A stretch of 64,000 nucleotides of DNA from contig JAVJWO010000018.1 of the NCBI GenBank assembly GCA_040222015.1, positions 31,048-95,047 of the forward strand, written 5' to 3'. A model generated the notes under the pieces. The model did no database searches, was not told the DNA's origin, and saw only the letters and a list, made by a program, of their open reading frames with translations. The DNA comes from Coleofasciculus chthonoplastes F2-STO-03 (GTDB lineage Bacteria; Cyanobacteriota; Cyanobacteriia; Cyanobacteriales; Coleofasciculaceae). Shown piece by piece: positions 1 through 64,000 of the stretch. Each line of letters opens with the position of its first letter. The first letter of the stretch is position 1. The position numbers and the translations under genes are program-made.

Positions 1-1595
1 TTGCCATTTTGCCGTCCTAATGCCACAGGACCCAAGCGATCGCTCATTCCGAAGCGGGTGATCATTTGGCGGGCGACGCGGGCGACTTGCTGTAAGTCAT
101 TCGACGCCCCTGTCGTCACTTCTTCTTCACCGAAGATAATTTCCTCAGCGATTCGTCCCCCCAACGCAACCGCCATTTGATTTTGCAGGTAGGAACGGGA
201 ATACAACCCAGAATCCATCCGGTCTTCACTGGGCGTAAACCAAGTTAATCCACCCGCCCGACCGCGTGGGATAATACTAACTTTCTGCACCGGGTCATAA
301 TCGGGCATTAACGCACCCACCAAAGCGTGACCCGCTTCATGATACGCGACTAACCGCTTGCGCTTCTCGCTCATCACCCGGTCTTTCTTCTCTGGTCCCG
401 CTAATACCCGGTCGATGGCGTCATTTACCTCATCCATGGAGATTTCGGTGAGGTTGCGCCGTGCGGCTAAGATCGCGGCTTCGTTGAGCAAGTTGGATAA
501 ATCGGCACCCGTGAAGCCAGGAGTCCGACGGGCAATTTTCTCTAAGTCTACATCCTTAGATAAGGTCTTGCCGCGAGCGTGAACGTTGAGAATTTCCAAA
601 CGTCCGGCGTAGTCGGGGCGATCCACGACCACCTGACGGTCAAACCGACCAGGGCGCAATAATGCTGAATCCAGAACATCAGGACGGTTGGTGGCGGCAA
701 TAATAATAATACCCGTATTGCCTTCAAACCCATCCATTTCCGTCAGCAACTGGTTCAGGGTTTGTTCCCGCTCATCGTTACCGCCGCCTAAGCCAGCACC
801 CCGTTGACGACCTACGGCGTCAATTTCATCGATAAATACGATACAAGGGGCACTATTCTTGGCTTGCTCGAATAAGTCACGGACACGAGACGCACCCACA
901 CCCACGAACATTTCCACGAATTCAGACCCGGAAATGGAGAAGAAGGGTACACCAGCTTCCCCAGCAACAGCACGCGCTAAGAGGGTTTTACCCGTTCCCG
1001 GAGGTCCAACAAGCAGCACCCCTTTGGGAATTTTTGCACCAATGGCGGTGAAGCGATCGGCGTTTTTGAGGAAGTCAACCACTTCGTTGAGTTCCAGCTT
1101 GGCTTGCTCAATCCCCGCCACATCGCCAAACGTGACCTGGGTTTGCGGTTCCATCTGGACTCGGGCTTTAGATTTGCCGAAGTTCATCGCTTGAGAACCC
1201 GGACCATTTTGCGCCCGCCGCAGTAAGAAAAATAAACCCACCAGAAGCAGGATCGGGAAGAAGAGTCCGCTCAGGGTTCTGAACCAGAACCCATCATCAC
1301 TCTGAGGGCGAACTTTAATATCTACGTTATTGTTGGTGAGAATACTGATTAGTTCTGGATCGTTAGGCAGGTTGACCTGGTACTGGGTACCGTCTTGAGC
1401 GGTTACCATTGCCTGAGTGCGGTCAGAACTTAGTTGAACGATCTCGACCTTCTTGCTATTAACGTTATCAATGAACTGGTCGTATCTCCAGGTTTCCCGC
1501 GTTTGGGACGGTTGGTCTAAAAATGCTGTTGCTAAGGCGATGACTACTATCGCTAGTAGTGCATAAAGCCCCGCATTTCTCCATTTTTTATTCAC
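1..1595 (-). CDS. ftsH: ATP-dependent zinc metalloprotease FtsH (FtsH3-like); 3' end runs off the window
   Basis: Not in the ORF track; translated by hand from GTG at 1595: [14 protein letters not shown]..., Walker [27 protein letters not shown], Zn motif HEAGH. Confidence 0.97.
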
Positions 1596-1758
1596 TACTG
1601 ATTTCCTCCTAAGACTTAGGATGTGATGTGATGGCGTCGAATCTGCTGATTATATTAACTAATGTTAACGTCTATCAGATTATTTGGCGAAGTTGGTTCT
1701 TGTCAAACCGGGAAAATTAGCTAATTTTCTCTTGATGTAGTATAATTAAGAGTTGTAA

Positions 1759-2574
1759 TTATTTTTTAGACGCTGCAAATAAACGCTGCAACGGTGCTAA
1801 ACCACCGGAAAGGGAACGATACTCAAACCGTTGATCTGCGGTGAGAACGGTGTGAATTGGGATGATTTCCATAACACTATTGGTATAAGCGATCGCGTCA
1901 AACTCCTGCACTAATTTCTGATTCCAGGGAACTTGGCAAATTTTTAATCCTTGTTGTTCAAGGCGACTAATCAGGTGCGATCGCGCCACTCCCGGTAATA
2001 TCCCCCCATCAATCGGTGGAGTCCACCAGCAGCCGTCTTTAGCGCCCCAAAGATTCCCTGTACTCGTTTCCAACCAATTCCCCTGATCATCAACTAATAT
2101 AGCCTCCTGAGCGCCGAGTTGTTGTGCCGTTTGCAGCGCCAGCCATCCGCCCAGATAGTTTCCAGTTTTATAGGTGGGTAAAGAACGGCGCAAGTGTGAC
2201 GCTTCAGCTAACCAGGCGATTATTCCATGCTGTTGGCGTTCGCTTAAATCAGCGGGTAGAGGACGCCCCGTAATCCATTCTCGCCCATCCGGGAAAACCA
2301 CAATTCTCAGTACCGGAAATGAGGGGAGTAATTGTTCTGCACCGTGGCGGATGCGTTCCCAGTCGGGGAATTGCCAGCCAAACACCTGCAAGCTGTGACG
2401 TAAACGCGCACAATGGGCGTCCCAATGAGTTAAGGGGTGGGCGAGGGAGTGGTGGTAAACACGCAGGGTGGTAAAGGTTGTCGCCCCGTAAATTAAGCCT
2501 GGATCAGTGATGGCGAGTTCGATCCGATCGCCTAGAATAAGTTGACCGTTATACCAATAACTGACTTTAGTCAT
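1759..2574 (-). CDS. Aminotransferase class IV (PabC/IlvE-like)
   Basis: DPGLIYGATTFTTLR, YKTGNY (PLP lysine), ETSTGNLW, GILPGVAR motifs. Confidence 0.88.
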   Translation of the reverse strand: MTKVSYWYNGQLILGDRIELAITDPGLIYGATTFTTLRVYHHSLAHPLTHWDAHCARLRHSLQVFGWQFPDWERIRHGAEQLLPSFPVLRIVVFPDGREWITGRPLPADLSERQQHGIIAWLAEASHLRRSLPTYKTGNYLGGWLALQTAQQLGAQEAILVDDQGNWLETSTGNLWGAKDGCWWTPPIDGGILPGVARSHLISRLEQQGLKICQVPWNQKLVQEFDAIAYTNSVMEIIPIHTVLTADQRFEYRSLSGGLAPLQRLFAASKK

Positions 2575-2749
2575 TTGTCATTTGTCATTTGTCATTTGTC
2601 ATTTGTCATTTGTCATTTGTCATTTGTCATTCGTCATTTGTCATTTGTCATTCGTCATTTGTCATTTGTCATTTGTCATTTGTCATTTGTCATTCGTCAT
2701 TTGTCATTTGTCATTTGTCATTTGTCATTTGTCATTCGTCATTTGTCAT
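2570..2749. repeat. STRR2-type heptamer tandem array (GTCATTT/GTCATTC), about 25 units
   Basis: Read directly; source of the spurious SFVICHL ORFs. Confidence 0.97.
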
Positions 2750-2786
2750 ACTCGCTTCGCGAGAAGCAAGCTACGTCATTTGTAAG

Positions 2787-2852
2787 GTAGGGCGGGTTTT
2801 GTTGTTCATTTATTTGTGAATAGCCGAATTTAGTCCCTAAACCCGCCCCTAC
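2787..2852. repeat. REP doublet, family A (GGCGGGTTT ... AAACCCGCCCCTAC)
   Basis: Inverted arms around a ~38 nt loop; same arms as those flanking the RAYT. Confidence 0.85.
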
Positions 2853-2935
2853 AGTATTTCCGCCACGCTGTAGTCTGGGTTATGAGGGCGGTAGTTAACC
2901 GGGATTTAGTATTATACATTATACCAAGAAACGCC

Positions 2936-4522
2936 CTATTGTAATTTCGCGATCGCGCCTTTTTCTACTAACAGTTTCCCCGTCTGTAAATCCTTAACTG
3001 TCGCCACTAGCACCCGTCGTTCATCTACCTCAAATTGAACTGAAATTCGGTCAACTCCCACCTGTCCCGGTGGATCTAAATGTGCCACACAAACCTGTTC
3101 GCGATCGCTATCCAAGGAACGATACGCCGCTTGCTTGAATAACTGACTACTGGTCATCCGTCCCAAGCTATCATAGGTCACTTCAGATTGTGCCATTTCT
3201 GCCACTTCGCCAATATCCAAACGTATTTCCCGTTGTCCTTCAATGGCGACTTGTAAGGTTAACGGTTCGCCCCGTTCACAGGGATATTGTATCCCTTTTT
3301 CAAATAATGTGAAATAGGAATAACTTTTAGCATACGGTTCCCATAAGCGAATGGCATAACTGTGGCGCAAATAATCATCCACACTCGCCACTTGATTTAA
3401 CGCTAACGCCCCGTATGCCACGGCTTCAAAGGGCTTATCTAGCTTAACCTTTGTCTTGCCAAAATAGGATCGGATCAACTGCTGGACAGCCGGAATTAAA
3501 CAACTCCCCCCCACTAACAACACCTGTTCAATATCACTCTTACTAATTCCTTTACCTAGGGCAATCGTCAATACTTCATCCAACGCTTCCCGCAACTGTT
3601 CCAAAAACTGGCGATTTTCCAGAATCTCTTCTAACTTATCCCGATCTAGGTACAAGTTATATGAGGTAAATGTCTCCTCATCTAACCAACTCTCCTTCGC
3701 TTCCTGAGTATTGGATAAGCGAATTTTCAATCGTTCAGCTAACTCTAATAAATTCTGCCACCCCACCTCACCAATCTCTTCCCTTGACCATCCTTGCTGA
3801 TGCAAATAGTCTTCAACAATCCAACTATCCACATCTTCCCCCCCGATGTATGCATCGGATTTCGCTAACACTTCTGCCCGTAATACCGTTTCGCCATCGC
3901 GCTTGGCTGCATCCAGTTGCGGTGCGGTGCGAACTAAACTTAAATCCAGTGTCCCGCCACCAAAATCCACCACCAATACCAAGGAATTCGGACGCTGTAC
4001 CGCATAGCCTAACGCCGCTGCTGTGGATTCATCCACCAGCTTAATTTGCTCCACATCCAGGCGACGTGCCACCTCACGAAACCAATCTAAATAGCGCTCG
4101 AATGCGCCCACAGGTACAGTTAAAATAAGCTGAGAGGGGTTAATTTTTTGGGCTTTGAGTTGCTGCCAGATAGATTGGATAAATTGTTCGGAAACCGATT
4201 CAGCCGTGTAGGCTTCACCATTAATTATACGCGGAGGCGGTTGAAAATCAGCCGCTAAATCTCGTTTAAAGCCTTTGAAAAAGCGAGTCGGTTGGGATTG
4301 TCCTAATCGCTGGGAACGAACTTGTTCTCCTAGGAGTATTTGGTTATTGTCTTTGATAAAAACTAAGGTAGGAATAACGGGGATATCTGGCTCACTTGAG
4401 TTCGTTTTAAACAGGCGAGAGAGTGAACCGAGTCGGAGGGTTTTAGGACTATTGGTATCGGCTTCAAGTATACTGACAACTGTGTTGCTTGTACCGAAGT
4501 CAATTGCAACTGTATTGGTCAT
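2936..4522 (-). CDS. Atypical Hsp70/DnaK-family protein
   Basis: AIDFGTSNT, DESTAAALGY, VDFGGGTLD, LVGGSCLIP actin-fold ATPase motifs; short non-canonical C-terminus. Confidence 0.9.
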   Translation of the reverse strand: MTNTVAIDFGTSNTVVSILEADTNSPKTLRLGSLSRLFKTNSSEPDIPVIPTLVFIKDNNQILLGEQVRSQRLGQSQPTRFFKGFKRDLAADFQPPPRIINGEAYTAESVSEQFIQSIWQQLKAQKINPSQLILTVPVGAFERYLDWFREVARRLDVEQIKLVDESTAAALGYAVQRPNSLVLVVDFGGGTLDLSLVRTAPQLDAAKRDGETVLRAEVLAKSDAYIGGEDVDSWIVEDYLHQQGWSREEIGEVGWQNLLELAERLKIRLSNTQEAKESWLDEETFTSYNLYLDRDKLEEILENRQFLEQLREALDEVLTIALGKGISKSDIEQVLLVGGSCLIPAVQQLIRSYFGKTKVKLDKPFEAVAYGALALNQVASVDDYLRHSYAIRLWEPYAKSYSYFTLFEKGIQYPCERGEPLTLQVAIEGQREIRLDIGEVAEMAQSEVTYDSLGRMTSSQLFKQAAYRSLDSDREQVCVAHLDPPGQVGVDRISVQFEVDERRVLVATVKDLQTGKLLVEKGAIAKLQ

Positions 4523-4569
4523 TGTTCATTCGTCATTCGTCAAATAGTTATCGCACTCAAAAGGTAGTC

Positions 4570-4633
4570 AGGGCGGGTTTTGCACAAAAGTTATTATTAA
4601 CAGCTAAACAAAAGTCCCTAAACCCGCCCCTAC
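4570..4633. repeat. REP doublet, family A
   Basis: agggcgggtttt ... aaacccgcccctac. Confidence 0.85.
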
Positions 4634-4647
4634 ACACTCAACACTCA

Positions 4648-5190
4648 CTAATGTGACACTCCCCTCGGTAAGGTACGACTGACTTTAGCGGGACAAAGTA
4701 TTCGATCATGATCTCGATAACCGACAAATCGAATATAAACGAGTTCTCCTTCTGTGATATCGTCAACATCAGGTTGGTGCAGTTGAGAATTATAAGGAAC
4801 CTGTTCCCAGGGTTGACCAATGGGTTCATACCCCCAAGTTTGGATCAGATTCTCTAGGGGAGTAAAGAGTGCGACTAAATTTTTAGCTGGTAAATCCGGG
4901 CGGGCTTCGATCATCCGGCAAGCGGTGGGATAATTGGTCAGTAGGGGGCGTAGTTCTTCAAAGGTGGTATCTTGGATATCTGTGGATAATTGCTGCGATC
5001 GCGCTTCGAGTTCATACCGTAGCCGCTGACATTGTGCCTCTAATTCCTTGATTTGAGTGGAGTCAGCAACGGAGACTAAGGCAGAATGGTTTTCAGGTCT
5101 TTTTTTCGGACCAAAACGACTAATGAGTAAAGTGGTGAAGACAAACCACAGCAGTAAACCAAGCCCCAAGAGGTTAGGATCATGAGCCAT
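4648..5190 (-). CDS. Membrane-anchored GrpE-like protein
   Basis: N-terminal TM helix, coiled coil, GrpE head-like tail (YNSQLHQ...VYIRFVGY...ILCPAKV); directly upstream of the Hsp70 gene. Confidence 0.7.
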   Translation of the reverse strand: MAHDPNLLGLGLLLWFVFTTLLISRFGPKKRPENHSALVSVADSTQIKELEAQCQRLRYELEARSQQLSTDIQDTTFEELRPLLTNYPTACRMIEARPDLPAKNLVALFTPLENLIQTWGYEPIGQPWEQVPYNSQLHQPDVDDITEGELVYIRFVGYRDHDRILCPAKVSRTLPRGVSH

Positions 5191-5203
5191 GTTACCACTC
5201 CTC

Positions 5204-5416
5204 TTAATATTGATTTAGGCTCGTGGTTTGATCTGTCGTTATGGTTTCGTCACCTTCATAGTATTCTGGCAGCAATTCTTTGGTTTCTACGTCTCCGAGA
5301 TCCGCTTCAATCCCTTTAGTGGTTTCGGTACAACTTGATCCAGTAGCACCGATGACGGTTTCAGTGATTTTGCCATCTTTGCCAATGCGATATTCGATCT
5401 TTTGATACTCTGCCAT
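5204..5416 (-). CDS. DUF2997-like small protein
   Basis: IEYRIGKDGKITETVIGATGSSC...EYY pattern; start chosen at ATG 5416. Confidence 0.75.
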   Translation of the reverse strand: MAEYQKIEYRIGKDGKITETVIGATGSSCTETTKGIEADLGDVETKELLPEYYEGDETITTDQTTSLNQY

Positions 5417-5473
5417 ATTTCTTTCCGAACCCAATAATTAACTACAGTTTAAAGGACTGAGACGGAGCAACTA

Positions 5474-5600
5474 GAGCGGGTTTAGTCAAGTTATCAGTTT
5501 GTGTTGTGGCAAAACGTTATCGGTAAAACCCACCCCTACACCCCATACCCTACACCCTACACCCCATACCCTACACCCCATACCCTACACCCCACACCCG
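5474..5600. repeat. REP doublet (family A) followed by a degenerate heptamer array (ACCCCAT/ACCCTAC)
   Basis: Read directly. Confidence 0.8.
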
Positions 5601-5603
5601 ACA

Positions 5604-6893
5604 TCATGGCAAGGGTGGAGTATTGGCACGATACCAGGCATCAAGTGCTAGTTGATGCACCTCCCGCCAGGATAAATTATAGTCTCGTGCGATCGCGGCA
5701 CAGTCTTCATATTCGGGTTGAACGTTGGCGATGGCGTTTTGAACTCCGGAAGCACGACTGGCAACTTTTACCCGCACCGTGCCATACTTGGTCTCGACTC
5801 GCTCGATTACCCGTTGCAGAATCGTGCGTTGCTGGGTAAAGTGGCGAATACCCAGGGTTGTCGTTTCTCTAAATAAAATATCTTCACAAACGGTTAATTT
5901 TTCCGGTGGGCAAATCACGGTGAGTAATACCCCAGGACGAGATTTTTTCATGCCAATGGCTTGGGTAAATACATCCAACGCCCCAGCATTAAATAGCACC
6001 TCGAAGACATACCCAATCACTTGGGGATTTAAGTCATCAATTTGGGTTTCTATCACACAAACTGTTTCTTGGCAAGGGTAATCACTGATAAAATTAGCGC
6101 CGTCTTGTCCTCGAAACTGAATCCCCAACTCTGAAGCTTCTCCAATCCAAAGTCGCAGGATATTCGGAATCGCCAATTCACTGGTTCCTGCACCATGACC
6201 AATCTTATGAATAATCATTGCCGGAGGAGATCCAAATTGAGTAGCAAGGGTGACAGCAATCGCTGCACCCGTGGGCGTGACCAATTCGCGATCGATACCG
6301 TTACTATAAATAGGGACTTGCCGAGATTCCCATAGTTTTAAAACGGCTGGAACCGGAACAGGCAATCGACCATGGGCAGCTTGTACTGTACCGCCTCCTG
6401 TGGGTAAGGGAGAACAGTAGAGTCGGTCAATGCCCAACCAATCCAACCCCAAACAAGTGCCGACAATATCCACTAAGGCATCTGTAGCACCCACTTCATG
6501 GAAATGCACGGCTTCGGGTGCCATCCCGTGAACAGCCCCTTCTGCCTCTGCTAAGTTGCGAAAGATTGCCAAACTCCAATCCACAACTTGTGAGGGTAAT
6601 CCAGCGGTTGTAATCAGATGTTCAACATCTGCTAAGTGTCGGCTATGCTCATGGTTTGACGGTTCAGCATGATCATGGTGATCCGTTTGATGGAGCAAAT
6701 TCACATGGACTTTAGTAGCTAATTGACCTTGGCGGTGGACTGATTCTGCCCCTAACCGATACTCATGGTCAATTCCCAACCCTTTTAACTTTTCACTTAA
6801 ATACTCTAACGGCACTCCTGCTGCCACGAGTGCTCCCAAGCACATATCACCAGCAATTCCACTCTGACAGTCTAGGTAGGCGAGTTTTGGCAT
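5604..6893 (-). CDS. larC: Nickel-pincer cofactor biosynthesis protein LarC
   Basis: GIAGDMCLGAL, His-rich insert, VHFHEVGATD, ELVTPTGAA, MKKSRPG, ETTTLGIR, PEYEDC. Confidence 0.93.
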   Translation of the reverse strand: MPKLAYLDCQSGIAGDMCLGALVAAGVPLEYLSEKLKGLGIDHEYRLGAESVHRQGQLATKVHVNLLHQTDHHDHAEPSNHEHSRHLADVEHLITTAGLPSQVVDWSLAIFRNLAEAEGAVHGMAPEAVHFHEVGATDALVDIVGTCLGLDWLGIDRLYCSPLPTGGGTVQAAHGRLPVPVPAVLKLWESRQVPIYSNGIDRELVTPTGAAIAVTLATQFGSPPAMIIHKIGHGAGTSELAIPNILRLWIGEASELGIQFRGQDGANFISDYPCQETVCVIETQIDDLNPQVIGYVFEVLFNAGALDVFTQAIGMKKSRPGVLLTVICPPEKLTVCEDILFRETTTLGIRHFTQQRTILQRVIERVETKYGTVRVKVASRASGVQNAIANVQPEYEDCAAIARDYNLSWREVHQLALDAWYRANTPPLP

Positions 6894-7070
6894 TACGTTT
6901 TGAATCCTGAAGGGTGATTAGCTGTAACCAAAAGGCTGGAAACCTTTACCCATTATTGCCCAAAATTGGGTAGAGATTTGTTCTGAGAGAATGGGTCTGC
7001 CAAGAGTATGTATACTTTATTGGTATACCTATCCAGCCAAAAACCACAGCTAGGTAGGTGAGAGAGATAG

Positions 7071-7191
7071 CCGCCAGTTAGGTGGTGTTAGCCTGTGGAC
7101 TGGGAAGGTGCCGACACCGCCAGAGTGAAGCAGGAAGTAAGTTCCAGATGTGTCCATAAGTGGACAGATTTGGGTAGATCTTATGTAACGG
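7071..7191 (+). mobile_element. Orphan TnpB-type (IS607/IS605-like) right end / omega-RNA scaffold remnant
   Basis: ccgccagttaggtgg..gcctgtggac..gtgccgacac..tgaagcaggaag..ttatgtaacgg resembles tnpB 3' ends as I recall them; shares gcctgtggac and tgaagcaggaa with 7941-8058; no ORF. Confidence 0.6.
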
Positions 7192-7461
7192 TCTACATCT
7201 ATTGTAGGGAAAGGAGAATGGGGGGTGGGGGATTGGGGAGATAGGGAAGATGAGGGAGATGGGGTTGTAGGGGTTTGGTCTCCAAACCCCATTTCTTATG
7301 TAGGGGGAGATGGGCAAGGAAAGGACGAATGACGAATGACCAATGACCAATGACCAATAACGATTAAAAATACTTTAAGTATTGTTACTTTGGCATGGTA
7401 TGATCGCCTATGGCTAGATGCGATCCAGCCAATTTTGATGGACTAGCGTTTGCTGCTGCCT

Positions 7462-7905
7462 GTGAACTTGTCAGACAACTCTGTACAACCCAAGCCCACA
7501 CCGGAGGAAAGTCCACCAGGGAGTTCTCAGACTTCCCCTGAAAATTCCTCAATGCAAGAGTACTACCAACTTAAACAAGCGTTGTTGTCGGTCACTCTGG
7601 CAATGACAGGGGTGGTTTTTGTCTCTGTCTGGATTTTCTACTCACTCAACATCGCCTTGAATTATTTGATCGGGGCGTGCGTTGGTGTGGTTTACTTGAG
7701 AATGTTGGCGAAAGACGTTGAGCGGTTAGGTGTCCAAAAGAGGCGTCCGAGTTCAACTCGGTTGGCTTTATTGATTGGACTATTAGTCGTTGCCAGTCAA
7801 TGGCAGAGTTTACGCATTCTGCCCATATTTTTAGGATTTCTGACGTATAAAGCTGCGCTTATCGCTTATATGCTGCAAAGCACCTTGTTGCCTACGTCAA
7901 AGTAA
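7462..7905 (+). CDS. atp1: ATP synthase protein I (cyanobacterial Atp1)
   Basis: [10 protein letters not shown]...[13 protein letters not shown]...GFLTYKAAL; first gene of the atp cluster; start uncertain (7450 or 7462). Confidence 0.92.
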
Positions 7906-7940
7906 GTTCCCATGGTCAGGGCAGCCAACGCATCCAAACA

Positions 7941-8058
7941 GTAGGGTAGGCTACACCCGAACTTAACGCCTGTGGACAGGAGATAACTCCCTTGGATGAA
8001 GCAGGAAACAGACTGGGCAATTGTTCAATGGACAATTGTCAATCCTTTCTGTGTAGTC
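7941..8058 (+). mobile_element. Second orphan TnpB-type omega-RNA/right-end remnant, between atp1 and the subunit a gene
   Basis: gtagggtaggctacacccgaacttaacgcctgtggac...ttggatgaagcaggaa. Confidence 0.55.
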
Positions 8059-8100
8059 GTTTCAACCAAAGGATAGAAGATAGCTGGGGAAATCTCCGGA

Positions 8101-8841
8101 ATGGAAATGATAGATGGTTTGGCGTTCTATAATGCTTTCCCCCTTGCTGAACTAGAAGTTGGTCAGCATCTGTATTGGCATATCGGAAATTTAAAGGTTC
8201 ATGGTCAGGTATTTATTACCTCCTGGGTCGTGATTGCCATTCTGATTATTGCCTCGATTGCTGGTACTCGTAACATTCAGCGCATTCCTAGTGGTCTCCA
8301 AAATTTTATGGAGTATGCCCTGGAATTTTTGCGGGATTTAGCCAAAAATCAAATCGGGGAAAAAGAATATCGTCCCTGGGTGCCCTTTGTGGGGACGTTA
8401 TTTTTGTTCATTTTTGTGGCAAATTGGTCTGGGGCACTTGTTCCCTGGAAGCTGATTGAGCTGCCCGAAGGTGAATTAGCGGCACCAACCAGTGATATTA
8501 ATACTACAGTGGCGTTTGCGCTGCTGACCTCCTTAGCGTATTTTTACGCGGGTCTGAGCAAGAAAGGCTTGGGGTATTTTGCTGGTTATGCCCAACCAAC
8601 TCCCATCCTGCTGCCGTTTAAGGTTCTGGAAGATTTTACCAAACCTCTCTCCCTCAGTTTCCGTCTGTTTGGCAACATTTTGGCAGATGAACTGGTGGTG
8701 GCAGTATTGGTGCTGTTGGTTCCGCTGTTCGTACCTCTCCCGGTGATGGCATTGGGTTTATTTACCAGTGCGATTCAGGCGCTGATCTTTGCTACCCTAG
8801 CAGCGGCTTATATTGGGGAGGCGATGGAAGACCATCATTAG
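8101..8841 (+). CDS. atpB: F0F1 ATP synthase subunit a (cyanobacterial atpI)
   Basis: [34 protein letters not shown]. Confidence 0.99.
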
Positions 8842-8925
8842 CGATTTGAGGCTAGTGATTAAGATTTGCCACTTCCGTCTTGTGAACAATCAAAAAATTC
8901 GGCTGTGTCTAGCGAATTGGTTTAG

Positions 8926-9234
<309 letters not shown>

Positions 9235-9250
9235 CACTTGATGCCACAAG

Positions 9251-9285
9251 AGCATTCAGACCCCAATGACTGAGGTCTGGATGCT
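9251..9285 (+). promoter_or_regulatory. Stem-loop after the subunit c gene (possible mRNA stabiliser or partial terminator)
   Basis: agcattcagacc ... ggtctggatgct, 12 bp stem with one G-U. Confidence 0.55.
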
Positions 9286-9380
9286 ATTGATCTGGAGGAC
9301 TATTGAAATCTAAAACGCTATCCCATCCCAACTAAAAAGCTAACAATTTTGTTTGTGCGCTGTGGGATTACCAAAACATC

Positions 9381-9872
9381 ATGATACATTGGACAATTTT
9401 ACTAGCTGTTGAAGCAGCAGAAGAGGCAGCCGAAGGAGGGTTATTTGATTTTGATGCCACCCTACCTCTGATGGCATTGCAATTTTTAATTTTGGTGGCG
9501 ATATTGAATGCGGTTTTTTATAAGCCACTCAGTAACGCCATTGATGGACGGGATGACTACATCCGCCAGAACCGATTAGAAGCACGGGAACGCTTAGAAA
9601 AAGCTCAGAATCTGGCGAAACAGTATGAGCAAGAACTAGCAGAAACTCGTCGCAAGTCACAAGCAACGATTGCCGCTGCTCAAGCTGATGCTCAGAAAAT
9701 AGCGGCTGATAAAATGGCTCAAGCTCAAGCGGAAGCCCAGGCACAACGAGAGCAAGCCCAAAAAGAAATTGACCAACAAAAAGCTGAAGCGATGACATCC
9801 TTAGAACAAGAAGTGGATTCGCTTTCGCGTCAGATTCTGGAAAAACTTGTTGGACCAGAGTTGGTTAAGTAA
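9381..9872 (+). CDS. atpF2: F0F1 ATP synthase subunit b' (cyanobacterial atpG)
   Basis: [17 protein letters not shown], coiled coil, operon position. Confidence 0.97.
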
Positions 9873-10049
9873 TGTCGGCTTTATCCGGGTAGCGAAGCAG
9901 GGGTTTGCGAGAGTTTGACCCCTAGTCTTTTGTCTGTGGTGTGATCAAAAATAACGCCGGACAAAAATTCCAGCCCGTTTAAACGTTACCCAGCGTTAGC
10001 GGTAAAGCCGCATAGCAGTTTTCAATTAAAGCAGGTGTATATGGCTATT

Positions 10050-10571
10050 ATGGGTAGTTTTTCAATGTTAGCTACCGCCGAAAGAGGATTTGGTCTCAAC
10101 CTCGATATTTTAGAAACCAATGTGATTAATTTGGTGATTATTATCGGGGTACTGATTTACTTTGGGCGATCATTTTTAGGGAATACCCTATCGGAGCGAC
10201 GTTCCAGTATTGAAAACGCCATTAGCGATGCCGAAAAGCAGAAGAAAGACGCCGCCGCCGCCTTAGCGGATGCCCAGCAAAAGCTGGCACAAGCCCAAGC
10301 GGAAGCTGAAAAGATTCGGGCAAAGGCAGAAGAAAATGCCAACGTCGCTAGAGAATCAATTTTGGCAGCGTCGGCTAAAGATGTGGAACGGATGAAAGCG
10401 TCAGCCGTTCAGGATTTAAACTCAGAACGGGAACGTGCGATCGCACAACTTCGCCAACAGGTAGTTGCCTTAGCTATGGAGCGTGTCGAGTCGCAACTCA
10501 AAAGTCAGTTAGACGAATCGGCACAGCATACCTTAGTTGACCGCAGCATTGAGCGAGTAGGAGCGAGATAA
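10050..10571 (+). CDS. atpF: F0F1 ATP synthase subunit b
   Basis: GFGLNLDILETNVINL; start could be 10035, 10041 or 10050. Confidence 0.97.
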   Translation: MGSFSMLATAERGFGLNLDILETNVINLVIIIGVLIYFGRSFLGNTLSERRSSIENAISDAEKQKKDAAAALADAQQKLAQAQAEAEKIRAKAEENANVARESILAASAKDVERMKASAVQDLNSERERAIAQLRQQVVALAMERVESQLKSQLDESAQHTLVDRSIERVGAR

Positions 10572-10573
10572 TT

Positions 10574-11131
10574 ATGAAAGGAAGTTCATTTAGTGCTGAG
10601 GTAGTTGAGCCTTATGCAGAGGCGTTGATGTCTGTGGCTCAAGAACATAACCTCGTGGATAAATTCGGTGAAGATGTTGCCGCGTTGCTCGATACGTTAA
10701 AAGAATCAGAGGAATTGCAGCAATTTTTAGGCAATCCGATTGTCAAAGCCGAGGACAAAAAAGCCGTCTTAGAACAAATCAGCGGGGATCAAATTCACCC
10801 CTACATGGTGAATTTTTTAAAGATTCTCGTAGAGCGGCGGCGCATTCTGTTTTTGAGAGACGTATGTAAGCAGTATCAAGCACTTTTGCGAGAGTTAAAA
10901 CAAGCGGTTTTAGCTGAAGTCGTCTCCGCCGTTGAACTCAATGACGACCAAAAGCAGGCGGTGCGCCAGAAAGTTCTCACCATGACCAATGCCCAAGATG
11001 TAGAACTAGATACCCAAATTGACGCCGATTTACTCGGTGGTGTGATTATTAAAGTGGAGTCTCAAGTTGTTGATGCCAGTCTGCGTGGACAACTGCGTCG
11101 TATTGGTGTGAGCTTGAGTCGTTCGACTTAA
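10574..11131 (+). CDS. atpH: F0F1 ATP synthase subunit delta (cyanobacterial atpD)
   Basis: EPYAEALM...LLGGVIIKVESQVVDASLRGQL. Confidence 0.97.
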   Translation: MKGSSFSAEVVEPYAEALMSVAQEHNLVDKFGEDVAALLDTLKESEELQQFLGNPIVKAEDKKAVLEQISGDQIHPYMVNFLKILVERRRILFLRDVCKQYQALLRELKQAVLAEVVSAVELNDDQKQAVRQKVLTMTNAQDVELDTQIDADLLGGVIIKVESQVVDASLRGQLRRIGVSLSRST

Positions 11132-11265
11132 ATGTCAAACGTCATGTTCCAGATGTAGCAGTCTACGTCTGTGATAAGTCATAAGCTAAATTCACGAGGC
11201 AAATGACGAATGACCAATGACATAAGACCAATGACATAAGACAAAAAAGTAGAGGGATTAGTTGA

Positions 11266-12783
<1,518 letters not shown>

Positions 12784-12862
12784 CGTTCCTCGTTCAGAGT
12801 TCAGGGTTCATGGGTAACAAGTCCTGAACCCTGGACAATCAAGACTTAACCATAAACAGACT

Positions 12863-13813
12863 ATGCCTAATTTAAAAGCGATTCGCGATCGCATAAAATC
12901 CGTCAAAAATACTCAGAAAATTACCGAAGCGATGCGTCTGGTGGCAGCCGCCAAGGTGCGTCGCGCCCAACAACAGGTGACATCGACTCGTCCCTTTGCT
13001 GATCGCTTGGCGCAGGTTCTCTATGGGTTGCAGAACCGTCTCCAATTTGAAGACGTCGACTTACCCTTGCTCAAACAACGGGACGTCAAGTCTGTTGGCA
13101 TACTCGTCGTATCTGGCGATCGCGGTTTGTGTGGCGGTTACAATAACAACGTGATCCGCCGTGCCGAAAACCGCGCCAAGGAACTCCACAAAGAAGGCAT
13201 CGACTACAAATATGTCTTAATCGGACGCAAAGCGATCCAGTATTTTGAGCGCCGGGAGCAGCCAATTGACGCCAAATACACAGGCTTAGAACAAATTCCC
13301 ACGGCACCTGAAGCCTCAATGATTGCCGATGAATTGCTCTCCTTGTTCCTATCGGAAGAAGTGGATCGGGTTGAACTGGTTTACACCAAGTTTGTCTCCT
13401 TAATTAGTTCTCGCCCGGTGGTACAAACATTATTACCCTTAACCGCCCAAGGATTAGAGGCACAAGATGATGAAATCTTCCGCCTCACTACTCGCGGCGG
13501 TAACTTTGAGGTACAACGGGAAAAAGTGACGACAGAAAACCGTGCTTTATCCCGTGACATGATCTTTGAACAAGATCCAGTCCAAATTCTGGATGCCTTA
13601 CTACCGTTGTATTTGAACAACCAGCTTCTGCGGGCATTACAAGAGTCAGCCGCTAGCGAATTAGCCGCCCGGATGACGTCGATGAACAACGCTAGTGATA
13701 ATGCCACTGAATTGATTGGCACCCTTAGTCTGTCTTACAACAAAGCGCGACAAGCTTCCATTACTCAAGAACTTCTGGAAGTAGTTGGCGGCGCCAGCGC
13801 TCTTGGGGGCTAG
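12863..13813 (+). CDS. atpG: F0F1 ATP synthase subunit gamma (cyanobacterial atpC)
   Basis: [37 protein letters not shown]. Confidence 0.99.
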
Positions 13814-13838
13814 TATTGCTTCCTGGGAATTCAATGTG

Positions 13839-13866
13839 AGCGTCTGGGTTAACTCAGGCGCTTTTT
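13839..13866 (+). terminator. Intrinsic terminator of the atp operon
   Basis: agcgtctgggtt/aactcaggcgct hairpin followed by a T run. Confidence 0.75.
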
Positions 13867-13947
13867 ATCTCTTGTGAGGGTTAGAAGCTGTTTGCTAATT
13901 TATAGACACACCCAAGAATTAACCCACCCCAAACAACCAACCAACAT

Positions 13948-13977
13948 TGTAGAGACGTAGCATGCTACGTCTCTACA
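13948..13977. repeat. REP family B, perfect 30 bp palindrome TGTAGAGACGTAGCATGCTACGTCTCTACA
   Basis: Related copies at ~14569, ~16357, ~29119 and 41993. Confidence 0.9.
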
Positions 13978-13993
13978 GTGTGACGGATCTGAA

Positions 13994-14326
13994 TTACCAA
14001 CCCGCTTCAGCTTGCTCTAACACATAAGCCGCAACGTTTTCAATTTGGTCAGCCTTTAAGCTTCCGCCAAAAGCAGGCATAGCCCCTTTTCCGTTTGTTA
14101 CCTGGTAGACAATTGCATCCATGGAGTCCATGCCATACTTCTCCAAGGCATCTTTTTTCAGGGTCTTCTGTGCCATAACAATGTTGTTGCCCCCTATATG
14201 GCAAGCATTACAGTTAGCACTAAAAATTTTGGCGCCATTTACCGTGTCAGCAGCGAGAGCCGGACGGCTGAATGCCAAACCAAACACAGCGACGGCAAGT
14301 AAAATGATGGACAGAATTTTCTTCAA
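13994..14326 (-). CDS. petJ: Cytochrome c6
   Basis: Signal peptide, CNACH haem motif, GKGAMPAFG Met ligand. Confidence 0.95.
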
Positions 14327-14873
14327 TGTAGTTCTCCTCTTCTCAAAACAGACAGTAAGTATTATTGCTCAATTATCAATTGCAGCAATGTGGGACAGAA
14401 TTGACCTAATCCATCAATCCGATGCTATAGGCATGATGCAATAGTGTCTGCCTTTCTACAAATTTTACCAGGATACGCGCCTAATCCAGAGTTTCGTCCC
14501 AAAGTCAAATAGCCGAGACACCGGGAAGCTGGGGAAGCTGGGGGAGCTGGGGAAGCTGGGGAAGCCAATGTAGAGACGTGCCATGGCACGTCTGGGAGCC
14601 GGGGGAGAAAAAATTCAATTAGAGCTTGAACGATGAATCATCAACCCGGAAGATTGATTAAATTTTAAGGAAAGATTAAGTTTGCAAACGGTTTGTAATA
14701 AATCCCATACTATTTGATACAAAACTCAAATATTCCCAATTTTTTTTAGGATTAATATCCCCAATTGGTGAACTAAATCACACATCGATGATTGGAAAAC
14801 AAATAAAATATCCTCAAAGCGGCGGTTGATCTGTAAAGCTAAATATATTTACTTAAGTAAAGGGAAACCTAAA

Positions 14874-16334
14874 ATGACAGCCAAAAAGCTTCATCAGCAA
14901 GAGAGTTCTTATAATTATCAAACCAATGGACGGATAAATACAGGATTCAAAGACGCTGTAGGTATAGAGACTTTAGCGAATCTAGGGATTGGGCAGCAAA
15001 ACTTTGTGAATAGGAATTTGGAGCGAACACTTAAGGAATTATCCGATTTAGAATTTGCGTTAGATAGAGCCGCAATTGTGGCGCTTACCGATAAACAGGG
15101 CGTGATTCACTATGTCAATGATAAATTTTGCGAAATATCACAATATCGTCGAGAAGAGTTAATTGGCAAAACCCATCGCCTGATCAAATCGGGTCATCAT
15201 CCGCCAGCATTTTTTAAAGAATTCTGGACGACGATCGCATCGGGCAAAGTCTGGAAAGGCGAAATTAAGAATAAAGCCAAGGATGGAACCTATTATTGGG
15301 TAGATACCACAGTCGTTCCCTTTTTGAATGAGCAGGGGGAAATCTACCAATATTTAGCGATTCGCTTTGATATCACCGAGCGCAAGCAGGTAGAAGAAGC
15401 CTTGCAACGATCAGAACAGAAGGCGCGACAACAAGCACAACAACTCGAAGAGGCATTGGAGAAGCTTAAACAAACCCAAAGTCAACTGATTCAAAGCGAA
15501 AAAATGTCAAGCGTGGGTCAACTGCTGGCTGGAATTGCCCACGAAATTAATAATCCGGTCAATTTTATCTACGGCAATCTGGTTCATACTCGCGAGTATG
15601 TTAATAGTGTGTTACAAGTTTTGGCGCTTTACCAGAAACATTGTCCCGTGGAAATACCTGAGATTGAAGCCGTTATCGAGGACGAGGATATCGAGTTTAT
15701 TGTTGAAGATTTACCCAAAATGGTGTCGTCTATGCAAATCGGAGCCAACCGCATCCGAGACATTGTGCTGTCGTTGCGGAACTTCTCACGTCTGGATGAG
15801 CAACAGATGCAACCGGTTGATATTCATCAAGGGTTAGAGAGTACATTATTGATTCTGCACAATCGATTAAAAGCTAAAGCTGAACGCCCGGAAATTCAGG
15901 TGATTAAAAACTATGGGGAGTTGCCACCTGTAATATGTTATGGCAGTCAGCTTAATCAAGTGTTTATGAATCTGATTGCTAATGCAATTGACGCCTTTGA
16001 GAATCAGCCGGAACCGCGACAAATTACGATTTATACAGCCGTACAAAGCGGGGAATATTGGCAGAAGCAGGGGATACTTTCAGAGTGCGATCGCGCTTCT
16101 CAGACGCCGTGGGTGGTGATTACCATTGCCGATAATGGACCCGGAATGCCAAAAGCGACTCAGGATCACTTATTTGATCCCTTCTTTACCACCAAACCCA
16201 CGGGGAAGGGGACAGGGTTAGGGTTATCCATCGCCCATAATATCATCGTCGAAAAGCACCAGGGTCAAATCCGATGTATTTCCCAGGATGGAAAGGGAAC
16301 TCAGTTTATCGTGGCGATTCCCTTGGTGCAGTAG
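14874..16334 (+). CDS. PAS-domain sensor histidine kinase
   Basis: PAS/PAC (YVNDKFC...GTYYWVDTT), HisKA AHEINNP, HATPase DNGPG/GTGLGL; ATG 14874 preferred as start. Confidence 0.93.
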   Translation: MTAKKLHQQESSYNYQTNGRINTGFKDAVGIETLANLGIGQQNFVNRNLERTLKELSDLEFALDRAAIVALTDKQGVIHYVNDKFCEISQYRREELIGKTHRLIKSGHHPPAFFKEFWTTIASGKVWKGEIKNKAKDGTYYWVDTTVVPFLNEQGEIYQYLAIRFDITERKQVEEALQRSEQKARQQAQQLEEALEKLKQTQSQLIQSEKMSSVGQLLAGIAHEINNPVNFIYGNLVHTREYVNSVLQVLALYQKHCPVEIPEIEAVIEDEDIEFIVEDLPKMVSSMQIGANRIRDIVLSLRNFSRLDEQQMQPVDIHQGLESTLLILHNRLKAKAERPEIQVIKNYGELPPVICYGSQLNQVFMNLIANAIDAFENQPEPRQITIYTAVQSGEYWQKQGILSECDRASQTPWVVITIADNGPGMPKATQDHLFDPFFTTKPTGKGTGLGLSIAHNIIVEKHQGQIRCISQDGKGTQFIVAIPLVQ

Positions 16335-16467
16335 GGATGGAGGAGATGGGGAAGCTTGTAGAGACGTAGCATGCTACGTCTGGGAGATGGGGGAAACGAA
16401 TAACGAATGACAAATAACGAATAATAAATCTGCCAAAATAGGAACAAAGGGTTTAAATGCACAGGCG

Positions 16468-17484
16468 ATGGCGTGGACAATAGGGCAGAAACTACACAAT
16501 GGTCAATACACCATTGAGAAAACATTAGGCAAGGCGGGTTTCAGTATTACCTACCTAGCGACAGACGCACAAGGAAACGAACTGGTTATCAAAACGCTGA
16601 ATGAGGATCGACTCAAAAAGCTAACTCCTTTACGTCGGGAAAGTCTCAAATGTAAGTTTGTCAATGAGGCGCGGCGGCTAGAAGGCTGTCGGCATCCTCA
16701 TGTCGTCAAGGTGTACAAGACGTTCGTTGAAGGACAGTTTTTTTGTCTGGCGATGGAGTACATTCGGGGAAAGACTCTAGGGAACCTGTCTCAACGAGTG
16801 TTACCCGAAAAGGAAGCGTTGAGTTATATCCAGCAGATGGGGGAAGCGCTGATTGCCGCCCATCAGCAGGGATTGCTGCATCAGAATGTAAAACCTGCCA
16901 ATATTATGGTGAGGGCGGGTCAATATCAGGCGGTACTGATTGATTTTGACCTGGGCGGGAAATTTGAGTATCCCTTAACCTTGGGATGGCAAGATGAAGT
17001 CTTTGCCCCGATTGAACTCAAGTCGAAGACGCGATCGCGCGGCACCTTTACGGATGTCTATTCTCTGGCTGCAACGCTGTATGTACTCTTAACCGGGAAG
17101 CTACCCGCCACCTCTAGCGATCGCCAAAAGGGTAAGGCGGATTTAATTCCCCCAAAACAGATTAATTCTCAAATTTCTAAGCGCGTTAATAAAGCGATTT
17201 TGGCGGGAATGAAACTTGAACCCGAAGCACGTCCCAAGTCGGTGCTGGATTGGTTGAAATTGTTGGGGCTACACAAAGGTGGTGTGATTTCTGGGTTAGG
17301 CAAACAACCCCGTTGGGCGATGGTTGTTGGAATTTTAGGGGTAGCTGGCATCGTCGCTGGCGTGGTATCTGCCAGTCTTGAAAGAACAGAATTTTGGGAA
17401 AGGGTTATTCCTGAATTCTCTCCAGAAGTCAACCCCTCCGTCTCATCCCCCTTATACTTAAAATCACCAGAAACCGAAGAATAG
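16468..17484 (+). CDS. Ser/Thr kinase-fold membrane protein, probable pseudokinase
   Basis: Kinase fold with HQNVKPAN in place of HRD and DFD in place of DFG; C-terminal TM helix. Confidence 0.85.
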   Translation: MAWTIGQKLHNGQYTIEKTLGKAGFSITYLATDAQGNELVIKTLNEDRLKKLTPLRRESLKCKFVNEARRLEGCRHPHVVKVYKTFVEGQFFCLAMEYIRGKTLGNLSQRVLPEKEALSYIQQMGEALIAAHQQGLLHQNVKPANIMVRAGQYQAVLIDFDLGGKFEYPLTLGWQDEVFAPIELKSKTRSRGTFTDVYSLAATLYVLLTGKLPATSSDRQKGKADLIPPKQINSQISKRVNKAILAGMKLEPEARPKSVLDWLKLLGLHKGGVISGLGKQPRWAMVVGILGVAGIVAGVVSASLERTEFWERVIPEFSPEVNPSVSSPLYLKSPETEE

Positions 17485-17530
17485 CTCTGCGATCGCGCGA
17501 TTGCTCCGATGACCCCCGGACAAGTGACAA

Positions 17531-18199
17531 ATGACGAATAACAAAATTCTCAGTTGGCAAGACATTCGCCAACACCTAAAGCACCCCTTGATTTTAGCAA
17601 CTCCGGTAACCTTACACGTATGCCGCCATGCTCAAAGCACCGTCAATGCCCAAAAGCGAATTGCGGGTTCTCAAGACGTAGACTTAACGCCTGAAGGCGA
17701 AGCACAAGCTAGAGTATTAGGAACTCAACTTGATCCGGAGTACAGTTTAGCCTTTGCCTCTGGGTTAAAACGTGCCTATAAAACGTTAGATATTGCTATA
17801 ACTAGCGGCAATATCAGTGTGGGTAGTATCCGCAAAGATAAGCGACTGAATGAACGGAACTTAGGCGTATTAGAATGCGGTAAACTGCGATTTATTCCCG
17901 AATATGCCGCTGGTGATTTAAACTATGCCCCCGAAAATGGCGAAAGTTATGCCCAATTAGCTCAACGTATTTTCTCTTTTTTGATTGATTTGGCTCAGGT
18001 GACACAAACGAGCGACGTGAATAAAGTGCTAATTTTTAGTCACATTGGTTCAATCCGGATTCTGGTTAGTATTATTACGGAAAATACCAGTTCTGTGGAT
18101 GTATTGAGTCAGAGATTTGGGAATACGGAGTTAATAAAATTAGATTGGCATCGTTTAATTATCCCAGAATTTATAGAGAAAGGTGGAATTTTTCAATAA
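17531..18199 (+). CDS. Histidine phosphatase family protein
   Basis: RHAQS (RHG-like), SGLKRA, LNERNLG, GESY, FSHIG. Confidence 0.88.
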   Translation: MTNNKILSWQDIRQHLKHPLILATPVTLHVCRHAQSTVNAQKRIAGSQDVDLTPEGEAQARVLGTQLDPEYSLAFASGLKRAYKTLDIAITSGNISVGSIRKDKRLNERNLGVLECGKLRFIPEYAAGDLNYAPENGESYAQLAQRIFSFLIDLAQVTQTSDVNKVLIFSHIGSIRILVSIITENTSSVDVLSQRFGNTELIKLDWHRLIIPEFIEKGGIFQ

Positions 18200-18207
18200 A
18201 TGAATAA

Positions 18208-18505
18208 GTAGGGGCGGGTTTAGGGGCAAAATAGATGGGGAAACCAATAACATTCAGACAAAAACCGCCCAGCGTCACCAATAACATTCGATTAATCTGT
18301 AGGGGCGGGTTTAGGGGCAAAATTGATGGGAAAACTAATAACATTCAGACAAAACCCGCCCAGCGTCACCAATAACATTCGATTAATGGATGCGATCGCG
18401 TGAAATATTAGGCGGTATTTCGTGGTTTAGCGGTGGGGATAGGGCGGGTTTCGTTGTTTGGTTTGAGGTGTTGTCTCATGATTTAATCCCTAAACCCGCC
18501 CCTAC
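18208..18505. repeat. Left REP array (BIME/REPIN-like) flanking the RAYT
   Basis: Two tandem ~90 bp GTAG-REP units, a HIP1-containing linker and an inverted unit; direct repeat of 19101-19395. Confidence 0.92.
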
Positions 18506-18541
18506 ACGTTTTGCCAAAGGAAAACCTCGTGCAATCTGATC

Positions 18542-19093
18542 ATGAAATACAATCCAGATCAACATCATCGACGTTCAATTCGCCTGAAAGACTATGATTA
18601 TACACAGCCTGGAGCCTATTTTATTACCATTTGTACTTGGCAACGCCAAACCCTGTTAGGTGAAATCATCGATAGTCAAATGCAGTTAAGCGATTCCGGC
18701 AAATTTGTCTATTTACATTGGCAAAATTTGCTTCACCATCATCCTAATTTAAAATTAGATGAATTTATGATTATGCCCAATCATCTCCATGGCATCCTGA
18801 TATTGACAGCGGATACTACCAGTCAAAAACACCATGGCTTGCCAGAGATTATCCGGGGATTCAAAACCTTTTCAGCACGCCGCATTAATAAAAATCGTCG
18901 CCAGAGTGGTGTCCCTGTGTGGCAACGTGGCTATTATGAACATATTATCCGCAATGAACAATCATTAACCGCGATTCGTGAATACATTGTGAATAATCCC
19001 ATAGCCTGGGAAGAAGACGAATTGCACCCTAGTGGTTCTCAAGAATGGGATGGAACCATTAAAAAATTAGCTTTGCATAAGAATCGAAGATAA
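18542..19093 (+). CDS. REP-associated tyrosine (HUH/Y1) transposase, RAYT/TnpA-REP
   Basis: RRSIRLKDYDY, YFITICT, MPNHLHGIL (HUH), WQRGYYEHIIR, YIVNNP (catalytic Tyr); flanked by GTAG-REP arrays. Confidence 0.92.
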   Translation: MKYNPDQHHRRSIRLKDYDYTQPGAYFITICTWQRQTLLGEIIDSQMQLSDSGKFVYLHWQNLLHHHPNLKLDEFMIMPNHLHGILILTADTTSQKHHGLPEIIRGFKTFSARRINKNRRQSGVPVWQRGYYEHIIRNEQSLTAIREYIVNNPIAWEEDELHPSGSQEWDGTIKKLALHKNRR

Positions 19094-19100
19094 ATCCGAT

Positions 19101-19395
19101 GTAGGGGCGGGTTTAGGAACAAAATTGACTGGAAAACCAATAACATTCATACAAAACCCGCCCGTTCCCACCAATAACATTCGATTAATCTGTAGGGGCG
19201 GGTTTAGGGACAAAATTGATGGGGAAACTAATAACATTCAGACAAAACTCGCCCAGCGTTACCGAAAACATTCGATTAATGGATGCGATCGCGTGAAATA
19301 TTAGGCGGTATTTCGTGGTTTAGTGGGGATAGGGCGGGTTTCGTTGTTTAGTTTGAGGTGTTGTCTCATGATTTAATCCCTAAACCCGCCCCTAC
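19101..19395. repeat. Right REP array flanking the RAYT
   Basis: Near-identical direct repeat of 18208-18505. Confidence 0.92.
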
Positions 19396-19430
19396 AATTA
19401 CCGTTAACTAGGATTACAGCAACAACCATT

Positions 19431-20759
19431 TTAACTGTTTTCTCTCAACCAATTTTGAAACTTCTGTGTCTCTTCCAGCGCCGGATTGATGGAAAACCAA
19501 TTCCCGTTGCGATCGCGGTATTCATAGACGAACATACTACGCAGCAGAGTGGTGTATTCCACGTCTCCTTTAACTGTCTGTTGTTGCACCACCTGAAACA
19601 GCAACTCCCACTCCTCATCATCAATGGATGAGGTGAGGTAATCCCGACTTTCACGAATTACGCCTTCTAGACAATCCCGCGAAATCGGCGGGTCTATTTG
19701 TCGCAAACAGCCAAACAGGAGTCCCAGTAAGTTTCGCAGATGACCCCCGCTGATTTGACAGAGACGATCTAAGGTTTCAGTATTATCAAAGACTTCGGGA
19801 AGTAAGGCGAATCGTTGTGCTGGGGTATGGTGGGGAAATGCTCTCACTAAGACCATTTGCCGCAACAAATTCATCCCTTCTTTACATTCTGACCCATCCC
19901 GTTCGCGCACAGGAACCATGGGTAAAATAGTTGGCGGTAATCCACCCCCTAAGCGATTTTTTAGAATTTCCACATCATTGGAAAACGTTAATGATAACGG
20001 AAGGGTATAAACAACGTGACAATTCAGTTTTCGTAATTGGTCACCTCGGTCAATAAATAAGTACTCGGGTTGTAAGCGTTCCGAGGGAAGTGGACGATTA
20101 TCTACCCGATCCAAATTATCGACAATCACCACCAGCCCCGCTTTTCCCCGTCGCCGCAGTTCCGTGGTTGCCCGTCCTAATAGTTCGGTGTTAATCGATT
20201 CTAAAATACCACTGGTACGGGGTTCTAGATATTCCCGTAAGCGGCGGCGGAGTTTGGGACTTTCTTTGGTTTTGGCGGTAATTTTACCAATGCCAATCGA
20301 GAGTTCGGCTTCGGCATTTAGTTCAATCGGCGTTTGCAGGAAGTCGGCAATTTCACTAAACAAATTGGCAAAATAACCCGGATTGAGTTTAATTCTAATC
20401 GATTCTAAACTTTCACTGACTCGACCCGCTACACTCAGGAGAATATCCGTAATATCGACATCTGCCATATCTAAGTCTTGGGAGGACTCAAAGTAAACCA
20501 CATAGTATCCCTGCTTTTCTAACTCGGCTTTGAGTCGCAGCAATTCGGTGGATTTCCCACAGCCAATATGACCCGTAAACAGTTGGCAGGTGGGTTCATC
20601 GGGTGAAATTAAGGCAATGGTGCGTTGCAATGACTGAATAATTCGATTGCCTCTCACCGGGGAAAAATCAATATAATACTGCTGATCTTCAACTTCCCCC
20701 ACGGTTAAGGGCTTGCTTGGATTGCACGCTTTATAAAATCTCGGTAGATCTAGTCCCAT
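19431..20759 (-). CDS. P-loop ATPase (AAA/STAND-like, cyanobacterial family)
   Basis: Walker A GHIGCGKST, Walker B VVIVDNLD, SGGHLR motif. Confidence 0.85.
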   Translation of the reverse strand: MGLDLPRFYKACNPSKPLTVGEVEDQQYYIDFSPVRGNRIIQSLQRTIALISPDEPTCQLFTGHIGCGKSTELLRLKAELEKQGYYVVYFESSQDLDMADVDITDILLSVAGRVSESLESIRIKLNPGYFANLFSEIADFLQTPIELNAEAELSIGIGKITAKTKESPKLRRRLREYLEPRTSGILESINTELLGRATTELRRRGKAGLVVIVDNLDRVDNRPLPSERLQPEYLFIDRGDQLRKLNCHVVYTLPLSLTFSNDVEILKNRLGGGLPPTILPMVPVRERDGSECKEGMNLLRQMVLVRAFPHHTPAQRFALLPEVFDNTETLDRLCQISGGHLRNLLGLLFGCLRQIDPPISRDCLEGVIRESRDYLTSSIDDEEWELLFQVVQQQTVKGDVEYTTLLRSMFVYEYRDRNGNWFSINPALEETQKFQNWLRENS

Positions 20760-21075
20760 GAGTCATTATCGTCCTTATGCTATTGTCGTTGAAAGACATG
20801 CCATCTCGCCACGCGATCGCACTAGTCGCATTATCTTGGTTATCCTCGTCGTCACAATAACCCGCCCACCGACAGGTTTTGGGTTTTTCTTTCCTAGCAG
20901 CAAGGAAAAATGGGGGAGACTCTTGCCTATCGAGTTTAACCTGAGACGTTCTCGGGCGAGATCTGGAAAATACCAACGCTTGATTTGCTGTGCTTCCAGA
21001 ATGCGCTAAACTGTGACCTGCCTCAAGGAGTAAAATAGGGAACAGGAGGCTGACACTTAATAGTCGTTTATTCAT
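20731..21075 (-). CDS. Hypothetical protein with a possible signal peptide
   Basis: MNKRLLSVSLLFPILLL N-terminus, upstream GTAGGA; overlaps the ATPase start. Confidence 0.45.
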   Translation of the reverse strand: MNKRLLSVSLLFPILLLEAGHSLAHSGSTANQALVFSRSRPRTSQVKLDRQESPPFFLAARKEKPKTCRWAGYCDDEDNQDNATSAIAWRDGMSFNDNSIRTIMTHGTRSTEIL

Positions 21076-21358
21076 TTTTTCCTACAAATTGCTAGATCGA
21101 TGTGAGGATTGCGATCACTCTTCCATCCGTTTTCTATTCACTATTCTGGACGCCTCACCCGCAATCAGGATACTATAGGTGTCTTGTTGTCAAGAAATTA
21201 TCAGGATTGGGAACAGGTGAAGTTGGTTAAGAAATGTAACAACACTTGCGATCGCGCATACAATCCAAGACCAAATCTTGAGTAATAGACAGAGACTCAC
21301 CTCCAGTTTGGCTTTGGGTTAAACCGTCCCCTAATCATCACGAGTTAAAATAGTAATC

Positions 21359-22378
21359 ATGAAAAATTCTTTAGCAGCGGCTATGGGTACGCCACGTCGA
21401 ACGTTCCGCCAATTTACTCCCGTGCTTCTCAGTGTAGCGCTTTGTTGGACAACACTGGCTTGTCAGGATTCAACCAACTATTCTCAGTCTGTAGGACAGC
21501 AAAACACCAACACTGTATCGTCTCAGACTCGACTCACAGATGGGAAGTATCCTCTTCAGCAAGTGACCTACAATGACGCCAATGGGCAGTACACTTTATT
21601 TTTAATGAATTATACAGGCGCGGCGTACAGTACCACAAACCCGCAAATGATACCCCTGACGCCAGAGGAACTTAATAGTGGGGAACAAAGTTATCTAAAA
21701 ATGCAAAATAACCAAGCGGTTTTGCATTTGAGTCCAGAGTTTCAGATTGAATATATCCACGCGGTTACTGAACCAGCCAGTAACAATGAAATGGTAATTG
21801 TGCGTGAGGAATCAACCTACTGGCAACCCTTTGAGAGTGACGGGGAGATTGAGATTGAACTGGAGTTTCATTCCCCTCGCTATTATATTCCACCCCCCTA
21901 TCAATCGGGGGCAGTGCTGCATAGTGGTTATCATGCCTCAAGTTATGACCAAGCGGTAGCGAAATATCAAAGCAGCCACGACACACCACCGCCTGCAGTA
22001 CGGAACAATCAGTTACGTACATCGGGAGTCTTGCGGAAGTCAACCACGAGTCAAACCACAACTCCGAGAACCTCACCCGCATCCACGAATTCATCCAGTA
22101 CAACCCCATCAACGCCAACGGATAAATCAACAACGCCTAACGTTTCACCGGGAACAACGAATTCAGCTACAACCACTAAATCTGCTCCAACATCGACAGG
22201 TTCCTCAACAAGTTCCTCCCCGTCTTCATCAAGTAGCAAAACCACGGGTTCAGGTTACGGGAGTAGTAATTTAAGACAGTCTAGCCAATCGAAACCTAAA
22301 TCGAGTTCATCCAGAAATAGTTCCTCTAGTTTTGGTAGTAGTAGCAGCAGATCTTCTGGGTCTAAGAAGAAACGTTGA
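21359..22378 (+). CDS. Putative lipoprotein with Ser/Thr-rich disordered tail
   Basis: Lipobox-like TTLAC; low-complexity S/T C-terminus. Confidence 0.75.
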   Translation: MKNSLAAAMGTPRRTFRQFTPVLLSVALCWTTLACQDSTNYSQSVGQQNTNTVSSQTRLTDGKYPLQQVTYNDANGQYTLFLMNYTGAAYSTTNPQMIPLTPEELNSGEQSYLKMQNNQAVLHLSPEFQIEYIHAVTEPASNNEMVIVREESTYWQPFESDGEIEIELEFHSPRYYIPPPYQSGAVLHSGYHASSYDQAVAKYQSSHDTPPPAVRNNQLRTSGVLRKSTTSQTTTPRTSPASTNSSSTTPSTPTDKSTTPNVSPGTTNSATTTKSAPTSTGSSTSSSPSSSSSKTTGSGYGSSNLRQSSQSKPKSSSSRNSSSSFGSSSSRSSGSKKKR

Positions 22379-22516
22379 ATAATTTTATTGGAGAAGTTAC
22401 ATCTACATAAGTATAGCGGTTCTCAATTACTAATGGCACACCAAAATGTAGGGGTACTATCCTTGCGCCCTTAGGCAATTAAGGACTCATTTAATTTAAC
22501 GATCTAGGTTCCAATT

Positions 22517-22624
22517 ATGGATAATGATTTAGTTCTTTTTCTAGCAGGTGTTAGCGGTCTCATCCTCTATTTAGTCTTCTCAGCGCTAACGGAGATGGGG
22601 ACAAAGCTTCCCTGGAAAAAATAA
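22517..22624 (+). CDS. Small single-TM protein (35 aa): MDNDLVLFLAGVSGLILYLVFSALTEMGTKLPWKK
   Basis: Hand-translated, below the ORF-track cutoff; hydrophobic helix with basic C-terminus. Confidence 0.6.
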   Translation: MDNDLVLFLAGVSGLILYLVFSALTEMGTKLPWKK

Positions 22625-22731
22625 CGGGAGTCCTGGCGACTGGAAGTCGCTGCTACACAAAAAAAAGTCCGCCTGCGCGGACTGGATTATCTGGATTATA
22701 AAGTCAATATAGTTTCATCAATGGTAAGCTA

Positions 22732-22890
22732 ATACCAAGTTGCAGTCTAAGGTAGAATCTGTCATTCTGAGTAGAATGCAGTGAAACGGAATGACGCTCG
22801 TGCATCTGTCCAGATTCTCGTATCTCGTTCCTCGCTATAGCTTCGCTTCACGCTTCGCTCAGAATGACATAATAGAACGCAACTTAGTAT
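22732..22890. mobile_element. MITE-like element
   Basis: TIRs ataccaagttgc / gcaacttagtat; nested inverted pair tgtcattctgag / ctcagaatgaca. Confidence 0.7.
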
Positions 22891-22978
22891 AATACAAAGT
22901 TTCAGGACTTTATCTAGATTTTTGATCTTGTTTTTTTCTGGTTGTAAGAATCAATTTAATTATCAATACAACATTTAT

Positions 22979-23611
22979 TCAACAATCCTTAATTACAATT
23001 TGACTTAAGCGCTTCAAAATTTTGAGAACGCTGTACAAATCTCCAGGGTTGCGAGTAGCTAACAAGTTTGATGTCGCGTATTTGGGATAGTCTTCCTGAA
23101 CACATTTGACAAATATGAACGTTCCTCCACTGGTAATCATGCCATAGCTAGGTTTTTCTGGATTGGGATTTCCTAGCATATACGCCAACATTTGGGCAAG
23201 TCCAGCTTCAATGGAATATGAGGCTCGTTTCGACTCGATAACCATGACCCAAAGCTGGTTTTTTAAGACTAATGTATCAATTCTTCCCCTGATAATTACG
23301 CCATCATCTTCCTCGACAATATCAATGGATTGTTCTGATTTAACGTAAAAGGGAGCCAGATAAAAATCACCGATGAAGAGAATAGGGTCTAAGACAGCCA
23401 TTCTCACCACATCCTCTAATAAGGGTGGATAGTTAAGCAGATTGAGATAACCCGCTTTTACTTTGTCTAATTGTTGTTTTTCGGAATCAGATAGATCGGG
23501 TAAATCTTCCTGCCACTCTGAAAAAAATAGGTTATATTCAACCAGTTGGAGTCCATGGTTTTCGATGAGATAACGTAAGTCTATATCTTGGGCTTGAATG
23601 ATTTGTACCAT
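22979..23611 (-). CDS. PD-(D/E)XK nuclease-fold protein (HsdR N-terminal-like)
   Basis: GRIDTLV...VIESKR...LAQMLAYM...YGMITSG. Confidence 0.75.
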   Translation of the reverse strand: MVQIIQAQDIDLRYLIENHGLQLVEYNLFFSEWQEDLPDLSDSEKQQLDKVKAGYLNLLNYPPLLEDVVRMAVLDPILFIGDFYLAPFYVKSEQSIDIVEEDDGVIIRGRIDTLVLKNQLWVMVIESKRASYSIEAGLAQMLAYMLGNPNPEKPSYGMITSGGTFIFVKCVQEDYPKYATSNLLATRNPGDLYSVLKILKRLSQIVIKDC

Positions 23612-23704
23612 AACGAGTTGGTGACATTTATTTGTTGACAAGATATTAATGTCGATCAAAGCCTAATTTTCAAGGGTTTCAGACGGTTTGTCACCCCTTA
23701 TGCC

Positions 23705-26329
23705 TTATGTCACGCTGCGAACTAAAATAACGGTACTCTTAACCCGCCGCGCGATCGCTTCAGGAATATTCCCCTGAATCATAAGCTGTAATAGCCCTTC
23801 CTGGCTTGCCCCTAAAACCACAACATCGCATAATTGGTCATTGGCTAAATGAGCTACTGCATCAGATACCTCACTAGCGCGAATGGGAATCCGGCGAATC
23901 CGACCAATCCGACCATCCATTTGCCCTTTTAAAAAGTCGCTAGCTTTTTCCATGGCGGTTGTATCGGTAACTGTATCTTCTGGATCAAAGACTTGGCATA
24001 ATCGAATATCGGGTGGCTTACTACTTAAGGAAATTAACGCGGGCAGAAATTCCAAAGCGCGTTGCGAATTAGGACCACCTGCGATGGGAATCAACCAACG
24101 CTGAAAGAAGGGAGGGATATAAGGCGGATGCATCATTTCACCCAATTTAACCACCATTACATCACAGGGCGCTTGTCGAATCACTGCATCCACTACCCCG
24201 CCAAAAATGCGTCCAGGGGTTGAGGTTGATCCTTTCCACCCCATCATCATCAAATTAATATGTCGCTCTTTAATGGTGTCTAGAATCGCTTGAGTAATAT
24301 CCTGACTCACCCGTATTTGAGTGTGAACGGGTATATTCCAATCTCGTCCCCACTTTTCCGCCTGACGTAATAACCGACGACTTTTTGTGGTTTGTACTGG
24401 CGTTTCTGCAGGAGACGTGCTGCGGGAGACAATAATTACTTGTAGACATTCCAATTCATAGTCGCGATCGCGGGCGATGGCGGCGGCGAGTTTAACTAAT
24501 ATGGGGGCGGTTTGGGGATTAGCGATGGGGACTAATAACCGTCCTCGTCCCGTTTCTGGCGATCGGGTTTGATAAACGACATAAGAGGGTTCTAATTGTG
24601 ATCTAGTCTGAGTTGTCTTACTATCAAGCTGATCCAATTCCGCCCGAATAATATCGCTGCGGGTAATAATTCCCAATAACTTACGCCCTTCAGTGACTGG
24701 GAGGCGACTGAGGTGGTAACGGTTGAGCAGATAAAGCACATCGACTAAACTCGCTGTCGGCTTCACCGTTATCGGGTGCGATGTCATAATCTCTGCTAGG
24801 GGTGTGGTTCCGGGGAACGGACAACGGGGCGGATTGCCTTGCATTTTTGTCGTCTGTGTAAGATCTGATTGACTAATAATCCCCACTAGCGTCCCTTCAT
24901 CTACCACAGGAAACCCTTGGTGCGTCGAACGAGATACCATCTGCAAGGCGTCATCCAGACTCATGTGCAGCGATAAGGTTTCCACCCGTCGTTGCATCAA
25001 ATCCTCTGCGGTTAACCCAACCAATGAACCCTTGTCTACTTTTTGAGTGGGGGAGATATACCCTCTCCATTCCAACAGACGCTGATAAAGTGAGCCTTTG
25101 GAGAGTTGATCGGCAATCAGGTAAGATACCACACAGGTGATCATTAACGGTAAAACCAGATTGAAATCCGCCGTAATCTCAAATATGATCACAATCGCGG
25201 TTATAGGAACCTTAGATACAGCACTAAAAAACGCCCCCATCCCTGCCAAGGCGTAAGTCGTCGGTTCCCCAACCCCTAAAAACGATAATTTAGCAACGCC
25301 CACCAGATAACCCAAGGCAGAACCCAAAACCAGTGACGGGTGAAATAAACCCCCAGGAGCGCCTGATCCATAAGAAACTAGGGTGAGAAAAAAGTAGGTT
25401 ACTAAAGCGAGGCTAGTGAATTGCCAACTTTCTGCGCCTGTAATTAACAACTCCCGCAACCCACGATTATTGCGAAAATCCGGGGGTAACAGAGAAACCA
25501 CACAACCACAGATTAATCCCGCTAGCCCCATTTTTACCGCCAAAGAGACATGAAAGCGGCGTTGTAGCGTCAATGAAAACAGAATCCCACGATTAAATAA
25601 GGTTGCCAGTAATCCGGCTAAAAGACCCAGGATTAAATAAAAGGGAATCTCCGGAGCAGAAAAACTACTGGTTGTTTGAGTTAGTTCCAGGTTCAGGTCG
25701 AGACTACGACCCCCTAAAATCCGGGAAATTACCGCACCGATAAACGAGGCGAGAATCGCTGTTCCTAGCGTTAAGCCGGAAAAATCATGGATTAATTCCT
25801 CAACCACAAACAAAATACCCGCAATTGGGGTATTAAACCCTGCCGCTAAACCCGCCGCTGAACCCGCCGCAATGAGCTGGCGTCGATGGCTCGGAGAAGT
25901 GGGAAACCAACGGCTAAACTGAGCCGCCAACGCTGCACCAATATGAACTGTGGGTCCTTGACGTCCCAGGGTCAGTCCTGCCGCGATCGCTAAAATACTA
26001 CTGACGAGTTTAACCAGCGCTACACGCAAATCTAGAGCGATGGGATATTGAGCAAGTGCGGCTTTAATCTGAGGAATACCACTCCCAGAAGCATCGGGTG
26101 CCAAATACTCAACCAAGAATCCAGACAGCGCTCCCAATACCAGTCCGAACGCGGGTAAAACTAAAAATGGTGGATATTGTTCAGAAGTTTGAACCCGCCA
26201 TGAACCGAGCCAACCAATACTGTGTTGGAGTAACACGGCGGATAGCGCAGAAACCACCCCAATTAAACAAGCTTCTGCGATCGCCAAACGTCGCTTGGGC
26301 AGTAACCATTGACGTATGGGATTGATCAT
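23705..26329 (-). CDS. ClC chloride channel/transporter with CBS pair and tandem USP domains
   Basis: GSGIP, GRQGP, FNTPIAGILFVVEEL, GGLFHP; CBS domains; USP motifs (LLVPIANP, WLIPIAGGP). Confidence 0.93.
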   Translation of the reverse strand: MINPIRQWLLPKRRLAIAEACLIGVVSALSAVLLQHSIGWLGSWRVQTSEQYPPFLVLPAFGLVLGALSGFLVEYLAPDASGSGIPQIKAALAQYPIALDLRVALVKLVSSILAIAAGLTLGRQGPTVHIGAALAAQFSRWFPTSPSHRRQLIAAGSAAGLAAGFNTPIAGILFVVEELIHDFSGLTLGTAILASFIGAVISRILGGRSLDLNLELTQTTSSFSAPEIPFYLILGLLAGLLATLFNRGILFSLTLQRRFHVSLAVKMGLAGLICGCVVSLLPPDFRNNRGLRELLITGAESWQFTSLALVTYFFLTLVSYGSGAPGGLFHPSLVLGSALGYLVGVAKLSFLGVGEPTTYALAGMGAFFSAVSKVPITAIVIIFEITADFNLVLPLMITCVVSYLIADQLSKGSLYQRLLEWRGYISPTQKVDKGSLVGLTAEDLMQRRVETLSLHMSLDDALQMVSRSTHQGFPVVDEGTLVGIISQSDLTQTTKMQGNPPRCPFPGTTPLAEIMTSHPITVKPTASLVDVLYLLNRYHLSRLPVTEGRKLLGIITRSDIIRAELDQLDSKTTQTRSQLEPSYVVYQTRSPETGRGRLLVPIANPQTAPILVKLAAAIARDRDYELECLQVIIVSRSTSPAETPVQTTKSRRLLRQAEKWGRDWNIPVHTQIRVSQDITQAILDTIKERHINLMMMGWKGSTSTPGRIFGGVVDAVIRQAPCDVMVVKLGEMMHPPYIPPFFQRWLIPIAGGPNSQRALEFLPALISLSSKPPDIRLCQVFDPEDTVTDTTAMEKASDFLKGQMDGRIGRIRRIPIRASEVSDAVAHLANDQLCDVVVLGASQEGLLQLMIQGNIPEAIARRVKSTVILVRSVT

Positions 26330-26383
26330 TGGTCATTGGTCATTGGTCATTGGTCATTCGTTGAAGAATTCTTGCACTCCATT

Positions 26384-26516
26384 GGGGCGGGTTTAGTGAC
26401 ATCAGGGTGAAAACCAAACGCCAACGGTAAAACCCGCCCCTACAAACAGGACAGGTTTTGCAGCCAATCTAGGGATAACAATCAATATTAGTCCCTAAAC
26501 TTGAAACTTGCCCCTA
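26384..26516. repeat. Two REP doublets, family A (second one degenerate)
   Basis: ggggcgggttt...aaacccgcccctac; ggacaggttt...aaacttgcccctac. Confidence 0.75.
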
Positions 26517-26611
26517 CTCTCCCCCAGCTTCCCCAGCGTTCGACTGAGCGCTCACGCCGAAGTCTTCCCCAGCTCCCCCTGCTCCCCCTGCTCCCTCTCT
26601 CTCCTAACGAG

Positions 26612-27940
26612 CTAAATCAAAATAGAGGTTTGCTCAGATGCGGTAACTGAGAGTCCTTCTAAAATTAAAGAGGGGGTATAACACGGACCATTCCATTCTG
26701 CATCTTCACCCAGGGCAACAATCTGCTTGAGGGCAGTGTAGACGTTACCCGCAACCATGGTGTCTTTTACCCGACCGATGATCATACCGTTGCAGACGCG
26801 ATACCCTAAATCTACATTGACAGAAAAGTCTCCAGATATGCCAGCTCCACCACCGAGGATTTGGTCGATCACCAATCCATCATCCAGTTGACGCAATAAG
26901 TCTCTTAAGGAGCCTTTACCGGGTTGTACCATGATATTGACTAAGCCTGGGGTGGGATAACTGCCTAAGCTGGGGCGAAATCCATTGCCTGTACTGCCAA
27001 CTCCCAGTAATCGCCCAATGGTGCGATCGCCATAAAATTGTTGCAACTGTCCTTCGCGAATTAATAATAGGGGTCGAGTCGGAGTCCCTTCGTCGTCAAA
27101 AGGACAGCTATAGGGACCCGTATTCGGTTGTTGAGATAGGGTAAGGTTGAGGGAACTGACCACTTGACCCAAGCGATCGCTCCAAGGGGAAGCGCTTTCC
27201 CACACCTGTTTCCCATTTAATGCGGTTTGGACGGTATCCCAGAGTAAATCAGCGGCTTTGGCGGTGAGCAAAATCGGGACTTGACCGATAGGGGGATAAA
27301 CATTATTCTGCGCCCAGTTGAGGCGTTGTAAAATTGATTGTACGACTTTATCGGAATTAAGCTGTTCCCGTTGGGTTTGACCATCAGATACGCATAAAAA
27401 GTCATCGCCGCGCACCCATTCCACCGAAAAAAAACAGTTGAGTGTGGTGTCGGTGTAATGACAATCCAAGCCTTGAGAGTTGATCAAGCGGGTGGTTTCG
27501 GCTTCACATTCCCATTCTGCCGTACAGAGGACGTCTGGATTCGCGTCCCGAATTTTAGTGATCGCTTCTTTGCCCATGACGACCAATTCTTCTACCGCCA
27601 CGGACTTGCCCAAGTCGGGATAACCTTCGGTACGTCCCGGTGTGAGTTCCACCGATTCCGATTCATTCAGAGTGCTAATGGCGATGGCTCGATCCACTAA
27701 GTCTTGGGGATTCACTGCACCATAAGCAACCGCCAATCCGGGACGACCGTTTTTCCATAAGCGTAGCGCCACCCCTTCTGATTGACTACTTTCTAGCCGC
27801 TTAAGGCGATTCGCTTCAAAGAGTACAGGGCGAGACAGCGATTGCGACTGATAGACCTCAGCATCCTTGGCTCCGGCTTTGAGTGCCAGATCTAAGAGTT
27901 GTTCGCAGGGCAGGGCGGGTGACAAATTCGGAGACTCCAT
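26612..27940 (-). CDS. pmbA: TldD/PmbA family protein (PmbA/TldE-like)
   Basis: PFDDEGTP, STGNG, SGDFS, MVAGN; no HExxxH motif. Confidence 0.85.
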   Translation of the reverse strand: MESPNLSPALPCEQLLDLALKAGAKDAEVYQSQSLSRPVLFEANRLKRLESSQSEGVALRLWKNGRPGLAVAYGAVNPQDLVDRAIAISTLNESESVELTPGRTEGYPDLGKSVAVEELVVMGKEAITKIRDANPDVLCTAEWECEAETTRLINSQGLDCHYTDTTLNCFFSVEWVRGDDFLCVSDGQTQREQLNSDKVVQSILQRLNWAQNNVYPPIGQVPILLTAKAADLLWDTVQTALNGKQVWESASPWSDRLGQVVSSLNLTLSQQPNTGPYSCPFDDEGTPTRPLLLIREGQLQQFYGDRTIGRLLGVGSTGNGFRPSLGSYPTPGLVNIMVQPGKGSLRDLLRQLDDGLVIDQILGGGAGISGDFSVNVDLGYRVCNGMIIGRVKDTMVAGNVYTALKQIVALGEDAEWNGPCYTPSLILEGLSVTASEQTSILI

Positions 27941-28008
27941 AATGTTTAGGGTTAATTATTCTGTTTATAGTTCCGGCTCATGGTGATAAACCCCGAACCC
28001 ATTCAGGG

Positions 28009-28872
28009 CTACGTTAATTCTTGCAACAACCAAAATCCAGCAAAGGTTTCTGAGGTTGGCGTTGACTGCACTGCAAGAAAATGTATGGACTGGGCGTTTT
28101 CTTTGGCAGATTCAAAGCCTTCAGCTTCCGCTAGGGTTTGAGCATCGGTTAGGTTGGCTAAAGCCCAGCTATCACTAGCACCCGTTTCCAGTAATAGCCG
28201 GGGAGTGGCACCTCCCTGAAATTTAACAAACGCTAGTTCTAAACCTGACATCCATGCGGCTAAGGCTTTGGCGCGATCAGAGAAAATAATCATGCCCGGA
28301 ATGCGCGTATCTGGAGCCAGATCCATCATTGACAGGGGAAAAGCTTCGCCAAAGTCAATGTCCCACTCATCCATATCAGCAAATGCTTCGGCTTCCAAAC
28401 TAACCAATGCCCATTTTTGTCCCTGGATGGCATCGGGTAAGGGTTGAGGAACCTGAGGTTGGTAGCGCACAGAGGCAGAGGCGGCGGCTGAGGACTGATA
28501 TCCGGGTTGATGGGGATAAACGTCCTTGATCCGGTGGTTTAGCCAGTGATCAAGCCTGTATGTCCGACGACTGGCGATCGCGGGAATGCCTAACTCTTGG
28601 CAGGCTTTAGTAATCATGTTGTTCATCTGACGCCGGAAAAAGCGAATTTTTGTCGGTGTTTGTCCCGATGCCGCGATCGCTTCTTCTAGGGATTGCCGCA
28701 ACCATAAGGAGTTGACCTCCTGGTTGGAACAAAACTGCGCGTACTGAAATAATTTGTCCGTGGATTGGTGGATGTTTAAAGGACTCTGACAGATTAAGAC
28801 TTCCCAGAGCTTCTTCTGATTGTCATCCAATATTGGACGTGAATAGAAATCGAGTTCCCAAATAATCGTCAT
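28009..28872 (-). CDS. Tab2/Atab2 family RNA-binding protein
   Basis: IWELDFYSRP...KKLWEVLIC...VNSLWL...HFLAVQ...FAGFWLL. Confidence 0.92.
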   Translation of the reverse strand: MTIIWELDFYSRPILDDNQKKLWEVLICQSPLNIHQSTDKLFQYAQFCSNQEVNSLWLRQSLEEAIAASGQTPTKIRFFRRQMNNMITKACQELGIPAIASRRTYRLDHWLNHRIKDVYPHQPGYQSSAAASASVRYQPQVPQPLPDAIQGQKWALVSLEAEAFADMDEWDIDFGEAFPLSMMDLAPDTRIPGMIIFSDRAKALAAWMSGLELAFVKFQGGATPRLLLETGASDSWALANLTDAQTLAEAEGFESAKENAQSIHFLAVQSTPTSETFAGFWLLQELT

Positions 28873-28894
28873 CTCATTCGATGTATTGCGTTCA

Positions 28895-29239
28895 CATGAA
28901 AGTCTGGGCAATTACAGACTCGTGCTTTCAACACCTCGACTTCGCTCGGTGTTGACCCTGAGCGAAGCCGAAGGGTCAACCTGTACGCATAGGGGTTGCT
29001 TAATTGGGCTTGCGCCCCTCCCGGAAACGGGGTAACGTTTGCCTCGCATAAGTTATGCCTCGGTACTTTCTCTAACACACGCTGTTTAACCCTTTAAGCC
29101 TTTTTAATGCTGGAGTAGGTACAGACGTAGCATGCTACGTCTCTACAACGCTTAGACATAACGTAGACCGCGTAGGTCTTAGGCTGGTCAGGTTGCGGCT
29201 CAATTCCAAGCCCCCGCCTTTAGGCGTGGGGTTCCTGAC
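28895..29239 (-). mobile_element. Non-autonomous IS200/IS605-type element carrying a degenerate HEARO/IscB omega-RNA scaffold; iscB ORF absent; interrupted by two REP-like hairpins
   Basis: Minus strand: GTCAGG..CCTGAC terminal stem, CCCCACGCCTAAAGGCGGGGG hairpin, CAGCCTAAG, CTACGTT, GTTATGTCT/AGGCATAAC pairing, GGTTAAACAG, GCGAGGCAAACGTTACCCC, then ATGCGT with no iscB-like continuation. Confidence 0.7.
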
Positions 29240-29256
29240 GCCAAGATGTAATCTAA

Positions 29257-29420
29257 CCGCTTCTAAAAACCTGATCAGATCTATACAAAGATCGTCACAT
29301 CTAGGCAAAACACAGCGGTGTATGTTTATACGAGCGTTCGTCCCAAGTGCGTCAAGAGCTTCCCTGTTGAGGGTTGACCAAGGACTCCCAGTTAGAGATA
29401 CCATAATAGGTGTGCCTACT
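29257..29420 (-). ncRNA. Putative omega-RNA / right end of the TnpB-related element
   Basis: Position 3' of the nuclease gene; short repeated TAGAT motifs and terminal ...TTTTTAGAAGCGG similar to the ...TATGTAACGG end at 7191; boundaries inferred. Confidence 0.45.
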
Positions 29421-30806
29421 ATGAATAGAACACTTGAGTCTATTATTCAGTTGATGCCAATAGCTCCATACGTGCTTGCTATCGTTCACCGATAGATAGG
29501 CGGTTATGGAGCCTGGTAATTTTTCCCCTAATCTCATCCCACGACGGGCGATCACCAGTGCCGCCGCTTCATCACTAGCTAATCCATACATCCGGGCATA
29601 TTTGACGCCTCCAATCAGACTGCTATAGGCTGGATTGACTGTTTTCACTTCTATGCCGCGATTATTCAATATGGCGGTCAATAACTTGGAGAAACGACTA
29701 TAGGCCCATCCAGACAGCATTCGGGCATATTTGCGTCTGTTTTCCCTGAGTTGGGTTTTCTTGCCCGAAAAGTCTAATTCTTCACACACAATCGGGCATT
29801 GGTAGGCAATTGCCATATCCAGTAGCCGGAAACAGACCTGTCTAATCGCAGCATCCTGTTTACCCCGTGGCTGTCCCATCTCAATGGGGATTTGACCATG
29901 ATGCTTGAGATTGCCATCCCTGTCCACATAAGACCATCCTACTGAACCGGGATTGAGGTCTATCCCAATACACCCATAATGGATTGACCTGGATACCTGC
30001 TTAACAGGTGCTCTTGTAAACTGTACTGCTACACACCACTTGTTATCCTTTCGGTAAAAATACCATGTTTTAGCACCATCTTCTGGTAGTCGATTGACAT
30101 TTCTCTGGAAGTCCCCTATCTGGGATGAGACATACTTCCCGAACTTTTCCTCTAAACAATAGGGAACACGCCACCTGATTGTTTGCCCATCCCACTGGCA
30201 AGCCTGATTCCCAAATGATTCGTCTTTGGCTCCCACTACATAAACTTGTCCTTTGGGGATAGTTACCCGAATGGGAGCCGCTTTTAGGTACTCAACCTGC
30301 TTCTGGTAGTGGTTTAGCTTGCGCTTTTTGTTGTGCAGTTGAAAACGTAAGTTTTGCCAATTGCTCTGCCGATACTCGATAGAGCAAGCTAATGGCAATA
30401 CACACCCCGACTTACTGGCTTGCCAGTTTTTCTGGCGGTAAAACTTACGGGCATTCTTAAGAGAGCGTTGAGCCTTTTTAATCCATGCTGCACAGGATTT
30501 CGTTTTAGCCGTCAGTACCTTAATGTGCCGTTTACGGTTCTCTCTTGCCGCATCTACCGCGCCTTGGGCAAAAACTATCACACCATTAGCGTGACGTTTG
30601 TTTATACCGTAACTCTGCTGTAGATATCTGTTCCACCTGGACTTGTTGAATTTTTCACTTGAGAGGAGATGATTGGCTGTCTCACACCCGCAGACATGGA
30701 AAATAGCTGAATATTCCGATAGAAACATTTCTAGTCGGGTTTTCCCTAATGGGTTAAGCTCCCAAGCTGGTGTAGGTAATCCCTTGCAGTATGTAAGTGT
30801 AACCAT
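29352..30806 (-). CDS. tnpB: TnpB-related RNA-guided RuvC nuclease (IS200/IS605/IS607 accessory protein)
   Basis: RuvC-I GIDLNP, RuvC-II VCEELDF, NPAYSS, RuvC-III SDEAAALVIARRG; no CxxC zinc finger; no adjacent tnpA; start 30806 or 30830. Confidence 0.85.
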   Translation of the reverse strand: MVTLTYCKGLPTPAWELNPLGKTRLEMFLSEYSAIFHVCGCETANHLLSSEKFNKSRWNRYLQQSYGINKRHANGVIVFAQGAVDAARENRKRHIKVLTAKTKSCAAWIKKAQRSLKNARKFYRQKNWQASKSGCVLPLACSIEYRQSNWQNLRFQLHNKKRKLNHYQKQVEYLKAAPIRVTIPKGQVYVVGAKDESFGNQACQWDGQTIRWRVPYCLEEKFGKYVSSQIGDFQRNVNRLPEDGAKTWYFYRKDNKWCVAVQFTRAPVKQVSRSIHYGCIGIDLNPGSVGWSYVDRDGNLKHHGQIPIEMGQPRGKQDAAIRQVCFRLLDMAIAYQCPIVCEELDFSGKKTQLRENRRKYARMLSGWAYSRFSKLLTAILNNRGIEVKTVNPAYSSLIGGVKYARMYGLASDEAAALVIARRGMRLGEKLPGSITAYLSVNDSKHVWSYWHQLNNRLKCSIHSRHTYYGISNWESLVNPQQGSS

Positions 30807-30893
30807 TGATTCGACCGGGTCAATGTTCAATTATTGCTTTATTGTATATCGGTTTTGACGCTTCCTTGCTGCGGATGAAATACTTATTCATTA

Positions 30894-30967
30894 GGGAAGC
30901 TGGGGAAGCTGGGGAAGATGGGGAAGCTGGGGGAGCTGGGGGAGCTGGGGAAGCAGGGGGAGATGGG
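30894..30967. repeat. 9-mer tandem repeat (GGGGAAGCT)n; related arrays at 14523-14565 and, inverted, 26520-26595
   Basis: Read directly. Confidence 0.9.
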
Positions 30968-31043
30968 CAAGATAACGGATCAGATGTTAAGAACGCGGTA
31001 AGTTAGAGGTAAGGGCTCTATCCATACCTGTAAATCACTAATC

Positions 31044-31823
31044 ATGCCTGTGAATCGAATTGTCCTATTATGCTTGGTTGGAGGCGGACTGGCTATATTT
31101 GTTTTGTCAAATTTGTCAGCCCCCGTCAAGTCTCTCGTATTTTTGGGAATGCAAACGGTTGCATTGCCGCTGACGGTATGGATAGGATTGGCGATCGCAC
31201 TCGGCATACTCACCAGTTTAGTCTTACAGTTGCTCAGTTTTCGACCCAGGAGGGTTCAGAGGTTTGATCGCGCCGCCCAACCATCGCCTCCAAATCGCTG
31301 GCGATCAGATGTTGAGTTTGAGGAGGAGGAACCTGAACCCGAGCAAACTGAACCAGAAATGCCACCTCCATCACCCCCTCCATCACCCCCACCCCCACCC
31401 CCACCCAAATCTTCCCCCTCTGCTTCCGGTTCGGATTGGGATCAAGCTGTTGCTCCAGAGTGGAACTTTGAAGGAGAATCGGCAACATCCATAGAGGACG
31501 AGTTTGACTGGGATGAGTTGGAGAGTCAGCCAGAGGAAGAGGTGTCAGAGGAAACAGAGCGCAGTATCGGAAGCGATTGCAGTAGTTATGAACCAAGTCA
31601 AGAACCCAGCCGCCGTTCTCAACCCGACTCGGTTTATTCCTACAGTTACCGGGAATCCAATCAGTCTAAATCGAGGATTGGCAAATCTGAGGCTGTGTAT
31701 GATGCTAACTATCGAGTAATTACCCCGCCGTACCGCCAACCCCCACCTCAAGCGGAACCGGAGGATGAGGATGAAGATGAAGACTGGGGATTTGAGTTTG
31801 ATGATCAAGGCAGAGGTTCGTAG
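31044..31823 (+). CDS. Membrane protein (LapA-like N-terminus) with Pro-rich/acidic disordered tail
   Basis: Two N-terminal TM segments; polyproline tract; VYDANYRVITPP. Confidence 0.75.
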   Translation: MPVNRIVLLCLVGGGLAIFVLSNLSAPVKSLVFLGMQTVALPLTVWIGLAIALGILTSLVLQLLSFRPRRVQRFDRAAQPSPPNRWRSDVEFEEEEPEPEQTEPEMPPPSPPPSPPPPPPPKSSPSASGSDWDQAVAPEWNFEGESATSIEDEFDWDELESQPEEEVSEETERSIGSDCSSYEPSQEPSRRSQPDSVYSYSYRESNQSKSRIGKSEAVYDANYRVITPPYRQPPPQAEPEDEDEDEDWGFEFDDQGRGS

Positions 31824-32019
31824 CTGAAACTCGATCAATGAGCTATTGATTGTTACCCAGCTTGTAAATGGTAAACTTGGTCACAAATTTGGTCAACAAA
31901 TCAATAAAAAATTAATCCCATTGTAAATTTATCGGCAAATTCTTGGTATGCTGAAAAGTATAATCAGTCTCAACAGTCGATAGCAAGTTTCCAACACTAT
32001 CAAATCAGGGAGAGCGCTC

Positions 32020-32391
32020 ATGAGACGCTACACACTCGTTGTTTTAAGCATCACTACTGCGGTCTTTGGCTTAGTCCCCCTTGTCCAAGCTCAGTCCGAC
32101 TCACCGTTTAGCACTAATGACAATTCGGTTACGTTATCCGGTGAATCCCTACGGACTGTACAACGTCGCAGTCTATCCAACGATTACCGTTCTTTCTTTA
32201 ATACCAACTCGCCCATTTCTCCAGATGCAGTCGGAGTGAATTCTGCGGATTCACGCTTTGCCATTAGCGATCGCCTACGCATTGTCGTTGGAGATACCCT
32301 CAACTCTGGTGATCCCCTTGACCTATTTCCGGCTGTGGGAGAAGAGGGAGATGTTCAGCGACTCAAGTTACAAGTGCCGCTCAGGGAATAA
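32020..32391 (+). CDS. Hypothetical secreted protein
   Basis: Signal peptide ending VQA; RBS GGGAG. Confidence 0.7.
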   Translation: MRRYTLVVLSITTAVFGLVPLVQAQSDSPFSTNDNSVTLSGESLRTVQRRSLSNDYRSFFNTNSPISPDAVGVNSADSRFAISDRLRIVVGDTLNSGDPLDLFPAVGEEGDVQRLKLQVPLRE

Positions 32392-32601
32392 TTAGTCATA
32401 ATTATTCTCAAATGACATCCGCAAAGTCGCGCAAAATTATTTGATAACTATTGCCGATGTCATAGCCGTAAAAAATAGAAGACAATTAAGAAACAACTCC
32501 AACACAAACAACTAATCTGGGCTAGTACGGTGAGAAATGATCCTGATTTCTCAAGTCTACTAGCCTATTCTCTTGGGCAAAAGGTAAAGGGTAAAAGGAA
32601 A

Positions 32602-32724
32602 TAAGTAGTCGGACAAAAGAAAGTTGACGGTTGAAATTAGGGGACTCTTAACAGGGATCAGTAATAATTTGAGGCTTGTTAAGATTTCTTAGTACAGCGG
32701 GCAGAATTTATGTCCAGGTACTTA
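32602..32724. mobile_element. MITE-like element (TAAGTA..GGACA / TGTCC..TACTTA); related copy at 47290-47411
   Basis: Imperfect terminal inverted repeats; two copies in the window. Confidence 0.65.
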
Positions 32725-32819
32725 CAAGATTTAGTTTCTAAATGATACCCAATCCCATGACAGCGGTTTTCAAGTTCGTGAAGTACGTTATTTTTATCAT
32801 TTTTTATTATTCATGAGAT

Positions 32820-33164
32820 ATGCCAAATATTTTTAATCTCCCTTCCCAACTGTCTAATGAAGAACAATTTGAGGCATTAGTCTCTAGTGATAGCGTGTTA
32901 ATTGAGCGAATTATCTCCACAGGGCAAACTACACCAACCGGAGAATGGTATGATCAGCAGCAGGATGAGTGGGTTATCCTGCTTCAGGGGGAAGCAATTC
33001 TTATCTATGGCGATGGGTCTAAAATTGAACTGAAAGCCGGGGATTATGTTTTGATTAATGCTCATCAAAAGCACCGAGTTGAATGGACAAGCTCTCACCC
33101 ACCCTGTATTTGGCTGGCTGTTCATGGTAATCTCAAATCTAATGGCAGAGACGATAAAATCTGA
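32820..33164 (+). CDS. Cupin domain protein
   Basis: IERIISTGQ..WYDQQQDEWVILLQG..GDYVLINAHQKHRV. Confidence 0.88.
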   Translation: MPNIFNLPSQLSNEEQFEALVSSDSVLIERIISTGQTTPTGEWYDQQQDEWVILLQGEAILIYGDGSKIELKAGDYVLINAHQKHRVEWTSSHPPCIWLAVHGNLKSNGRDDKI

Positions 33165-33310
33165 GTTAATTCAACACTGAAAGCGAGTGTGTGAAGAACT
33201 ATGATAAATTGACACTTGACTTTTCCATTCCTTGTAAATCAGAGTTCTGATTACTGGAGTCGTGCTAAATGGCGCTGACTCGCATAGTCTGGAAATAAAT
33301 GAATTAACTT

Positions 33311-33366
33311 TTTGAACCCGTTTCAACGGGTTTGGTGCTTTTAGCCCCAACTTCAGTTGAGGGCTG
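33311..33366. repeat. Dispersed double-hairpin repeat; second copy at 51257-51311
   Basis: tttgaacccgtt(t/c)aacgggttt..cttttagcc..aactt.agtt..ggct. Confidence 0.75.
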
Positions 33367-33401
33367 AAGTCAGCGACATTCCCCTTAAGTCCTTTGTCAC
33401 A

Positions 33402-35018
33402 ATGCATATTCCTAAGCAACTTTGGCAAGCGTCTCCTATCTTATTATCCCTGCTGGGTGGTATCCTCATGGGATTAACCCCATCCCCTGTAGAAGCCTGG
33501 TCTTTGGCGTGGATTGCTTTAGTGCCTTTATGGTTCTTAGTAGTCACCCGTCAAAGTCTGCGCCAGACGGCTTTATATGGTTTCTGCTGGGGGATTGGCT
33601 ATCAAGGGTTAGCCCTATTTTGGATTACAGGTGTTCATCCCATGGATTGGATGGGAGTACCCTGGTTAGCCAGTTTAGCGATCGCACTTTTTTGCTGGGT
33701 GTTTATTACCCTCTGGGGGACAATTCTGGTGGTGCTCTGGGCGGTGGGGATGACAGCGTTCAATTCACTATTAAATCGTCAAGGTGTCAAGTTTAGAACC
33801 GTTAATCGTGTCTTAGTCGGAATTGCTCTCTGGTGTGGTTTAGAAGCCTTCTGGACTCTAGGCGATCTCAACTGGACATCTCTAGCTTATACCCAAAGTC
33901 CCCATAATTTATGGATTTTACACCTGGGTCAGATTTCGGGTCCGTTTACAGTAAGTGCAGCCGTTGTTGCTGTGAATGGGTTAATCGCGGAAGCTGGGAT
34001 TAGTTATTTCTCAAATCAAAACAAACGAGTCACTGGATCTAGCGCAAGGCAGAAATTTATCCTAGCTTTAGGACTTCTTGTTGGTTTCCATCTGATTGGG
34101 TTTGGACTCTACAGTCGTCCGCTGATTCAACCCACTCAATCTGCCTTCAACATTGGTATTATTCAAGGGAATATTCCTAACACAATTAAACTCTACCAAG
34201 ATGGTTGGAGTCGGGCAATTGAAAATTATACCAATGGTTACAACGCCTTAGCAGATCAAGGAGTAGAGGCAGTTTTGACACCGGAAACGGCGTTGCCATT
34301 TATCTGGGATGAACAGGTTAACCAATTTCGTTCACCCGTTCCCTTTTATCAATACAAACTCAACCGTTTTAAAGAGGCTATTTTAGACAAAGGTGTGGTG
34401 GTTTGGCTGGGGGCGTTTGGTGAAAAAAGAGATAGCCTTACCAATAGCTTATTTACAATTTCAGGTACAGGTGAAACCATCAGCCGCTATAACAAAGTGA
34501 TGCTCGTCCCTTTAGGCGAATATATTCCCTTTGAGGAACTATTGGGTAGTTTAATTAATCGCCTTTCCCCCTTAGATGCCCACTTAGCCGCAGGTCAACC
34601 CAACCAACAGTTTGACACACCGTTTGGTCGTGCGATCGCGGGGATTTGTTATGAGTCAGCTTTTGCCTATCATTTCCGCCGTCAAGCCGCTAGGGGGGGT
34701 GAGTTTATTCTCAGTGCTTCTAATAATGCTCATTATAGTGAAACCATGCCCGCCCAACACCACGCCCAAGATGTGATGAGAGCTATTGAAACAGATCGGT
34801 GGGCAGTACGGGCAACAAATACGGGCTATTCTGGCATTGTCGATCCTCACGGGAGAACTTTATGGCGTTCTGGGATTAATACCTACCAGATTCATGCGGC
34901 GACAGTTTATCGGCGACAAACCCAAACCCTTTATGTACGCTGGGGCAATTGGTTAACGCCGACATTATTAGGATTAGCGATTTTAGCGTTTATCGTCAGT
35001 CGCCAATCCTGTTTGTAG
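33402..35018 (+). CDS. lnt: Apolipoprotein N-acyltransferase
   Basis: Multi-TM N-terminus; QGNIP, TPETA (Glu), YNKVMLVPLGEYIP (Lys), GICYES (Cys), RAIETDR, ATNTGYS. Confidence 0.95.
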   Translation: MHIPKQLWQASPILLSLLGGILMGLTPSPVEAWSLAWIALVPLWFLVVTRQSLRQTALYGFCWGIGYQGLALFWITGVHPMDWMGVPWLASLAIALFCWVFITLWGTILVVLWAVGMTAFNSLLNRQGVKFRTVNRVLVGIALWCGLEAFWTLGDLNWTSLAYTQSPHNLWILHLGQISGPFTVSAAVVAVNGLIAEAGISYFSNQNKRVTGSSARQKFILALGLLVGFHLIGFGLYSRPLIQPTQSAFNIGIIQGNIPNTIKLYQDGWSRAIENYTNGYNALADQGVEAVLTPETALPFIWDEQVNQFRSPVPFYQYKLNRFKEAILDKGVVVWLGAFGEKRDSLTNSLFTISGTGETISRYNKVMLVPLGEYIPFEELLGSLINRLSPLDAHLAAGQPNQQFDTPFGRAIAGICYESAFAYHFRRQAARGGEFILSASNNAHYSETMPAQHHAQDVMRAIETDRWAVRATNTGYSGIVDPHGRTLWRSGINTYQIHAATVYRRQTQTLYVRWGNWLTPTLLGLAILAFIVSRQSCL

Positions 35019-35269
35019 TAGGCGCTTGATTTGCCCCTAGCCAGAGGACTAAAGTCCTCACTACAAACTGGATGTTGCCCCTAAATCCTTACTCACTCAG
35101 GATAGCTGATCTGATCGAGTGACACAAGAGAAAGAATTGCTATAGTAGATGTCATCGACCAAAATGTAGAGATTTTTCCAAGTCTCAATTGGTTAGTCTT
35201 GGCGTTGTGCAGCTACCTGACAATGATCTGACTTTTCACAGTATGTGGCGCAACGTTAGTCTTAAGTAT

Positions 35270-35330
35270 GTAGGGGCGGGTTTCACAACTATCTTTTTGG
35301 TTGTACCCAGATGTGACTAAACCCGCCCCG
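35270..35330. repeat. REP doublet, family A
   Basis: gtaggggcgggttt...aaacccgcccc, immediately upstream of the TIR gene. Confidence 0.85.
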
Positions 35331-35367
35331 ACTCAGGTTTCTAGACTTCCCAGGAAAAGTTAGGACA

Positions 35368-38300
35368 ATGACGACATTCTTTGATGCTTTCATTTCTTAC
35401 GGACGAGCGGATAGTAAAGCGTTTGCCCAAAACCTTCAATCTCATTTGGATGAACAAGGGTTCAACGTCTGGTTTGACTTCAATGATATTCCCTTAGCTG
35501 TCGATTTTCAAAATCAAATTGATGATGGGATTGAGAAAGCGAGCCACTTCCTGTTTATTATTGCGCCTCATTCGGTCAATTCGCCCTATTGTCTCAAAGA
35601 AATTGAATTAGCAATTAAACTGAATAAACGGATCATTCCCTTGTTGCACGTTATGCAAATTAGCCAGGAAACCTGGCAGCAACGAAACCCCAATGGCACA
35701 GAGGAAGAGTGGGAAGCGTATAAGGTAAAGGGGTTACACGAGAGCTATCAGAATATGCACTCTACCATTCGCAAGCTCAACTGGGTGTATTTCCAAGAAG
35801 GAATCGATGATTTTGAGAAATCTTTCGCTAACTTAGTTGAGTTACTCCGCTCTCATACCGATTATGTGGAAAAGCATACTCGGTTTTTAGTCAAAGCATT
35901 GGAGTGGGAACGGAATAAAAAGCAAACTAATTATCTGTTGACGGGGGAAGAAAAAAAGCAGGCAGAAGCTTGGCTAAAAATCCGGTTCAAAGATGAACAA
36001 CCGCCTTGTACGCCGACAGATGTGCATGGCGAATACATTACCGAAAGTATCAAGAATGCTAATAATTTGATGACTAAAGTATTCCTGTCGTATGCCGATG
36101 AAGATAGGGCGACGATGGAGATGATTCGCAACAGTCTGAGGCGGGAAAGTATTACGGTTTGGACGAATACAACCGATATTCAAACCGGGGAAGCCTTTGA
36201 TGCGGCAATTAAGCGGGGAATTGAACAAGCGGATAACTTAGTTTTCTTGCTCTCGCCGGAGTCAGTAAATTCGACTTATTGTCAGCAAGAATTGGACTTG
36301 GCTTTGTCACTGCACAAGCGAATTATTCCGGTGTTGGTGCGGGAAACTGAACCCAATCAAGTGGAAGGTGTACTGCGGGAGTTGCAGTATATTGACCTCA
36401 CGGATAATGTCAAAGATGATGATTACCTGCTTGATGAAAGTAAACTGTTAAAAACCTTGCATCAAGATGCGGCTTACTATAATGAACATAAGATTCTACT
36501 CACTAAAGCGCTGAAATGGAAACAGCAGCAACAAAATCCCAGTATTCTGTTGCGAGGGTATAACCTGCACAGTGCGGAAGCGTGGTTAAAGGTAGCGCAG
36601 AAACGAAGCCAGCATCCACCCACAACTTTACAGGAAGAATTCATTGCTGAAAGTCTGCGACAACCGCCATTAGAGTCGCTGGATGTGTTTATTTCCTATT
36701 CCCGTGCGGACTCAGATTTTGCCCGAATGCTGAATGATGCATTACAGATGCAGGGGAAGACGACGTGGTTTGATCAGGAAAGTATTGCATCGGGGAGTGA
36801 TTTTCAACAGGAGATTTATCGCGGGATTCGGGTGTGTGATAACATTCTGTTTGTTCTCTCACCGCGTTCGGTGAATTCTCCCTATTGTGCTGATGAAGTG
36901 GAGTATGCGGCGAAGTTGAATAAACGCTTCGTGACGGTATTGCATCAGCCAGTCAACACGGCAGATTTGCATCCGGAATTAGCTAAGGTACAGTGGATTG
37001 ATTTTAATCAGAATCAGCGGGATTTTAATGCTAATTTCAACCGATTGGTGAGAACCATCGATACGGATAGAGAACACGTTCACAGTCATAGCAAATGGTT
37101 ACAAAGGGCGCTGGAATGGCAGCAGAAAGGTAAAAGTGCTGATTTGTTGTTGCGGGGGAGTGAATTTGCCGTTGCTGAGAACTGGTTACAGGAAGCGAAA
37201 CAAAACAAGAAAAAACCGACTCCTACTCCTTTGCAGCAAGAGTATATTCGCCACAGTCGAGAGGCGATTGCAGCGGGAATTAAACGGGAAAAACATCGAG
37301 TTATTATTTTAATATCTCTGCTGGGTGTGGCGACGGCGGGATTTGTTTTGGCAATTATGTCATGGGGTAATTCTGCTAACCAGGAGGTGAAAGCTTTAAA
37401 GGCAGAAATTGAAGCAATGCAACAGTCTGCAGCAGCCCGTCTAGCTCTTGGTCAGTCATTTGATGCCCTATTCATGGCGCTTAAAGCGTCACAAAAACTG
37501 AATGATTTACCCTGGTATGCAGGTAAAAATGACCCGAAGCTTAAAGCCGATGTTGTTAGTAGACTTCAGCAATCGATTTCCTCGCTCCAAGTAATCAATC
37601 GCCTAGAACATGAAGAAGGGGAAATCGTCGATGTGAGTCTCAGCTCTGATGGTCAAACTATTGCCACCATTGGTGATGATAAGATATTTACTATCTGGAC
37701 TTTAGATAGTCAATTTAATACAAAAAAACGGATCAATAAGAAGTTGCTAGAAAAAAGTGAAAACCTGAAGCGAGAATGGAGGTTTAGTCCAGATGGTCAA
37801 ATTCTGGCGGCAGTGACGAAGGACAAGACGGTGAAACTTTGGCAGCGAGATGGTACGTTCATTGACGAGCTAAAGGATGAGCAAGGTCTTAATCTTCTGG
37901 GTTTCAGCGCTAATAGTCAAATTATTGCTACCTCAAGTTATGACAATAAGCGTGACAATAAGCGTGTAAAACTCTGGCGACGAGATGGCAGTTTAATCAA
38001 AACGATTCCCCTTGAAGAGGATGAATCATTCAGCGGAATTAGCCCAGATGGTCAGATTATCGCCACGATTATAAACAATGAAACGACCGAATCATCTGCG
38101 GTAAAACTTCGGAACCAGAATGGAACAGTTATGTCTACTATCACAGAGGATAATCTGCAAATTTATACTGTAAGTTTTAGCCCGGATGGTCAAATTATCG
38201 CTACCAAGAGTGATGATACGGTAAAACTCTGGCGACGAGATGGAAGCTTAATTAATACTCTCAAAGGTGATGAGCAGGGAGTAAGTTTGGTGAAGTTCAG

Positions 38301-40056
38301 TCCAGATAGTCAGACAATTGTCACCGTGAGTTATGACGAGACTGTAAGAATCTGGGGACGGAATGGAGTGCGACGCATCACCTTTGAAGCTCATGAAACT
38401 TTTATTACCGATGTAAGTTTTAGTCCCAATGGTCAAACTATTGCCACGGCTAGTGGTGACAAAACTGTCAAATTGTGGCAGCTTGATGGCACGCTAATCA
38501 CGACGCTTAGAGGACATAATGATTGGGTGACAAAAGTGCGTTTTAGCCCGGATGGTGAGCGGCTAATTTCCTGTAGTCATGACGGAACGGTGAAGCTTTG
38601 GCAGCCAGATAACCCCTTAATGATAGCTTTTCCGTCTGATAATAAAAATGAAAATAAAGTTAAGGTAAGTGTTTTTAGCAGTTCTGATAATGATACGTGG
38701 GAGAGCATTTTCGCAACAACTGCTAACAATGGTTCTGTACGGCTATGGAAAGCAGACGATATGATTACTCCACTCAAAACCCTAATCCCGAAAAGTGACG
38801 GAGATGTGGACGTAAGGTTTTTCAATCAAGGTCAAACCATTGTCACAGCTATCAACAAGGAAAAAGAGTCTTACGGACCTGTGCAGTTGTGGCAAAATGA
38901 CGGGACTCTTCTCAAAACTTTCATCCCCAAAACCCCAAGCCAAGGTTCGATTCAGGTATATGTCAGTCCAGAACATCAGATTTTTGTGACATGGATTCAA
39001 GACGAGAATTCTTTAGGACCCGTGCAGTTATGGAAAGCTGATGGAACGTTGATTAAGACTTTAATTGACAATGTTCCCAGTCAATGGTCTGTAAAGGTTG
39101 ATTTTTTCAACAACGGTCAAAACCTGGTGACAACGATTAATGACAATGGAACTTCTGATGGTTCGGTGCAGTTATGGAAAGCTGATGGTACATTGATCAA
39201 GACTTTAATTGCAAAAACCCCAAGCCAGGGTTCTGTGTTAGTGGAAACTCAAGAAGATAGTCCAGCTATTGTCACGGCAATTCAGCAGGATGATTCTGTC
39301 AATTCCGTTCAATTATGGCAGGCTGATGGTACTTCCCCCACCACACTAATTAATAAAAGTCAGGAATGGTATATATGGACGGATTTGACGACATTTAGCA
39401 GTGATGGTCAGACTCTGGTAACAACGCAGGTCAATGAAAATTCTGATTATACGGTAAATTTATGGAAAACTGACGGAACTTTGATCAAGACCTTAGTTGA
39501 AAACAGTCAGGAATCGGTAGACATTCATTTTAGTCCTGATAGTCAGACGCTCGTTACTTTAGTTAACGATGGTTCGATAACCTGGTGGAAGACTGATGGA
39601 ACTCCGATTACAACCTTGACAGAAAATAGCGAGGGATATAGGATATGGAATTTTAGTCCTAACAATCAAACTGTTGCCTTACAAAAGCAGAAAAAAATCA
39701 TTCTCTGGAATCGGGATGGTTCCACATCTAAGATTGATACAGGTCACAAAGGTGACATTTCCACAGTTGTCTTTAGCCCTAACGGTGAGATCATTGCCAC
39801 TTCTAGCTATGATGATACAGCTAAATTCTGGAACCTTGATGGAGAGCTAATCACGACTTTCACAGGTGATGTCAGGAATTTGACGTTTAGCGCTGATGGC
39901 AAGAATCTGATGACTCAGGGTGATAAATATATAGTAGTACGTAGCCTGGAAGGGATGACCGATTTAGGGACGCTACGAGACAAGGGTTGCCAGCGGATGA
40001 AGGCTTATCTAAATAGTCCTAATGTTGAAAAGAGCGATCGCACTCTCTGTGATTGA
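35368..40056 (+). CDS. Triple-TIR domain, single-TM, WD40-repeat protein
   Basis: Three FISY/FLSY...YCxxE TIR units, TM VIILISLLGVATAGFVLAIM, many FSPDG...VKLW WD40 repeats. Confidence 0.92.
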   Translation: MTTFFDAFISYGRADSKAFAQNLQSHLDEQGFNVWFDFNDIPLAVDFQNQIDDGIEKASHFLFIIAPHSVNSPYCLKEIELAIKLNKRIIPLLHVMQISQETWQQRNPNGTEEEWEAYKVKGLHESYQNMHSTIRKLNWVYFQEGIDDFEKSFANLVELLRSHTDYVEKHTRFLVKALEWERNKKQTNYLLTGEEKKQAEAWLKIRFKDEQPPCTPTDVHGEYITESIKNANNLMTKVFLSYADEDRATMEMIRNSLRRESITVWTNTTDIQTGEAFDAAIKRGIEQADNLVFLLSPESVNSTYCQQELDLALSLHKRIIPVLVRETEPNQVEGVLRELQYIDLTDNVKDDDYLLDESKLLKTLHQDAAYYNEHKILLTKALKWKQQQQNPSILLRGYNLHSAEAWLKVAQKRSQHPPTTLQEEFIAESLRQPPLESLDVFISYSRADSDFARMLNDALQMQGKTTWFDQESIASGSDFQQEIYRGIRVCDNILFVLSPRSVNSPYCADEVEYAAKLNKRFVTVLHQPVNTADLHPELAKVQWIDFNQNQRDFNANFNRLVRTIDTDREHVHSHSKWLQRALEWQQKGKSADLLLRGSEFAVAENWLQEAKQNKKKPTPTPLQQEYIRHSREAIAAGIKREKHRVIILISLLGVATAGFVLAIMSWGNSANQEVKALKAEIEAMQQSAAARLALGQSFDALFMALKASQKLNDLPWYAGKNDPKLKADVVSRLQQSISSLQVINRLEHEEGEIVDVSLSSDGQTIATIGDDKIFTIWTLDSQFNTKKRINKKLLEKSENLKREWRFSPDGQILAAVTKDKTVKLWQRDGTFIDELKDEQGLNLLGFSANSQIIATSSYDNKRDNKRVKLWRRDGSLIKTIPLEEDESFSGISPDGQIIATIINNETTESSAVKLRNQNGTVMSTITEDNLQIYTVSFSPDGQIIATKSDDTVKLWRRDGSLINTLKGDEQGVSLVKFSPDSQTIVTVSYDETVRIWGRNGVRRITFEAHETFITDVSFSPNGQTIATASGDKTVKLWQLDGTLITTLRGHNDWVTKVRFSPDGERLISCSHDGTVKLWQPDNPLMIAFPSDNKNENKVKVSVFSSSDNDTWESIFATTANNGSVRLWKADDMITPLKTLIPKSDGDVDVRFFNQGQTIVTAINKEKESYGPVQLWQNDGTLLKTFIPKTPSQGSIQVYVSPEHQIFVTWIQDENSLGPVQLWKADGTLIKTLIDNVPSQWSVKVDFFNNGQNLVTTINDNGTSDGSVQLWKADGTLIKTLIAKTPSQGSVLVETQEDSPAIVTAIQQDDSVNSVQLWQADGTSPTTLINKSQEWYIWTDLTTFSSDGQTLVTTQVNENSDYTVNLWKTDGTLIKTLVENSQESVDIHFSPDSQTLVTLVNDGSITWWKTDGTPITTLTENSEGYRIWNFSPNNQTVALQKQKKIILWNRDGSTSKIDTGHKGDISTVVFSPNGEIIATSSYDDTAKFWNLDGELITTFTGDVRNLTFSADGKNLMTQGDKYIVVRSLEGMTDLGTLRDKGCQRMKAYLNSPNVEKSDRTLCD

Positions 40057-40101
40057 GTATATCATGCGATATCGCACCCCTAATCCCCTTTTATAAGAAT
40101 C

Positions 40102-40370
40102 GTAGGGGCGACCCGCCGCACAAAATTAATACCACCCACCGATTAATTTTATCGGGGGGACCCTGCATCAAATATCAGTAATTATAGCGCTTCGCGCTGG
40201 TCTAGTTACACTTTGTTTGTACGAACATCCCATTTGGACTCAGTTTCAGGTAAGGAAGTTGTAAATACACCAGAGCGATTTGCTATATCTGACACCGCCT
40301 AGATTTAGACATGGGCGAGTCGAGACACGAAAATTTCACCGCCACCATCAGAGCAGCGACTCGCCCCTAC
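40102..40370. repeat. Composite REP (GTAGGGGCGA... / ...TCGCCCCTAC) with nested TATAGC..GCTATA element
   Basis: Inverted GTAG ends; related doublet at 63678-63740. Confidence 0.7.
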
Positions 40371-40470
40371 AACCGCGATAATCCCCACAATCCCGAAATA
40401 AACCCTGTCGGGGCGGTTTTTTCCCATCTGACTAAACCAGAAATGATTATAGTAAAAATCCTGACGACCT

Positions 40471-43137
40471 TTAAACCCAATTGCCCACTAATACAAACGG
40501 TGTCCAGAAATAGGGATGTTTCCGATACTTTGGATCTTGTAAAATTAAGAGTTGAGCGCGACGCAGGGCTTCAGCCTTATTCACTTTATCCTCAGTAAGT
40601 ACATGGTAGAATTTCACCATCAAATCCGCCGTCGTCGCATCATCCACTAACCATAATGTGGCGATGGTACTCCTCGCCCCCGCTCTCACGGCGACACCTG
40701 CTAATCCCAATGCAGCTTGATCATCGCCTTTAGCGGTTTCACAGGCGCTGAGTACCAGTAATTCAATCGGATTGGTGCGACGCAGATCGGTTGTTTTGAG
40801 TAAGGAACTCAATTCATTCACATTCAGCTTATCATCCCAAGTAATAATAAAGGTTCCCTCGGCTTCTGAACTAAACTGACCGTGGGTGGCGAGGTGGACA
40901 ACAGGAAATGATACGTTACCCATCGTATTTTCTAATGTGGATTTTGTAAACTCTTGATTGAGTAATAATTTCCCTGGCATAAACGATTGAATCTGCTGGA
41001 GTTCAATTTTTACATTAGGCAGAGCGGAAAAGTCTAGGCGGGATTCGGAAAGTCCAGCGGTTAACACTTCTAGCTTTTGTTCGGTAAGCGGTTTAGACTC
41101 AAACAATTCTAGTCCGGGAGTCAGCGCGATCGCATAGTTTTGCAGTAAGAATTGCTCCCCGTCGTGTAGCGCCGCCATGGGGATATTCCGCAACGTGCCA
41201 TTCAACACAAAAACTAAAGTTTTTGCCTCACTTTGGGCTAAATCCTCGGCGGCGGGTTTGATAATCCAGTCATAGACTTTCCGGGCGAGGGGGAGAAATC
41301 GTAAGCTGGTGCGCTGGGGTAAGGCTTGACGTAATTTCTCTAATGTGCTTTCTAATTCAGTTTGGGCGACAAAGGTGGTATAACGGCGTAAGGGTTGATT
41401 GGGTAAATGGACAATGACTTCCAAGCGATCGGATAGGATAATCGGGTAAAGTACAGCAGCTTCTTTGTCAATCGTATCAATATTTACAGGCTTGGCGGTG
41501 ATACAATCCGCTTGAAAAAAGTTATCTAATTCGGCAATTTGGAGTGACTCAACCACCTGACGGGCTTGTTCGAGTTGTTCTGGACTAATTTGGGTATTAT
41601 CTGCGGGTAATAGGAGTTCGACTAACTCCCGGTAGATGGGTTCAACCTGTTTCCGAAATGAATATTGAACATTAGAATTAACCGCGACTAAATCACTACG
41701 CAGAGATTGAAGGGTATCCACCGCCCCTTGATAGGCGACAATTGCCCCTTGGGTATCGCCTTGCTGTTTGAGTAACCGCCCGAGTTGCCATTGCCAAGGA
41801 TACAGACTATCCCAGGCTTCAATGGCTTGGGTTTTGATTAAGGCTTGTTGGGTTAAATCTTTGGCTTGTTGCAGTTGATTGGTTTGTTCGTAAAGATGTC
41901 CCAGGGTTCCTAATGCATAAGCTTGGAGGCGTTTATCTCCCAGGGTTTCTGCCTGTTGGATAGCCGTTGTCAGGATTTGGGCGATGTCTGGGTGTAGAGA
42001 CGCGCCATGGCGCGTCTCTACAGATGTTGCTAATTTGATTAGACTTTCGGCAAAATTAATCCGATATGAAATCCCTTGATCTGAAAGGGGTAAGGTATTC
42101 AGTTGATTTTGAATTTGGGGAACTAAAGATTGTGCTTGTTGGCGATTTCCGGTTTCAATAAGTAAGCTAAGTTGATTGAGTTTTGCCCGTAATTGGAGCA
42201 GGGGAGATGGGGCTGCGGTTATCGCTTGTTGATAGAAATCGAGGGCGGCTTCAACCTGCTGCTGTTGACGGGTGGTATTGGCAAGGCTGAATAGGGCGGC
42301 GCTAATATCGGAGGGGGATTCTAACTGGCGGGCAATTTGTAAACTTTCGTCTAATACCTGACGGGCTTGGGGTAAGTCGTTTACTAATTGTAACACTTCC
42401 CCTAGCGATCGCAAGCCCACGGCTTTGGTGAGTGAATCGGGTTGATTATCCAGGGTTTGTCTGACTTGCTGGAGTAAGGTTAAGGCGCGTCGATGAAATC
42501 CCAAGGCTTGCATGGCTTGCGCTTGGTTAATTTGGCTTTTAATTTTACCTGTTTTATCCCCTAACTGATTGTACAGGGCGGTGGCTTGCTCCCAGGTGGC
42601 TAAGGCGGGTTCGGGTTGTCCCTGATTCAGTTGTAAACGCCCCTGAATTTCTATGCTTTGGGCTAAGACATTGAGGTGATGGGTAGAAACGTCGCCGTTA
42701 GGTTCAGTTTGCAGTAAAGTTAAACTCTGGGAAATGGCGTCGTTTGCCTGAGACCATAATCCAAGTTGCTGATAGGCTAAGGAGAGATTGCTGAGGACTG
42801 TGGCTTGCTTAATTGTTTCGCCTTGGGTTTGATAAGCTTGGGCAGCTTTTTCTAGGAGTTCTACGGCATCAGTATATTGTCCCGCTTCGTAAAAAGTTCT
42901 GCCTTGTTTTACCCACGCTTCTGGGGAGGGATTAACGGTTGTTGTCTCAATTGCTGCGGGTTGGGGTTCGGGTTGTCCGATTCCAGTTGCGGATACGGGG
43001 GAAATGACTATACATAAAATGGCGGTGAGAATGGCTAATAGTAGCCATGAGATATCCCATTGATTAGCGCTAAAGCGCTTACTACGAACGGCGCTAAATC
43101 TTTTAATACGAACAGATAGATACCATTTGTTTTTCAT
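40471..43137 (-). CDS. TPR-repeat + CHAT (caspase-like peptidase) protein with N-terminal signal/TM
   Basis: HLATHG and VLSACET catalytic His/Cys, HPYFWTPFVLVGNW; TPR repeats. Confidence 0.93.
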   Translation of the reverse strand: MKNKWYLSVRIKRFSAVRSKRFSANQWDISWLLLAILTAILCIVISPVSATGIGQPEPQPAAIETTTVNPSPEAWVKQGRTFYEAGQYTDAVELLEKAAQAYQTQGETIKQATVLSNLSLAYQQLGLWSQANDAISQSLTLLQTEPNGDVSTHHLNVLAQSIEIQGRLQLNQGQPEPALATWEQATALYNQLGDKTGKIKSQINQAQAMQALGFHRRALTLLQQVRQTLDNQPDSLTKAVGLRSLGEVLQLVNDLPQARQVLDESLQIARQLESPSDISAALFSLANTTRQQQQVEAALDFYQQAITAAPSPLLQLRAKLNQLSLLIETGNRQQAQSLVPQIQNQLNTLPLSDQGISYRINFAESLIKLATSVETRHGASLHPDIAQILTTAIQQAETLGDKRLQAYALGTLGHLYEQTNQLQQAKDLTQQALIKTQAIEAWDSLYPWQWQLGRLLKQQGDTQGAIVAYQGAVDTLQSLRSDLVAVNSNVQYSFRKQVEPIYRELVELLLPADNTQISPEQLEQARQVVESLQIAELDNFFQADCITAKPVNIDTIDKEAAVLYPIILSDRLEVIVHLPNQPLRRYTTFVAQTELESTLEKLRQALPQRTSLRFLPLARKVYDWIIKPAAEDLAQSEAKTLVFVLNGTLRNIPMAALHDGEQFLLQNYAIALTPGLELFESKPLTEQKLEVLTAGLSESRLDFSALPNVKIELQQIQSFMPGKLLLNQEFTKSTLENTMGNVSFPVVHLATHGQFSSEAEGTFIITWDDKLNVNELSSLLKTTDLRRTNPIELLVLSACETAKGDDQAALGLAGVAVRAGARSTIATLWLVDDATTADLMVKFYHVLTEDKVNKAEALRRAQLLILQDPKYRKHPYFWTPFVLVGNWV

Positions 43138-43190
43138 CTATTTTATCCCAACAAGATTATGTTATAGGGGTACGACGTTGTTTATTCTTG

Positions 43191-43358
43191 CTCCCCTCTC
43201 CCGTGCAACAAAAGTGAAACATCCTTAGTCCTCCCCCATGGAACAAAAAGCGAAGCATCCTCTGTCCTCCCCCCTGCAACAAAAGTGAAACATCCTCTGT
43301 CCTCCCCCCTCTTGTAGGGGGGAACGAGGGGGGTTGGGAGAGGGGTTGGGGGTGAGGG
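43191..43358. repeat. Three ~35 bp tandem repeats plus a C-rich/G-rich hairpin
   Basis: ctcccc..gcaacaaaagtgaaacatcct.tgtc x3. Confidence 0.8.
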
Positions 43359-43407
43359 GTATTGCTAATACTAAATCTAAGTAAGTCACCCCCTTCTGCC
43401 TTTTTAA

Positions 43408-46400
43408 TTACTCGCATAAATTAGGATTAACTGGGGGATTTCCAGATGTCATGTTAGTGGCTTCCGCTGTAAGGATAACATTACCTTGCTCATCTCTAAT
43501 CCATCCCTTAGCTTCCACAATCTGGCGCGGTTGAGAGGGTTTATCGGGGAGAGTCGCCGTATTATTATCGTTATCGCTTCCTTGTGACTCCAAGGAAATC
43601 CAATCGGCAAATACTGCTTCCCCCCGCAGTAATTCACTAGGTTTTGGCGGTAAACCGCCGCGCCCGGTGACGACAAAACTACTTTGATTGAGTCCAGCAT
43701 CCGCTTGACACACTTGACCCACCAATCCTCGCACATCTATCGGTTTGGTGGGTAATTGATTTAACTCCCGACTGGGATCAACATCAGGGGTATTAATCTC
43801 CACAGTACCGTCTAACCCAAATTCGGAACTGGCAGTAATATCACTTTTTGGCGTCCGTTGGGGACGAAATTCTAACCCAAAAATATTTTGCGCGGTGATA
43901 GTAATATTACCACCATTGCCGCCAAATGCATCAGCCACAATATCGCTATTTTCATCTTCAATAGCGACGACAAATTCTGTATCAATCGTAATATTCCCCC
44001 CATCACCTTGACCGCCAAAGGCTTCTGCCGAAATCAGGCTATTGCGGCGCATTTCGATTAAATCCTCTACCTGAAGATTAATATTACCACCCTCACCCGA
44101 AATGGTTCTGGCAATGAGAGAACCTTGATGATCAAGCTGGATGGAATTAGCATTGATTTGCATCGTACCAGCATTACCGGTGGCTTGATCACTAAACTCA
44201 ACCTCTAGCCCCAACCCAAAACTCAAGGAACTAGCCGCAAGCTGCGTATCATCCGCTATCGTTCCCGTGGCTACGGTTACTCTCGCGCCATCCTCAACTC
44301 TTAATTGATCCGTATTCACCTGCAAATCTCCCGCATTTCCGGTACCAAATCCTTGAGCATATAATCCACTGGGAAATCCATCAATGGAACGCCCCCTCAA
44401 GGTGATTGATTCATCGGCATTAACCTGTAAATTTCCCCCTTGCCCTGCACCAAAGGTGGAGGCGGAGATAAAGGCACCATCTTCTATCCTTAACTGTCGG
44501 GTATTCACCTGTAAATTTCCCGCATTTCCCGCATCGGGTAATAGGGAAAACGTATCTACCGAAATCGCACTGGGAATCTCACCGACGGCGGCTTTACCAA
44601 TAATATCAATTGATTCCGAGGCGTTCACGGTTAAATCGCCACCATCCCCTTGGCTAAAGGTAGTTGTACCAATCGCACCGCCATCACGAATCATCAACCG
44701 TTGTGTATTCACGAAGATATTTCCCGCATCGCCGGTGCCTCTGGCAATATTACCAATGGCGCTAGGAAAGTTTCCCTCTGGGGTTGTGCCAATAATATCG
44801 ATAGATTCAGCCGCATTTACAGTTAGAATTCCGCCATCACCGCTAGACAAAATTGTTGATGCTGAGACTAATCCGCCATTGCGAATAATCAGTTTGTCTG
44901 TATTTATGGTTAAATTACCAGCATCTCCAAATCCGTTGGTTTGCGAGAATAAGCCACCCGGATTATCGGGTGATGAACTGCCAATCACTTCGACTAAATC
45001 AGCATTTATGGTTAAATTTCCACTATCACCCTGACCGATGGTATTGGTGGTGACTCGTCCTAAATCTTGACTGAATAATCGTCCTGTTTCAATGTCGATA
45101 TTTCCAGCATTTCCACTACCCACAGCCGTTAGCGCATACAAGCCACTCCCGGAAATTTGTGCTAATGCGGTGTTTTCTATAGAGTTTAACGCGGCGGTTA
45201 AATCGGGTGTTGATACAATGTTATCAGGTAGAAGATTAAATCCTTGCAGTAACGCTCTAAATAAGTTTTGGTTGACTGGATTACTCGATAGTCCCTGAAA
45301 TTCTATAGATTCGGCGGTTGTCACTTGCAAATCTCCCCCATTCGCCGCACCCAGCGTGACGGTAACAATGCGAGCGCTATTATTTAAAGATAGGGATTTG
45401 GCATCGATAATAATATCTCCACTTCTTGTACCAGGTTCGGGGGTGATACTGATACTACTAATCAGGTGATCATTGACCGATATTGTGCCATTGCTAGTCA
45501 GGTTGATATTACCTGCCAACCCTCCCACGGACAAGATTTGAGATGTGGTAATATCATCATTCGCCTCTAGGAGGATATCACCGCTTCTAGTTAAGCCAGA
45601 GGGATTGAGTAAGCCATTGAGCGCGATCGCACCTTGACTCCTTAGTTGAATTGTTCCACCTAATGCGCCTAAGGACAAGATATCAGACGTAACGATATCC
45701 CCGCCTCCAATCAGGGTAATATTGCCACCATTCCCTACCAGAGAACTTGCGTTCACCGTACCATTGATGGCGATGCTGTCTCTAGAGTCAATCGTAATTG
45801 AACCGATAGTCGCCGCCGGATTATCTGGATTGGGAATAATCGCTACGCCCGACATACCGTTGATGGTAATTTCGCCACCGGGTAAGGATAAATTCGGTTG
45901 GTATTGATTGGTGACAAAGACAACGCCATCCGGTACATCAACAAAAATTCCACCAATCGTAATATTGGCACTTGTGGGAATCCCCACGGGATTAGGTAAA
46001 GGCGGAACAATAATTCCCGTGGCTGGGATACCCTGAATATCTGGGATATTAAATGCTGTTGTTCCCGCCCGGATATCTAACGTGGGTTTTGTTTTCCCAT
46101 CAACTAATATAGTTGTGCCATCGGACAGAGTAATGGTTTCTACAATACCATTAACCGGGTCAGCCGACTGGATAAAAACGCCCCCTGGAATCGTGACACT
46201 TCCTCCCGCCAGAATATGCAGTGAAGCGCCCACGTAGCCTCCTAACACGACATCCCCACTCGCCCGAATAACGGGGTCTTCTGGACTGGTTAATTGTCCC
46301 AGATTCCCCTCTAAATCTTCTAGGAGAAAACTGCCTCCGGTTGTATAATGAGCATTACCTTTAATGGGATTATCTGAACGCAAGACTAAATCCCCACCGG

Positions 46401-47190
46401 AAAACAACCCACTATCGGGATGATTTAACGCCGAAATCTCGATACTGTTCGCCCCTTCCACCTCTAACTGATTCCCCGCCGCCGCGATAAACGGATTAGT
46501 TCTTGTATCCTGCATTATTACTGTATCTGTAGCTTGCAGGTTTAAATCGTTTCCAGCAGAAACTTGACCTGGTAAATTCAGATTGCCTGCTGCTAAGGTT
46601 AAATCTTGCCCGACAACTAAATTCCCCCGATTGGTAATAGACGCATTTGCCGAATTTTTTCCATATTGCAAGCCTGGGGTTACATTAATTGTCAGCAGGG
46701 GTGGGGCTTCGGGATTGCTAGCGTCAAACGTCAACCCATTCTCAAATACCACTGCATCGGCTGTGGTTCCCACAAAAGAACCCGGTACATCCAGACGCGC
46801 CCCTTCACCAAAGATAATCCCATTAGGATTAAGTAAATATAACGACGCTTGTCCATTTACCCCCAAGGTTCCTAAGATGTTCGATATATCACTCCCCGTA
46901 ACCCGACTGAAAATCGTTTCAATCCCCGCCGGATTCGCAAAATAGACGCGCCCGCCCTCGCCAATATTAAATTCTAAGAAACTGTGGAATAGATTCCTGT
47001 CGCGAATTGCCCCTCCTTCAATCAAATCGGCTGGCAAACCTTTGATATCCACATTCGGCGTGACAATGGAATTTTCTCCGTCTAAAGTGGTATCGGGAGT
47101 AATTTGGGCGACGACAGGATTCTCTAAAACAGCAAATATCCCACCTATCGCTAACAATCCGGCTAGCTTGACTTTCCAACTTCTAGGCAT
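43408..47190 (-). CDS. Filamentous haemagglutinin N-terminal domain (TPS-like) exoprotein, copy 1
   Basis: AQITPDTTL, NLFHSF, LLNPNGIIFG, GNAGNI beta-helix repeats, SSFVVTGRGGLP. Confidence 0.92.
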   Translation of the reverse strand: MPRSWKVKLAGLLAIGGIFAVLENPVVAQITPDTTLDGENSIVTPNVDIKGLPADLIEGGAIRDRNLFHSFLEFNIGEGGRVYFANPAGIETIFSRVTGSDISNILGTLGVNGQASLYLLNPNGIIFGEGARLDVPGSFVGTTADAVVFENGLTFDASNPEAPPLLTINVTPGLQYGKNSANASITNRGNLVVGQDLTLAAGNLNLPGQVSAGNDLNLQATDTVIMQDTRTNPFIAAAGNQLEVEGANSIEISALNHPDSGLFSGGDLVLRSDNPIKGNAHYTTGGSFLLEDLEGNLGQLTSPEDPVIRASGDVVLGGYVGASLHILAGGSVTIPGGVFIQSADPVNGIVETITLSDGTTILVDGKTKPTLDIRAGTTAFNIPDIQGIPATGIIVPPLPNPVGIPTSANITIGGIFVDVPDGVVFVTNQYQPNLSLPGGEITINGMSGVAIIPNPDNPAATIGSITIDSRDSIAINGTVNASSLVGNGGNITLIGGGDIVTSDILSLGALGGTIQLRSQGAIALNGLLNPSGLTRSGDILLEANDDITTSQILSVGGLAGNINLTSNGTISVNDHLISSISITPEPGTRSGDIIIDAKSLSLNNSARIVTVTLGAANGGDLQVTTAESIEFQGLSSNPVNQNLFRALLQGFNLLPDNIVSTPDLTAALNSIENTALAQISGSGLYALTAVGSGNAGNIDIETGRLFSQDLGRVTTNTIGQGDSGNLTINADLVEVIGSSSPDNPGGLFSQTNGFGDAGNLTINTDKLIIRNGGLVSASTILSSGDGGILTVNAAESIDIIGTTPEGNFPSAIGNIARGTGDAGNIFVNTQRLMIRDGGAIGTTTFSQGDGGDLTVNASESIDIIGKAAVGEIPSAISVDTFSLLPDAGNAGNLQVNTRQLRIEDGAFISASTFGAGQGGNLQVNADESITLRGRSIDGFPSGLYAQGFGTGNAGDLQVNTDQLRVEDGARVTVATGTIADDTQLAASSLSFGLGLEVEFSDQATGNAGTMQINANSIQLDHQGSLIARTISGEGGNINLQVEDLIEMRRNSLISAEAFGGQGDGGNITIDTEFVVAIEDENSDIVADAFGGNGGNITITAQNIFGLEFRPQRTPKSDITASSEFGLDGTVEINTPDVDPSRELNQLPTKPIDVRGLVGQVCQADAGLNQSSFVVTGRGGLPPKPSELLRGEAVFADWISLESQGSDNDNNTATLPDKPSQPRQIVEAKGWIRDEQGNVILTAEATNMTSGNPPVNPNLCE

Positions 47191-47418
47191 TTGGTAAATA
47201 GTCCCTCCCAAAAAATGTCAATAATGTAACCCTTAACTTGAATTATATACCCCCCTGGGGTAGAGTTATTTAACGCTGATTTTTGTTAATAAGTATCTGG
47301 ACATAAATTTTGTTAACTGAGTAAAGACGTTTAAGATACCTCAATCCCTTGTCCCCCCTTGTCCCTGTTCCCTTGTCCTCATGCTAAACTTTAATTGAGT
47401 TCGACTCCTTAGCCACAC

Positions 47419-50400
47419 TTAATCGCAGAAACTGGGATTAAACCATAACGTTTTAGGCGTAGCATTGGGGATAGATGCGGTTAAAGTAATATTTCCCTCA
47501 GCATCAATGACCCAGCCGTTCGCTTCCACAATTTGACCATCCGAGACATTTTGCGCTGGGATTGTTGTTCGGTTCACCTGAACTGATTCACCTGCATCTG
47601 ATTCTAAGGGAATCCAATCTACCAGCACGGCTTCCCCCCGCAATAACTCACTAGGTTTTGGCGGTAAACCCCCGCGTCCCGTCATCACAAACTGACTGCG
47701 GTTGTCCACTACATCAGCCCGACAAACTTGAGCCACCAATCCGCGCACATCTATAGGCTGAGTGGGTAATTGGGTTAATCCGCGACTGGGGTCAATATTG
47801 GGCGTATTCAGTACCACATCCCCCACTAATCCAAATTCGGAACTGGCAGTAATATCACTTTTTGGTGTGCGTTGGGGACGAAATTCTAACCCAAAAATAT
47901 TTTGCGCGGTGATATTAATATTACCACCATTTCCCCCAAATGCATCAGCCACAATATCGCTATTTTCATCTTCAATAGCAACGACAAATTCTGTATCAAT
48001 GTCAATATTCCCCCCATCACCTTGACCGCCAAAGGCTTCTGCCGAAATCAGGCTATTGCGGCGCATTTCGATTAAATCCTCTGCCTGAAGCGTAATATTC
48101 CCCCCTTCCCCCGAAACCGTTTTGGCAATCAACGCGCCCTGATTATCCAAGGTAATGGTATCCGCTTCAATTCTCATCCTACCTGCATTCCCTGTCGCCG
48201 CATCAGCAAATGTGATATTTAGTCCGGCACCAAACCCATAAGTGCCATTACTAAACCGGGCTAAGTCCTCCTGAGTCGTACCCGTGGAAACCGTTATCCT
48301 TGCCCCATTTTTCACCACCATTTGTGGTGTTTTCACCTCTATATTATTGCCATCACCAGCACCAAAACCTTGAGAATATAAGCCACTAAAAATCTCACCT
48401 GCTGATGTACCATTCAATTCAATAGACTCGGAAGCGTTAACCGATAAACTCCCAGCTTCACCCACCCCAAATGTAGACGCAGAGATAACAGCGCCATCTC
48501 GAACACTCAAGCGCTGAGTATTAATGGTTAAGCTTCCTCCCTGCCCAAATTCTATCGTATCCGTCGATATAGCACTAGGAATACCCCGCATAGCAGATAC
48601 GCCTATCACATCCACAGATTCAGCCGCATTAATGGTTAAATTTCCAGCATTTCCTACGCTAAACGACGTCGTACCTATTGCTGCGCCATCTTGCACAATT
48701 AAGCGTCGCGTCGTTAACGTTAAGTTGCCCGCATCACCTGCACTGCGAGTTGCCGCCCCGATAAAAGAAGGATACTGCTCATCCGGAGTTGTACCACTCA
48801 ATTCTATGGAATCGGCAGCATTTATAATTAAATCTCCCCCCTGACTCGGACTCAGGGTTGTGGTTGATATTCCTGAACCATCTCGGATGGTTAAACGTCC
48901 GGTATCAATTTGGATATTTCCGGCATTACCTGTGCCGTAGGATTGAGTATATAAGCCACCCGGAATATTTAACGGTGTTGTGCCAATTAATTCCACCGCA
49001 TCAGTGGCTTCTATATTGACATTTCCCCCTTGTCCTTGACCAAAACTATAGGCGGATACTTCTGCGCCATCTTGAATCGTCAATCGTCCCGTTTTCATCG
49101 TCACATCTCCAGTTCCACCTGTACCGATGGTGAAGGTTAATAAGGAACTGGCTGGACTCTTCAGGGGTGAACCAGAGGCATTAATAATTGTAGTTTGAAC
49201 CTCTGGCGGTAAGTTTGCCACAAAGTCTTCCAGAGGGGGAATGGCGGTAATTAATATGTTCAGTAATTGACTATTAGCTTGGGTTCCCCTAAGTTGAATC
49301 GTATCCGAGGCGGTTATGGTTAAATCTCCAGCTTTAGCCGCGCCCAAAGTACCGACAATGACTCGTGCGGCATTGCTTAAGGAAACTGTATCTGCTTCAA
49401 TGGTAATATCTCCTCCTTGAACAGGTATCGGGGAAAAGGGCAACAGACTAGCACTGAGGATGAGATGATTATCCCACGCGATCGCACCTTGACTACTGAG
49501 TTTAATTTTTCCACCTAATGCGCCTAAGGACAAGATATCAGACGTAACGATATCCCCGCCTCCAATCAGGGTAATATTGCCACCATTACCCGGCGGTAGC
49601 GGTGATGATGGGGATATAGAAGATGTGTTTATCTCCCCCGTGATGTCTATACCGCTTTTGGAGTCGATGACAACTGCACCCCCATTCCCGGATAAACTCC
49701 CTGTAGTAATTGCGCCACTGACTTCAGGAACACTGGTTAGTTCATTGACATTGATGACACCACCGGGTAACCCAGGATTAGGCTGATATTGATTGGTTAA
49801 AAATACCAGTCCTCCGGGGTTAAAGATACCGCCAATCGTAATATCGGCACTCGTGGGAATCCCCTGAATATCTGGGATATTAAATGCTGTTGTTCCCGCC
49901 CGGATATCTAACGTGGGTTTTGTTTTCCCATCAACTAATATAGTTGTGCCATCGGACAGAGTAATGGTTTCTACAATACCATTAACCGGGTCAGGGGTGA
50001 GAATCTCAACTCCCCCCGGAATCGTGACACTTCCTCCCGCCAGAATATGCAGTGAAGCACCTTGATATCCCCCTATAATTACATCCCCACTGGCGCGAAT
50101 AACAGGATCTTCTGGACTGGTTAATTGTCCCAGATTCCCCTCTAAATCTTCTATCCGAAAACTGCCCCCAGTTGTATAATGAGCATTACCTTTAATGGGA
50201 TTATCTGAACGCAAGACTAAATCCCCACCGGAAAACAACCCACTATCGGGATGATTTAACGCTGAAATCTCGATACGGTTAGCCCCTTCCACCTCTAATC
50301 GGTTACCCGCCGCCGCGATAAACGGATTAGTTCTTGTATCCTGCATTATTACTGTATCTGTAGCTTGCAGGTTTAAATCGTTTCCAGCAGAAACTTGACC

Positions 50401-51033
50401 TTGTAAATTCAGATTGCCTGCTGCTAAGGTTAAATCTTGCCCGACAACTAAATTCCCCCGATTGGTAATAGGCGCATTTGCCGAATTTTTCCCATATTGC
50501 AAGCCTGGGGTTACATTAATTGTCAGCAAAGGTGGGGCTTCGGGATTGCTAGCGCTAAAGGTCAACCCATTCTCAAATACCACTGCATCGGCTGTGGTTC
50601 CCACAAAGGAACCCGGTACATCCAGACGCGCCCCTTCACCAAAGATAATCCCATTAGGATTGAGTAAATATAACGACGCTTGTCCATTTACCCCCAAGGT
50701 TCCTAAGATGTTCGATATATCATTCCCAGTAACCCGACTAAAAATTGTTTCAATCCCCGCCGGATTCGCAAAATAGACGCGCCCCCCCTCACCTACATTA
50801 AATTCCCCAAAACTGTGGAATAGATTCGTGTCGCGAATTGCCCCCCCTTCAATCAAATCGGCTGGCAAACCTTTGATATCCACATTCGGTGTGACAACGG
50901 AATTTTCTCCGTCTAACGTGGTATCGGGAGTAATTTGCGCCAATGCGGGTGCAGCGACGGATGCGATCGCGCCCCATCCCACTATAATCAGACTGAACCC
51001 CCATGGTCTATGCCCTAACCCCTGGCTTGCCAT
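47419..51033 (-). CDS. Filamentous haemagglutinin N-terminal domain (TPS-like) exoprotein, copy 2
   Basis: Same motifs; start uncertain (51033 or 51081). Confidence 0.92.
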   Translation of the reverse strand: MASQGLGHRPWGFSLIIVGWGAIASVAAPALAQITPDTTLDGENSVVTPNVDIKGLPADLIEGGAIRDTNLFHSFGEFNVGEGGRVYFANPAGIETIFSRVTGNDISNILGTLGVNGQASLYLLNPNGIIFGEGARLDVPGSFVGTTADAVVFENGLTFSASNPEAPPLLTINVTPGLQYGKNSANAPITNRGNLVVGQDLTLAAGNLNLQGQVSAGNDLNLQATDTVIMQDTRTNPFIAAAGNRLEVEGANRIEISALNHPDSGLFSGGDLVLRSDNPIKGNAHYTTGGSFRIEDLEGNLGQLTSPEDPVIRASGDVIIGGYQGASLHILAGGSVTIPGGVEILTPDPVNGIVETITLSDGTTILVDGKTKPTLDIRAGTTAFNIPDIQGIPTSADITIGGIFNPGGLVFLTNQYQPNPGLPGGVINVNELTSVPEVSGAITTGSLSGNGGAVVIDSKSGIDITGEINTSSISPSSPLPPGNGGNITLIGGGDIVTSDILSLGALGGKIKLSSQGAIAWDNHLILSASLLPFSPIPVQGGDITIEADTVSLSNAARVIVGTLGAAKAGDLTITASDTIQLRGTQANSQLLNILITAIPPLEDFVANLPPEVQTTIINASGSPLKSPASSLLTFTIGTGGTGDVTMKTGRLTIQDGAEVSAYSFGQGQGGNVNIEATDAVELIGTTPLNIPGGLYTQSYGTGNAGNIQIDTGRLTIRDGSGISTTTLSPSQGGDLIINAADSIELSGTTPDEQYPSFIGAATRSAGDAGNLTLTTRRLIVQDGAAIGTTSFSVGNAGNLTINAAESVDVIGVSAMRGIPSAISTDTIEFGQGGSLTINTQRLSVRDGAVISASTFGVGEAGSLSVNASESIELNGTSAGEIFSGLYSQGFGAGDGNNIEVKTPQMVVKNGARITVSTGTTQEDLARFSNGTYGFGAGLNITFADAATGNAGRMRIEADTITLDNQGALIAKTVSGEGGNITLQAEDLIEMRRNSLISAEAFGGQGDGGNIDIDTEFVVAIEDENSDIVADAFGGNGGNINITAQNIFGLEFRPQRTPKSDITASSEFGLVGDVVLNTPNIDPSRGLTQLPTQPIDVRGLVAQVCRADVVDNRSQFVMTGRGGLPPKPSELLRGEAVLVDWIPLESDAGESVQVNRTTIPAQNVSDGQIVEANGWVIDAEGNITLTASIPNATPKTLWFNPSFCD

Positions 51034-51322
51034 ATCCGTTAGATGGTAGATGATCTTGAATAAGGAACTATTATACCTCAAGTCTCAAGCCTTAAATTGC
51101 ATTGCATTTGGAAAATTAAAAGTTAACTATTAAAAAAAAAAGTTTTATTTATGTTAAAACCCCGAAATCCTAATAGGAATTGCCGGAATACTAGATTGAG
51201 TCAACTTCAGCCGAATGTCGCCAACTTGGGATAAGCTAAAGCTTACTGGGTAAATCTTTGAACCCGTTTTAACGGGTTTCAGCTTTTAGCCAGAACTTTA
51301 GTTCTAGGCTTAAGGAGCGTGC

Positions 51323-52213
51323 TTAACTAATGCGATCGCGCCGTTGAGATACCTTAAGATTAAGCAGGGATAATCCCATAATAACCAAGAACAGCACTAA
51401 TCCAATCGTGCAAGCATAACCGATTTCCAAATCCGCAAACGCTTGCTCATACAAATAATAGACCACCGTTTTAGAACTATTGCGAGGTCCCCCTTGGGTC
51501 ATAATATAAACTTCTTCAAACACCTTCGTCGCCGAAATCGCCGAAATGACCGCAACTAATGCCAAATAAGGGCGCATTAAGGGAACCGTAATATCCCAAT
51601 GTTTCCCATACCCATCCGCACCATCCAACGCCGCCGCTTCATAGAGTTGGTCAGGAATCGATTGCAAACCTGCCAGATAAATCACCATGTAATAGCCTAA
51701 CCCCTTCCACACCGTTACTGCCATAACACTAAAAATCGCCCAATCTGGACTCGTCAGCCAAGGAATACCCTGCTTAAATCCCACCCAACTAAGTATCTGA
51801 TTAAATAAACCATTTTCTGCATACAGCCACCGCCACGCAATTCCCGCCACTACCATGGAAATCACCACTGGAGTGTAATACGCCGCCCGAAACCAGCTTA
51901 TCCCGCGCAGGTTCTGATTGACCAAAATCGCTAATCCTAAGGGAAGTGCGACTAAAATTGGCACAACGCCAATCAGATATAACACCGTGTTCCCCACCGT
52001 TTGCCAAAATACTCGGTCTTTCCCCAAGCGTTGCAAATTCGTCAAGCCCACCCATTCAGGCGTTTGGGTCAAATCATAGTCGTATTGCGTAAAACTCAGG
52101 TAAAAAGCTTGACAAGCGGGCAAAAATACTGTTATTCCCAAAATAACTAGGGCTGGGAGTAAAAAGAGGTACGGGGTTAACTTAGGCGGGATGACAAACG
52201 AATCCTTTGACAT
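51323..52213 (-). CDS. Carbohydrate ABC transporter permease
   Basis: YLFLLPAL, WKGLGYYMVIYLAGLQ, LYEAAALDGA (EAA motif), TQGGP. Confidence 0.93.
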   Translation of the reverse strand: MSKDSFVIPPKLTPYLFLLPALVILGITVFLPACQAFYLSFTQYDYDLTQTPEWVGLTNLQRLGKDRVFWQTVGNTVLYLIGVVPILVALPLGLAILVNQNLRGISWFRAAYYTPVVISMVVAGIAWRWLYAENGLFNQILSWVGFKQGIPWLTSPDWAIFSVMAVTVWKGLGYYMVIYLAGLQSIPDQLYEAAALDGADGYGKHWDITVPLMRPYLALVAVISAISATKVFEEVYIMTQGGPRNSSKTVVYYLYEQAFADLEIGYACTIGLVLFLVIMGLSLLNLKVSQRRDRIS

Positions 52214-52821
52214 CTGAGATCCAAATTGTTAGGGAAAATAAAAATTTAATATCGTACTGTAGCATAGCTAACAGTTTCTTATTCTTAACCTTAGTCTAAT
52301 CTTATTATTTACCTCACTATAACCCAATATTCCCTTATCTAAGTTGACAAGGTTGGGGGGGGTGAGATATTAGGGTGCTATCTATCATCAACCCGATTAT
52401 TGGCTTGGGCGAGGTAAACCAGGTTCAGCGACACCTGATTAGGAGTTGCGTTTAAAATATTGCACCTGCCGTTTTCTTCCCACCTTAAGCTTCAACCCAC
52501 CGAACTAAACGCTAGCATTCCTCTCGCTTATGACCGGAAAAGAATTCCTGTCGATTGAACGTGAGTGGGTGGGAACTTACGGATAAGGGGACCAGATATT
52601 CACGCTGGGAAGCCAGGACGATTCCGGGAGTTAGGGTTGAACTCAAGACGCTTCTCGCATCGCGTCTGGCGTGATACCCAATCCGAGGAAGTTATCCCAA
52701 ACGGGGGTACTTTTTTCCTTCTATTCCTTCTGCCATCTGCTTTGTCCCTACCAATGAGGAATTAACCCGAATTTAGTCTGAGGGACTTTCCCCGCACAAT
52801 ACGTTGGAGTTTTATGCCGCC

Positions 52822-55800
52822 GTGAAACATTTAGAAGTAAGCTACAGCCATTTATTGGAAAAAGATACACAACCCGAACTAAAGACAACCGTACTGGAAC
52901 TTCTCAGTATCCCGACGCATCCACAATCGAGCTGGAGAGGAGACAGTGACACCCTATTGTGGCAAACGCTAGTGCAATCCATTCCCCTACCCTTGGTTAT
53001 TGCCCGCTTAACCGATGGTGTTATTCTGTATGCTAACGAGCATTACAACTCAACCTTTGATCCCAGGCAACAGAAGCGTTCTAGAGTCAATCAACCCGTT
53101 TGCGATCGCCAAACCCTATCGTTCTATCACGATCCCGCCCAACGACAGCTCATATTACAGGGTTTAGTTAGCCAAGGCTATTTGCGGGATTACGCGATCA
53201 AAATGCCCAGTTGCCAGGGTAAGCCGATTTGGAGTCTGGTTTCTCTGCAACGGTTAACCTTTAAGCGGGAATCCGCCTTTCTTGCCATTTTCCAGCCGAT
53301 TACGGACGACTCGCATCACCACGAATCCCTCCAATCCTTACCCCCATCACCTCAGGAAACAGCCCCATCATCCCAACCAACACGTCGCCAGTTAATTGCG
53401 AATGCCGTGTGTGAACAGGAGGTCAAATTTTGTACCTTAGCCGAAACCATTCCCGCTGCTGTCTTAATCTATCAAAGCAATCAGTTAATTTATGTCAATT
53501 CCACCGTCTGTGAAATTACCGGATACAGCCAATCGGAATTATTAACCATGGATTTATGGGACTTGCTGCATCCGAGTAGCCACGCCTTCATGCCCAAACC
53601 ATCCCGGAGTGAAACGGCGCAGAGGGGCGCCAAACGTCGCTATGAAGTGCAAATCCTCACCAAAACCGGTGATAGGCGCTGGCTGGATACGAGTACCCGG
53701 ATCATTGAGTTTCAAGGAAAACCTGCCGTCCTTTTAAGTGCCTTTGATATCAGCAATTACAAGCAAGCTGAAGGGGCTTGGCAAGAAAGTCAGCGCACCC
53801 TAGCCACACTGATGGGCAATCTGCCCGGGATGGCGTATCGGTGTCGGGCGGATAGTCAATGGACAATGGAGTTTGTCAGTGAGGGCTGTTTTAATCTGCT
53901 ACACTACAATCCCCGTGATTTGGTGGAAAATCGGGCATTAGTGTTCAGTGACGTGATTCATCCAGAAGACCGAAAACGGGTGAAGCAGGATGTGCAAGCC
54001 GCCGTTACTGAAAAACGACCCTATCAACTCGAATATCGGATTACTACAGCCACAGGGATTCAGAAATGGGTTTGGGAACAAGGGTGCGGCATTTTTTATC
54101 GCCACGGAGAATTACAGGCTTTAGAGGGCTTTATTACCGATATTACCGAACGGAAATGGGCAACCGATGCCCTAGAACTCTTGCAAACCATGACCCAGGC
54201 GATTGGTGAAGCCCCAGATTTTCAGTCAGCCTTGTATGTCACCTTGAGCAAAGTGGGACAAGCCACCCATTGGGATTTGGGCGAAGCTTGGGTCAAACGT
54301 GCTAATGGGAAGGTCTTAGAATGTTCCACAATTTGGCGCAGAGTAGAGGAACAGCCCTTGAAGGCAGACGGTAAGGAGCAAGGTGTCACGGTAAAAGCAA
54401 ATGATAACAGTTTAAGCGGACATGATCGGACATCTACTCACACCGATAAAGGCGCAGCCTCTCCCTATCCCCCTGTCTTAGCGTCTGAGGCGTCCACCCG
54501 GCAAGACTTTTGCTATTATAGTCCCGCCTTTACCTTTGCCTTAGGCTGTGGACTACCCGGACGAGTGTGGGCATCCCGTCGTCCAGAATGGATTCCCGAT
54601 GTTTCCCGTGCGCCTCATTCCTCCTTCGTGCGTTCCTCTCTAGCAAAGGCTTGTGGTCTGAAAGCGGGCTTTGCTGTACCGATTATCGCTCATGACCAGG
54701 TTCTGGCAGTATTAACGTTTTTCCGGTTTGAATCCCGGCAAACCGATCAGCGTTTGGTTAACTTGATTTCTACGGTAGCCGCCCAATTAGGAGTAGCGAT
54801 TGAGCGCAAACAGGCGGAAGTGGCGTTGCGTTCCTCTGAGGCGGAGTTGCGGGCATTATTTGCGGCGATGACGGATTCTATCTTTGTTTTAGATGAAACA
54901 GGACGTTTCCTGAAAATTGCCCCGACGAATCCTGACCCGATGTTGTTGCCGAAAAATGCCAAAGAATTTGTGGGCAAAACCCTGGATCAACTCTTTGGTA
55001 CAACTCAAGCCGATCAGTTCTTGACCTATATCCAGGAAGCAATCGCCACTTCTTCGCGTTTGAATATTGAGTATAGTTTACCCCTGCGCGATCGCGAGGT
55101 TTGGTTTGCGGCGACGATTTCCCCCACCTTGGAAGACTCCGTGGTTTGGGTGGCACGGGATATTACGGAACGGAAACAGGCAGAACAGGCGTTGCAACAG
55201 GCAGAAGCCAAATATCGCAGTATTTTTGAGAATGCCTTGGAAGGGATTTTCCAATCCACGGCTGATGGGCATTATATTAGCGCCAATCCTGCCCTTGCCC
55301 GTTTATACGGCTACTCCTCTGCCGAGGAATTGATGGTGCGACTTACAGATATCGAACATCAGCTTTATGTTGATCCCCAGCGACGGGCGGAGTTTAGTCG
55401 GCTGTTGCAAGAAAATGATGCGGTAGCTGATTTTGAGTCCCAAGTCTATCGCAAAGATGGCAGCGTGATTTGGATTGCCGAAAATGCCCGTGCTGTTCGG
55501 GATATGACGACCGGGGAATTGCTGTATTACGAAGGTACGGTAGAAGATATCACCGAACATAAATTGGCAAAAGACCAACTGCAAACCCGGGCGTTTTACG
55601 ATACGTTGACCGGATTGCCCAATCGGGCGTTATTTATGGATCGCTTAACTCATACCGTAGAGCGAGCCAAACGCCATCACACCTATCGCTTTGCCCTACT
55701 GTTTTTGGATTTAGATCGTTTCAAAGTGGTCAATGATAGTTTAGGGCACCTTCTTGGGGATCAACTGCTGATTGGCATTGCCCGTCGCTTAGAATCCTGT

Positions 55801-56970
55801 TTGCGGACAGAGGATACAGTGGCGCGATTGGGTGGGGATGAGTTTACCATCATGCTGGAGGATATTGAAGATATTCACCATGCAACCCGCGTGGCGGAAC
55901 GGATTCAGCAAGAATTAGCCGCCCCATTTAATTTAGATGGACATGAAGTCTTTACCGGGGCGAGTGTCGGGATCGTTTTAAGTCGGGAGATCCGACAGGA
56001 GGGGGATATCATCAACTATGATTGTCCTGAAGATCTGTTGCGGGATGCCGATACCGCCCTCTACCGGGCAAAAGCATTAGGACGCTCCCGCTATGAGATA
56101 TTTGACCTGACGATGCACCAAAATGCCCTCAGCGTCTTGCAGTTGGAAACCGAATTGCGGCGGGCGGTGGAAAACCAGGAATTTGAGATTTACTATCAGC
56201 CGATAGTCTCCCTCTCAACCCATCAGATTGCTGGGTTTGAGGCACTATTGCGTTGGCATCATCCCAGCCGAGGATTAGTGTATCCCGGTGAGTTTATCCC
56301 CATGGCAGAGGAAACGGGATTAATTATTCCCATGGGCTGGTGGATGTTGCGCCAAGCCTGTCGTCAGTTAGAACTTTGGCATGATACGGTTCAGGACAGT
56401 GAACTTAATCAAGAACTGGCTCATCAGTTGACGATTTATGTCAATCTTTCCAGCAAACAGTTTTTACAACCGGAACTCCTAGAACGCCTGGACAAAATTC
56501 TGCACGAGACCCATCTACATCCGAGTCATTTGAAGTTGGAAATTACCGAAAGCTGTTTACTGGCAGACCCCGAGATAGCGGAAGAACGGCTCAAAGAATT
56601 GCGCGATCGCCAAATTGGGTTATGTATTGATGATTTTGGCACGGGGTATTCGTCGTTAAGTCATTTACATCGATTTCCGATTGATACGATTAAGATTGAT
56701 CAGTCTTTGATTAGTAATATTGGCATCGAGGAACAAGGGCATTGTGAAGCAGGCATGAGCAATCGCACCAAAGGATTACCCTTGCAAATTGTCCGCACAA
56801 TTATCATGTTGGCAGATAGCCTAGGAATGGAAGTGATTGCTGAAGGCGTAGAAACAAAAGAGCAATTGACTCAACTGCGGCGGCTGGATTGTGACTATGC
56901 TCAAGGGTATTTATTTCAAGCGCCCTTAGATGCGTTGACGGCGGGAAAACTGCGGGTTGAGCCTCAATGA
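52822..56970 (+). CDS. Multi-PAS/GAF diguanylate cyclase/phosphodiesterase (GGDEF-EAL)
   Basis: Several PAS domains, GAF (GLPGRVW), DTLTGLPNR, RLGGDEF, FEALLRW, DDFGTGYSS, AEGVE; start uncertain (52804 or 52822). Confidence 0.95.
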   Translation: MKHLEVSYSHLLEKDTQPELKTTVLELLSIPTHPQSSWRGDSDTLLWQTLVQSIPLPLVIARLTDGVILYANEHYNSTFDPRQQKRSRVNQPVCDRQTLSFYHDPAQRQLILQGLVSQGYLRDYAIKMPSCQGKPIWSLVSLQRLTFKRESAFLAIFQPITDDSHHHESLQSLPPSPQETAPSSQPTRRQLIANAVCEQEVKFCTLAETIPAAVLIYQSNQLIYVNSTVCEITGYSQSELLTMDLWDLLHPSSHAFMPKPSRSETAQRGAKRRYEVQILTKTGDRRWLDTSTRIIEFQGKPAVLLSAFDISNYKQAEGAWQESQRTLATLMGNLPGMAYRCRADSQWTMEFVSEGCFNLLHYNPRDLVENRALVFSDVIHPEDRKRVKQDVQAAVTEKRPYQLEYRITTATGIQKWVWEQGCGIFYRHGELQALEGFITDITERKWATDALELLQTMTQAIGEAPDFQSALYVTLSKVGQATHWDLGEAWVKRANGKVLECSTIWRRVEEQPLKADGKEQGVTVKANDNSLSGHDRTSTHTDKGAASPYPPVLASEASTRQDFCYYSPAFTFALGCGLPGRVWASRRPEWIPDVSRAPHSSFVRSSLAKACGLKAGFAVPIIAHDQVLAVLTFFRFESRQTDQRLVNLISTVAAQLGVAIERKQAEVALRSSEAELRALFAAMTDSIFVLDETGRFLKIAPTNPDPMLLPKNAKEFVGKTLDQLFGTTQADQFLTYIQEAIATSSRLNIEYSLPLRDREVWFAATISPTLEDSVVWVARDITERKQAEQALQQAEAKYRSIFENALEGIFQSTADGHYISANPALARLYGYSSAEELMVRLTDIEHQLYVDPQRRAEFSRLLQENDAVADFESQVYRKDGSVIWIAENARAVRDMTTGELLYYEGTVEDITEHKLAKDQLQTRAFYDTLTGLPNRALFMDRLTHTVERAKRHHTYRFALLFLDLDRFKVVNDSLGHLLGDQLLIGIARRLESCLRTEDTVARLGGDEFTIMLEDIEDIHHATRVAERIQQELAAPFNLDGHEVFTGASVGIVLSREIRQEGDIINYDCPEDLLRDADTALYRAKALGRSRYEIFDLTMHQNALSVLQLETELRRAVENQEFEIYYQPIVSLSTHQIAGFEALLRWHHPSRGLVYPGEFIPMAEETGLIIPMGWWMLRQACRQLELWHDTVQDSELNQELAHQLTIYVNLSSKQFLQPELLERLDKILHETHLHPSHLKLEITESCLLADPEIAEERLKELRDRQIGLCIDDFGTGYSSLSHLHRFPIDTIKIDQSLISNIGIEEQGHCEAGMSNRTKGLPLQIVRTIIMLADSLGMEVIAEGVETKEQLTQLRRLDCDYAQGYLFQAPLDALTAGKLRVEPQ

Positions 56971-57281
56971 GATGAAACGGATTCGGTGTGCGCCCTCAGA
57001 TGGTGATCTACCCATCCACCAAGAGCGCCAAACGATATAGGTTTAATCGCACTGAAAAGCGTGCATTTTGGTATCACCGAAACCCTTGATATACCGTAGG
57101 GTGGGCATTGCCCACCAGAATACGAGAAGCATACCATTCGATATAAGTTTATATACCCACCAAGAGCGCGATCGCTTATCCTAAATCTAGAAGCACAAAT
57201 CAGTTAAGATAACCATGAGGCTGATCATCTCCAATGAACTCCTCCAAACCATCCAAACGTCAAAAGGTGGATTACTGGCTG

Positions 57282-58364
57282 ATGTTAAAAGACATTGAAA
57301 TCACTAATTTTAGATGCTTTGAAGCAACAAAAATTTCTGGATTTAAGAGAGTTAATTTAATTGGGGGTCAAAACCATGCTGGCAAGACGGCTTTGCTGGA
57401 AGCAATTTTATTGAATAATTGTCCTAAATCGATAACTATTATCGCACTGAAGAGGATAAGGAAAGAAGCATCAGACATCGAGAAAGCTATACCAGAGCGA
57501 GCTTGGAATAGTTTTTTCTTTAATCAAGATAAGCGAACAACGATAAAAATAACTGGAACAAGTATCCAAAATATCAGCACTATTGTTGAAATACTGGTTT
57601 GTAATTCTATTTCGCTTTTAAAACAAATTTTGTCAGATGAGGAAGAAGCTAGAAGGTTGATGACTCTGATATCTAAAAATGAACCCATGTCGTCAGTTTT
57701 GCAAGTTCGAGTTATCCAAGATAATCAAGAGATATCTAAGTATCCTGTTATAGCAACTTCAGATGGAATTTTGCTCCATGATATACCCGATTATAATAAT
57801 CTGCCTATAATTACATCTTTTGGAAGAATGTCAAATAAAGATTTAACTGAAGAGTATGACAAAGCTCGTTTAAATGACAAAGATGATGAAGTCCTCAAAG
57901 CCTTTCAAATATTAGATCCTTCGATTGAAAAAGTAGAAAGTTTTTCTATTGGAGAACCGACACTCTACTTAGTCAGGAAAGAGCAGAAAGGGCGTTTACC
58001 ACTTTCCTTGTTTGGAGACGCGATGAATCGCGTAGCAGCGATCATGATCAAGCTAATCAACAACGACTATAAGTTTCTGTTGATCGATGAAATAGAAAAT
58101 GGTATTCACTATACTAAACAGGGGAATTTTTGGGAACAATTATTTCGACTCGCTTCAGAATTAGATATACAAATTTTTGCCACCACCCATAGTTTAGAGA
58201 TGATTAAAGCTTTTACCGAGACAGGAGTCAGTAAATATCCAGATCTTGGTGTCTATTTTGAAATTGCCAGAAAGCCTCGCAGTAATTCAATTATAGGAAT
58301 TAATCGTGATCTAGAAACACTAAAATATGCTATAGAACATGGCAAAGGAGTGAGGGGTGAGTAA
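57282..58364 (+). CDS. ABC/AAA_15-AAA_21-type ATPase
   Basis: NFRCF, Walker A GQNHAGKT, LSLFGDAM signature, LIDEIENGIH, ATTHS; start 57234 or 57282. Confidence 0.88.
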   Translation: MLKDIEITNFRCFEATKISGFKRVNLIGGQNHAGKTALLEAILLNNCPKSITIIALKRIRKEASDIEKAIPERAWNSFFFNQDKRTTIKITGTSIQNISTIVEILVCNSISLLKQILSDEEEARRLMTLISKNEPMSSVLQVRVIQDNQEISKYPVIATSDGILLHDIPDYNNLPIITSFGRMSNKDLTEEYDKARLNDKDDEVLKAFQILDPSIEKVESFSIGEPTLYLVRKEQKGRLPLSLFGDAMNRVAAIMIKLINNDYKFLLIDEIENGIHYTKQGNFWEQLFRLASELDIQIFATTHSLEMIKAFTETGVSKYPDLGVYFEIARKPRSNSIIGINRDLETLKYAIEHGKGVRGE

Positions 58365-59052
58365 CTTACTTATCGTTGAGAGCAAAAATGATAAGTTTTT
58401 CATGGAAGCCTTAATAGATAACTTAAATTATGATATTTCCATAGAGCCTCCCATTTGCATCAATGACTACGAATGTTTGGAAGGATTGAGCAAATCTAAA
58501 CTTATTAATGCTCTCAAAGCTTTAGCAGCCGACATTCAGAAAAGAGATATACAAAAAGTCGGCATTGTCATAGATATCGATAATTTTTCTGTAGATGAGC
58601 GAATTCAATGGGTGAATGAATGTATTAATCAAGTTTTTACCAATAGTGTAAATTTATCAAAAATAGGAAAGTTTATAGAGATTAGTACGGCGACTAGAGA
58701 GGTAACTAAGTTATCCTGCTATTTTACCAATGTAGATGGTAAAGGTGAATTAGAAACTGTACTAAAAACTATTAAGTCTCAGGACTCTACGTTTGCTGAT
58801 TGCTTAGTCAGTTGGCGAGATTGTTTAATAAATCAAGGCAAATCAATCACTGATAAAGAGTTTGACAAGTTTTGGGTTAGTCTCTACATTAGATTCGATA
58901 CTTGTTCAAACAAAGAGAAAAAACAAGCGGAAAGAAAATGTAGTATGAAAAACTTTGACTATATCATGAAAGAAAAAGTGAATATTTGGAATTTAGAACA
59001 CCCTGCACTAGAAGAACTAAAGAAATTTTTAAGGATTTTCACGGACGAGTAG
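58357..59052 (+). CDS. DUF3226-like / TOPRIM-like protein
   Basis: LLIVESKND, GIVIDID, GELE acidic motifs; GTG start overlaps the ATPase stop. Confidence 0.75.
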   Translation: MSNLLIVESKNDKFFMEALIDNLNYDISIEPPICINDYECLEGLSKSKLINALKALAADIQKRDIQKVGIVIDIDNFSVDERIQWVNECINQVFTNSVNLSKIGKFIEISTATREVTKLSCYFTNVDGKGELETVLKTIKSQDSTFADCLVSWRDCLINQGKSITDKEFDKFWVSLYIRFDTCSNKEKKQAERKCSMKNFDYIMKEKVNIWNLEHPALEELKKFLRIFTDE

Positions 59053-59084
59053 ATATAGATCGACGCCACCAACGCACGCGATCA

Positions 59085-59262
59085 GCGCGATCGCTCAATT
59101 GGATTATGTGTGGATGACTTTGGTACAGATTATTCGTCGTTAATAGGACTTACGGAAAGCCTCTATGTGTAGGGTGTGTTAGCGTAGCGTAACGCACCTT
59201 TGCCACGATATGTGGTGTAGCTGCGTAAGTCCTGGTTAAGTTGTCTGCACTGATTTCCGATT
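59085..59262 (+). pseudogene. Short duplicated EAL-domain fragment interrupted by a MITE
   Basis: 59085-59143 aligns to 56601-56659 (49/59 by hand count); similarity resumes at 59235-59262 vs 56655-56682. Confidence 0.8.
59144..59234. mobile_element. MITE with AGGACTTACG/CGTAAGTCCT TIRs and an internal GTAG hairpin
   Basis: TIRs at 59145-59154 and 59224-59233; GTTAA duplicated on both sides. Confidence 0.75.
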
Positions 59263-59368
59263 AAGCATTGACAGTGGGACAACTTTGAGTTAAGCGTCAA
59301 TGAGATAACCATTCCGTGCATTTCTCCTGAGATAATGAATACCCTGACCAACATCAAGGAATAACAAA

Positions 59369-60250
59369 ATGACTAAAACTGCATGGGTGTTTCCTGGACA
59401 GGGTTCTCAATCTGTCGGGATGGGAACCGACTTAGCCGATTTACCCCTGGCTCAAGCCAAATTCGCCCAAGCCCAGGAAATCTTAGGCTGGGACGTGCTA
59501 GAACTGTGCCAGAGTTCTGACGAGAAACTGTCTCGCACTCTCTATACTCAACCCTGTCTCTATGTCATCGAAAGCATCCTAGCCGATATTATCCAGGAAC
59601 AAGGACATCAACCGCACCTCGTCGCGGGTCATAGTTTGGGCGAATATGTAGCACTCTACGTGGCGGGTGTCTTCGACTTTGAGGCGGGGTTAAATTTGGT
59701 CAAACGTCGTGCTGAACTAATGGATAGTGCCTCAGGTGGCATGATGGCGGCTTTAATTGGATTTAATCAAGACCAGCTTGACGAATACATCCAGCAGCAT
59801 GAGGATGTAGTGTTAGCTAATGATAATAGTCCAACGCAAGTCGTGATCTCTGGAACCCCCGATGCGGTAGAAGCATTATTAAGTCAAGTAAAAGCCAAGC
59901 GAGTCGTGCGGTTAAATGTATCTGGGGCGTTTCACTCACCGTTCATGGCATCAGCCGCGACAGAGTTTCAAGGGGTGTTAGAGTCTGTTCCCTTTAGTGA
60001 CGCGAAGATTCCAGTGTTATCCAATGCAGAACCTATACCTACCACAGAAGCGGCTGTCCTTAAGGAACGCCTCCAACGTCAAATGACGGGAAGTGTGCGC
60101 TGGCGAGAAATTGCCTTACACCTGTCAGAAGTAGGGATTGAGAAAGTGGTAGAAATTGGTCCTGGGAAAGTTCTCACGGGTTTAATTAAACGGATGTGTC
60201 GGGATGCCGCCTTAAAAAATATAGGTAGCTTATCAGATTTGCCCGGTTAA
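59369..60250 (+). CDS. fabD: Malonyl-CoA:ACP transacylase
   Basis: FPGQGSQ, GHSLGE, VSGAFHS, EIGPGKVL. Confidence 0.98.
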   Translation: MTKTAWVFPGQGSQSVGMGTDLADLPLAQAKFAQAQEILGWDVLELCQSSDEKLSRTLYTQPCLYVIESILADIIQEQGHQPHLVAGHSLGEYVALYVAGVFDFEAGLNLVKRRAELMDSASGGMMAALIGFNQDQLDEYIQQHEDVVLANDNSPTQVVISGTPDAVEALLSQVKAKRVVRLNVSGAFHSPFMASAATEFQGVLESVPFSDAKIPVLSNAEPIPTTEAAVLKERLQRQMTGSVRWREIALHLSEVGIEKVVEIGPGKVLTGLIKRMCRDAALKNIGSLSDLPG

Positions 60251-60474
60251 CCGATTAACCCAACGTTAACCTCAGGAATCTACTGTAGGCTATGTATTTT
60301 CCATTTCCCTGTTATATCGCACTACGGGGATATGTTAGGACATTAGGTCATCCCAAGCAGGAACAGAGAACCGTAAAGAATGTCCTAACCTGCCAAGGTA
60401 GCTGCTATACATTTGCAAGCAGAGACAGGGAACCGTGTCAGCAGAACATCTATCAACCTCAAGGACTGCTAGCT

Positions 60475-61791
60475 ATGTCCTATCGGTATCCAATTCGGTT
60501 AAGTTGGAAAATTTTCCTAATTCTCTTCAGCTTAGGCTTAATGGTGAGTTTAACCGGATACGTGGTGATTAAGCGTAACCGAGTGCATCACCTCACCATA
60601 GCCGCTGGGTCGAAACAAGGGGAAAGTTATATTTTCAGTCAGGCAATGGCACAAGTCGTTGCTAAATATAACCCGAAAATTCAGATCAAAGTCCTGGAAA
60701 CCAAAGGTTCAAAGGCAAATATAATACTGCTAGAAGAGAAGAAAGTGCAACTGGCGACAGCCCAGGCGGATATCCCTGCCCTACCCTCGGCGCGGATTGT
60801 GTCTAAATTATTCCCTGATATGTTTCAGTTGGTTGTCCAAGCCAACTCTGGCATCAATCAAGTCTCCGATCTCAAGGGAAAACGGATTGGACTGCCACCA
60901 GAAGGGGATGGTCAATATTTGTCCTTTTTATTCGTCGCCGAACATTATGGCTTGAAAAAAACCGACTTTTTTGGCTTGGCTGTGTCTGAAAAAGAAACCG
61001 ATGAGGCGTTTCGCAAAAACAAAGTCGATGCCGTGTTTCGGGTTCGCCCTCCAGGGAATAAATCAATTCTTGATTTGGTACAAAACCGGGGCGGGCGGTT
61101 GGTTCCGATTGAGCAAGCCGAAGCGATGAAAATTAAAGAACCGACGTTGGATGCTGACTTTATTCCCAAAGGCACTTACCAAGGATCTCCTGCTATTCCC
61201 GCCACTGACTTACCCACTGTAGCCGTACCCAGGATACTGTTAGCTGATCAGAAGGTTGATTACAAGCTGATCCAAGAGATTACCAGCATTTTGTACGAGC
61301 GCCGCCGGGATTTAGCGGCTCTGATCCCGGAGGCATCCTACATCAGTCCCCCTAGCGTGTTAAGTGGGACAATTTTACCCATCCATCCTGGTGCCCAAGC
61401 TTACTATGATCGAGAGAAGCCATCCTTTCTGCAAGAGAATGCTGACTGGCTGGGTTTGTTACTGTCAATCGCGGTTGTGATCGGGTCTTGGGCTTTGCAG
61501 TTGAAATCCCAACTGGAAAAGAAACAGAAAAACCAGGGTGATAACTATAATCAAGAGATTCTGGTGCTAATGAAACACATCGAATGCTGTAAGGATTTAG
61601 CCCGTCTTGAACAAATTCGACACCAGTTGTTCAGTACGTTTGAGAGTGTCGTCAATGCCCTAGACTATGATCAGATCACACCCGAGTCGTTTCAGTCGTT
61701 CACCTTCACTTGGGAAGCCGCGATCGCAGCGTTTCGCGATCGCCGAAGTACCCTCATGGCTCAACCAACCCCAATCTCGAAGTCGCAATAG
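60475..61791 (+). CDS. TAXI-family TRAP solute-binding domain protein with flanking TM helices
   Basis: TIAAGSKQGESY, ETKGSKAN, DLKGKRIG, PIHPGAQAYY; TM helices before and after the domain. Confidence 0.85.
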   Translation: MSYRYPIRLSWKIFLILFSLGLMVSLTGYVVIKRNRVHHLTIAAGSKQGESYIFSQAMAQVVAKYNPKIQIKVLETKGSKANIILLEEKKVQLATAQADIPALPSARIVSKLFPDMFQLVVQANSGINQVSDLKGKRIGLPPEGDGQYLSFLFVAEHYGLKKTDFFGLAVSEKETDEAFRKNKVDAVFRVRPPGNKSILDLVQNRGGRLVPIEQAEAMKIKEPTLDADFIPKGTYQGSPAIPATDLPTVAVPRILLADQKVDYKLIQEITSILYERRRDLAALIPEASYISPPSVLSGTILPIHPGAQAYYDREKPSFLQENADWLGLLLSIAVVIGSWALQLKSQLEKKQKNQGDNYNQEILVLMKHIECCKDLARLEQIRHQLFSTFESVVNALDYDQITPESFQSFTFTWEAAIAAFRDRRSTLMAQPTPISKSQ

Positions 61792-62022
61792 CCAACGTAA
61801 AACCTAAAACCCGATAAAATCTTCAAATTGGTTGTTGATAACTGATACTCTAATACAGCAGCCCCAAATCTAGGGATTATGTTTAAGTCGATTTGTGGCA
61901 ATAAACCCAAATCGATTAACTTTTCTCAATAGTCCGTAAATCATAACGAATGACCAATGACGAATGACCAATGACGATCTCCACCGTTAAATTGAATTTT
62001 TCCCATCTACTTAGGATGTTCT

Positions 62023-62661
62023 GTGACTAGAAACCGCGAACCCTTTGCTAGCCTAATCCTTTACCACGCCTTTAAATGGTCGGTAGTCAGCCCAGTGCTT
62101 AATGTTTACCTACGAGGTCACATTCATGGTGCAGAAAATGTGCCAATGGATGGTCCACTGATTGTCGTAAGTAACCACGCCAGTGACTTTGACCCACCGA
62201 TTTTGTCCAATTGTGTGCGGCGTCCGGTGGCATTTATGGCAAAAGAGGAACTATTTCGTGTTCCGGGACTCAAGCAAGCCATTCAGTTATACGGCGCTTA
62301 CCCAGTGAAGCGGGGTGCAGCCGACCGGAGTGCTCTTCGTGCGGCGATTGAGTGTCTATCTCAGGGGTGGGCTGTGGGTGTCTTTTTACAAGGCACACGC
62401 ACACCGGATGGTCGTATTCCGGAACCCAAGTTAGGTGCGGCATTAATTGCAGCGAAGGGAAACGCCCCTCTATTACCCGTGAGTTTATGGGGGACTCATC
62501 GCATTTTTCCTAAAGGATCACCGATACCGCGTCCTGTACCCGTAACCGTGCGAATTGGTCAACCCATTGCCCCCCCAGCTTCGACAAAACGACCTGATTT
62601 AGCCGCCGTGACTCAGAGGTGTCAAGCTGCTATTCATGCTTTGCATGATTTAGGGCGATAA
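62023..62661 (+). CDS. plsC: 1-acyl-sn-glycerol-3-phosphate acyltransferase
   Basis: NHASDFD (HX4D), FMAKEEL, FLQGTR. Confidence 0.93.
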   Translation: MTRNREPFASLILYHAFKWSVVSPVLNVYLRGHIHGAENVPMDGPLIVVSNHASDFDPPILSNCVRRPVAFMAKEELFRVPGLKQAIQLYGAYPVKRGAADRSALRAAIECLSQGWAVGVFLQGTRTPDGRIPEPKLGAALIAAKGNAPLLPVSLWGTHRIFPKGSPIPRPVPVTVRIGQPIAPPASTKRPDLAAVTQRCQAAIHALHDLGR

Positions 62662-62705
62662 ATTAGATGCGATAAATCGCATCGGGTACAGGACGTGCTT
62701 TTCGG

Positions 62706-63209
62706 TTAATCAAAATAGAAAATGGTCACCACCTTGCGTTGTTCCTCAGCCTCCTCACAGGTTCTCAGCAAGGTTTTGCTGTCATGAAAGGCGAAGCAAA
62801 CAAGCTGTTGACATCGAGAAATGATTTCGGAGTTACACAACGCACTGGCTTCTGCCAGAGACAGATGATCATTTTCTGGGTTTTCTACTAAGTGCATCAC
62901 TTGTTGGAGTTGAACTTGCGACTCCCGTGGCTGACGTTCTAAGCTTTGGGGCAAAATGACCGTCAGCAAATTCGGGTCAGCACGCATCGCACCGCGAATC
63001 GCGGCTGAGTTCGTACCTGTTGCGCCAGAGGTCATCAGACGATTGCCACCTAGAACCAAGGCATAACTCATCATCTCGATCAGATGTTGATGGGTAATGG
63101 GTACATGACGCGATCCTAACAGGGCAATCCGCTTAGAACCTGTTTGCTGGATTGTCGCAAGTTCTTGCGCTAAGGTATCTACACCGGAGATTTCTACTGA
63201 TTGATTCAA
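62706..63209 (-). CDS. DprA/SLOG-like Rossmann-fold protein
   Basis: IALLGSR, TSGATGTNSAAIRGA. Confidence 0.75.
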   Translation of the reverse strand: MNQSVEISGVDTLAQELATIQQTGSKRIALLGSRHVPITHQHLIEMMSYALVLGGNRLMTSGATGTNSAAIRGAMRADPNLLTVILPQSLERQPRESQVQLQQVMHLVENPENDHLSLAEASALCNSEIISRCQQLVCFAFHDSKTLLRTCEEAEEQRKVVTIFYFD

Positions 63210-63351
63210 AGATGCTGGTTTAGGCTGAACAACCTAGGTATTTTAGCAAAACCAGCGACAGTTAGGACTATTAGCTCGCAAAAAGGTGGCGGAGGTGTAC
63301 AAGTGCAGGGGGGCGGGGAGAGAAAAACTATTTTGGCTTGATCCGATTGGC

Positions 63352-63381
63352 TTGCCACTTTTGAAAGAGTCGTGCTAGATT
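63352..63381 (+). promoter_or_regulatory. Probable sigma70-type promoter of tRNA-Val
   Basis: TTGCCA - 18 nt - TAGATT with extended TG. Confidence 0.5.
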
Positions 63382-63398
63382 AAGATACTGTTTGGTTC

Positions 63399-63472
63399 GG
63401 ACGCATAGCTCAGTTGGTTAGAGCACCACGTTGACATCGTGGGGGTCACTGGTTCGAGTCCAGTTGTGTCCA
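63399..63472 (+). tRNA. trnV: tRNA-Val(GAC)
   Basis: Acceptor GGACGCA/TGTGTCC, D-arm, anticodon arm ccacg-ttGACat-cgtgg, T-loop GGTTCGAGTCC. Confidence 0.97.
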
Positions 63473-63492
63473 TTTAATTCAGAGTAATATCG

Positions 63493-63970
63493 TGTATTTT
63501 GGGAAAGGGAAAGACGCGATCGCAATCCTCTCCCATATCCCGAACGCGATCGCACCTTTTCATAGAACTGCTTCGATTCCTGGTGATCGGGTGTATCTGG
63601 GGAATGGGAAAGCGCGATCTGCTGTAAGGAGCAGCGCTTCGCTATCGCACTTGGTAGCCTGTCATTTTTGATTCGGGTGTAGGGGCGACCCGCTTGCACA
63701 AATTAATAACGGTGTTGACTCAATTTGATCGGGTCGCCCTTTATTCAATTGGCGGTGTCAAACAGTGTTTTTTGAGCGGTTATATGCTTTCCTGGATAAG
63801 CTTCCATCGCACTTTGGTGGGGAATCGCTTTTATTCCTGGTGAGATGACGTATCTGGGGAAAGGGAAAGCGCGATCTGCTGTAGGCTCTACTCGAAGAGC
63901 GATCGCACGCTGGGGATAGAGGGAGGTGCGATCGCGTGGGAGTCTAGGTATTTGTAGGGGCGGGCGCGAG
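63493..63970. repeat. Repeat-dense region downstream of the tRNA: GGGAAAGGGAAAG-CGCGATC units, HIP1 sites, GTAG-REP doublet
   Basis: Units at ~63493, ~63593 and ~63850; REP at 63678-63740. Confidence 0.75.
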
Positions 63971-64000
63971 CCGCTTAATTTTGATGTTTGTGATCACGTT

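Follow-up and report, generated by a model that had tools for sequence, protein, structure and literature searches.

The stretch of DNA analysed here (the window) is 64,000 nucleotides long and comes from Coleofasciculus chthonoplastes F2-STO-03, whose genome (G000 in what follows) is a repeat-rich draft assembly of 7.7 Mb in 219 contigs. On the minus strand, at 28009..28872, lies tab2, a photosynthesis gene for the RNA-binding protein Tab2/Atab2, which is intact (287 aa) and matches the Pfam families PF06485 (E 1.6e-41) and PF20429 (E 2.8e-58); the genome contains this one orthologue together with one paralogue that is 31% identical. Two mobile elements stand in front of the gene on the same strand, the minus-strand order being a TnpB-like gene, its scaffold, a segment of 16-17 nt, a HEARO RNA, a tail and finally tab2. 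A sequence-only reading of the window had proposed that two RNA-guided (OMEGA) scaffolds lie back to back here around one short segment, and we confirm that this two-scaffold layout is real. At the far side of the locus a tract of 7-nt repeats resembling CCCCAGCTT (approximately 30894..30966, minus strand) is native to the intergenic region; a similar tract is found upstream of the tab2 leader in the sister genomes G001, G002, G003, G004 and G007, and in the window it now adjoins the TnpB-like element, at the left end that has been truncated.

The HEARO RNA, an IscB-type omega-RNA scaffold at 29032..29239 on the minus strand, is matched by the Rfam model RF02033 over its full length (29239..29032 in the window, model positions 1-211 of 211) with 95.3 bits against a gathering score of 83 and an E-value of 3e-18. 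The match begins exactly at GTCAGGAACC, so that both the identity and the starting point named in the sequence-only reading are upheld. All 27 of the 27 HEARO copies inspected in the genome have this common start point with unrelated DNA upstream, and comparison with empty sites likewise sets the 5' boundary at 29239. The gene directly downstream is tab2 and not iscB. Between the two lies a tail (28873..29031, minus strand), which ends ...CGAATGAG, abutting the tab2 ATG; its limits were taken from G004 compared with the empty sites, and an alignment shows that about 160 nt of tail are common to 10 iscB-less copies in the genome, namely the window copy and nine others. An Rfam search of this conserved tail matched no family. 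Nested within the window tail is a hairpin repeat of about 47 nt (approximately 28930..28976, minus strand) that is missing from the nine other tails, is present in G004 too and recurs, in matches of about 53 nt, on seven or more other contigs. Stand-alone HEARO copies without iscB are common in the genome, which also encodes five iscB genes above the NF040563 cut-off, none of them at the tab2 locus. An intact iscB elsewhere, which the sequence-only reading had suggested looking for, is therefore present, but not one of the right kind: the five intact genes adjoin HEARO subfamilies that are 64-74% identical to the window HEARO, whereas in the window HEARO's own subfamily (85-89% identical) iscB is broken or missing in this genome.

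This arrangement recalls the HEARO/PATE-like derivatives of IscB elements, and minimal IS derivatives without protein-coding genes have been described as resembling palindrome-associated transposable elements (Meers et al., bioRxiv 10.1101/2023.03.14.532601). Like them, the window element has a full-length Rfam match, a scaffold start that coincides with the element boundary and variable DNA upstream, and it was inserted without target duplication and co-oriented with the gene behind it. Unlike them, it has the conserved tail of about 160 nt in place of iscB, belongs to a subfamily without an intact iscB in the genome and abuts a host start codon.

The TnpB-related gene occupies 29352..30806 on the minus strand. 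Mechanical ORF prediction gives 30830..29352, or 492 aa from a TTG, and the probable start is the ATG at 30806, since the resulting 484 aa equal the length of the database entry P0002. About 35 nt upstream of this ATG there is a conserved box resembling TATACAAT, which has been kept despite the deletion of the left end. Pfam profiles gave no match to the protein and its NCBIfam matches are weak; it scores 36.4 bits with NF040570, below the cut-off of 100, and 34.2 bits with TIGR01766, above the cut-off of 32, while weak matches to PF07282 are seen in 23 of 54 relatives. Its AlphaFold2 model (pLDDT 88.4) retrieved Cas12f, Cas12g, Cas12k, Cas12m, TnpB and Fanzor2 structures with Foldseek, the best E-value being 9e-9 and the first 41 rows being Cas12, TnpB or Fanzor structures without exception, and the predicted structure thus has a TnpB/Cas12 fold with a RuvC domain. 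The residues D291, E350 and D420 make up the D-E-D triad of the window protein. Across 54 aligned representatives of the family the first D is found in 53 and the E in all 54. At the RuvC-III position 32 members carry H, 11 carry D, 7 carry G and 4 carry A, which makes the D of the window protein the minority state. None of the 54 has a C4 zinc ribbon on the way from the PAY(S/T)S motif to RuvC-III; the 24 residues that separate PAY(S/T)S from the AA of RuvC-III contain no Cys in 52 of them and a single Cys in the other two.

Absence of the C4 zinc finger and replacement of the RuvC-III Asp by His are the traits by which RIIIr-4 is described as a major TnpB clade (Altae-Tran et al., 2023, PNAS, PMC10691335). 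The family agrees with this description in lacking the ribbon throughout and in its 32 members with H, and differs from it in that the window protein itself has D at RuvC-III. The window protein thus has features of RIIIr-4 as described in that paper, and it is a candidate member of the clade.

The element that carries this gene (29256..30893, minus strand; left end truncated, right end intact) was delimited by homology to other copies within the genus, nine others at the left end and eight others at the right. Its right-end sequence, ...GAAGCGGT, is common to all 16 copies that have their 3' end within the contig, a 17th having been left out of the count as it runs off its contig; each ends in AGCGG(T/A), with T in 14 and A in 2, and the flanks beyond are unrelated in all 16. 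The family alignment thus places the window right end at 29257/29256, plus or minus 1 nt, where the sequence-only reading had put it (29257). In two tail-related metagenome contigs the match to the window stops at 29255 and 29256, and one of them extends for 27 more letters that are unmatched in the window. A right end at 29251 with a spacer of 11 nt, derived from a two-copy comparison with the C69 paralogue, was dropped because the five extra matching bases are due to chance, as first nine and then 16 copies contradict it. On the left, seven full copies extend about 45-50 nt beyond the window copy, and this extra stretch contains the 5' arm of a 12-bp hairpin; the window copy retains the 3' arm only.

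In six of these seven full-length copies GGGT is found about 5 nt ahead of the conserved left-end sequence, making it a candidate target motif of the TnpB-like family. The right junction of the window is consistent with insertion after the GGGGT of the empty site, in that the window and the empty sites have the same host base at this point, next to the right end in the former and next to GGGGT in the latter, and we propose, from this right junction alone as the left junction is deleted, that insertion there was probably scarless. Just before the insertion point the host DNA reads TTAGAAG-A-GGGGT, which is similar to the right end of the element, TTAGAAG-C-GGT, and this counts against two independent insertions. 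As three of seven other left flanks carry GAAG or AGAAG close to GGGT, at a distance of a few nt, the likeness may be explained as a target preference.

The 3' part of the element forms an omega-RNA-like scaffold (29256..29513, minus strand, the 5' limit being provisional), which was recognised by covariation. With 13 copies, RNAalifold gives a structure of 33 pairs with compensatory changes in 17; pairing holds in 92.6% of cells compared with 81.4% in shuffles, where these values come from a structure predicted and counted on one and the same alignment, none of 500 shuffles reached as high, and slid controls gave 31-45%. A terminal helix, ACCGC/GCGGT, closes the scaffold at the element end, and the window scaffold retains the pairs of the family. 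The structured RNA overlaps the 3' end of the TnpB-like gene and the tail behind it, and stops at the right end with variable flank beyond. In this respect, and in the Cas12f/TnpB fold of the protein model, the subterminal left-end hairpin of full copies and the occurrence of Y1 transposase genes elsewhere in the genome (17 matches), the element is like ISDra2-type TnpB of the IS200/IS605 group. It is unlike ISDra2-type TnpB in that the protein, at about 490 aa, has long helical insertions, no zinc ribbon and a score below the NF040570 cut-off, and in that the candidate motif GGGT is G-rich. For comparison, a motif of AGGAG or GAGGG is reported for most IS607 TnpBs (review, PMC13565253). Taken together, the best explanation is that both elements at the locus are non-autonomous and of the IS200/IS605 (OMEGA) kind.

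The spacer between the scaffolds is 16-17 nt long (29256/29255..29240; 17 nt if the T at 29256 is included), as the 17-nt segment of the sequence-only reading required, and lies directly 3' of the TnpB-type scaffold and directly 5' of the IscB-type scaffold on one strand. That guides lie 3' of TnpB scaffolds and 5' of IscB scaffolds agrees with the account of Meers et al. (bioRxiv 10.1101/2023.03.14.532601), and one segment can occupy both guide positions because in both types the guide adjoins the same end of the transposon, which in TnpA terms is the right end. Sister-genome comparison identifies 16 nt of the spacer, TAGATTACATCTTGGC at 29240..29255 on the minus strand, as the native tab2 leader. 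The empty site that was to be sought in sister genomes is carried by five of them (G001, G002, G003, G007 and G008), where the segment is the native leader before the tab2 ATG and, in the sister genomes, reads GGGGT-TAGATTA(C/T)A(A)CAGTCTTGGC-ATG without interruption. G004 has the HEARO element only, at identical junctions between leader and ATG and with the same nested hairpin repeat; here a 77-nt host segment is intact and the TnpB-like gene is absent. Among the sister genomes compared, the TnpB-like element is found at the tab2 site in G000 alone, and as G004 combines the HEARO with the 77-nt segment and no TnpB-like gene, the state of G000 is the derived one. The window spacer is 4 nt shorter than its G004 counterpart.

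We propose the following history. An iscB-less HEARO element would first have inserted scarlessly between ...TCTTGGC and the tab2 ATG, after which the tab2 promoter would have transcribed the leader, then the HEARO and then tab2, the order that an IscB-type guide RNA needs, its guide being external to the element. The TnpB-like element would then have inserted, in the G000 lineage only, 19-20 nt further upstream, after GGGGT, and a deletion would have removed the beginning of its left end and, with it, about 77 nt of host sequence, so that the element would be immobilised; four bases would additionally have been lost from the spacer. We infer by parsimony that the HEARO arrived before the TnpB-like element, an order of events that rests on two genomes, and G001, which is without HEARO, matches G000 in the tab2 region as closely as G004 does. 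A replacement of the 77 nt by the TnpB-like element, through recombination with an old remnant of its family, was also considered, and insertion after GGGGT followed by a deletion at the left junction is simpler. As tab2 has lost its upstream host segment, it would probably be expressed through read-through; such transcription across the locus, like any activity of either element, is presumed from the sequence.

It is therefore highly probable that two unrelated elements inserted independently, in the same direction, in the short tab2 leader. Having landed separately 16-20 nt apart, they left a stretch of host DNA between them, and that they share a "guide" is most likely due to where they happened to insert. 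Each scaffold by itself is far beyond chance and their adjacency is rare for one genome. The sequence-only reading had named nesting and chance as alternatives to a guide serving both nucleases, and it is these that the evidence favours: the segment is native leader in five empty sites, the elements differ in their time of arrival, the tight layout was not found elsewhere in the loci and genomes searched, the HEARO subfamily has no intact iscB in this genome and the G004 HEARO has decayed. Of the shared guide itself the geometry stands, and its use is the part that these observations count against. The adjacency is also unique to this strain, being found nowhere else that was searched, which is one half of the outcome that the sequence-only reading had said would count against it.

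A guide that works for both nucleases is, by comparison, improbable. The TnpB-like gene's own promoter would have to drive a transcript across the right end, the 16 nt and the HEARO. This transcript would be processed either into a TnpB-type omega-RNA with its guide 3' or into an IscB-type RNA with its guide 5', and one sequence would then be the target both of the TnpB-like protein made at the locus and of an IscB encoded elsewhere in the genome. Much at the locus would allow it. The boundaries of both scaffolds are exact, the TnpB-like gene is open with its D-E-D residues present and a scaffold with the family pairs, the box upstream of its ATG outlives the left-end deletion, no consensus terminator was found between its stop codon and the HEARO, and tab2 is intact with its upstream host segment gone, so that dependence on read-through is probable; an IscB could be supplied by the five iscB genes above the cut-off. 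However, the two uses would exclude each other on any one molecule, because one RNA has one copy of the 16 nt and trimming for one use strips the other, and the available iscB genes sit beside HEARO subfamilies other than that of the window. Moreover, in G004 the orthologous HEARO lacks most of its central part and is no longer scored as a match, which suggests neutral decay. Targets also fail to appear: the genome search for the 17-mer that the sequence-only reading had suggested finds it once, at the locus itself, and the 16-mer has no other target in the genome, with 59 sites at up to 3 mismatches compared with 58.4 expected. A metatranscriptome contig (from run X15) is identical to the window at 29353-29500 only, and the match does not give its strand or transcript ends. 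Titles and abstracts on HEARO/IscB, on cyanobacterial TnpB and on TnpB classification, retrieved with terms not specific to this idea, included none on a guide common to two OMEGA scaffolds.

It is still less probable that the proximity of the elements is non-random, the first favouring insertion or retention of the second nearby, whether by transcription through the site, by single-stranded DNA at the guide-matching flank or by selection for an upstream co-oriented promoter that would serve the IscB-type RNA. The genome is heavily loaded, with 35 HEARO matches and 103 TnpB matches, 60 of them above the cut-off, and a rough estimate from 35 HEARO matches, about 70 TnpB-type genes, 7.7 Mb and random placement puts the chance of a co-oriented gap of 20 nt or less in one genome at 0.003 to 0.02, which counts against independent insertions. 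IscB elements are also described as tending to share the orientation of the upstream gene (Meers et al., bioRxiv 10.1101/2023.03.14.532601), and on contig C45 a co-oriented TnpB element with its right end near C45:15199 is followed, after about 200 nt, by a HEARO that starts at 15398; with a gap of that length and no common guide, C45 was rejected as a second shared-guide case. Against such a tendency, of the 35 HEARO matches in the genome only 1 has a TnpB-type right end at a distance of 20 nt or less, and none of 19 other loci with a TnpB-like gene of this family or its fragments has a HEARO beside it. When 401 cyanobacterial genomes were searched for the pattern of right end, gap and HEARO, G000 gave the sole real match, with none in the 400 others; the two further matches, one in G149 and one in G147, lack both a TnpB-like gene and a HEARO, and a reversed control pattern had 4 matches in the 401 genomes. 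The pattern was limited to the right-end family of the window and the commonest HEARO starts, and it would therefore miss other pairings. Finally, the HEARO gained nothing obvious from the later TnpB-like insertion, because it was the first to arrive and already had the tab2 promoter upstream.

A chimeric repeat join at the junction of right end and leader is very improbable, for although the genome is a repeat-rich draft and no contig of the public runs X1, X2, X3 and X15 bridges 29256/29255 (among public runs, none of which was found to be of this strain, the best contains 23% of the words sampled from 28800-29500), the bases past the right end follow the native leader after GGGGT exactly, unlike a random chimeric join, the junction of leader and HEARO is independently present in G004, and on its 95-kb contig the element is about 29 kb away from the closer end.

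Two independent insertions, the reading that we prefer, can be set beside the published transposon-retention model, which the locus resembles in that each guide is host DNA flanking its element. For each nuclease, recognition would therefore be confined to the empty donor joint that its own element leaves, and each putative guide does match only the empty form of the tab2 locus, as that model expects. The locus departs from the model in that two nuclease families draw their guide from the same host bases, and in that the TnpB-like element is probably unable to excise with its left end truncated. There is a slim chance that this represents a recurring layout, in which IscB-type and TnpB-type elements would come to lie across one guide-length stretch of host DNA, either as a double lock or because the first promotes the second. 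If so, one read-through transcript would arm two unrelated nuclease families against one empty site, and tab2 at the locus would be expressed by way of this transcript alone. Either a dual guide or a non-random proximity, if true, would bear on how OMEGA elements interact, and our searches lend neither of them support.

The value of the locus lies in its comparison with sister genomes: a single site is available empty, with one element and with both, and this sets the boundaries of both elements to the base. It shows that tab2 tolerates a guide-RNA element against its start codon and then the loss of its upstream region. It also yields GGGT as a candidate motif for an uncharacterised TnpB clade without the zinc finger, as well as the end of the guide-RNA scaffold of that clade, and these boundary and motif data would be useful for testing the clade as an RNA-guided nuclease.

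Two scaffolds of RNA-guided nucleases, one of TnpB type with its guide position 3' and one of IscB type (HEARO) with its guide position 5', lie in tandem on the minus strand around a single segment of 16-17 nt, and this observation of the sequence-only reading is borne out in every detail. By comparison of copies, the TnpB-like element (29256..30893) has its right end where that reading had put it, at 29257/29256, because all 16 copies with a 3' end on a contig, from several genera, stop at AGCGG(T/A) and have unrelated flanks beyond (in a 17th, the contig stops short of the 3' end). A right end at 29251, taken from a single close paralogue on contig C69, was dropped, since nine copies of the genus and then all 16 end earlier. 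Two tail-related metagenome contigs cease to match the window at 29255 and 29256, and one of them continues for 27 letters that match nothing in the window.

The final ~260 nt of the TnpB-like element is a conserved structured RNA, for which RNAalifold, run on 13 copies, gives 33 predicted pairs, of which 17 show compensatory changes. Pairing occupies 92.6% of cells compared with 81.4% after shuffling (0/500 as high) and 31-45% with slid partners, these counts being biased in the structure's favour as they were taken on the alignment used for predicting it. In the predicted terminal helix, ACCGC pairs with the terminal GCGGT; thus the scaffold would close exactly at the element end, like TnpB omega-RNAs.

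On the other side of the spacer, the HEARO identity of the second element (28873..29239, minus strand) was upheld by a match to the whole of Rfam RF02033 at 29239..29032 (-), which scores 95.3 bits where the gathering score is 83. Beyond the model follows a conserved tail (28873-29031, minus strand) that is common to ten iscB-less copies, the others lying on contigs C215, C48, C120, C33, C30, C216, C49, C139 and C165 of the same genome; in eight of the ten it is followed by a further conserved module (...GTAAATCCAAGGCGGTAGGG...) of 40 to >300 nt, and the tail matches no Rfam family. Nested in the window's tail is a small hairpin repeat of ~47-53 nt (28930-28976), which is present on at least seven other contigs and looks like a miniature mobile repeat; the TnpB-like copy on C69 has a related 24-nt piece in its 3' tail, near 106660. 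At a locus on C48 (L024, 1861-1922), a match to RF04353 (Rfam 'Plastid-psbN 5'UTR RNA'; 57.4 bits, threshold 50) lies ~115 nt from a HEARO copy.

The sequence-only reading had proposed fixing the ends and the empty site from sister copies, and five sister genomes from the same genus (G001, G002, G003, G007 and G008) do carry an uninterrupted leader of the downstream gene tab2 (28009..28872, minus strand), in the order 7-nt repeat tract, ~77 nt, ...GAGGGGT TAGATTA(C/T)A(A)CAGTCTTGGC and the tab2 ATG. In a sixth, G004, the HEARO element sits precisely at the junction of ...TCTTGGC with the ATG, and its tail has the nested hairpin repeat seen in the window; a TnpB-like gene is absent there and the host segment of 77 nt is preserved. 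In the window both elements are present. Because sister genomes carry the leader without either element or with HEARO alone, the 16-17 nt between the scaffolds is, on this comparison, native tab2 leader DNA. This leader segment measures 19-20 nt in relatives compared with 16 nt in the window, whose spacer (29240-29255) is four bases (ACAG or equivalent) shorter than the leader of G004 and G007, so that neither would-be guide is identical to the ancestral site.

A scarless insertion directly after GGGGT would produce the right-end junction seen in the window, and in six of seven full-length copies elsewhere GGGT precedes the conserved left-end sequence by ~5 nt. The window copy is truncated on its left side, where seven others reach ~45-50 nt further and take in the 5' arm of a 12-bp hairpin; only the 3' arm remains in the window, joined directly to the repeat tract, and the host segment of 77 nt is missing. 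In the simplest history, the HEARO element would have inserted at the tab2 leader, the TnpB-like element later, in the lineage of the window's genome, and a deletion would then have spanned the latter's left junction; the G004 state is not derivable from that of the window, because G004 retains host DNA that the window's genome lacks. The 7-nt tract (30894-30966 in the window), compared with its counterparts in G001-G004 and G007, varies greatly in length and unit, the unit types among sister genomes being CCCCAGCTT, CCCCATCT and CCCCTGCT.

The evidence supports the alternatives that the sequence-only reading had listed, namely elements nesting beside each other or meeting by chance. The window's genome is crowded, with 35 HEARO matches (26 above the Rfam threshold), 103 TnpB matches (60 above cut-off), eight matches to the zinc-finger-less TnpB-like family, the window's copy included, and 17 Y1 transposase matches; despite this, a co-oriented gap of <=20 nt is unlikely in one genome (rough estimate 0.003-0.02). 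A second co-oriented pair, a canonical TnpB element and then HEARO (C45:14061-15616), has ~200 nt from right end to HEARO, and its junction is found over 561 nt at 100% identity in G007 and G002. At 19 other loci where the TnpB-like gene is present whole or in pieces, HEARO has no match (E <= 0.01), and among 401 cyanobacterial genomes the window is the sole real case of the right-end motif followed after 12-26 nt by the common HEARO start, a narrow pattern that other family pairings would escape. Two further pattern matches have neither component, and a reversed control pattern gave four. Elsewhere in the window are a weak Y1 transposase match (PF01797, 18740-18997 (+), 34.6 bits, in a 199-aa frame ~10 kb from the tandem) and an ordinary tRNA gene (63399-63472 (+), RF00005, 69.5 bits).

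That both scaffolds could use the same 16 nt as guide, as the sequence-only reading had suggested, is possible only as geometry. Guides are ~16 nt long in both TnpB and IscB families. The TnpB-like gene and its scaffold are intact, and the left-end deletion has spared a conserved TATACAAT-like box that precedes the ATG. Neither a consensus terminator nor a promoter was found from the TnpB-like stop codon to tab2, which is intact, single-copy apart from a distant paralogue and, since its upstream region is lost, probably dependent on read-through. However, a single RNA molecule holds one copy of the 16 nt, and thus processing for one scaffold would strip the guide from the other. The intact iscB that had been looked for exists five times in the genome, but adjoining HEARO subfamilies 64-74% identical to the window's, whereas in its own subfamily (85-89%) iscB is broken or absent, and the G004 orthologue of this HEARO is missing its middle and has ceased to score. 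Nor did the proposed search for further targets favour shared use: the genome has no second match to the 16-mer, and sites with <=3 mismatches number 59 against 58.4 expected. The TnpB-like element has probably lost excision as well, so the empty site recognised by its guide would not arise.

The TnpB-related reading frame (30830..29352, minus strand) lies upstream of HEARO and likely starts at the ATG at 30806, giving 484 aa, the length of an identical database entry. The protein has no Pfam match and weak TnpB-type NCBIfam matches (residues 328-405), and its AlphaFold2 model, for which 54 diverse relatives were used, is of high confidence (pLDDT 88.4) and best matches Cas12f, Cas12g, Cas12k, Cas12m, TnpB and Fanzor2 (best E-value 9e-9). 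Its RuvC positions are D291, E350 and D420. Canonical TnpB has a zinc ribbon between RuvC-II and RuvC-III, which is absent in 54/54 aligned family members, and at the RuvC-III position (420 of the window's protein) 32 have His, 11 Asp, including the window's subgroup, seven Gly and four Ala; activity may vary among subgroups. The family numbers 1945 cluster representatives (E <= 0.001) and is patchy in cyanobacteria (7/151 genomes at E <= 1e-30, the window's own included). Just beyond the left end of another copy (L046 2320-2356, on contig C30 of G003) is a match resembling CRISPR repeat family DR57, at 33 bits against a threshold of 39.

Both elements are thus of known kinds. A zinc-finger-less TnpB clade is already in print, and Altae-Tran et al. 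(PMC10691335) describe their major clade RIIIr-4 by zinc-finger loss and RuvC-III change, two features that the window's family shares, which makes it a candidate member. In the literature covered, that clade is uncharacterised; this locus marks where its scaffold ends and offers a candidate for its target motif.
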